Assembly: GCA_964419615.1 (NCBI GenBank)
Contig: CAYQPU010000015.1
Location: forward strand, 1-36,469
Length of the DNA: 36,469 nucleotides
Origin: an uncultured Methanosarcinales archaeon
GTDB taxonomy: Archaea; Nanobdellota; Nanobdellia; Woesearchaeales; JAGVZT01
Reading direction: 5' to 3'
Shown here: positions 1-36,469 of the stretch, one piece after another
Layout: every line of letters begins with the position of its first letter
How positions within the stretch are numbered: the first letter of the stretch is position 1
Notes under the pieces: generated by a model
Told to the model about the DNA's origin: nothing
The model's input: the letters and a program-made list of their open reading frames with translations, nothing else
The model's database searches: none
Translations under genes and position numbers: made by a program

Positions 1-67
1 AGATGGTCCAATGACTTCCAAATGTTGGGAAGGAATGCCTGGCATGACAGGGTAATGTGGGGTTTAA

Positions 68-1240
68 GAATACTATTGTAATGATGAAGATTATTCTGCA
101 ACTAAATTCACTTTTTGTGAAAACGGATGTGAAGATGGTGGTTGTATTAAAAAGGAAGATACAATAGTTTCATGTTATGATTCAGATGGAAAGGATAATT
201 TTGATCAAAGAGGTTATATTCATTTAAGTTATTCTAATGGATCATTTGAAAAAAAATATGACTCTTGTGGTTATTCAAGTGGAGGAAGTGTTTTTGGTGC
301 AAATGATTATTGGTGTGCTGAAAAATCTGATGGGAGTGCTTATTATTATAAGAGCACAAGAGAATGTGAGTATGGTTGTGAAGATGGGGTTTGTGTAGAA
401 GAACCTACATGTGACATGCGAGTTGATTTGTCAGATTATCCAGATTATTTTTATGAGGATGGTGAGTTTGATACATTTATAATCTACTCTGAATATGAAG
501 ACGTAACAAAATACTATGCTGAGGAATTAGCAGAAAAGTTTAACACAGACATGATATATTCAAGTAATGAAGATCATTATTGGATTAAAAGTCCTAAACA
601 CTACAGGATAATTAGTTTGGGTTCTCCTTGCGTAAATGCTGTGTCTGCTAGGTTAAAAGATAATCCAGAGCAATGTAATGAAGATTTACAAGAGAACATG
701 GGAAAGATCACTCTCTTAGAGAATAACGGATATCCTCAAATGATCATTGAAGGACATGATGATTATATGAGATTACATGCATTAAAGGTACTGCTTGACA
801 TGGACGATTCACTGCTTAAAGGAACAGAATGGGAAGTAACTAGCTCAGATAGTAGTAGTTTATCTGTTGAGAAACTTAATGATAAGAAAGTTACCCTGGG
901 GGATTGTGATTCTGGAGGCTCATCAGGTGGTGGAGATGGTTCATCTGGGGGAGGATCACCAGGTCCTGTCTGTTACTCAGGATGTAGAAGTAATGGAAAT
1001 TGTTTAGAATTTGGGACTAGGATGGTTAATGCAAAAACCAAAGCGCCAGTCTATTGTGAGTTAGATAAGTTATTTAAAGATCAAAAGCAGATTGGTGAAG
1101 TATGCCAAAACAATTATGAATGCTTGAGTAATTCATGTTATGGTGGTGAGTGTACTGATTTAGCTGGACAAATTGAAGAAACAAATTCACTGATTCGACA
1201 AATCTTTAATTGGCTGAAGTATTTGTTCTCCCTAAACTAA
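68..1240 (+). CDS. Cys-rich surface protein with an S-layer C-terminal-like domain; 5' end disrupted or missing
   Basis: The frame is open from nt 68 (after TAA at 65-67) to 1240, but the first ATG is at 416. It encodes Cys-rich units (EYYC...CENGCEDGGC; CYDSDG...DSC...DYWC...CEYGCEDGVC), an S-layer-like motif IISLGSPCVN, a Gly/Ser linker and a C-terminal CQNNYECLSNSC...C module ending in an amphipathic helix. Confidence 0.6.
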   Translation, partial: EYYCNDEDYSATKFTFCENGCEDGGCIKKEDTIVSCYDSDGKDNFDQRGYIHLSYSNGSFEKKYDSCGYSSGGSVFGANDYWCAEKSDGSAYYYKSTRECEYGCEDGVCVEEPTCDMRVDLSDYPDYFYEDGEFDTFIIYSEYEDVTKYYAEELAEKFNTDMIYSSNEDHYWIKSPKHYRIISLGSPCVNAVSARLKDNPEQCNEDLQENMGKITLLENNGYPQMIIEGHDDYMRLHALKVLLDMDDSLLKGTEWEVTSSDSSSLSVEKLNDKKVTLGDCDSGGSSGGGDGSSGGGSPGPVCYSGCRSNGNCLEFGTRMVNAKTKAPVYCELDKLFKDQKQIGEVCQNNYECLSNSCYGGECTDLAGQIEETNSLIRQIFNWLKYLFSLN

Positions 1241-1244
1241 TCTT

Positions 1245-1268
1245 TAGCCAATTTTTTTTTATTTTTAG
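1245..1268 (+). terminator. T-rich archaeal-type terminator candidate
   Basis: The tract ttttttttt-a-ttttt lies directly after the 1240 stop codon. Confidence 0.4.
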
Positions 1269-1316
1269 GAAATATTTTCAATTAGATTAATAAGTGAGTA
1301 GATATTTGAGTCTTGC

Positions 1317-2147
1317 ATGGCAAATCCATATCTTGAAGTTGTTCTGGCAACTATTGTTTTTGGAACTTCTGGAGTGTTTGTTAAGTATCTTAATCTACCT
1401 GCAACAACTTTGGCGTTTTTTAGATGTTTTGTGCCAGCAGTTTTGATATTTGGATATTTTCTAATTAACAAAAGAAATTTGTTTAGAGGTAATTACAAAA
1501 ATATGCTCTTTGCTTCTACATTGAATGCTATTAGAATGTTTTTTTACTTTATTGCTTATAATTTCACTTCTATTGGAAATGCTGTTATTATGCTCTATAC
1601 TTGGCCGATATTCGCATCTTTATTTGGCACGATTATTCTTAAAGAGAAGATTACTAAGAAGAATAGATTTTTATTATCATTAGCATTTATTGGAATTGTG
1701 TTAGTTTTTTTGAACAAAGAGATTTCATTTGGAAATAAGGATTTCATTGGGATGGGTGCTATGCTGCTTGCGGCAATGATTTATTCACTGTCATTTGTTA
1801 TTTTCAAAAAAGAGCTAAAAACATATACTCATTTTGAGACTGTTTTTTATCAAAATTTAGTTGGAGCTGTTGTTTTTATTCCATTTTTGTTTATTAATCA
1901 ACCATTGCCTACTTTAACTCAATCTGTTGTAGGTTCCGCTTATGCAATTTTAATTGGAATTGTTGGAATGGGGTTGACATTTTCTGCTTTGAGAAGATTA
2001 AAAGCGTCTACAGTATCATTGCTTAATTATCTTGAAGTTGTTTCAGCTATAATATTTGGGATTATTTTGTTAGGTGAGACATTAACTTGGAATATGATTG
2101 TTGGTGGGGCTTTGATTATTGGCACGACAATAATGCAAAAAAAGTAA
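1317..2147 (+). CDS. EamA/DMT family transporter
   Basis: 276 aa with about 10 hydrophobic helices in two repeats; motifs NAVIMLYTWPIFASLF and STVSLLNYLEVVSAIIFGIILLGE. Confidence 0.92.
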   Translation: MANPYLEVVLATIVFGTSGVFVKYLNLPATTLAFFRCFVPAVLIFGYFLINKRNLFRGNYKNMLFASTLNAIRMFFYFIAYNFTSIGNAVIMLYTWPIFASLFGTIILKEKITKKNRFLLSLAFIGIVLVFLNKEISFGNKDFIGMGAMLLAAMIYSLSFVIFKKELKTYTHFETVFYQNLVGAVVFIPFLFINQPLPTLTQSVVGSAYAILIGIVGMGLTFSALRRLKASTVSLLNYLEVVSAIIFGIILLGETLTWNMIVGGALIIGTTIMQKK

Positions 2148-2155
2148 AAAAAGAA

Positions 2156-3142
2156 TTAAACTTCAACTAATTCATACTCCATTTCTCCCATTCCTAGATC
2201 AGCACCATCTTTGATGTGAATTAAAGGAGGTTTGAAATGGATTTCTTCAAACAGGTCTTTGCCTGCTTTTTTGTTCATGAGATCCAAAGATGCTTTGTCA
2301 ACTGCAATTATATCTTTACTAAATGCCACCCCTACATCTTCTAATACAATTGGGCCTCCGTCTTTGTTGCAGTCACAGATTTTTGCTATGTTTTTGATTA
2401 TGTTAACATAATAGGATTTTTTGAAATTTACCCATGCTGCATGTGCTCCCTCTGATAACAGATAGTCAAACAGGTCTATTTTGGTTTTTAATGCTTTTTC
2501 AGGACAATATCTTACACAGTTAGAACATCCACAACACCAGTTTTTATCAAATTGAGGTCTTTTGTCATCATATCTTATGTGATCTAAAGGACATTTTGAA
2601 GAGCAGATACCACACAGTGTGCATCCTCCTACATACTCTGGTTCTCCACCCACATGAATTTTGCCTTTTGTTTCTTTTGATACAGCTCCCATTCCTAGGT
2701 TCTTTATTGCTCCACCAAAACCAGTGCAAATGTGACCTTTGACATGTGTTAATACAAAAACACCATCTGCATCAACTAGTGTTTTACATACTTGATGTTC
2801 CATATCTTTTCCTTTCACAGTTATGCTTTCATTTGAGACCACAACTGGGCATCCCATTGTGCTTTCAGAAAAACCATGTTCTGCTGCAGCTTTTAGATAA
2901 TCTGCTGATTTGTTTCTGGGTCCAGCATACACAACTGGACTGTCAAACAAGAATGGTTTGCATCCAATTTCTTTTAGGATATCTACATAGACTTTAACAA
3001 CTGCGGGTCTAAGATAGTATTTGTTGCCAGGTTCTCCCATGTGGAGTTTTACTGCTATTTTTTCTTCTGGTTTAAAAATTAAAGTTAGTTCTTGTTTTAG
3101 TTTTTCTCTGTTAAGATCTTTTGAAAAGTATACTTTGTTCAT
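2156..3142 (-). CDS. DUF362 domain protein with a 2x[4Fe-4S] ferredoxin insert
   Basis: AVKLHMGE, THVKGH...GFGGAIKNLGMG, CTLCGICSSKCP and CCGCSNCVRYCP, C-terminal DIIAVDKASLDL. Confidence 0.9.
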   Translation of the reverse strand: MNKVYFSKDLNREKLKQELTLIFKPEEKIAVKLHMGEPGNKYYLRPAVVKVYVDILKEIGCKPFLFDSPVVYAGPRNKSADYLKAAAEHGFSESTMGCPVVVSNESITVKGKDMEHQVCKTLVDADGVFVLTHVKGHICTGFGGAIKNLGMGAVSKETKGKIHVGGEPEYVGGCTLCGICSSKCPLDHIRYDDKRPQFDKNWCCGCSNCVRYCPEKALKTKIDLFDYLLSEGAHAAWVNFKKSYYVNIIKNIAKICDCNKDGGPIVLEDVGVAFSKDIIAVDKASLDLMNKKAGKDLFEEIHFKPPLIHIKDGADLGMGEMEYELVEV

Positions 3143-4122
3143 TTTATTTCCTCTAAACGTTTTATTAGTTGATCATCAATTTCCAACCAACCTTGTTTTA
3201 GGGATTTGTTGTAGGTATTTAAGGTTTTTTCTCCAGGAATCCTTATTTTGCTGTTTTCTTTTGTTTTCGAATTCCTTACTCTTTCAATAAGATCATGGAC
3301 ATTTTGTTTAAATTCGTCTAAATTACTTAGCAATTCAGGCGACATTACAATAAAAAGATTTCCCCACCCTTTTGATTCATCCAATTGACAAAAATCTGCT
3401 CCTGTCCAAGCACCAGATAGTATTTCAACCATCATTGCAAGGCCTGTTCCTTTGTAGGATCTGTCAAATGATAGGATTGATCCTTTCATTGCTTCACTTG
3501 GATCTGTTGTTGGATTACCTTTTGAATCTAAAGCCATTTTTTCTGGTATTTTTTTATTGCTTGTCTTTGCATTTAGTAAATCTCCAAAAGTGAGAGTTGA
3601 CATTCCCATATCTAAGAATAATGGTTCGGGATTTGCAGGTATTGCAAATGACATTGGATTTGTTCCAAATAGTGCTTCGTAGCCTCCGTAAGGAGCAATA
3701 TCAGGGGGAGCCCTGGCCATCATTATTCCAATTAAATCCTGTTCTGCAATTTGTTTTAAATAGTATATTAAAGCTCCAGAAGTTTGAAAGGATTCATTAG
3801 CACCAACAATTCCAATTCCATTTTCCTTTGCTAATTCAATTGCTTTTTTCATTGCAATACTTGCAACTAGCATTCCAGGATTGTTGTTGCCTTTTATTTG
3901 AATTGAAACATTGGTTTTCTTGATTATCTCAGGTGCTTTAGGACAGTCTCTACCTACTATTGCATATTTACCTTCAAATATTCTGTTGATTCCATGAGAT
4001 TTTTTTCCTGAGATCTCTCCAAACAAGATTACTTCTGCAATAATTCTGGAGTGTTCTTCATCAAACTTAGTGTCCAGTGCCTTTGTAATCAATTCTCTGA
4101 GCTCATTTATTTTGATTTTCAT
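3139..4122 (-). CDS. Ldh_2 family (ComC/AllD/malate-lactate-like) NAD(P)-dependent oxidoreductase; substrate unknown
   Basis: SHGINR, FGTNPMSFAIP, YKGTGLAMMVEILSG and RIPGE motifs. ATGA overlaps with both neighbouring genes. Confidence 0.9.
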   Translation of the reverse strand: MKIKINELRELITKALDTKFDEEHSRIIAEVILFGEISGKKSHGINRIFEGKYAIVGRDCPKAPEIIKKTNVSIQIKGNNNPGMLVASIAMKKAIELAKENGIGIVGANESFQTSGALIYYLKQIAEQDLIGIMMARAPPDIAPYGGYEALFGTNPMSFAIPANPEPLFLDMGMSTLTFGDLLNAKTSNKKIPEKMALDSKGNPTTDPSEAMKGSILSFDRSYKGTGLAMMVEILSGAWTGADFCQLDESKGWGNLFIVMSPELLSNLDEFKQNVHDLIERVRNSKTKENSKIRIPGEKTLNTYNKSLKQGWLEIDDQLIKRLEEIK

Positions 4123-4832
4123 TGTTTGAGTGTGTAATAGACCCTCCTGTTGTTTTTTCCTTTGTTGTCTGCTTTGACAAATTCTATTGGGCCTATCTCA
4201 CTTGTGTTATCAAGGTGGGTTCCACCACATGGTTGTGAGTCAAAGTCTTTGACTATTACAACTCTTAGTGTGTCAAATCCTTTCATTAAGTGCGGTGATG
4301 GGGCACCAAATCCATCAAGTTTCATTGCTTCTTCTCTTGTCATGAATTTCTTTTCAACTGGAAGATTTTTTGCTATGATATCATTTGTTTTGTTCACACA
4401 TTCTTTGATTTTTTCTTTGTCAAAGTTTTCTAGTGTGAAGTCAATTCTAGATCTGTCTATTCCTAACTGGTTTCCAGATGTATGTGCTCCTGTTTCATTA
4501 AATAAGACTCTTGATAGAACATGAGCTGCTGTGTGCATTCTCATCAAAGTGAATCTTCTTTCCCAATCAAGTTTACATGTTACTTTATCCCCTTGCTCTA
4601 GACCAACTGGATCTATTTCATGTGATATGTTTTCTCCAAATTTACCTACAAAAACAACTTTGTGTTCTGTTCCATCTTTTGTGATTGTACCTGTGTCAAA
4701 AAGTTGGCCACCAGTGTTTGGATAAAAAGCTGTTTGTTTTAATACAACGAACTTACCTTGAGATACAGACTCAACCTCTGTTTCCCATTCTTTTAAATAG
4801 CAGTCATTTAAGTATAGTATTTGATCTGTCAT
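4119..4832 (-). CDS. alaX: Alanyl-tRNA trans-editing protein, AlaX-M type, with intact Zn site
   Basis: Gly-rich TAFYPNTGGQLFDTG, HTAAH (HxxxH) and PCGGTH (CxxxH). ATG at 4832 is preceded by the SD-like GGGGTGA. Confidence 0.92.
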   Translation of the reverse strand: MTDQILYLNDCYLKEWETEVESVSQGKFVVLKQTAFYPNTGGQLFDTGTITKDGTEHKVVFVGKFGENISHEIDPVGLEQGDKVTCKLDWERRFTLMRMHTAAHVLSRVLFNETGAHTSGNQLGIDRSRIDFTLENFDKEKIKECVNKTNDIIAKNLPVEKKFMTREEAMKLDGFGAPSPHLMKGFDTLRVVIVKDFDSQPCGGTHLDNTSEIGPIEFVKADNKGKNNRRVYYTLKQ

Positions 4833-4889
4833 ATAATCACCCCATTTCAAGGTAGATGGGAGATTTATATATTTTTGGGAAAAAAAGAT

Positions 4890-5348
4890 TTAAATTGGAG
4901 CCAGTATCTGTGTTAATATCTCCTCTTGCTCAACCTTATGAGGATCATTCAAATATACTTCTCTTGTTGGACCTGTTACCTGAAAATTATTGTCATGGAT
5001 CCACTTGAATAATGTGTTGTAAGTTTCATGACATTGATCGTATGGTCCTTTTTGCATTATTTCAGCAAATCTTCCACCAGGTAGTTCATAGACTTTGTAC
5101 TTTGTTCTTACTTTTTCTGTTATTGGAATTGCTACTTCTAATTTTGCATTTCCTTCTTGCGCTGCAGTTTCTGCCTCTTCAGCGTTTTCATGGCAGATAA
5201 ATATTGGTGGACCTACAATTTCAATCTGATTCTGTCCTGCATGTTCACATAATTCTTTTATCATGTTTCCAATTTCTTTGTAAAAACCTTCTTTTCTCAT
5301 TCCCATAACTAACAAAGGTTCAATTTGTACTATGTTTACTTTGTTCAT
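4890..5348 (-). CDS. GyrI-like small-molecule-binding domain protein
   Basis: KGPYDQCHETYNTLFKWI...GPTREVYLNDP...EILTQILAPI. ATG at 5348 is preceded by GGTGA. Confidence 0.88.
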   Translation of the reverse strand: MNKVNIVQIEPLLVMGMRKEGFYKEIGNMIKELCEHAGQNQIEIVGPPIFICHENAEEAETAAQEGNAKLEVAIPITEKVRTKYKVYELPGGRFAEIMQKGPYDQCHETYNTLFKWIHDNNFQVTGPTREVYLNDPHKVEQEEILTQILAPI

Positions 5349-5448
5349 TTTTATCACCAAAAACAAGGAAGAATTTGTGGTTTAAATAGTTCACACAGAG
5401 ATGTCCAGTGAGCTTAATGTGGTAAAATAAGACAAGAAATTGATACAA

Positions 5449-6057
5449 TTAAACCCAGTATGCTCCAAGTACAACAAATTTATCAAACCTATTCTCCTCT
5501 GATGAATTTTCAACTTCAAAAACTTGTCCTGGAAAGGGATTTTCTTCATTAACTATCATTTGATATCCATTATCTGAGAGTAATGCAATCAAGCCTACAT
5601 ATCCAACATAGTTTGCATGAGTCATAAAAAAGATGCCTCCATCTGTCATTACTTTTTCTGTTTCTTTCAAGATGATATCCCAGACTCTTTTTTGATCTCG
5701 TGAGACTTCAGGATTAGGATGTCTAATCACAACAAGACCATATTGATCATCCACTAATTCAGTTATATTTTGTGCATCACCTGGTATAAAAGTTGCAAAA
5801 TCACCCAAAGCTCTTTTTGCTATTGAAAAGTCTTCTTCTGTTTTGTCAACACAAGTGAGACTTAATGTTAAACCAAATTGTTCACGATATACTTTTGACA
5901 AAGGAGTAAATTCACCAATGCAGTTATTTCCACAGCCTATATTAAGTACATTTGGATTTTTTTGTGGATTAAAGCGAACTTGTTCAAAATAATTTTGAAA
6001 TGTTGATTGCAAGTGCTGCTGACCTCTAGAGTATTTCATTAAAAGATCTATATCCAT
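5449..6057 (-). CDS. Class I SAM-dependent methyltransferase-like protein
   Basis: Motif I VLNIGCG, acidic end of strand 2 (TCVD) and GDAQ; substrate unknown. Confidence 0.65.
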   Translation of the reverse strand: MDIDLLMKYSRGQQHLQSTFQNYFEQVRFNPQKNPNVLNIGCGNNCIGEFTPLSKVYREQFGLTLSLTCVDKTEEDFSIAKRALGDFATFIPGDAQNITELVDDQYGLVVIRHPNPEVSRDQKRVWDIILKETEKVMTDGGIFFMTHANYVGYVGLIALLSDNGYQMIVNEENPFPGQVFEVENSSEENRFDKFVVLGAYWV

Positions 6058-6150
6058 TTTAGAATATGAAAATATTAACCATTTATAAATTTTTTGTCAT
6101 CCCCATTACTTAAAAGTAGTAAATATTCTTTTTTAATCAAATAATATTTA

Positions 6151-6414
6151 TTAACAAAACCGATTATACAACCATCCTATCAGCAACCCTGCAACAGCAC
6201 CATCAAAGAATGCATATAATCCTCCAATTAGGGCTCCTAAGCATGTTGGTGCATATCCCATATATAGACTGGATATTGCTTCTACAACAGGTACACCATA
6301 CCCAAACATAGCTAAGATTCCAAGTAAGAATACATAAGCTCCAAATGTTGCCCCAAGACTCAATGCCAGTGCCTTTAGATTGATTTGTTTGTTTTTTGAT
6401 CTCTTTTTTGCCAT
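6151..6414 (-). CDS. Small membrane protein, holin-like family
   Basis: 87 aa with a basic N-terminus, 2-3 hydrophobic segments and the ending G.L.G...AFFDG..AGLLIGWLYN. Confidence 0.6.
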   Translation of the reverse strand: MAKKRSKNKQINLKALALSLGATFGAYVFLLGILAMFGYGVPVVEAISSLYMGYAPTCLGALIGGLYAFFDGAVAGLLIGWLYNRFC

Positions 6415-6492
6415 TTTGTAATCTCTGTTCTGTTATTATATAAAGTTTATGTAATATATAATTATATATAAGAGTGGTAATTTTCATATATT

Positions 6493-6699
6493 ATGTTAAA
6501 TATAGATTATGAAAAGTGTTGTTGGAAAGATGGTAAGTGCACAAGCTGCACATGTGATGGAGCTTGTGAGGGCTGTGTTGAGGCTTGCCCTGAAGGAGCT
6601 ATCACAAGAGATGATTTGGTTAGAATTGACCAGAGCAAATGCACAGAGTGTGGTGTTTGTGTTAGTGCTTGTGAAAAAGGAGCTCTTTCTTTAGAATAA
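6493..6699 (+). CDS. Ferredoxin, 2x[4Fe-4S]-like, with a Cys-rich insertion
   Basis: CEGCVEACP and CTECGVCVSAC; 12 Cys in 68 aa. Confidence 0.85.
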   Translation: MLNIDYEKCCWKDGKCTSCTCDGACEGCVEACPEGAITRDDLVRIDQSKCTECGVCVSACEKGALSLE

Positions 6700-6768
6700 A
6701 GATATATTCCATATTTCAAGTACTATTAATTAGTAATAATTTTATATTAGTTTTAATTTCCTTTTTAG

Positions 6769-7764
6769 ATGGCAGATGATCAGGATTATTATTTGAATGC
6801 AGATGTTAAGAATCTGTGGATTAATCTTAAGGATGCAGGTGAAAATAAAGCTAATTCATATGCAATGCCTCTTATAATGGATGTTTTAGATGGTAATCCT
6901 CACCCTTATGATGTTATTATTCCTGGTGAGATTGTAAATCCAGTTTTTGCAAAAGAAACCAAGAAAAGACTAAGAGCCAGGGGACAGGATGTGCGTTCAG
7001 TGGGTGTTGAAAGTGGTGATGAGTGTTCTTATTTCCTTTACGGGCCAAGAGTTGAAGTAAAAGGCACTTGGTTGTATGATAGCTATATGTGGGATGTGTT
7101 TAGAAGGCGTCCTTTTATGATGCATTTTACAGTTGATGATTATGTAGATTTCGTGTATGTTTCCCATCATGCTGTTTTTTCACAAGGAAGAGACCTTTCA
7201 AGAACATTAAGAGAAGTAGCAGTTTTTCCACATATAATTAGCGAAGCAAGAGACAAATTTGGATGCAAACGGGTGGCTATCTTTGCTGATTTAAATTGTT
7301 CAAATTATGTTTTCAGAGGAAAGAGGAATTTGTTTGGATTAGCTAAACCAATTGATTTTCCAAAACCAGGTGTTAAAACATCTAAAGGTAGAGGCGCAAA
7401 CACCTATGACCACAATATTATTGACAGTAGGTATATTGATTTAAAGTATGGAAAGGTTGTAGAATTAAGTCGTGATACAAAAGATACAATAAAATCTGGT
7501 TTAACTATAATTGATGATGAAGATGGTTTTAAGCTGTATGATCAAGAAGAGGGTTTTACTTTTTGGAAAAAGGGAGAAGGTATTTGTGTGTGGGATGGAA
7601 AAGAGGTTAGAAAAAAAGAAATGTATATTGGAGACCATATGGGAATTGAGACTTGGTTTTATTTAACGCATCATTCACAGTTCCATCCATTTGACCAAAT
7701 TCAGGTTGCTTTGGAAAGAAAAATTTTCAGAACTTCAAAAAGAGTTAAGTACCAAACATTATGA
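6769..7764 (+). CDS. Divergent exonuclease/endonuclease/phosphatase (EEP, DNase I-like) fold protein
   Basis: Ordered motif equivalents: DVIIPGE (DVI.LQE), VYVSHH (H), VAIFADLN (GDFN), TYDHNII (IDHI) and IGDHMGIET.F (SDH). Confidence 0.6.
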   Translation: MADDQDYYLNADVKNLWINLKDAGENKANSYAMPLIMDVLDGNPHPYDVIIPGEIVNPVFAKETKKRLRARGQDVRSVGVESGDECSYFLYGPRVEVKGTWLYDSYMWDVFRRRPFMMHFTVDDYVDFVYVSHHAVFSQGRDLSRTLREVAVFPHIISEARDKFGCKRVAIFADLNCSNYVFRGKRNLFGLAKPIDFPKPGVKTSKGRGANTYDHNIIDSRYIDLKYGKVVELSRDTKDTIKSGLTIIDDEDGFKLYDQEEGFTFWKKGEGICVWDGKEVRKKEMYIGDHMGIETWFYLTHHSQFHPFDQIQVALERKIFRTSKRVKYQTL

Positions 7765-7973
7765 ACTCTCTTTAGAAAAATTTAAATACAATTTATGATT
7801 TCTATTGTGTATGAACAGTAAAGATAATAAAAAGTTTATGTTCTTATTCTAGTTGTATTGCCGACTATAAATTACAATTTTTTTGGTCTGAAAAACCTTT
7901 TTGATTGTGATGAAATGTTGGATTCTGGTTTTAATTTATAAGTCGACAAGACTCTAAACTGTGGAGGAAAAAA

Positions 7974-8696
7974 ATGTTATTGATAATAACTTTAATTAGC
8001 GTGAGCCTTGTGCTTGGGAATTTATTTTGGCAACCAAGTATGAGTAGCGCAATAATAAAAGATGTGAAGATGGATATAGCTGAAGAGACTGATCTGATTA
8101 GATCCAATTATTCTCATTGGCTCAGAAACACTGTGATCAGAGTCCCAAGACACCTAAAAAGAAATGTACCAAATGACACATTAAGAATTGGATACAATAG
8201 TCTACATAGTATGGTGATGATGTATCTTGTTCCAAGGAATGGCTCAGGGATTGAGAAGTTGATTTACACAGTTGCATATGAGACAAAGGATGAGGCTGAT
8301 CTTTTAGGGATTTGCAAGTCGATTGCTAAGAGTCCAAGAATGGTTAATCAGATTTTGACGGAGTATTTGGAAGGTGAAGATCTAACTGAAGAGATTCAAT
8401 ACAAACCACCACGTATAATTGATATGACGGTTGATAAAGAACCAGAATTGTTAGGGTATCTACTAAAGGAGCATTCCTCAAAATCTTGTGCTTGGCAGAT
8501 GCTTGTTACTGATCCAGGTCAACCATACAAGGGAGATGTTGAAAGAATTGAGTGGCTCCCAAGTGAGAAGATAGGGTGCAGAATTGTTCAGGAACCAATA
8601 TGCTATGTCAACCGAGGGACACACAAGCATCCAAAAGTTAGTTGTGCCAAGGATTGTAGAGTGTACCAAGAAGTTATCGATTTATTGGAAGGTTAA
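7974..8696 (+). CDS. Hypothetical protein with an N-terminal signal/membrane anchor
   Basis: 240-aa ORF with a GGAGG SD and a hydrophobic N-terminus; no recognised domain. Confidence 0.7.
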   Translation: MLLIITLISVSLVLGNLFWQPSMSSAIIKDVKMDIAEETDLIRSNYSHWLRNTVIRVPRHLKRNVPNDTLRIGYNSLHSMVMMYLVPRNGSGIEKLIYTVAYETKDEADLLGICKSIAKSPRMVNQILTEYLEGEDLTEEIQYKPPRIIDMTVDKEPELLGYLLKEHSSKSCAWQMLVTDPGQPYKGDVERIEWLPSEKIGCRIVQEPICYVNRGTHKHPKVSCAKDCRVYQEVIDLLEG

Positions 8697-8700
8697 CACC

Positions 8701-8713
8701 TTCTTTTTTTTTT
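8701..8713 (+). terminator. Oligo-T terminator candidate
   Basis: ttctttttttttt lies just after the 8696 stop codon. Confidence 0.45.
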
Positions 8714-8766
8714 GAAATAGATACTTATTTAATTGAGTATGCTTATTCTTATTTTCCAAAAAAAAG

Positions 8767-9528
8767 GTGGACAAGATACTTCAAAATACTTTTATACATA
8801 TATCAGGGGTTGGTGAGAGTACAGAGCAAAAGATTTGGCGATCCAATGTTTTAGATTGGGAATCTTTTTTGAGTAGTTCAAATAGAATCGATATTAGCTT
8901 TTCTAAAAAGAAACGTATTGATAATTTTTTAAAGGAATCACTTGATGCAATTAAGGATAACAATCACAAGTTCTTGGTTGATTACTTTCCAAATAAGGAA
9001 CACTGGAGAGTTTACCCTGATATGAAGTGCTGTTATGTTGATATTGAAACCACAGGTCTTAGTAAGTACAGAAATAGCATTACAACAATTGGACTTTATG
9101 ATGGTAATAAAAGCAGAGTGTTTGTGCAAGGAAAAGACCTACATGAGTTTGCACATGAATTTTCAAAATATAATACTATAGTGACTTTTAATGGAAGAGG
9201 ATTTGATATTCCTTTTATTCGTGAGAAACTTCCAGAAGTGGATACTAATAAATTTCATATTGATTTGAGGTTTGTGATGAGAAGTCTTGGGTATGTTGGC
9301 GGACTTAAAAGAATAGAAAGAGATATGGGCGTTATTAGGGATGATGATTTACAAGAAGTTGATGGTTATGAAGCAGTAAGGCTTTGGAAAAAGTATCAAC
9401 GAGGAGATAAGGAAGCATTAGATCTTTTGATTAAGTATAATATTGCTGATATTGAGAATTTGAAAATTATGATGGATTTTGCTTTTGAAAGAATGAAAAA
9501 GAGATGTTTTCTTTCTGTTATAAGGTAA
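8767..9528 (+). CDS. YprB/RNase_H_2 family DEDD 3'-5' exonuclease
   Basis: ExoI VDIETTGL, ExoII VTFNGRGFD, ExoIII YNIAD; N-terminal HhH-like FIHISGVGESTE; GTG start. Confidence 0.9.
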   Translation: MDKILQNTFIHISGVGESTEQKIWRSNVLDWESFLSSSNRIDISFSKKKRIDNFLKESLDAIKDNNHKFLVDYFPNKEHWRVYPDMKCCYVDIETTGLSKYRNSITTIGLYDGNKSRVFVQGKDLHEFAHEFSKYNTIVTFNGRGFDIPFIREKLPEVDTNKFHIDLRFVMRSLGYVGGLKRIERDMGVIRDDDLQEVDGYEAVRLWKKYQRGDKEALDLLIKYNIADIENLKIMMDFAFERMKKRCFLSVIR

Positions 9529-9564
9529 GTAAACTTAAATACTTATCTTGCTTTCCTAAACCTA

Positions 9565-9915
9565 ATGAGAAAACAACTTACTGATACCTTGATGGATTTT
9601 AATGGCGTGATAGTTTATTATCACTTTTTTAAAAGTGCTATAGAACCTGGTGCAGCTACTTTTAATTATATTGCATGTAAAGACTCAGAGATAATTGGAT
9701 GGGGATCAAGAGACAATAATCTTGATTTTGAATTGCAGGTTTTGGCTTTTGGACTTGATTTTGATACCTTCACTATCCAAAATAGAATTCCTTTTGTTGA
9801 TGACCCAAAATTAAAGCATCTTGTAGATGTAGATAAAAATAATGGTTATACTGATTTTTATAGACCCTTATTAAAAAGTGAAATTCCAGAGTTATTGCAA
9901 CCTTATATTAAGTAA
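9565..9915 (+). CDS. Hypothetical protein
   Basis: 116-aa ORF preceded by the TATA-like cttaaata; no recognised motif. Confidence 0.6.
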   Translation: MRKQLTDTLMDFNGVIVYYHFFKSAIEPGAATFNYIACKDSEIIGWGSRDNNLDFELQVLAFGLDFDTFTIQNRIPFVDDPKLKHLVDVDKNNGYTDFYRPLLKSEIPELLQPYIK

Positions 9916-9964
9916 GAATTCCCAATACAGAATATTTATATAATTCTAGATTGTTGTTTTTGGT

Positions 9965-10684
9965 ATGATAATTGATTATAATCAAGTTGACATCTGGTCA
10001 AGTGGTGTTCTCACAAAAGATGTTGAAGATTGCATTCTGAATCTAGACCAGTTGAATAAAGATGAACTAACTTGTGTTCTTAAAAAGATTGGAGATATTT
10101 CTGGTTGTCCTATTCCAGATCTTGTTGCAAAAAGAATGGGAACAAAACAAGCAATAAAGTATCTTTGTAGTTTGGTTTGTGATTACAATTTAATAAAGGA
10201 CTTGCTTGACAAGAATAATGTTCCTTGGAAAGCTGTTTGGGGAAAACAAGAAAGCAGAAAACCAAATGAACCTGCTGGTGAATACTCTTCAAGAATTCCT
10301 AATCAGATCATAGAGAAAAAGATTGTTAGAGGTCCTGGTAAGTATCATGAGTTTTCAATAACAAGGTTACTATGGTTTGATAAGTGTAATAAAAATTTAA
10401 TTCAGAAGCAACAACTTAATGATTTGATTTTGAAAAGTGAGTCTATTGTTGATTTTCATGTGCGATTTGTCATTATGTTTGCTGATTTGTACAAAGAGAT
10501 TGATAACTTAACAGAGATCTTGATGCTTGGTGTTGCTCATGAAGGTTTTTTTAAGCAGAATAATTGTTTTTTAGAAGTTAAAGATACACTCAATAAAATA
10601 AAAAACAGAGCTGAAAGTGAGAATTGGTTTTTAATTCTCGAAAATGACGTTAATCAAGTATTTAATTCTTCCACCACCATTTAA
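9965..10684 (+). CDS. Hypothetical protein
   Basis: 239-aa ORF preceded by the TATA-like tttatata; no convincing motif. Confidence 0.65.
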   Translation: MIIDYNQVDIWSSGVLTKDVEDCILNLDQLNKDELTCVLKKIGDISGCPIPDLVAKRMGTKQAIKYLCSLVCDYNLIKDLLDKNNVPWKAVWGKQESRKPNEPAGEYSSRIPNQIIEKKIVRGPGKYHEFSITRLLWFDKCNKNLIQKQQLNDLILKSESIVDFHVRFVIMFADLYKEIDNLTEILMLGVAHEGFFKQNNCFLEVKDTLNKIKNRAESENWFLILENDVNQVFNSSTTI

Positions 10685-10762
10685 TTCCACTGTAGAGTGG
10701 TAATTTAGTAAAAAGTTATTTATACTAAACTCAATTCCAAATATACAATTAATATATGAAAA

Positions 10763-12289
10763 ATGGCAAAACCAATTTTATTAGTAAGCGATGATTATAC
10801 TGACATGAGAAAAGGTCAGTTAAGAACCATAGCTAGTTTTGGCAGAGATATTCATGTTGCAACTACACTTGAAGAAGCTCTATATGCTATTGATTTCAAC
10901 CATTATAAAGCAGTTGTGATTGATAGATTGCTTGGGAAAAAACCCACAACCATGACAGCAAGGCCACAAGAATATCCACCAAGAAGAGATGCTAAGATAG
11001 ATTTTAGTGATTATGGTTTAGATTTTCTTGGAATGCTTCTTAAAGCTGATACTCCAAACAAGGATGTCTCCGTAGCTATGAGCACCTTAAATAGGATCAA
11101 ACCGACTGAGCTGGCTGAAATTGAGGAGATTTACGAAGTCCATATTGATATTGGAGATTTGGTTGAGATAAATCAACCAGAAATGTCATTTAATCTAATA
11201 CCCAAGATAAAACGTCTAACAGGAGATGAATCAGGAAGAGAGGATGGAATGATACAATATCTTAGGAGGAGAATTCCAAAAGATTATGATCCAAATAGTT
11301 TATTTTTAGAGTTAGATTTAAAGGTTTTAGTGAGTGAAGGGAGTCCGACTCCTTCTCTTGATTCTGAAGGACATTTAGAAATGGTTTATGCAAAACCAGA
11401 TGTTGATGTTATTGAAGCTTTAACTCCATTTGAAGCTTTATTTTTGGAGGATGATTTACTTGATGATGTGATTGTTAAGCACGCTTTAATGGATTTATTT
11501 GATGGTAGAGAACCAGGATTTAGTGGAGCGATTCTTTGTGGTCCTCCAGGTACAGGCAAATCTAAGATTATGGAAGTATTAAGAGACACTTATGAAAATA
11601 CTGGCGCCTATGTTGAAGTTATTGATCTATCAAAAATAGAGAGTCCATTTGTTTCAGAAACTCAAAATAGATTGTCAAGAGCTCTTTCAAACTGCAATGA
11701 GGAAGCTTTCAAGAGACAAAAAGCTTCATTATTGTGTATTGATGAGGGCACTAATTTTGTTGTTGATCCAAGAGACGGTGCAAGATCTACAGCAAAATAC
11801 TATCAAGGAATCCTTGACACTTGGAAGCGACATATTGGGAATAATAGAGAAACTGTTATTTGTATTGCCACAAATGAAATGCCTGAATCCTTTGATGATG
11901 CTTTGACACGTGCGGGCAGACTCACAGTTTTATATGTTGCCTATCCTACTCCTCAGAAAAAATCTGAGATGTTTGGGTATTTTATCCCTCTTTTTGTTAC
12001 CAATGGTGAGGACAATATCCCACTGTTAATTCCTAATGAAGAAGAGTTAGATTACTTTGCTTCACTAATCCCTGATGGCCATGGTGCAGCTATTGAGGAA
12101 ATCTCCAGAACATATGTTTCACATGTTGAAAATACACTGTTAAAGGATAAATCTGGCAGCACAAATTTATTGGGTGCACTTAGGGCAGGTACACAAGTGA
12201 ATCAGAAAGATGTCCAAAGGATGATTAATCCAGATAATTTTGCAGATTATATTCAAACATGTGTCGGGCAAAGATCACAAAATCATTAA
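10763..12289 (+). CDS. Receiver(REC)-like domain fused to a classical-clade AAA+ ATPase
   Basis: N-terminal ILLVSDD...TLEEAL...AVVID54...GLDFL...VAMST. C-terminal Walker A GPPGTGKS, Walker B LLCIDEG, sensor-1 ATN and SRH DDALTRAGR. Confidence 0.85.
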   Translation: MAKPILLVSDDYTDMRKGQLRTIASFGRDIHVATTLEEALYAIDFNHYKAVVIDRLLGKKPTTMTARPQEYPPRRDAKIDFSDYGLDFLGMLLKADTPNKDVSVAMSTLNRIKPTELAEIEEIYEVHIDIGDLVEINQPEMSFNLIPKIKRLTGDESGREDGMIQYLRRRIPKDYDPNSLFLELDLKVLVSEGSPTPSLDSEGHLEMVYAKPDVDVIEALTPFEALFLEDDLLDDVIVKHALMDLFDGREPGFSGAILCGPPGTGKSKIMEVLRDTYENTGAYVEVIDLSKIESPFVSETQNRLSRALSNCNEEAFKRQKASLLCIDEGTNFVVDPRDGARSTAKYYQGILDTWKRHIGNNRETVICIATNEMPESFDDALTRAGRLTVLYVAYPTPQKKSEMFGYFIPLFVTNGEDNIPLLIPNEEELDYFASLIPDGHGAAIEEISRTYVSHVENTLLKDKSGSTNLLGALRAGTQVNQKDVQRMINPDNFADYIQTCVGQRSQNH

Positions 12290-12331
12290 TTTTATTGATT
12301 AAGCTTCTGATAAAAAAAATAAGAAAAAAAA

Positions 12332-13291
12332 TTAATTAATAATCAAACCATGTATTTCCGGAGGTCTATTAACGTCTTCAACTGTGACCCAGATAACTAC
12401 TGATTCTTGATGCATACCATCTGATGCAGTTATGGTTACTTTGTGCTTTCCTGCATCACCAAAACTAGTTTGGTATGTGTCTTGGGTTATCCAACCAGTG
12501 TATGTTAGTGTAATGTCATCTCCATCTGGATCTGATACTTTTGGTGCTAAGTCAACAATTTCTCCTTCTTTGACCTTAATATTTGTGTTTAGTTCAAGTA
12601 TTGGTGGCCTGTTTATTGCAATAACTGTTACTTTAAATGAAGCCTCGTCTGACAATTCACCATCAGTTACTTTTACACTTGCTCGGTATTCTCCTCTATC
12701 TCCGATTTCGGTTTGCCATTTCCCACTATCATCAAAAGGAGGACTGACTATCCAAGTAAGTTTATCATTATTTGGATCAATAGCTTCAAGTTGTATTGTG
12801 ACTAATTCTCCTTCTTTTACCACATAATCTTTTGCACCGGATAATTCTGGAGCAAGGTTTACTACTTTAACAACAATTAGAATCTGTTTTGTTGTTTCTA
12901 GTTTACCATCACTTGCAGTTATTGTAACAGGATATTGTCCTGCATCACCGAATTGTGTTTGCCATTTTCCACCAGCATCAAGTGGAGAGCTAAATGTGTA
13001 GGTTAATCCATCTCCATCTGGATCTGTTGCATCTAAATCAAGCTTAACCAAATCACCTTCGTTCACAGTAATTCTTGCGAAGATATCTGCCTTTGGTACT
13101 TCAACAGCTTCTTTTACTTCTGCTGGTTTTTCTGTAACTACATCACCTTTTAAGTCAGGCAGTGCTTCTTTTACAATTTGATCAGCTCCATCTTTTAATA
13201 TAGGCGGCTGAACTTGTTCTTGCGGTTGCTGTAATGCACATCCTGTTATTAAAACTAATAAAGCAAAGAATAAAATAATTTTTCTACTCAT
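12332..13291 (-). CDS. Surface lipoprotein with three tandem Ig/cadherin-like domains
   Basis: Lipobox-like LITGC after a hydrophobic stretch. Three roughly 82-aa repeats: EG(D/E).V...A.DPDGD.LT...WQT..GD.G.Y.VTITASDG...N..P. Confidence 0.8.
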   Translation of the reverse strand: MSRKIILFFALLVLITGCALQQPQEQVQPPILKDGADQIVKEALPDLKGDVVTEKPAEVKEAVEVPKADIFARITVNEGDLVKLDLDATDPDGDGLTYTFSSPLDAGGKWQTQFGDAGQYPVTITASDGKLETTKQILIVVKVVNLAPELSGAKDYVVKEGELVTIQLEAIDPNNDKLTWIVSPPFDDSGKWQTEIGDRGEYRASVKVTDGELSDEASFKVTVIAINRPPILELNTNIKVKEGEIVDLAPKVSDPDGDDITLTYTGWITQDTYQTSFGDAGKHKVTITASDGMHQESVVIWVTVEDVNRPPEIHGLIIN

Positions 13292-13413
13292 TTTACCACA
13301 CCTCATTCAATAGTAAATAATCCTCTTTATCATTTTTAAATAATTACTACTATAAATAATTTTTGATTACATTTATCAAAAGTTTTAAAAAAGAGTATTT
13401 GACTATAAATTTT

Positions 13414-13950
13414 ATGATAATTACAATTTCTGGATTACCTGGTTCTGGCAAGAGTACTGTTGCAAAGCTTGTTGCTGAAAAATTGGGTTTTAAGCATTAT
13501 TCAACTGGAGATCTTCAAAGGGAGATTGCAGAAGAACATAATTTATCCATAACTGAACTTGGTGAGAAAGAAGCAGAAGATGACAAGTGGGATTTGATGA
13601 TTGATAAAAAAACAAAAGAAGTTGGGGAGAAAAAGGATAATGTTGTTTTAGATACTTGGCTAGGTGCTTGTTTTATCCCACAAGCAGCAAAGGTTTTTCT
13701 TAAGTGCGATGAAACAAAGAGAGCTCAAAGAAGATTACTTCACAAGAGAAAAACAGAAAAATTTGATAGCATGCAAGAAACAATTGATGATATGAGACAG
13801 AGAGTTAAGACAAATCAGGTAAGATGGATTAAGTATTATGAGTTTGATATTTTGGATTTTGGTAATTATGATATTATTATTGATGCTAGTAGTTTAAGCG
13901 CAGAGGAAGTTGTAAAAGAGGTACTAGACTATGTTAAAACCGTACATTGA
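13414..13950 (+). CDS. cmk: Cytidylate kinase, archaeal type
   Basis: MIITISGLPGSGKSTVAK, then YSTGDLQREIA and YDIIIDAS. ATG at 13414 is preferred over the upstream TTG. Confidence 0.9.
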   Translation: MIITISGLPGSGKSTVAKLVAEKLGFKHYSTGDLQREIAEEHNLSITELGEKEAEDDKWDLMIDKKTKEVGEKKDNVVLDTWLGACFIPQAAKVFLKCDETKRAQRRLLHKRKTEKFDSMQETIDDMRQRVKTNQVRWIKYYEFDILDFGNYDIIIDASSLSAEEVVKEVLDYVKTVH

Positions 13951-14707
13951 AAAAATTAATGGAAAGGATTTTGAATACTACATTGGTGGAAGAGGAAGAA
14001 AATTATTGTTCTTGCATGGCATGGGTGCAACACCTATGTGTTATGATGAAACTTTGGAGTTATTATCTCAAAATTTTAAGGTGATTGCTCCGAGTATTCC
14101 TTGCCATGGTAATAGTGAAAAGATTGATGAGTTTAATTTAGATGGAATTAGTGATTTACTGATCAAATTTTTAAGAGGACATAAATGGGATGATTTTATT
14201 GTTGCTGGTAATTCCATGGGAGGTTTGCTATCAATGTATCTTGCAGTTAAGTTAGAAAAGGAGGTTAAGCATTTGATATTGGTTGATTCTGCTGGTTTTG
14301 ATGAGCACAAACCAATCCTAAGATATATTCTAGGGATTATTATGGCTCCATTTACAACCCTTGGAACAACCTTGGGAAAAGGTATGGGGAAACGATTTAA
14401 GAGGCTGATCAGGTCTGGAAAAAAATATATTCCAAATGCTATTAAATGTTTAAGAAATGACCATTTCTTAGATTTTGCCAAAGAATTGGTTTTAGAAGAT
14501 CACACAAATGTTATGAAAAAAGTCAAATGCAAAACATTAATTTTGTGGGGATCTTGGGATGATGCTGTTTCAGTTGATGATGCCTATGAAATGAATAAAT
14601 ACATTAAGAATTCAAAGGTGATTGTGATAGATAGGTATGCTCATTGCTGGCCTGTTGTTGATTGTGAAAGGTTTTTAAAAGAGGTTACAAGTTTTGTTAA
14701 TAGTTAA
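13931..14707 (+). CDS. Alpha/beta hydrolase
   Basis: FLHG oxyanion motif, GNSMGG nucleophile elbow, WGSWDD acid and HCWP histidine. Confidence 0.92.
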   Translation: MLKPYIEKINGKDFEYYIGGRGRKLLFLHGMGATPMCYDETLELLSQNFKVIAPSIPCHGNSEKIDEFNLDGISDLLIKFLRGHKWDDFIVAGNSMGGLLSMYLAVKLEKEVKHLILVDSAGFDEHKPILRYILGIIMAPFTTLGTTLGKGMGKRFKRLIRSGKKYIPNAIKCLRNDHFLDFAKELVLEDHTNVMKKVKCKTLILWGSWDDAVSVDDAYEMNKYIKNSKVIVIDRYAHCWPVVDCERFLKEVTSFVNS

Positions 14708-15228
14708 CTTGGAGGAATTCGACGATTTGATACTGCCATTAATTTATCCTCAAAACCAAATAGATCTTCAAAAGTGTTATAGATCATTTGATCAATCCAG
14801 TTCTTACCTCTTTCTTTATCAAACAGAGGATGAGATCCAGGAAGAACAGAAGGAATCGCATATTCAGGACTATCAAAAACGGTTTTCATAAATTCATTAT
14901 AATACACCATACCTGTCCATCCAATTAAACTAAATTTCCTAAGATCAACAACTGGCTTATTATTTTCATCAAAAACTTGAATATACCAATCACCTATGTT
15001 TGCTCTATATTCAGGATAATCATTTAGAGCTGATTTAATACCAGCTTCAATATACGGCCTGAATTCAATTGTACTTAGTGGTTGTGGTAGATCTTCCATA
15101 CCAAAGACTTCATCAACATAAGAAATTCTCCTTGACCCTTGTTTTTTTAGATCTTCATCAAGTTCTAACAAATATGCCCAACTAATCATAAGAATTGGGG
15201 AATCATCAATAACTACTCTGTGTCCCAT
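14704..15228 (-). CDS. Hypothetical protein
   Basis: 174-aa ORF, codon usage like its neighbours; no recognised motif. Confidence 0.65.
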   Translation of the reverse strand: MGHRVVIDDSPILMISWAYLLELDEDLKKQGSRRISYVDEVFGMEDLPQPLSTIEFRPYIEAGIKSALNDYPEYRANIGDWYIQVFDENNKPVVDLRKFSLIGWTGMVYYNEFMKTVFDSPEYAIPSVLPGSHPLFDKERGKNWIDQMIYNTFEDLFGFEDKLMAVSNRRIPPS

Positions 15229-15274
15229 AATATCTAAAGAAGTATGTTAATTATATAAATTTTGCTTAATAAAA

Positions 15275-15778
15275 CTAACCTTCTTCACGTATTCCTGTTA
15301 TTGGAGGTATTGATAATTTTTCTGTTAAAGTTTGGTAGGCATTGTCTGTATATTCACTGCAAATTCTAATTAAGGCGTCAATTTTATTCCAATCCCCAGC
15401 ATCTGTATAATGTAGTAATTGTTCTGTAACAAGTTTTTCAGAAGGAAATGATTTTCCAATTCCAGCATTTTTCAGTTCACTTCTAATACTCTGGATACGG
15501 TGTTTTTCATCTGCTTTTATTGCTAGTATAGCAACATTTTCTAAGACAGACCATACTTCATCCTCATCAAAATTTGCACATAAATCTACTACATACTGAG
15601 AACCACTCCCATTGGTGCCAAATAAAAATCCCAGGAAGTTATCATAACCCTCAAGAGTTTCTTCAATTTTTAAGTATTGTCTAAATTTCTGAAGAATTCC
15701 TTGTTTAAATCGCTCCTCTGAATCTGCATCAATTGCTTTTTCGTGTAGCAGGTCATATTTTCCGTTTACGCTTACCAT
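15275..15778 (-). CDS. Hypothetical protein
   Basis: 167-aa ORF, likely helical; no recognised motif. Confidence 0.65.
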   Translation of the reverse strand: MVSVNGKYDLLHEKAIDADSEERFKQGILQKFRQYLKIEETLEGYDNFLGFLFGTNGSGSQYVVDLCANFDEDEVWSVLENVAILAIKADEKHRIQSIRSELKNAGIGKSFPSEKLVTEQLLHYTDAGDWNKIDALIRICSEYTDNAYQTLTEKLSIPPITGIREEG

Positions 15779-15856
15779 ATCTAGAGGAAATCTAATAAAC
15801 TATAAAAAATATTGGTATAATAATTTATTCTGAATAACTAAATTATATATATTCTA

Positions 15857-15872
15857 CCAAAACCTTTATAAA
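15857..15872 (+). promoter_or_regulatory. BRE plus TATA box upstream of the FKBP gene
   Basis: ccaaaacc-tttataaa lies about 55 nt upstream of ATG 15927. Confidence 0.55.
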
Positions 15873-15926
15873 TGCACGAAGATTCCAAAACACTTATTAA
15901 TTCTCATGAACTTATGAGGAGCTAGA

Positions 15927-16610
15927 ATGGGAAAGATTAAAAAAAATGATTTTGTTGAAGTTGAGTATACTGGCAAATTAGTAGATGACAAACTAGTGTT
16001 TGATACTACAGATGAAAATATTGCCAAAGATGGCGGAATTTTTGATGAGAATCATAAATATGGCCCAGTTATTATTTGTGTTGGGGAAAAACAGATTTTA
16101 GAAGGTATTGACAAGAATCTTGAAGGCAAGGAAGATAACAACACCTATACTCTAAAATTATCTCCTGAAGATGGTTTTGGAAAAAAAAGTGGAAAGATGT
16201 TAAAGTTGATTCCTGCTACTGTTTTCCGAAAGCAAAATATTCAAGCTGTTCCTGGGCTTCAGGTTAATATTGATGGTGTTGTTGGAACTGTACGAAGTGT
16301 TAGTGGAGGTAGAGTTATTGTTGATTTTAACCATCCACTTTCAGGAAAAGAGTTAGAGTATATTGTCAAAGTAAATAATATTGTTACTGATTCTGCTAAA
16401 AAAGTAGAATCTATTGTTCATATTTTACTTAATCAAGATTGTAAAGTAAGTGTTGCAAATGAAATTGCGTTAATTGAACTTGAAACCAAGCTTCCAGATG
16501 AGATTGGTGAGAAGTTAAAAGAAGAAATTGTTAGATTAGTTGGAGTAAAGTCAGTTGATATCAAGGTCTCAAAACCAAAGAAACAACCAGATAAGGGGCC
16601 TGATAGATAA
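15927..16610 (+). CDS. FKBP-type peptidyl-prolyl isomerase, archaeal long SlyD-like form
   Basis: VEVEYTGK...VFDTT, LSPEDGFG and VIVDFNHPLSGKELEY. Confidence 0.95.
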   Translation: MGKIKKNDFVEVEYTGKLVDDKLVFDTTDENIAKDGGIFDENHKYGPVIICVGEKQILEGIDKNLEGKEDNNTYTLKLSPEDGFGKKSGKMLKLIPATVFRKQNIQAVPGLQVNIDGVVGTVRSVSGGRVIVDFNHPLSGKELEYIVKVNNIVTDSAKKVESIVHILLNQDCKVSVANEIALIELETKLPDEIGEKLKEEIVRLVGVKSVDIKVSKPKKQPDKGPDR

Positions 16611-16672
16611 ATTTATATATGAGTATGAGTAATTTAAAATCATTAAAAAATTACAATTACGAGGTGCTATAA

Positions 16673-17764
16673 GTGGCCGCAATCATAGGAGATGAAGAAG
16701 GAATAATCCAAAAAACAAATGTTCTTGATGCTGAACTAGAAGAACTTTTATCTACTCACAAGGCTAAAATCAAAGTTATTGGAGCTGGTGGTGGTGGAGG
16801 TAATACCATTACTCGAATCGCTGAAGTAGGAGTTGCTGGTGCAGAGTCAGTAGCAATTAATACTGATGCTCAAGACTTACTTTATTGTACTGCTGATAAA
16901 AAAGTGTTGATTGGAAAAGATGTTACAAGTGGTTTAGGTGCAGGTTCAAATCCTCAGGTTGGTCAAGAAGCTGCAAGAGAATCTGAACAACAGTTAAAAG
17001 AGGTTTTAAAAGGCGCAGATATGGTGTTCATTACTTGTGGCCTTGGAGGAGGAACTGGTACAGGTTCTGTTCCAGTTGTTGCTGAGCTTGCAAAGAAACA
17101 AGGTTCATTAACTGTTGGTGTTGTTACTTTACCATTTGCTATGGAAGGTAATAGAAGATATGAAAATGCTATTATGGGTCTTGAGAAGTTAGAGGCCATT
17201 GTTGATACTCTTATTGTTATTCCAAATGATAAATTATTAGAACTTGCTCCAGATTTACCACTTCATACTGCATTTAAGGTTGCAGATGAGATTTTAACTA
17301 ATGCTGTTAAAGGTATTGCTGAGATGGTTACCAAGGCAGGTTTAGTTAATTTAGATTTTGCAGATATTCGAACTGTTATGACTGGTGGTGGTGTTGCTCT
17401 TATTGGTATTGGTGAGTCTGATACAGATGATAGAGCTTCCGAAGCTGTTGAAAAAGCTATCCAAAATCCACTACTTGATGTTGATATTTCAGGTGCAAAT
17501 GGTGCTTTGATTAATGTTTCAGGTGGACCAGATATGACTTTGGATGAAGCAAGAAAAGTTGTAGAGGCTGTCTCAGATAGATTATCTGATCAGGCTCATA
17601 TCATTTGGGGAGCTCAGATTTCCGAAGACCTGGCTAATACTATTAGAACTATGCTGATTATTACTGGGGTTCAAAGTCCACAGATTTTGGGACCAGGATC
17701 TAATGTTAGTGATAAGAGACATAAAGAAATTGAGAATGAGTTGGGGATAGAGTTTGTGGATTAA
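16673..17764 (+). CDS. ftsZ: Cell division protein FtsZ
   Basis: Tubulin signature [24 protein letters not shown] and [11 protein letters not shown] start with GAGGTG SD at 16661. Confidence 0.98.
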
Positions 17765-17765
17765 A

Positions 17766-17942
17766 ATGATTTCTGCTAATAAATTCAAGAAAGGGAGTAA
17801 GGAATACGTACGAGTTTTGAAGGTAACTAAAAAACCAACTATGAATGAGTTTAAGACTATTGTTAAAGTTACTGGACTTGGTATGGCCATTATTGGACTT
17901 GTTGGATTTTTGCTTCAAATGGGGAGGTTTTTATTAAAATGA
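17766..17942 (+). CDS. secE: Protein translocase SecE/Sec61-gamma
   Basis: EYVRVLKVTKKPTMNEFKTIVKVTGLGMAIIGLVGF; conserved position between ftsZ and spt5. Confidence 0.95.
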   Translation: MISANKFKKGSKEYVRVLKVTKKPTMNEFKTIVKVTGLGMAIIGLVGFLLQMGRFLLK

Positions 17943-18421
17943 CAACTGAATTTGTATCTCATATTTTTGCTTTAAGGACAACTGCAAACAGAGAAGATCA
18001 GGTTATGGATTTTGTTAGCTCAAATGCTGCAAAAAAAGGCCTTGAAGTTTATTCAGTTATCAGGCCTCATGGTATGAGAGGTTATATTTTTGTTGAGGCT
18101 GGAACAAGGCAAGAAGCTGAACAAGCTGCTTTTAGAGTTCCATATGCTCGAGGAATATTACCTAATGAGATTGACTTTAATGAAATTGAGCACATGCTTG
18201 AACCTAAGAAAGTCATGGAAATGGATATTAGGAAGAATGATATTGCCGAGATTATTTCTGGTCCATTTAAGAGAGAAAAAGCAAAGATCTCAAGGATTGA
18301 TAAGACTAAGGGAGAGGTTGTTGTTGAATTACTTGAAGCAGCAGTTCCTATTCCAATCACTTTAAAACTTGATGCTGTAAAGGTTATTAGAAGAGATTCT
18401 GATGAATCAGCTGAAGAGTGA
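17939..18421 (+). CDS. spt5: Transcription elongation factor Spt5 (NusG family)
   Basis: NGN domain (RTTANRE..V, RGYIFVEA) plus KOW domain (EIISGPFKREKAKI). Confidence 0.96.
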   Translation: MTTEFVSHIFALRTTANREDQVMDFVSSNAAKKGLEVYSVIRPHGMRGYIFVEAGTRQEAEQAAFRVPYARGILPNEIDFNEIEHMLEPKKVMEMDIRKNDIAEIISGPFKREKAKISRIDKTKGEVVVELLEAAVPIPITLKLDAVKVIRRDSDESAEE

Positions 18422-18465
18422 TTTGTTTTTTGCATTCTTTTTATATATCAATTCGTAGTAAAGAA

Positions 18466-18526
18466 AATCTGCAAGTTTGTACTTGAAAATAAAGTACATT
18501 CAACTCACTAATTCCATTTGCAGATT
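18466..18526 (+). other. Nested inverted-repeat structure in the spt5-rpl11 intergenic region (candidate ncRNA or leader)
   Basis: Outer stem aatctgcaa/ttgcagatt encloses inner stem tgtactt/aagtaca; TATA-like tttatata at 18440-18447. Confidence 0.4.
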
Positions 18527-18618
18527 CTCATACTCATAACCCAATGAAGAAAAATCAGTGGTTTTTACATATTGTGTTTTGAGTAAGATTTAAATACCGT
18601 ACATAATCACCAAATAGA

Positions 18619-19350
18619 ATGGCAACTGAAACTGTTGAGGCATTGGTTGAAGGTGGAAAAGCTTCTGCTGCACCACCACTAGGCCCAGCTCTTGGCCCAT
18701 TAGGTGTTAATATTGGAGAAATTGTTAATGCCATTAATGAGAAAACAGGAAGTTTCAAGGGTATGCAGGTGCCTGTAAAAGTTGAAGTTGACACAAGTAC
18801 TAAGGAGTTTACTATTAGTGTTGGTACTCCTCCTGCTTCTGAGCTTATAAAAAAAGAAGCTAATCTTACTAAAGGATCTGCTAATCCTAAAGAGGAGATG
18901 GTTGCTGATCTGAGAATTGAGCAGCTAATCAAAGTTGCAAAGATGAAGGAAGATGCTTTGCTCGGCAAGACTTTGAAAGACAAGATAAAGGAAGTTTTGG
19001 GTACTTGCAGATCAATGGGTATTTTAGTTGAAGGTAAGAAAGCTGGTGAGACTTTAATTGATGTAAATGAAGGTAAATTTGACAAACAGATTAAAGAAGA
19101 GAAAACTGAAATATCTCAAGAAGAACTAAAAGAACAAGAAGAAGAAAGAAAAAAGATGGCTAAAGAGATTGAAGAACAGCGAGCAAAATATCTGGGGATG
19201 GCTCAAAACATTTATGAAACTTATAAGAGTAAGACTGAGGGTATTATTAAAACAAAACTTACTGAAGCTGGAATTCCTAATAATATTATTGCTGAAGTGA
19301 TTAAAGCTGCTGGTGCAACTGAGGGTAAACCTGCAGAGGAACCTAAGTAA
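18619..19350 (+). CDS. rpl11: 50S ribosomal protein L11 with a roughly 80-aa C-terminal extension
   Basis: VEGGKASAAPPLGPALGPLG, KGMQVPVKV, GTPPAS and GTCRSMG; 243 aa versus about 160 aa for typical archaeal L11. Confidence 0.97.
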   Translation: MATETVEALVEGGKASAAPPLGPALGPLGVNIGEIVNAINEKTGSFKGMQVPVKVEVDTSTKEFTISVGTPPASELIKKEANLTKGSANPKEEMVADLRIEQLIKVAKMKEDALLGKTLKDKIKEVLGTCRSMGILVEGKKAGETLIDVNEGKFDKQIKEEKTEISQEELKEQEEERKKMAKEIEEQRAKYLGMAQNIYETYKSKTEGIIKTKLTEAGIPNNIIAEVIKAAGATEGKPAEEPK

Positions 19351-19418
19351 TTCTTTTTATAATTAACTATTTATAAGTAAATAAATTAGAAATGTATTTA
19401 TAGTTTTAGGTGTTTCCA

Positions 19419-19928
19419 ATGTATACAATGGATGCACAATATGAATTTTTATCACAAGGTTTGGAAGACGTTGAATTGGAGGCATTTAGAGATCATGTTT
19501 CTAGTCATGTTCTAGGTAATCTAGAAAATGGATATAATAATGTTAAAAAGCTTATGTCTTTTTATTTTGGTGATGAAGGGTCTAAGGACAAATTTAGACT
19601 GACTGAGGTTAGAGAACGTTTAGGTGAGACTAGACTATGTACAATCATAGATGGTTTAGTTGATCAATATTTTGTAGCTGAAGAACATTTTAGTAGAATG
19701 GAAGTAGTTTATAAAGAACTTAAGGAAATTAATAAGTTGGATAGAATCACAAAAAAACATGTTCAAAGTGCAGCACAAAGACTTAGTGATGACGGTGCAT
19801 ATCAAGATTTAACAAGCTTAGCAAATTTATTTGGAGATGATTATAGTAAAGCTATTAGAGAAGGTATGCAAGCAGGCCTTAAAAAAACGGGAACAGAAAA
19901 GGTTCCTGATATGAAACCTCAAGTTTGA
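19419..19928 (+). CDS. Hypothetical helical protein
   Basis: The ORF is open from GTG 19410. AGGTG at 19408-19412 better fits an SD for ATG 19419. Confidence 0.65.
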   Translation: MYTMDAQYEFLSQGLEDVELEAFRDHVSSHVLGNLENGYNNVKKLMSFYFGDEGSKDKFRLTEVRERLGETRLCTIIDGLVDQYFVAEEHFSRMEVVYKELKEINKLDRITKKHVQSAAQRLSDDGAYQDLTSLANLFGDDYSKAIREGMQAGLKKTGTEKVPDMKPQV

Positions 19929-19994
19929 GAACCTATTAACAAAAGGATTACTTTTTTACAAAGGTTTTTATAACTAGAATTTCCCCCAAGTATT

Positions 19995-20858
19995 ATGGTT
20001 TATTATGTTGGGGTTGATATTGGTGGCACTACTATTAAGGCAGGTTTAGTTTCTAATGGCAAGATTCTAAGCAAGGCTGTTGTTAAGACTCAAGCTAGGA
20101 AAGGTTCTCAAGTTGTTTTTAATAATATTGTTCATGCTATTGAAAGTGTTAACACTAAGAAGGTTAAAGGTATAGGTGTTGGTTGTCCTGGTCCATTAGA
20201 TTATGAAAAAGGGATTATTCTTCATACACCTAATCTTCCTTTTAGAGATTATAAGTTGAAAACTAAGCTTAAAAGAAAGTTTAAAACCAAAGTTAGTATT
20301 GATAATGATGCAAATTGTTTTGTGCTTGCTGAAACCCTACACGGAGCAGGTAAAGGATGTAATTCGGTTTTAGGTATTACTTTGGGTACAGGTGTTGGTG
20401 GAGGTATTGTTATTAATAAAGAATTATTTCATGGAAGACTAAGTGCAGGTGAGTTTGGTCACATGACTATTGATTATAATGGTGAATATAGCAAATGTGG
20501 TAATACTGGTTGTTTTGAGACCATGTGTTCTGCAAGAGCAATTTTAAGAATGACTGGACTTGGGGGATTGAAAGTTGAGTCACCAAAAGAAGTTTATGAT
20601 CTAGCTGTTAAGGGAAATCGAATTGCTAAAAAAGTTTTTGCTGAACTTGGGAAAAATATTGGTGTTGGTCTTACAAATTTAATTTATGCTTTTGATCCTG
20701 ATGTGATTGTTGTCGGTGGAGAAATTTCAGAATCATGGAGATTTTTTTCTAAGTCTATGAAAAAAGAGATTAAAGAAAGATGTTTGATTAAAGGTAATAG
20801 AGTTATTAAATCAAAGTTAAAATATCCAGGAATTATTGGTGCTGCTAATTTAATCTAA
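19995..20858 (+). CDS. ROK family sugar kinase (glucokinase-like)
   Basis: GVDIGGT, IDNDANC, TLGTGVGGG, GEFGH and the Zn motif C-G-N-T-G-C.E. Confidence 0.95.
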   Translation: MVYYVGVDIGGTTIKAGLVSNGKILSKAVVKTQARKGSQVVFNNIVHAIESVNTKKVKGIGVGCPGPLDYEKGIILHTPNLPFRDYKLKTKLKRKFKTKVSIDNDANCFVLAETLHGAGKGCNSVLGITLGTGVGGGIVINKELFHGRLSAGEFGHMTIDYNGEYSKCGNTGCFETMCSARAILRMTGLGGLKVESPKEVYDLAVKGNRIAKKVFAELGKNIGVGLTNLIYAFDPDVIVVGGEISESWRFFSKSMKKEIKERCLIKGNRVIKSKLKYPGIIGAANLI

Positions 20859-20978
20859 TTTTTTTAGAAGATCAAGATCAGAAAAACTTTCTTTTGCACA
20901 CTCTTCACAATAGTAATCACTTGTGTCCTTAATACCAAATTCAGCTTGGTCCTCACAAATTATACATCTCTTAGGCAT
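20850..20978 (-). CDS. 42-aa zinc-finger microprotein (not in the ORF track)
   Basis: Manual translation: MPKRCIICEDQAEFGIKDTSDYYCEECAKESFSDLDLLKKLD*, with CxxC-x16-CxxC. Confidence 0.75.
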   Translation of the reverse strand: MPKRCIICEDQAEFGIKDTSDYYCEECAKESFSDLDLLKKLD

Positions 20979-21082
20979 TAGACCATAAAATTGGTCTAAC
21001 TATTAATAAAAGTTTCTATTTTAATCACTTTTAAATAGAAGAAAACAAGGAATCTAATTAATAAAGAAAATAAAGGAAAAAT

Positions 21083-21790
21083 TTATTGCAATGCTTCTTC
21101 TATTGCTGCTGCAAACGCTTGATATGGTTGCGCACCAGATACTATTTTTCCATTGATTATGAATCCAGGTGTTCCTGTGATTCCTGCTGCTTGTCCTGCT
21201 CGCATGTCAGCTGCAACTTCTGCTGCCATTTCTCCTGAGTCAAGACATGAATTGAATTTATTTGTGTTCAGACCAATGTCATCTGCATATTGTTTGAATG
21301 ATGATACTCCTCCTTGCACTGCTTTTTCAAAAAGCATATCATGCATTTCCCAGTATTTATCTTGTTCACCTGCACATTCTGCAGCTTCTGCTGCTTTTTG
21401 TGCATTTGCATGAAAGTTTAATGGAAAGTCTCTAAATACAAGTTTTACTTTTCCTGTATCAATGTAATTTTTCTCAATTTGTGGTAATGTTTGTTCATAA
21501 AATCTTGCACAGAAAGGACATTCAAAATCACTCCATTCAACTATTGTAACAGGTGCATTTTTGTCTCCTTTGATTGTGTCATCATCAATAAGATCTACCA
21601 TGTTGAGTTCTGGTCCAGAATTGCCTGTGTTAGCAGCTGGCTTTGCAGCTGCAGGTTGTACTGTATCTTTTGAATTTCCTGTTCCAAAACCTCCTGTGAA
21701 AACTGAGATTAATAACAGAATTGCTAAGAATCCAGATGTTAATTTCCAAAATGTAGTTTTGCTAATCGTGATTGTTTCTTTTTTTGTCAT
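21083..21790 (-). CDS. Membrane-anchored DsbA/thioredoxin-fold protein
   Basis: N-terminal TM helix, EWSDFECPFC (CxxC), FRDFPL and cis-Pro GTPGF. Confidence 0.95.
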   Translation of the reverse strand: MTKKETITISKTTFWKLTSGFLAILLLISVFTGGFGTGNSKDTVQPAAAKPAANTGNSGPELNMVDLIDDDTIKGDKNAPVTIVEWSDFECPFCARFYEQTLPQIEKNYIDTGKVKLVFRDFPLNFHANAQKAAEAAECAGEQDKYWEMHDMLFEKAVQGGVSSFKQYADDIGLNTNKFNSCLDSGEMAAEVAADMRAGQAAGITGTPGFIINGKIVSGAQPYQAFAAAIEEALQ

Positions 21791-21914
21791 TATACCACCA
21801 AGAATAAGTTAGTTTTAATATTTTGATATAGATGATGTTTAAGAATAAGGATTGAGTTTATAAACAGATTATTTTTGAGATTTTTCAAACTAAGAAACCA
21901 TATTATTTTTTATT

Positions 21915-22379
21915 TTAGTTTAAGTCAGGATTAAATTTTTTTCTCCTTAATGGAGTTTGTATAAAAAAACAATCTTCAAAGGTCTTTATCAAGTTATTAT
22001 TATCATAGGGTATGCTTGCTCCAGGATGTAATGGAGGAGGTGACATAACTGTTGCCGAATCATAACCAAATTCAATTCTTGTGAAGGGTACAACTTCACC
22101 CATTATATCCAAAGCAGGACCACTTCTTTGTTGAATCATAATTCTCTGACGAGTATCTATCAAAGTTTCATCTTCACCTAGGATTGGCATAAAAATATAG
22201 TCTGTCCCAAATTCATAAGCTCCTTGAAAAGGACCTCTGCCCTGTAGATCTAGCAGTTCATTTTTTTCAGGATCATCTACTATTTCATATAGAGTCCAAC
22301 CATGTGATTCAATAATATTTCTTAATCTACCACTCGCAACAAAAATATCTTCTGAATGTTTATTTAATCCTTTGGCCAT
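21915..22379 (-). CDS. Hypothetical protein
   Basis: ORF with ATG at 22379 downstream of the TATA-like tttataaa; no recognised motif. Confidence 0.6.
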   Translation of the reverse strand: MAKGLNKHSEDIFVASGRLRNIIESHGWTLYEIVDDPEKNELLDLQGRGPFQGAYEFGTDYIFMPILGEDETLIDTRQRIMIQQRSGPALDIMGEVVPFTRIEFGYDSATVMSPPPLHPGASIPYDNNNLIKTFEDCFFIQTPLRRKKFNPDLN

Positions 22380-22488
22380 AGGTATAGAAAACAAGATAAG
22401 ATTTATAAACTTTTTGATTGATTTGTTACTTAAAAGTACTAATTAATTGTAATTTTCTTATTTTTGCTTCTCTTAGAATCAAAAAACA

Positions 22489-23628
22489 CTAATATTTTCT
22501 AACTTCAACATTTCTCAAAGCTGATTTTACTAATTCATCTTTATTCTCAATATTTTGTACCAATTCTTCAATTTCTTTTAAATCAGATTTTGTTATTGGA
22601 TGTTCTGCTATCATGTATGAACAACAGTCACCGTATGGTAGAATTGAATGTTGATAAGTTCCAATTTGTTCAGCGATTGTTACGATTTCTTGTTTGTTTA
22701 GACCAATTAAAGGTGCCAATACTGGAAGTTGTGATGCTGCATAGATTGCATTTAGGTTTTCTAGTGTTTGTGATGCTACTTGTCCAATGCTGTCTCCTGT
22801 TACTATTGCTTTTGCTTTTTCTTTAAATGCTATTTTGTGTGCAATGTACATCATGAATCTTCTGTAGATTATCATTCTGTATTTTGCTGGAATGTTCATG
22901 ATGATTTGTTTTTGAATTTCTTCAAAGTCAATTATGTATAACTTAAGAGAGAGTTGGATTTTAGATAATTCTTTGGCAAGTTGTTCTAGTTTTGTTAATA
23001 TTCCTGCTTTTGTTTGAGTGCTGTTAAAGAAGTGAACTGCTATTACTTGACAACCACGTTTCATTGCCATGAACGACGCAACTGGACTGTCAATTCCACC
23101 TGATAATAAACTGATTACTTTGCCTGCTGATGGAATTGGTAATCCTCCGATTCCTCTGTGTTTTTCTGTGTAAATGAATGTTTCTTTTTCTGTTATTTCA
23201 ATATAAAGTGTAAGATCCGGATTGGACAAATCAACTTTGTAACCCAATTTACAAATTTTTTCTCCAATCATACAGTTGATTTCTTGTGAACTTTGTTTGA
23301 ACTGCTTGTTTGATCTTTTTGTTTGAACACCAAATGTTTCAAAGTCTTTGTTTTTGATTATTTGTTTTGATTCTGTGATGATTTTGTTTAATTCAAGATC
23401 ACATTTTGTTGCACATGAAAAAGTTACAATTCCAGGTATTAATGACAATTGTTTGGAAATCCGTTCTGTGTTTGATTTATCAGATAGATCACACACAATT
23501 CGTCCATATCTTCGATAGACTTTTTTAAAGTCCAATTTAGATAAAGTCTGCATTAAAGCTTTTTCAAAAAATGGTCTATTCTTACCTTTTAGACCAATTT
23601 CTCCATAGTGTATTAATATACAATCCAT
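22489..23628 (-). CDS. thiI: tRNA 4-thiouridine synthase ThiI, short form without a rhodanese domain
   Basis: HYGEIGLKGKNR, THUMP domain, PP-loop SGGIDS, GDSIGQVASQT and DCC. Confidence 0.95.
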   Translation of the reverse strand: MDCILIHYGEIGLKGKNRPFFEKALMQTLSKLDFKKVYRRYGRIVCDLSDKSNTERISKQLSLIPGIVTFSCATKCDLELNKIITESKQIIKNKDFETFGVQTKRSNKQFKQSSQEINCMIGEKICKLGYKVDLSNPDLTLYIEITEKETFIYTEKHRGIGGLPIPSAGKVISLLSGGIDSPVASFMAMKRGCQVIAVHFFNSTQTKAGILTKLEQLAKELSKIQLSLKLYIIDFEEIQKQIIMNIPAKYRMIIYRRFMMYIAHKIAFKEKAKAIVTGDSIGQVASQTLENLNAIYAASQLPVLAPLIGLNKQEIVTIAEQIGTYQHSILPYGDCCSYMIAEHPITKSDLKEIEELVQNIENKDELVKSALRNVEVRKY

Positions 23629-23672
23629 ATTAAAGAGTAGTCTTGAGTGCTTTTTAAGGTTTGTTATATAGT

Positions 23673-24305
23673 TTATTCAACAGAAATAGTAATTTTATAT
23701 TTTCCCTGTTCAATTTCTTTACTTACAAACACCAATTTTCCAATTTCTTTGGTATTCTTCATTAGAAGACCTCCATCAGGAATTGCTGGATAATCACCAA
23801 CTTGAGTCCATCTGAATCCTTCTCGTTTTTTATCCCAATAACTATTTATTTCAAGACCATTTTCAATATCCTTATTTGCTTGCTCTATAGCCTTGTTAAT
23901 TATTTCATCTGAAATTTCTTCTTTGAACACCAAATATGCTTGTTTTCCTTTGACAGCACCAGCAACAGCCCTTTTCTTTAAATTTTTATCAAAGGGTCCT
24001 GCAAGTAGATGAAGTGCAGAATGTAATTTCATTGCCAATAACCTTTTGCTCCACTCCAATTCAAGTTTCACAGTGTCTCCTACTTGAAACGGAATTTGTT
24101 TGGGAATTATATGCCAAATATCCTTTTCATCTTTTTTTGAACCGGCAATTTTCATACCCTGAATTTTTCCATAATCTCCAGGTTCTGTATTAGTTTGTGG
24201 GATAAATATGGTTTTATCAAGCACAATTCTATTACCTTCAATTTTAACTACCTTTGATTCTATTTCTCTACAATACTGATCCTGATAGTAGATTAATTCT
24301 GTCAT
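23673..24305 (-). CDS. AlaX-like paralog with a degenerate editing site
   Basis: AlaX architecture with HSALH retained, but CGGTH is replaced by DGGLL and the Gly-rich loop by IPQTNTEP. Confidence 0.8.
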   Translation of the reverse strand: MTELIYYQDQYCREIESKVVKIEGNRIVLDKTIFIPQTNTEPGDYGKIQGMKIAGSKKDEKDIWHIIPKQIPFQVGDTVKLELEWSKRLLAMKLHSALHLLAGPFDKNLKKRAVAGAVKGKQAYLVFKEEISDEIINKAIEQANKDIENGLEINSYWDKKREGFRWTQVGDYPAIPDGGLLMKNTKEIGKLVFVSKEIEQGKYKITISVE

Positions 24306-24377
24306 AATTAGTTAATTGATTAGTTGTGTTTATAAATATTCCTCTAGATTACGATAGAATTGGAATGACCTTAAATA

Positions 24378-24530
24378 AGTCTCAGCAGGTAAATGCGAGA
24401 TCTTGCTCTCGCTCGCTAATAAACTGTTCGCTCGACAGTTTGCTAGTTTAATATGAGATTATGCAAACTGTTCCATATTGTCTCTTATGATCATATTAGT
24501 CTCACTCACTTATTGGCCAGGCTGAGACTA
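24378..24530. other. Highly structured intergenic element (candidate ncRNA or non-autonomous mobile element)
   Basis: Terminal inverted repeat agtctcagc/gctgagact plus five internal stem pairings of 6-9 bp. Confidence 0.55.
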
Positions 24531-24545
24531 GCTCTGTTTAAGAAT

Positions 24546-25397
24546 TTACAACAACAATAACCAATTACCCAACAACAATGTAGCAATATAAGCAATTAGA
24601 AAACTAGGTACAAATGGAATTCCTTCTTTTATGACTATATTTTGGATTTTACCTTTTTGTTTTAGCTTGATTAATTGAGCTATTTGTTTTTTCTCAATTC
24701 CCAAATCTTTAGGGCCACATATTCTTTTATTGTCAACCATTACATCTTTTACTATCCAGTCTCCTTCGGTAAGTTTTTCAATTGGAATTTTTTTTATCAT
24801 TATTGCTTTTTCAATGGATCTTACAAATATCCACAGATACATTGTAAGGATTGTTATCAATGACAAGATCATGAGAGTGAATTTCATGATCCTGACAGAA
24901 AAGAAAGAGATTATTAAAAGCAATATTGAAAATGCTAATGATATGTAAAGATGTTTTGCATATCTTTTTCTTTTTTTAACATATTCTTTTATAAATTTCT
25001 TTCTATGTTTGAAAGCTAGAATCATGCTGTAAACCATACCATATGTAGCTCCCGCAAATAGTGTGTTTAACCAGAATACAAGTATGAGAGGGACTATTGT
25101 AAAATCCGGTTTTAAACCAATTAAAACACCAATGCCCATTAATAATTTGGAATCTCCTCCTCCCCATTGACCTGTTCGATACATTAAATGTCCAACAATA
25201 AAGAATGCTAGGAATCCAAGTGAGCCAGCAACAATGCTGTCCCAAGATCTGGTTGTTAATGAATAAAGGGCTCTAATTCCAAAACCAAGAAATATTGTTG
25301 AAAAGCTTAGCCAGTCTGGAACTTCTCTTGTTTTCAAGTCTGACAATGATGCAATCAAAAGAGATATTAATGCAACTATAATTAAAATATCTAACAT
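24546..25397 (-). CDS. A24 family prepilin/preflagellin peptidase
   Basis: SDLKTREVPD (first catalytic Asp), GGGDSKL (GxGD) and C-terminal GIPFVPSFL; multiple TM helices. Confidence 0.92.
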   Translation of the reverse strand: MLDILIIVALISLLIASLSDLKTREVPDWLSFSTIFLGFGIRALYSLTTRSWDSIVAGSLGFLAFFIVGHLMYRTGQWGGGDSKLLMGIGVLIGLKPDFTIVPLILVFWLNTLFAGATYGMVYSMILAFKHRKKFIKEYVKKRKRYAKHLYISLAFSILLLIISFFSVRIMKFTLMILSLITILTMYLWIFVRSIEKAIMIKKIPIEKLTEGDWIVKDVMVDNKRICGPKDLGIEKKQIAQLIKLKQKGKIQNIVIKEGIPFVPSFLIAYIATLLLGNWLLLL

Positions 25398-25462
25398 AAA
25401 TCAGTAAAAAAAGAGGAAAGTTTATAAATATTCTTTTCACCACTATAAAAAGGGGATGCAAA

Positions 25463-26137
25463 ATGAAACCTAAACATGTTGCAATTTCCTTTGAAAAAGA
25501 TATTTTTCTTTGGGCTGAACGCAATAACAAAAACCCGACAGAAGTTTTGGGGAACAGAATTGAGATAGTACAACAAATAATTCAAGAGCAGATTGATCAG
25601 AATATACCAATTATTTCAATATTCTTGCTTAAATCTATGGATGAACCAGAGAATTTCAGTTTAATTATTGATTCTCTTGTTGAGCTTTTTTCAAACTTAG
25701 TAAAAAACGAAATAATTTCTGACAATCAGATCAAAGTGTCAGTTATTGGTAAATGGTACAATCTTCCTAGCAGAATTGTTGACATTATTAAGTGTGCAAT
25801 TGACCAAACAAAAAGCTATGATAAATTCTTTTTAAATTTCTGTGTTAATTATGATGGCCAAGAGGAGATACTTGATGCCTGCAAACTAATTGCCAAAAAA
25901 GTTCAAGCTGGAAAACTGGATCCTGATTCAATTAACAAATCAATGATAAAAGAGGATATTTATACTTCTTATTTTATTGCTCCAGACTTAGCTATAATAA
26001 ATGGAAATAAAAAAATAAATGGTCTTTTGCAATGGGATATTTCAGATACAATGATTTATTTTACCAATAAACACTGGCCTGATTTTTCTACTAGAGATTT
26101 TAAAAAGGCCCTTGACCTTTTTAATCTCATTGCCTAA
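25463..26137 (+). CDS. cis-prenyltransferase (UppS-fold) homolog lacking catalytic motifs
   Basis: PKHVAI, IKVSVIGK...LP, LNFCVNYDGQEEI.DA, PDL, LQW and WPDF scaffold motifs are present; DGNxR is absent. Confidence 0.85.
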   Translation: MKPKHVAISFEKDIFLWAERNNKNPTEVLGNRIEIVQQIIQEQIDQNIPIISIFLLKSMDEPENFSLIIDSLVELFSNLVKNEIISDNQIKVSVIGKWYNLPSRIVDIIKCAIDQTKSYDKFFLNFCVNYDGQEEILDACKLIAKKVQAGKLDPDSINKSMIKEDIYTSYFIAPDLAIINGNKKINGLLQWDISDTMIYFTNKHWPDFSTRDFKKALDLFNLIA

Positions 26138-26153
26138 AACCACTTCTTTTAGT

Positions 26154-28265
26154 CTAAGTTTCTGAACCTGGAGGAGGAAGAGGCGTTTCTTCAACTGCTT
26201 CCACATCAAGTCCACCAGTACTTTCGGGTAATGGTTTAAATGATTCTATACATGAATCTTTTACGTTTTCGTCTGTTATCTGGTTACAGATATCTTCATC
26301 CTGCTCCATAAGAGCTTTATTATATAATATACTGTTCTTACAGTCTGCAATCTGATCTTTTTCATTTAGACTATTACATAATGATTCATCATTACTCTCA
26401 TAAGCCTTGTTCATTGTCACACTATCTTCACATTGCTCTGTTTGCTCTTGTGTACTCAACTTTGCACAAAGACTTGAATCACTGTCCATAGTTGCTTTAT
26501 TATAGTTGACTTGATCCTCACAATTGGTTTTGCTTTCTGCACTTAACTTTCCACACTCGCTTACATCTCCTGATTCAAAAGCTTTTGAGTTGATAATCAT
26601 CTCAACACAGGATTGTTTGGATTCTTCTGAACTCAACTTATTACATAATTGTTCATTATTTTCTGCAGTTGCTTTGTCCATTAGTATTGAATCAGTACAA
26701 CTGTTTCTAGATTCCTCTGAACTTATTTTCTTACATAGGTTCTCATCAGCACCTTCCATTGCCTTGCTAAATATTATTCCCTCAACACAAGAATCTATTG
26801 ATTGTTTATTAGATATCTTGTTACATGCTGATTCATCATTATTTTCATAAGCTTGGTTTTCATAGAAACTATCCTTACAACTAGTTTGAAGTTCTGAGGT
26901 GCTTAACTGACCACATAGGTTGATGTTCTGGTCAGTAAAGACTTGGTTTTGAATTATCATGTCTTTACATGAAGTTTTGGATTGGTCAGAACTTAACTTA
27001 TTACATAGGTTTGAATCTCCTTGTTCAGTTGCTTTGCTCTGTAGGATACTATCTGTACATGATGTTTTTTGCTCTTGATTGGTTAATTTTGAACATAAAG
27101 ATTCATCATTTTCTTGGAATGCTTGTTCTTGGAAATAATTGTCTTTACAATTATTCTTCAACTCAGTTGAACTCATTTTATTACACAAGGATACATCTCC
27201 TCCGGAAAAGACTTTACTTTGTAATGTTTGATCCTTACATTCCGCAGCAGCTTCAGAATCCAGTTTGTTACATAGACTTTCATCTCCTTGCTCTTGAGCC
27301 TTATTACTGATTATCCAATTGACACAAATGGCTTTTATGTCCTTGTTACTAATAGAAGAACACATTTTTTCATCATTCTGTTCAGTAGCTTGACTCTGAA
27401 TGATCTGATCCTCACAAGATATCTGCATTTCTTTTGAGCTAAGTTTCTTACACAAAGATATATCTTGGTCAGTTGATGCTTTTAATTGGATTATACTATC
27501 CGTACACATTAACTCTTGATCCTTAGAACTGAGTTTTGAACATAGTTTTTCATCCATGCCTTCCATTGCTTGATTTTGCCAGATACTATCTTCACAATTT
27601 GCTTTAGATTCATCATTCATTTTTCCACAAAGCTGGATGTCATTAGATGCCATTGCTTTATTGAAATTTATATTGTCTTCACAATCTTGTTTAGTCTCTT
27701 CTTTACTTATCTTCTTACAGAAGCCTACATCATCGCCTTGAAATGCCTGGTTTTGGTAAACACTATCTTTACAATCATTCTTATTCTCTTCTGAGCTCAT
27801 TTTATTACAAACAGATGCATCGTTTCCAGAAAATGCCAGATTTTGAACAACCATGTCTGAACAGCTTGTCTTTGCTTCGGGGGAGCTTAGTTGTAAGCAT
27901 AATTTTTCATCATTCTGCTCAAAAGCCTGATTTTGCCACATATTATCTAAGCAATTAGCTTTTAGCTCTGGATTAGAAATCTTATTACAATAGGATTTAT
28001 CATTAAACATTGATGCAGTATCTGCATAGCATTGCTGCTCAGCAAAAGTTTTACATTCTTCAAAATAGCCTGCCGTGTCTTGCGGTGAGGCAGATGGTCC
28101 TTGTGCTGTTAGTGTTTCTTCTGCACTTTCAGTTACGGCCATGCCAGTTGGACTTTCTCCACTCTGCATACTTAATATCAACACCATCCCAATTAGAATT
28201 ACAGCTGATATAATGTATAATCTATTTTGTTCTTTAGATAGAAACCTATTTATTGATTTTTTCAT
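26154..28265 (-). CDS. Membrane-anchored extracellular protein with about 20 Cys-rich 30-aa repeats
   Basis: N-terminal TM helix; repeat C-x11-C-x17, e.g. CNKISNPELKANCLDNMWQNQAFEQNDEKL. Confidence 0.9.
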   Translation of the reverse strand: MKKSINRFLSKEQNRLYIISAVILIGMVLILSMQSGESPTGMAVTESAEETLTAQGPSASPQDTAGYFEECKTFAEQQCYADTASMFNDKSYCNKISNPELKANCLDNMWQNQAFEQNDEKLCLQLSSPEAKTSCSDMVVQNLAFSGNDASVCNKMSSEENKNDCKDSVYQNQAFQGDDVGFCKKISKEETKQDCEDNINFNKAMASNDIQLCGKMNDESKANCEDSIWQNQAMEGMDEKLCSKLSSKDQELMCTDSIIQLKASTDQDISLCKKLSSKEMQISCEDQIIQSQATEQNDEKMCSSISNKDIKAICVNWIISNKAQEQGDESLCNKLDSEAAAECKDQTLQSKVFSGGDVSLCNKMSSTELKNNCKDNYFQEQAFQENDESLCSKLTNQEQKTSCTDSILQSKATEQGDSNLCNKLSSDQSKTSCKDMIIQNQVFTDQNINLCGQLSTSELQTSCKDSFYENQAYENNDESACNKISNKQSIDSCVEGIIFSKAMEGADENLCKKISSEESRNSCTDSILMDKATAENNEQLCNKLSSEESKQSCVEMIINSKAFESGDVSECGKLSAESKTNCEDQVNYNKATMDSDSSLCAKLSTQEQTEQCEDSVTMNKAYESNDESLCNSLNEKDQIADCKNSILYNKALMEQDEDICNQITDENVKDSCIESFKPLPESTGGLDVEAVEETPLPPPGSET

Positions 28266-28440
28266 AATTCCCCCCCTTTATATATTAATTTAATATGATG
28301 CTAATAAAAATTTTGATTTTGGTATTTAATATTATTGGACTACTTTCGAATGGTAAATTATTTTTTGATGAATTCCTGGAACTCACACCATAGTGTTTGT
28401 AGAAATCATTAAATATGTTATTATCTTTTTTGAGTTCCAC

Positions 28441-28701
28441 ATGTCCAAATTGAATAAACTAGACCTAGGAATTGCAAGTCTAACAATGTCAGTAATGTTA
28501 GATTATGGTATTGGAGGTATGCTTTCTAGTCCAACTTTACATGATTATTTTGGAATTCAATTCTCTCAACCAGTACAAACCATTGAGGATGTAATTTATG
28601 CAGTTGGAATAACTTATGCTATATTTGCACCTGGAATTAAATCAATGATAAAGAATAAATCAAATACAGATGAATTTGTTTATGAAGGTAATGGTGTTTA
28701 A
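28441..28701 (+). CDS. Small hypothetical membrane protein
   Basis: 86 aa from ATG 28441 with two hydrophobic segments. Confidence 0.5.
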   Translation: MSKLNKLDLGIASLTMSVMLDYGIGGMLSSPTLHDYFGIQFSQPVQTIEDVIYAVGITYAIFAPGIKSMIKNKSNTDEFVYEGNGV

Positions 28702-28774
28702 TTATTCTTAAGATTGCAAAAACCAAAACTTTTTAATAATACCTTTTGATGAGATAGTTAAAAAGAGGTATGAA

Positions 28775-30052
28775 ATGAGTTTTAAGATTTCTAGAGTTAA
28801 GGCAAGACAAGTTCTTGATTCAAGAGGTAATCCAACTGTTGAGGTTGATATTCAAACTAGAATTTGGAGAGGTCGTGCTAAGGTTCCAAGTGGTGCATCA
28901 ACTGGTAAGCATGAAGCTTTGGAACTTAGGGATGGCGGCGATTTGTATGGTGGCAAAGGTGTTCAGAAAGCTGTTAACAATATCAAAAGGAAGATCGCTC
29001 CAAAGATTAAGGGAAAAGATGTTAGAAGACAAAGATCAATTGATAATCTTTTAATTAAACTTGATAATACTCCAAATAAATCCAATTTAGGTGCAAATGC
29101 TACATTGGGGGTTAGTTTAGCATGTGCTAGGGCTGGTTCTCATGCAAGCCATATATTGTATTATAAGTATTTGGCAAAATTAAGCAAGAACAAGAAGCTT
29201 GTTTTGCCTGTTCCATTTATGAATGTTATTAATGGTGGCGAGCATGCAGATAATAACCTTTGTTTTCAGGAGTTTATGATTGTTCCTTTAATGAAAACAT
29301 ATAAAGATTCTTTAAGGGCTGCTGTTGAGACTTTTCACATTTTAAAAGATATTATTCATAAAAAGTATGGTAAAGGGGCATCTAATGTTGGTGATGAAGG
29401 TGGTTTTGCTCCAAATGTTAGAGGAGTTAAAGATGCTTTGAATTTATTGGTTAAGGCTATTGATACTGCAGGTTATACTGGAAAGATTAAAATTGCAATG
29501 GATGCTGCAGCATCTTATTTTTACAAAAACGGAAGATATGTTATTAATAGCAAGAAGCTTACTACATCAAAGTTAATTGATTTGTATGAATCAATTATTA
29601 AAGATTATCCAATTGTTTCTATTGAGGATCCATTACATGAGGAGGATTTTGAGGGTTTTGCAGAGGTTCTTTCAATTGCTAAGAAAAAAAGAGTTATGGT
29701 TGTTGGTGACGATCTAACTGTTACAAATGTTAGAAGGATTCAAGAGGCAATAAAACATAATAGTTGTAATTGTTTGCTGTTAAAGGTTAATCAAGTTGGA
29801 ACTTTAAGTGAAGCTATTGATGCTGCAAAACTTGCAACTAAGAATAAATGGAAGATTATGGTATCTCATAGGAGTGGAGAGACATCTGATGATTTTATTG
29901 CTGATTTTGCTGTTGGTTTGGGATGTGGGATGATAAAGGCAGGTGCACCGGATAGGGGAGAGAGAACTGCAAAGTATAATGAGCTTTTAAGGATAGAAGA
30001 AAAACTGGGCAAAAAAGCAGTTTATGGTAAATCAATTCTAAGACTAAGATGA
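28775..30052 (+). CDS. eno: Enolase
   Basis: DSRGNPTVEV, VPSGASTG.HEA.ELRD, GDEGGFAP, LLKVNQ.G and SHRSGET. Confidence 0.98.
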   Translation: MSFKISRVKARQVLDSRGNPTVEVDIQTRIWRGRAKVPSGASTGKHEALELRDGGDLYGGKGVQKAVNNIKRKIAPKIKGKDVRRQRSIDNLLIKLDNTPNKSNLGANATLGVSLACARAGSHASHILYYKYLAKLSKNKKLVLPVPFMNVINGGEHADNNLCFQEFMIVPLMKTYKDSLRAAVETFHILKDIIHKKYGKGASNVGDEGGFAPNVRGVKDALNLLVKAIDTAGYTGKIKIAMDAAASYFYKNGRYVINSKKLTTSKLIDLYESIIKDYPIVSIEDPLHEEDFEGFAEVLSIAKKKRVMVVGDDLTVTNVRRIQEAIKHNSCNCLLLKVNQVGTLSEAIDAAKLATKNKWKIMVSHRSGETSDDFIADFAVGLGCGMIKAGAPDRGERTAKYNELLRIEEKLGKKAVYGKSILRLR

Positions 30053-30861
30053 CTGATTTTAAGAAATTAGAGGAGTTGTCAACGCAGATTAGAATAGATA
30101 CCTTAAAGATGATTGCTGCTGCAAAGAGTGGTCATCCTGGAGGTAGCTTAAGTGCTACAGATATTATTACTGTTCTTTATTTTCACGAGATGAATTATAG
30201 GGCAGATGATCCTGATTGGCCAGATAGAGATAGATTTATTTTGTCAAAAGCTCATTGTTGTCCTGCTTTGTATGCTGCTATGGGTCATGCTGGTTTTTTT
30301 GATGTTAAGGACACATTAACATTTAGAAGTCTGGGATCTCCTTTTCAAGGACATTCATCAAAGCTTCATCTTAAAGGAGTTGAAGCAAGTGGTGGATCTC
30401 TTGGTCAAGGTTTGAGTGTTGCTATTGGCATTGCACTAGCAGGAAAACTTGATAAAAAAGATTATCGAGTTTTTTGTATGTTAGGTGATGGTGAGCTTAA
30501 TGAGGGTCAGATCTGGGAGTCAGCAATGACCGCATCAAAATTCAAGTTAAATAACTTGGTGGCGATTGTTGATTATAATAAAATTCAACTTTCTGGAAAA
30601 GTAAAGGACATAAAACCCTTGGATCCACTTGTTGTTAAGTGGAAGTCTTTTGGATGGAATGTTATTGAGATTGATGGTCATGATTTTAAACAAATTGTTT
30701 TAGCGTTTAACAAAGCTAGGAAAACAAAGCATAAACCCACAGTTATTATTGCTAATACTGTTAAGGGTAAAGGCGTTAGGTTTATGCAGAATAAATGGGA
30801 GTGGCATGGTATGCCCCCTAATGAAGATCAACTTAGAAAAGCTCTAAAGGAGTTAGAATAA
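30049..30861 (+). CDS. Transketolase, N-terminal subunit
   Basis: SGHPGGSLS, DRFILSKAH, GSLGQG and ThDP motif GDGE...N. Confidence 0.96.
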   Translation: MTDFKKLEELSTQIRIDTLKMIAAAKSGHPGGSLSATDIITVLYFHEMNYRADDPDWPDRDRFILSKAHCCPALYAAMGHAGFFDVKDTLTFRSLGSPFQGHSSKLHLKGVEASGGSLGQGLSVAIGIALAGKLDKKDYRVFCMLGDGELNEGQIWESAMTASKFKLNNLVAIVDYNKIQLSGKVKDIKPLDPLVVKWKSFGWNVIEIDGHDFKQIVLAFNKARKTKHKPTVIIANTVKGKGVRFMQNKWEWHGMPPNEDQLRKALKELE

Positions 30862-31784
30862 TGAAAAAAGAATTTGCTAGAAAAGGTTTTGGTGAAGCTC
30901 TTGCTGAGTTGGCCCAAGATAATCCTAATGTTGTTGTACTCGATGCTGATTTGTGGCCAAGTACAAAGATCAAACCATTTATGGATAAATTTAGAAAAAG
31001 ATTTTTTGAGATTGGTATTTCTGAACAGGATATGATTGGAATTGCTGCTGGCCTGAGTTTTTGTGGTAAGATCCCATTTACAAGTTCATTTGGGATTTTT
31101 ACTCCAGGCAATTGTTATGGTCAGACAAGACTGAGTGTGGCTTTTGCTAATGCTAATGTTAAAATCTGTTCTAGCCACTGTGGGATTGATTTTGGAAAGG
31201 ATGGAGGTAATGCTCAAGTTATTGAAGATATTGCCATTACTCGAGCTTTGCCTAATTTCACTGTTATTGCTCCTTGTGATTATTTTGAAACAAAAAAAGC
31301 AGTGCATTGGGCTGCACGAATTAATGGACCTGTTTATTTGAGATTTGGTAGGAGTAAGTGGCCAATTATCACTAACTTTGAGTCTAATTTTAAAGTTGGC
31401 AAAGCTGAGATTATGAGGGATGGTTGTGACGCTACTGTTGTTGGGTGTGGTCTTATGGTTTATAATGCATTAAAAGCTGCAGAGATTTTAAAAGATGAAC
31501 TTGATGTTAGAGTTATTAATTGCCATACCATAAAACCAATTGATAAAGACACTTTGATTAGAGCTGCAAAACAGACTGGCAGAGTTGTTACTGCTGAAGA
31601 CCATAATGTTTTTGGTGGCCTTGGAAGTGCTGTTGCAGAAGTTCTTGTGGAAAACTATCCTGTTCCAATGAGGTTTGTTGGTGTTAAGGATAGGTTTGGT
31701 CAATCTGGTAAGCCTGATGAGTTGTATAAAGAGTATGGATTAACTCCAGAAGATATTGTTAAAGCAATTAGAGAATTAGTTTAA
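30861..31784 (+). CDS. Transketolase, C-terminal subunit
   Basis: FFEIGISEQ, G.DG..AQ..ED, GPVYLRFGR, TIKPID and FGQSG.P.EL. Confidence 0.95.
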   Translation: MKKEFARKGFGEALAELAQDNPNVVVLDADLWPSTKIKPFMDKFRKRFFEIGISEQDMIGIAAGLSFCGKIPFTSSFGIFTPGNCYGQTRLSVAFANANVKICSSHCGIDFGKDGGNAQVIEDIAITRALPNFTVIAPCDYFETKKAVHWAARINGPVYLRFGRSKWPIITNFESNFKVGKAEIMRDGCDATVVGCGLMVYNALKAAEILKDELDVRVINCHTIKPIDKDTLIRAAKQTGRVVTAEDHNVFGGLGSAVAEVLVENYPVPMRFVGVKDRFGQSGKPDELYKEYGLTPEDIVKAIRELV

Positions 31785-31799
31785 GTTAAGATTATAATA

Positions 31800-32243
31800 C
31801 TACAATTGTTCTATCATTCTTATTTGTCTAACTCTTCTTTTGTGCCTTCTACCTTGGATTTTTTCTGATAAGAAAACACCAACAATTCTTTTAGCAGTTG
31901 TGGGGTTTGTTTTTTTGCTTAAGCAAATTATGTTTGCATGGTTTTTCTGTCTGGTTTTTCTTGCCTCTGTTACAGTATGCACCACAGCTGCTCTGATCCC
32001 ATCTACTTTGTTTGCTGCAATGCTCATTCCAATTCCACTTGAACAAATTAAAATTCCTTTTGTATTGTTTTGCTTTACATACTGAGCAACTTTTAGAGCG
32101 TACTTAGGATAGTCATCACCTTTATCATACTCTAAATTTCCAAGATCAATGTGTTTTGTACCTTTTTTCTCTAGATAGTCACTGATTTGAGACTTTAATC
32201 TAAAGCCACCATGATCTGCTCCGATTGCGATTAGTTTAGGCAT
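31800..32243 (-). CDS. rpiB: Ribose-5-phosphate isomerase B
   Basis: IAIGADHGG, DDYP and ICSSGIGMSIAANKVDGIRAA; ATG at 32243. Confidence 0.95.
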   Translation of the reverse strand: MPKLIAIGADHGGFRLKSQISDYLEKKGTKHIDLGNLEYDKGDDYPKYALKVAQYVKQNNTKGILICSSGIGMSIAANKVDGIRAAVVHTVTEARKTRQKNHANIICLSKKTNPTTAKRIVGVFLSEKIQGRRHKRRVRQIRMIEQL

Positions 32244-32310
32244 TTTTAAAAAAAACTTTGAGATATCAGATATAAAAAACTTTATAAACCTTTTTGTTTT
32301 GACAATGCAC

Positions 32311-32934
32311 ATGGTAAAGGTAGGAGTTACCATCTTAAATGCAGATTATGGCAATATGCAAAGTGAAGTAGATAAAGTTAGTAATGCTGATTTCTTACAT
32401 CTTGATGTTACAGACGGTCATTTTGTACCTAGTCTGAGTTTTGGTCCAAAGATGGTAAAGGATCTTAAAACAAAACTTAAGAAAAATGTTCATCTTATGA
32501 TTGAGAACCCGGAGTTATTTGTGGACAGTTTTATTGATGCTGGAGCAGATATGGTTATTGTGCATCTTGAAGCTTGTCAAGATCTTGATGCTTTAATTAA
32601 ACATGTTAAAAAAAGGAAAGTTAGGATTGGCTTATCAATAAAAGCAGAAACAAAACCTTACTGGTTAAGATATTATCTTGAGGCTGTGGATTTAATCCTG
32701 GTGATGTGTATTCCTGCTGGGTTTGGTGGACAGAAATTTATGTACAGTTCCCTTGAAAAGATCGAAGAGATAAGGCAGATGAATAAGAAAATAGATATTG
32801 CTGTTGATGGAGGGATTAACAAAGAGACCGGTAAACTGTGCGCACTTGCTGGAGCAGATATTTTAGTTAGCGGGACTTTTGTTTTTGCTAGTAAGGATCC
32901 AAAAAAAGCTGTTGATATTCTTAAGTCACTTTAA
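32311..32934 (+). CDS. rpe: Ribulose-phosphate 3-epimerase
   Basis: HLDVTDGHFVP, HLMI, GFGGQKF and VDGGIN; divergent from rpiB. Confidence 0.96.
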   Translation: MVKVGVTILNADYGNMQSEVDKVSNADFLHLDVTDGHFVPSLSFGPKMVKDLKTKLKKNVHLMIENPELFVDSFIDAGADMVIVHLEACQDLDALIKHVKKRKVRIGLSIKAETKPYWLRYYLEAVDLILVMCIPAGFGGQKFMYSSLEKIEEIRQMNKKIDIAVDGGINKETGKLCALAGADILVSGTFVFASKDPKKAVDILKSL

Positions 32935-33586
32935 CTTTGTATTCAAAGTAGTCATCCCATGGGTTTTCAAGTCTCATCATTTGTTCTACAGTTAATTTTT
33001 CAAAGTATCTTCTAAATGGTCTCATTGAATTCCCATGAGCAGAGATTGCAACATTAACTTTGTTTTTCTTTATGTATTTTAATAATTGTTTGATAAATGG
33101 AAGTACTCTTTTTTCTACCACTTTTATACTTTCTCCTCCTGGTGGAGGGATTTTATATGACCTATGAATTATATCAAATTCAGATTTACCAACTTCTCTT
33201 ATGAATTTTTCTCGATCTTTTCCATTTAGGTTATCTATTTTGTGCCAATGCCTTAGAGTTTTGTATGTATCTAGTCCTTCTCTGTTAATGAACCATTTAT
33301 GTGTTCTTCCTTCTAATTCACCATAACTTCTTTCAAGCATACGATCATCTTGGATTACTGTTTTGCATTCAGGATGATATTTTAGAACTTCTTTAAGTGT
33401 GTGTTTTGATCTTGTTAAGTGAGTGTGATAAGCAACTTGGAATTTATTATCTTTTAGTTTTTTTGCCAGCTTTTTTGCACTTCTAATTCCTTTTGGAGAT
33501 AGTTTTGAATCTTTGTGTCCGCAGAAAATGTGTTTTTGGTTATAAAAAGTTTCTGCATGTCTGAAGATGTAGATTTTTTTGTTCAT
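32921..33586 (-). CDS. gpmA: Cofactor-dependent phosphoglycerate mutase (histidine phosphatase family)
   Basis: RHAET, ERSYGELEG, PPGGES and AHGNSMR; located next to glycolysis/PPP genes. Confidence 0.85.
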   Translation of the reverse strand: MNKKIYIFRHAETFYNQKHIFCGHKDSKLSPKGIRSAKKLAKKLKDNKFQVAYHTHLTRSKHTLKEVLKYHPECKTVIQDDRMLERSYGELEGRTHKWFINREGLDTYKTLRHWHKIDNLNGKDREKFIREVGKSEFDIIHRSYKIPPPGGESIKVVEKRVLPFIKQLLKYIKKNKVNVAISAHGNSMRPFRRYFEKLTVEQMMRLENPWDDYFEYKVKVT

Positions 33587-33648
33587 GAACTATCTCATAA
33601 GTTGACTATTTAAAAAGTTTTCTGAACAGAATAAATTTATCAGTATTA

Positions 33649-34155
33649 TTAACTAGTAGCTTCAATTTCTTTTATCTTATTTTTTATGTGTTCGATTGTC
33701 TTTTTGTTGTCTTGCTGTTTTAATAGTTCTCCACATTCTGGACATCTAAAGTTAAAATCAACAGAATCATCAAAATTCATTCGCACGCACAGGTTGCCAC
33801 ACATGTAAAATAAGTCAGTGCTGTTTTCATGCACAAGTCTTTGTTTTAATTTATCTATTTGTTCTTTTTTTAGCTTGTCAGCAAGTTCTTTTATGCCTTT
33901 TTTGTTAAGTGTGAAGAAAGAGATGTACCAGCCTTTTTGCCGGTCTTTTTTCCGAATATAATGGACAATGTTGTGCTCATGCAGAATATATAGTATATTT
34001 CTTACTCTTTGCATATGTAGGTTAGTTACTTCACTTATTTTAAAATCAGAGATATTCTTACGGTCTCGCAAGTAATCAACTATGGGCACAGCTTCCTTTC
34101 CTGCCACTTGTTCTACAATTTCAAAGATTCTCTTATTTGTTAGTCTCATCTTCAT
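33649..34155 (-). CDS. tfe: Transcription factor E (TFIIE-alpha homolog)
   Basis: Winged helix with VRNILYIL and GWYI, plus Zn ribbon C..C...FRCPECG. Start could be 34155 or 34149. Confidence 0.92.
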   Translation of the reverse strand: MKMRLTNKRIFEIVEQVAGKEAVPIVDYLRDRKNISDFKISEVTNLHMQRVRNILYILHEHNIVHYIRKKDRQKGWYISFFTLNKKGIKELADKLKKEQIDKLKQRLVHENSTDLFYMCGNLCVRMNFDDSVDFNFRCPECGELLKQQDNKKTIEHIKNKIKEIEATS

Positions 34156-34294
34156 ACAATGAAATTCATTTCTACCTAAGGAACACCTTAGAATCAACTA
34201 TACCAGCATTTCATATGCTGACCTGCTTTTTATATATTGTATGAACAAATGATATATAAACTTTTTGCTTTAATACTCAAGAAATGGCACTAGA

Positions 34295-35998
34295 TTACCT
34301 TCTTTTGAACTTTTTCTCAATTTCTGTTTTTGTTAATTTGATTAAAACTGGTCTTCCATGAGGACAAGTATAAGGAAACTCGGTTTTAGCAAGCTTTTGA
34401 ATTATTTTTGATATTTCAGGTACAGTTAATGGTTGATTTGCTTTGATTGAGGATTTGCAAGCTTTCATTATCAGAGTTTTTTCTTTTTCTTCATCAATTA
34501 AACTCTTTGCTTTTTCAAGTTCCTCGATTAAATCCAGAATTATCTGTGTTCCTTGATTTGGGATAATGACTGGCATTGTTCTAACCACTATTGTGTTTTT
34601 TCCAAATTGTTCGACTTTGAACCCAAGTTTAGTTAGAAGTTCCTTATTTGATAAGGTAAGATTATATTGCTTTGGTTCAAGTTCAATTATTAAGGGATCA
34701 AGTAGTGCTTGAGTTTGTATGTACTCTCCGGATAACTGACTCATGAATTTTTCATAGTTTATTCTTTCTTCTGCTACGTGTTGATCTATTAAGTATAATG
34801 CATTTTCTGATTGCGCCAGGATATAAGTATTATAGAGTTGTCCGATTATTGCCAGATTTGGGAATTTTTCAGTTATGATCTCTTTTTTGTGATCTTGGAG
34901 CAAATGCTGAGTTTGTTTTGGTAAATTGTACGGCTTTGATTTCTTTTTTATTTTCTTTTTTGCTACTAAAAAAGTCTGTTTTGATGGTTTCTCATTTATC
35001 TCGGGGATTAATTCATGTTCTGTGAGGGTTTGTCTTACAACATCAAATACTGCATTGTGAATTTTTTCTTCTTGGGAAAATTTTATCTTTTTTTTTGCAG
35101 GATGTACATTAACATCTATTGATTTGGGTTTGATTATTATTTTTAATATGCAAACAGGAAATCTTTGTGAGTGAGCCAGTGTTCTATATGCATTGTTTAG
35201 TGCTTCACTAATGATTTTGCTTTCTATGTATCTGTTGTTTACAAAAAATGTTTGGTGCGTTTTGTTTGGTTTTGTGTTTAATGGTTTACTCATATAACCG
35301 GTAATTTTTATGTCACCAAATGAGTAGTTAATTTTTAGCATCTGTTCTGAAGTGTACCTACCATAGATATTGGATATGTTTGATAGTGAATCTGTGGTTT
35401 TGGGTGCTATTAGTATCAAATTGTTATCAGATGTTAACTTAAAATATATCTTTGGAAACCCTAGTGCATAGCGAGTTACTATGTCTGTTATTTCTCTTAG
35501 TTCTTGGTTTGCTGATTTAAGGTATTTTTTTCTCGCAGGGGTGTTGTAGAACAAATCCTTGACTTCAATTATTGTACCTTTAGAACAACCTGTTTCATTT
35601 ACTTTCATCTCATTATTTTTGATGTCAACTTGAGTTCCAATTATTGATCTACCTGTTTTGGTTATTAGGGTCATTTCAGAGACTGCTGCAATACTGGAGA
35701 GCGCCTCTCCTCTAAATCCAAGTGTTTGTATATTAAACAGATCTTTTGAGTTTTTTATTTTTGAAGTAGAATGCCTTTCTGATGCCTTTACTGCATCATC
35801 TTCATCCATCCCAGAACCATTGTCTTTTACTGAAATGTACTCCTTTCCACCATCTCTTACTTCAATTACAATGTTGTCTGCTCCAGCATCTAATGAGTTT
35901 TCAATTAGTTCCTTTACTATTGATGCTGGTCTTTCAATTACTTCTCCTGCGGCAATTTTGTTTACAACATCATTATCAAGGACTCTAATTTTTCCCAT
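34295..35998 (-). CDS. mutL: DNA mismatch repair endonuclease MutL
   Basis: IAAGEVIERP, KELIENSLDAGA, GFRGEAL, DQHVAEERINYE, ACK and CPHGRP; ATG at 35998. Confidence 0.97.
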   Translation of the reverse strand: MGKIRVLDNDVVNKIAAGEVIERPASIVKELIENSLDAGADNIVIEVRDGGKEYISVKDNGSGMDEDDAVKASERHSTSKIKNSKDLFNIQTLGFRGEALSSIAAVSEMTLITKTGRSIIGTQVDIKNNEMKVNETGCSKGTIIEVKDLFYNTPARKKYLKSANQELREITDIVTRYALGFPKIYFKLTSDNNLILIAPKTTDSLSNISNIYGRYTSEQMLKINYSFGDIKITGYMSKPLNTKPNKTHQTFFVNNRYIESKIISEALNNAYRTLAHSQRFPVCILKIIIKPKSIDVNVHPAKKKIKFSQEEKIHNAVFDVVRQTLTEHELIPEINEKPSKQTFLVAKKKIKKKSKPYNLPKQTQHLLQDHKKEIITEKFPNLAIIGQLYNTYILAQSENALYLIDQHVAEERINYEKFMSQLSGEYIQTQALLDPLIIELEPKQYNLTLSNKELLTKLGFKVEQFGKNTIVVRTMPVIIPNQGTQIILDLIEELEKAKSLIDEEKEKTLIMKACKSSIKANQPLTVPEISKIIQKLAKTEFPYTCPHGRPVLIKLTKTEIEKKFKRR

Positions 35999-36126
35999 TA
36001 TCTGCAAATAGCGAAATAAATTTATATAGGTTTTGGTGATTTTTTTTACAACTTTTTTTGACAACAAAATTCTTTTATACTTAGGTGTGTTTCTTATTGC
36101 TGTGAGATTGTGAGGGGATGATCTTT

Positions 36127-36469
36127 ATGAAAAAAATAGCTCTATTTTTAGTATTAGTCTTGTTGTTACCAATTGTTTTCGCAGCACAATCAGATGAGGT
36201 TGTGATTAAGAGAATTAGGTTGGGAGATCATGGTGTTGTTAGCGGCACTGAGATGAGAAGCTTTGTTTATGTTAAGAATAATGCACATCACAGACTAAAA
36301 GATGGAAGAGTTAGTATTAGATTTATGGATAACGGTTTTTATGATAGTTCTGGTCATTTTGATATTAAGGCAAGAAGTGGTACTGGAAGGAGTTTTCTAA
36401 GTTATGTTGATGGTGTTTCTTCTGGAGAGCATCTTGTTAAGGTAACTTACAGATCTGGTAATGTTAGAA
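36127..36469 (+). CDS. Secreted protein, truncated by the window end
   Basis: Manual translation begins MKKIALFLVLVLLLPIVFAAQSDEVV..., a typical signal peptide; the frame stays open to the window end. Confidence 0.75.
   Translation, partial: MKKIALFLVLVLLLPIVFAAQSDEVVIKRIRLGDHGVVSGTEMRSFVYVKNNAHHRLKDGRVSIRFMDNGFYDSSGHFDIKARSGTGRSFLSYVDGVSSGEHLVKVTYRSGNVR

Follow-up and report, generated by a model that had tools for sequence, protein, structure and literature searches.

The window analysed here, a 36,469-nucleotide stretch of DNA from a small symbiotic-type archaeon (Woesearchaeota), carries on its forward strand a complete open reading frame of 508 codons, whose product we refer to as P0001. 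The features of this gene are as follows.

10719–10724, forward strand: TTTATA, candidate archaeal TATA box some 40 nt before the ATG, read from the sequence
10763–12289, forward strand: the P0001 ORF, encoding a receiver-like N-terminus, a linker and a classical AAA ATPase
10763–11221, forward strand: receiver-like region, residues 1–153, with statistical support for residues 3–60 only, reaching to about residue 108 once the insert is removed
10790–10795, forward strand: D10-D11, aligned with the acidic pair that follows beta1 (hhalign and HMM alignments)
10922–10924, forward strand: D54, aligned with the phospho-acceptor Asp that follows beta3 (profile alignments)
10934–11008, forward strand: insert of about 25 aa, residues 58–82, in the beta3-alpha3 loop, unaligned in the receiver profile
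11084–11086, forward strand: T108 of VAMST, aligned with the conserved Thr/Ser that follows beta4 (hhalign without the insert or in near-global mode)
11174–11179, forward strand: Q138-P139 at the conserved Lys-Pro position (near-global hhalign only)
11222–11377, forward strand: unassigned linker, residues 154–205 (AlphaFold2 pLDDT below 50)
11378–11947, forward strand: pre-AAA segment (YAKP, LTPFEALFLEDD) and AAA large subdomain (family alignment, PF00004, AlphaFold2, Foldseek)
11540–11563, forward strand: Walker A GPPGTGKS with K266, residues 260–267 (family alignment)
11642–11659, forward strand: pore loop 1 SPFVSE, residues 294–299 (family alignment)
11729–11746, forward strand: Walker B LLCIDE with IDE at 326–328; D327 and E328 invariant in the family alignment
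11873–11875, forward strand: sensor-1 N371 (ATN, 369–371), invariant in the family alignment
11909–11920, forward strand: arginine fingers R383 and R386 of the second region of homology (LTRAGR, 381–386), invariant in the family alignment
11948–12286, forward strand: helical lid and family-specific C-terminal helical extension (alignment, AlphaFold2)

The ORF and its fusion are real. A second copy, identical at 507 of 508 residues, was found on an independent 2.1-kb metagenome contig in ENA, and codon usage in frame 0 is host-like in all three segments; the single residue by which the two copies differ is too little for a selection test. The TTTATA hexamer lies inside the 78-nt gap that separates P0001 from the upstream ORF and, because the genome is AT-rich, can be regarded as a putative TATA box at most. 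In a same-genus genome the slot occupied by P0001 holds unrelated genes. Scans of P0001 and its neighbours with Pfam, NCBIfam, PHROGs and PADLOC returned generic AAA as the only named family and no match to a defence system.

Residues ~206–508 constitute a classical-clade AAA ATPase with intact catalytic elements, the classical clade having been proposed by the sequence-only reading from the motifs GPPGTGKS, IDE, ATN and DDALTRAGR. PF00004 (cut-off 21.2 bits) matches residues 257–389 with 46.9 bits, and the family alignment shows no variation at G260, G263, T264, G265 or K266; the pre-AAA segment is kept across it as well. Modelled by AlphaFold2 at full length from a seven-sequence alignment, this part reaches a pLDDT of 80–93, and the closest folds retrieved by Foldseek are p97 D1, Vps4 and Rpt subunits (E ~1e-11, probability 1.00), while AFG2, Cdc48, VAT and Vps4 are matched by sequence in the PDB at 1e-12 to 1e-6. 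The pore loop had been called a variant, which the alignment bears out: the aromatic residue is retained as F296 in SPFVSE and Ser takes the place of the usual Gly, where most relatives aligned or listed read K-W/Y-V-G. By analogy with classical AAA proteins in general, P0001 would most likely assemble into a ring and act on protein substrates by pulling on them or remodelling them.

Among known systems, the top sequence and fold matches are thus found in Cdc48/p97/VAT D1, AFG2/SPATA5, Vps4/CdvC and Rpt/PAN. With these P0001 shares PF00004, Walker A and B, the sensor-1 Asn, both arginine fingers and a pore loop 1 with an aromatic residue; in common with classical-clade AAA ATPases its lid lacks the sensor-2 Arg, GHGAAIEE standing where that residue would be. 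It differs from them in an identity of only 18–31 %, a single ring, the missing HbYX tail and its placement in a clade of its own (support 100/100) apart from the Cdc48 D1 and D2 domains and the PAN-like ATPase of the host. Neither a double-psi barrel nor an MIT domain or a coiled-coil-OB N-domain was detected in P0001. The earlier label "proteasome/Cdc48-like" is weakened: P0001 has one AAA domain and no tandem D1-D2, scores 32.9 bits against the NCBIfam Cdc48 model TIGR01243 (cut-off 802) and 16.5 bits against the PAN model TIGR01242 (cut-off 500), and ends in ...RSQNH, the HbYX motif being absent here and in the aligned relatives. The host encodes Cdc48 (755 aa) and a PAN-like ATPase (390 aa) separately, along with 20S alpha and beta subunits, and no link between P0001 and the proteasome was detected at the level of these genes and motifs.

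P0001 is instead an accessory, fast-evolving member of a small, uncharacterised family of single-ring classical AAA proteins found almost only in Woesearchaeota records. A survey of 400 genomes of the order yielded five strong and three weaker homologues, none of them from the same genus or family; in a one-genome-per-species collection, 11 loci match at E 3e-20 or better, under record titles that read Woesearchaeota, Nanoarchaeia, "archaeon" or "uncultured Methanosarcinales". In the tree, the P0001 branch is long (2.0 against a median of 0.85). The relatives at loci L003, L015–L018 and L065–L073 are 31–39 % identical to P0001 over residues ~205–508 and share with it the aromatic-x-K-P and L-x-P-[LF]-D motifs of the pre-AAA segment as well as the C-terminal helical extension, whereas the receiver-like 200 residues are present in P0001 only. 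Other family members span ~360–440 aa with short, variable and unrecognised N-termini, no receiver (REC) domain being found in any of the 12 examined; one relative, at locus L074, is split into fragments. Across 13 family loci we found neither conserved neighbours pointing to a substrate nor orphan partners of the 116-aa and 239-aa ORFs upstream of P0001.

The N-terminus is far harder to place. An exhaustive phmmer search of residues 1–215 against 1.84 billion representative proteins returned only the query itself, and a word-index search with residues 1–135 gave no match at E<=10. Pfam Response_reg (PF00072, curated cut-off 30.2 bits) does not match residues 1–215 or 1–150 at E<=10, and P0001 is not among the PF00072 matches of its own genome. 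Targeted HMM comparisons gave E values of about 1e-5 to 1e-7 for one target. An HMM made from 30 REC domains found in genomes of this order, run with filters off, scored 10–14 bits (at Z=1, E 1e-5 to 1e-6), which on a genome-wide basis corresponds to E 0.085 and ranks P0001 second-best among the 3264 ORFs of the genome. Alignment by hhalign gave P 1.3e-4 (probability 54 %) with the insert and P 1.1e-5 (probability 82 %) without it; the score of 29.3 compares with 12.3 +/- 2.5 and a maximum of 21.9 for 150 shuffles, and with a maximum of 22.0 for 149 natural N-termini. In a reverse search, three of seven weak matches were genuine stand-alone RECs aligned in register. The best of them (37 % over residues 5–59) belongs to an atypical stand-alone REC subfamily of Woesearchaeales, represented by loci L058 and L087, which like P0001 resembles Response_reg only over beta1-beta3 and itself stays just under the Pfam cut-off with 29.7 bits. 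The profile of this subfamily scores 16–17 bits against P0001, its match not extending past residue 60; its members are stand-alone proteins of 120–140 aa with TDG and G-x-Y-x-x-G-x-S-x-E-P motifs that are absent from P0001.

As a matter of sequence similarity, these targeted tests do support a REC ancestry for residues 3–60, and to about residue 108 without the insert. The CheY pattern earlier read into residues 1–150 thus stands in part: GLDFL (85–89) and VAMST (104–108) are found in place, and likeness above chance covers beta1-beta3, or beta1-beta4 once the insert is removed; a Pfam match and any resemblance beyond beta4 are lacking, the alpha4-beta5-alpha5 part alone giving no REC signal. 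D10/D11 and D54 fall on catalytic positions in three different profile alignments, HMMER and hhalign differing by one residue in the register of D10-D11, and two independent REC profiles put D54 on the acceptor Asp. T108 is placed only without the 25-aa insert or in near-global mode, local alignment of this part alone giving P 0.16. When G131..Q138-P139 is read against the GAxDYxxKP consensus, the Lys position is taken by Gln138, in keeping with the earlier remark that no conserved Lys is obvious; we saw no alternative Lys with the right spacing in the N-terminus. Because alpha4-beta5-alpha5 has no REC signal of its own, the Gln138 assignment is positional.

The insertion described earlier after D54 also proved genuine, corresponding to residues 58–82, which the REC profile leaves unaligned. 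Rich in Pro, Arg, Lys and Thr and situated directly after the acceptor Asp, it is predicted as coil by AlphaFold2. Both models, of the full-length protein and of residues 1–205 alone, stay below pLDDT 50 over residues 1–205; the single-sequence model of the latter (pLDDT 34) shows the element order b1-a1-b2-a2-b3-loop-a3-b4-a4, and Foldseek relates it to generic Rossmann-like folds at a non-significant E >0.2. The linker, residues 154–205, is unrelated to the N-domains found elsewhere in the family. Two candidate relationships were discarded: comparison of residues 100–215 with the beta-rich N-domain of the L003/L018/L020 subgroup reveals no relation, and a MYST chromo-barrel for residues 125–194 is not significant (E 0.2).

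We also surveyed the signalling genes of the host. No histidine kinase had been seen in the window, where indeed the sole HATPase_c match is MutL. The proposed genome-wide search for kinases likewise came back empty: profile searches of the 99%-complete genome found no HisKA kinase and no canonical REC (PF00072 over its cut-off), its HATPase_c matches being GyrB, TopoVI-B, MutL and two 180-aa HATPase_c-only paralogues that share no conserved His in the N-terminal parts read. The suggestion that the lineage is poor in two-component signalling did not hold up. The order taken as a whole is not short of REC domains, PF00072 occurring in 107 of the 151 genomes sampled; the lack of canonical REC and HisKA concerns this particular genome. 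RECs amount to ~0.2 % of genes in genomes of the order, estimated from ~2.3 matches per genome. The host does encode acetate kinase, and with the Asp pocket retained, D54 could still be a target of phosphorylation by acetyl phosphate.

The sigma54-activator clade has known fusions of a receiver with an AAA+ motor, NtrC, NtrC1 and DctD setting a precedent for a receiver controlling AAA+ assembly. As in P0001, their receiver is N-terminal to a ring ATPase; their AAA+ domain, however, belongs to another clade (PF00158), defined by its GAFTGA loop and an HTH at the C-terminus, and P0001 has none of these features. The earlier exclusion of an NtrC-type activator was thus well founded, no PF00158 or HTH match being obtained at E<=1. 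For unfoldases we know of receivers only as separate adaptors, namely RssB and CpdR, the latter working with ClpXP in trans. The N-domain of the clock protein KaiA is a pseudo-receiver, kept after loss of the phosphotransfer residues. In RssB, a receiver fold serves as protein-protein adaptor for the unfoldase ClpXP, again in trans (PMC7226468). Whereas RssB and CpdR are separate polypeptides acting on ClpX, the receiver-like part of P0001 sits in cis, on the same polypeptide as a classical AAA. The literature we searched holds no REC fused to a classical AAA, and a census of archaeal two-component systems names AAA only for NtrC-type REC-AAA-HTH proteins (PMC5847659). The N-terminus matches only itself among 1.84e9 representative proteins, and REC is absent from all 12 other family members examined; judged by the sequences compared, this fusion of a receiver-like domain and a classical AAA, an architecture that the sequence-only reading did not recognise, is unique to P0001.

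The reading we favour, with a probability of roughly 0.55, is that a degenerate receiver, probably a pseudo-receiver, has been fused in this one species to an accessory AAA remodeller of a Woesearchaeota-centred family. A single-ring classical AAA would here have acquired at its N-terminus a domain of CheY-type receiver origin. The receiver-like part keeps the Asp pocket (D10/D11, D54) and probably T108; it carries Gln at the essential-Lys position, has the 25-aa insert next to its acceptor Asp and is divergent beyond recognition after beta4. Such a domain would most likely be a phosphorylation-independent pseudo-receiver; at the place usually taken by the N-domain of classical AAAs it may act as a regulatory, oligomerisation or partner- or substrate-binding module, and would not be the output end of a two-component system. 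That the N-terminus is no receiver at all, and instead an unrelated alpha/beta or partly disordered N-domain peculiar to the lineage, REC-like in its first 60 residues by convergence or chance, we consider unlikely. It would account for the missing Pfam match, the lack of homologues among the proteins searched, the pLDDT of 34 with its generic Rossmann-like Foldseek hits (E >0.2) and the silent second half; it sits poorly with an hhalign score that none of the 150 shuffles or 149 natural controls reaches, with D54 being put on the acceptor Asp by two independent profiles, and with three of seven weak reverse matches being RECs in register though RECs make up only ~0.2 % of genes.

Somewhat less likely still is a true receiver that accepts phosphate and thereby gates the AAA motor: acetyl phosphate or a non-canonical kinase would phosphorylate D54 and so switch assembly or ATPase activity, in the manner of NtrC1 or DctD, only on a classical-clade ring. 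The alignment of D10/D11, D54 and T108 with catalytic positions, the acetate kinase that makes acetyl phosphate plausible and the two small HATPase_c-only proteins would fit such a gate, which the earlier reading had suggested. Against it stand the Gln at the Lys position, the insert adjoining the acceptor Asp, a genome with neither HisKA nor a canonical REC partner system, the lack of a common conserved His in the N-terminal parts of the two HATPase_c proteins, a domain half of which gives no REC signal and an unproven fold. Least probable to us is a decaying or non-functional chimera in a variable region, a fusion with no selected function: the unrelated genes in the same slot of a same-genus genome, the long branch, the singleton architecture and the fragmented relative at L074 would agree with decay, but two assemblies carry the 508-codon frame intact in DNA of 34 % GC, the AAA part has kept all its catalytic residues and the codon usage is host-like.

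Under the favoured reading of a degenerate receiver fused to an accessory remodeller, the find is of value mainly as a structural and biochemical lead and as a pointer to the AAA family, because it comes from one species, the receiver is degenerate, its fold is unproven and the AAA family has no known substrate. A bolder version, which we hold to be quite improbable, would make P0001 the first receiver-gated classical-clade AAA unfoldase, an acetyl-phosphate- or ligand-sensitive, Lys-less receiver switching a Cdc48-like ring in cis in a DPANN archaeon devoid of histidine kinases; if true, metabolic state would be linked directly to protein remodelling. A receiver-derived domain in cis on a classical Cdc48-like ring would represent a different mode of control for a protein remodeller, and would show a genome-reduced archaeon recycling signalling domains after the loss of its kinases.

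The ORF at 10763-12289 on the forward strand encodes the 508-residue protein P0001, in which a receiver-like N-terminus is followed by an unassigned linker (residues 154-205) and an AAA ATPase. The surrounding gene content is archaeal (Spt5-NGN/KOW, FtsZ, ribosomal protein L11, FKBP26), and the window lies on contig C15 of a 99%-complete host genome of 1.48 Mb and ~34% GC. As a second copy of the ORF, 507/508 identical, turned up on a 2.1-kb metagenome contig from ENA that is independent of this one, the fusion is not a misassembly.

PF00004 at residues 257-389 (46.9 bits) is the sole Pfam match of P0001, and its nearest solved sequences are AFG2/SPATA5, Cdc48/p97, VAT and Vps4 (E 1e-12 to 1e-6). 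AlphaFold2, supplied with a seven-sequence family alignment, modelled residues 206-508 at pLDDT 80-93, while Foldseek matched the AAA model to p97 D1, Vps4 and proteasomal Rpt chains (E ~1e-11). The characteristic positions are:

Walker A, GPPGTGKS: K266 and other residues of the motif, invariant in the family alignment
Walker B: D327-E328, invariant in the family alignment
Sensor-1: N371, invariant in the family alignment
SRH arginines: R383 and R386, invariant in the family alignment
Pore loop 1, SPFVSE: aromatic F296 kept; K-W/Y-V-G in most relatives
Lid: GHGAAIEE where the sensor-2 arginine would stand, a trait shared with classical AAA proteins

Since Walker A and B, sensor-1, the SRH arginines and the pore-loop aromatic are all kept, P0001 is predicted to be a catalytically competent classical-clade AAA, in agreement with the sequence-only reading of its C-terminal half and variant pore loop; going by clade membership, it would assemble into rings and thread substrates. 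The label 'proteasome/Cdc48-like' is weakened at the level of family: P0001 scores 32.9 bits against TIGR01243 (cut-off 802) and 16.5 bits against TIGR01242 (cut-off 500), possesses a single AAA domain, and ends in ...RSQNH with no HbYX docking motif at its C-terminus. The host genome encodes its own Cdc48 (755 aa) and PAN-like ATPase (390 aa) along with the alpha and beta subunits of the 20S proteasome, and a maximum-likelihood tree unites P0001 with 12 relatives in a clade (support 100/100), divided by a long branch from the host Cdc48 D1, Cdc48 D2 and PAN-like modules. The terminal branch of P0001 measures 2.0 (median 0.85), and its placement within the family is not settled by this tree. 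Judged by its sequence, P0001 is neither Cdc48 nor PAN.

In 400 same-order genomes, five proteins of 388-423 aa proved to be strong homologues (E 1e-37 to 1e-52) and another three were weaker; each matches P0001 solely at residues ~200-500, and the eight genomes belonging to its own genus and family yielded none. When two motifs specific to the family were scanned through one genome for each of 185,579 species, 11 loci proved related (tblastn E 2e-17 or better); six are recorded as Candidatus Woesearchaeota and the rest as Nanoarchaeia, 'archaeon' or 'uncultured Methanosarcinales'. Going by these titles, the host itself is most likely a Woesearchaeota (DPANN) archaeon. N-termini within the family are short, variable and unrecognised by Pfam, and no gene neighbour is conserved across the loci. 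In two related Woesearchaeota genomes (L065, 3794-6013; L074, 3730-6082) the family gene directly adjoins a convergent ORF, probably an FtsZ gene as blastp clusters it with a fragment of the window FtsZ ORF; in the window, FtsZ lies 4.4 kb downstream of P0001. The AAA gene of L074 is broken into two short ORFs and therefore likely a pseudogene.

The exonuclease and PKD-lipoprotein genes flanking P0001 are syntenic in the same-genus genome G001, and the slot between the RNase_H_2-type exonuclease and the PKD/Big_9 lipoprotein contains wholly different genes:

Window 9565-12289: 116-aa ORF, 239-aa ORF, P0001
L056 (G001:C2) 6995-9660: GT2 glycosyltransferase, 263-aa ORF, 391-aa membrane transporter-like protein

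Because other genes stand between syntenic flanks in G001, the region is variable, and P0001 belongs to the accessory genes. The slot looks like a replacement hot spot. Further ORFs of the window were recorded:

Window 14707-15832, minus strand: two small ORFs of 174 and 167 aa, without Pfam match; contig G001:C2, syntenic elsewhere, contains no nucleotide match to them
Window 5449-6057, minus strand: 201-aa ORF, no Pfam match, weak PADLOC mad2 match (E 1.1e-5, 22.5 bits)

That the N-terminus (residues 1-205) is without a detectable relative is established: Pfam gave nothing at E<=10, a word-index search found no match, and exhaustive phmmer against 1.84 billion representatives returned the query alone. 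The region stayed at pLDDT <50 in both AlphaFold2 runs, and Foldseek on its model gave generic Rossmann-like matches alone (E >0.2). A weak likeness of residues 125-194 (window 11135-11344) to the MYST/KAT8 chromo-barrel (1wgs) was non-significant (E 0.2) and rejected.

With filters off, a receiver (REC) HMM built from 30 domains of the same order scores 10-14 bits over residues 6-59 (E 1e-5 to 1e-6, one target), and the match extends to VAMST once the ~25-residue insert (58-82) is removed; against the host's 3264 ORFs P0001 ranks second, at a genome-wide E of only 0.085. For residues 1-135, hhalign gave P 1.3e-4 (probability 54%), and P 1.1e-5 (82%) without the insert. The hhalign score of 29.3 is above the maximum of 21.9 for 150 shuffles (mean 12.3, SD 2.5) and of 22.0 for 149 natural N-termini of the same genome. 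In the reverse search of residues 1-135 against 400 genomes, three of seven weak matches proved to be authentic free-standing RECs, scoring 40-109 bits with the REC HMM and aligned in register over beta1-beta3. As RECs are estimated at ~2.3 per genome (about 0.2% of genes), this enrichment is far beyond chance. A separate profile of an atypical REC subfamily scored 16-17 bits over residues 4-60, and single-sequence AlphaFold2 produced, at low confidence, the order b1-a1-b2-a2-b3, loop 59-83, a3-b4-a4. The aligned positions are:

D10/D11: acidic pair of REC
D54: acceptor Asp of REC
T108: REC Thr/Ser, aligned with the insert removed or in near-global mode

The CheY pattern read into residues 1-150 is supported over beta1-beta3, or to beta4 with the insert removed, but not in its last third, which on its own (P 0.16 to 0.32) has no statistical support. 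Within that stretch, near-global hhalign alone reaches the end of the domain, setting G131...Q138-P139 on GAxDYxxKP, so that the conserved Lys, for which the sequence-only reading saw no obvious candidate, would be Gln138. The atypical stand-alone subfamily, found in Woesearchaeales (L058/L087, G331:C2:25428-25811; L088, L089, L091, L092, L101), carries TDG after beta3 and G-x-Y-x-x-G-x-S-x-E-P at beta4; L058, the sole member scanned, matched Pfam over beta1-beta3 only (29.7 bits, cut-off 30.2).

Taken overall, the order is not poor in RECs, contrary to the supposed scarcity of two-component signalling: PF00072 occurs in 107 of 151 sampled genomes, the same-genus genome included (104/148 without the unpublished G118, G127 and G138). 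A search of the 99%-complete host genome for kinases returned no HisKA match, and HATPase_c matches comprised GyrB, TopoVI-B, MutL, which accounts for the domain in a window indeed devoid of histidine kinases, and two ~180-aa HATPase_c-only paralogues (57 and 28 bits):

G000:C22:34-585, minus strand (L011)
G000:C43:9437-9982, minus strand (L014)

These share no conserved His within their first 50 residues; they could represent kinases of a minimal or non-canonical type, or a different kind of GHKL ATPase. PF00072 gave nothing over cut-off in the host, its best match (17-18 bits) being a 120-aa ORF on contig C4 (G000:C4:14358-14720, forward strand; L001:1447-1809). Near its N-terminus, at the place where receivers would carry the acidic pair, this ORF reads LIVEKKEK, suggesting that the genome holds another degenerate receiver.

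With its Asp pocket intact, P0001 could act as a true phospho-switch, and acetyl phosphate is a conceivable donor since the host encodes acetate kinase; set against the missing HisKA and above-cut-off PF00072 matches, we consider such a switch improbable. An N-domain unrelated to receivers, which the empty Pfam and phmmer searches favour and the reverse matches oppose, is unlikely. GC and GC3 are equal across the receiver-like part, linker and AAA part, and all three segments show a strong frame-0 codon-usage signal (reference: host long ORFs); a decaying chimera appears very improbable.

We favour, at a probability of roughly 0.55, a fusion particular to this species, in which a domain derived from a receiver, and probably independent of phosphorylation, has been joined to an AAA remodeller that is accessory and evolves fast. 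Within the literature searched, which sets the bounds of this result, no description of a REC-classical AAA fusion was found; where AAA comes up in a census of archaeal two-component systems, it does so only in connection with regulators of the NtrC type (PMC5847659).

The receiver-like domain would occupy the N-terminal place that in classical AAA proteins belongs to N-domains binding substrates or adaptors. It is also the position of the receivers of NtrC1 and DctD, which control ring assembly. By analogy, the domain may plausibly serve P0001 as a substrate- or adaptor-binding module, or in the control of ring assembly.
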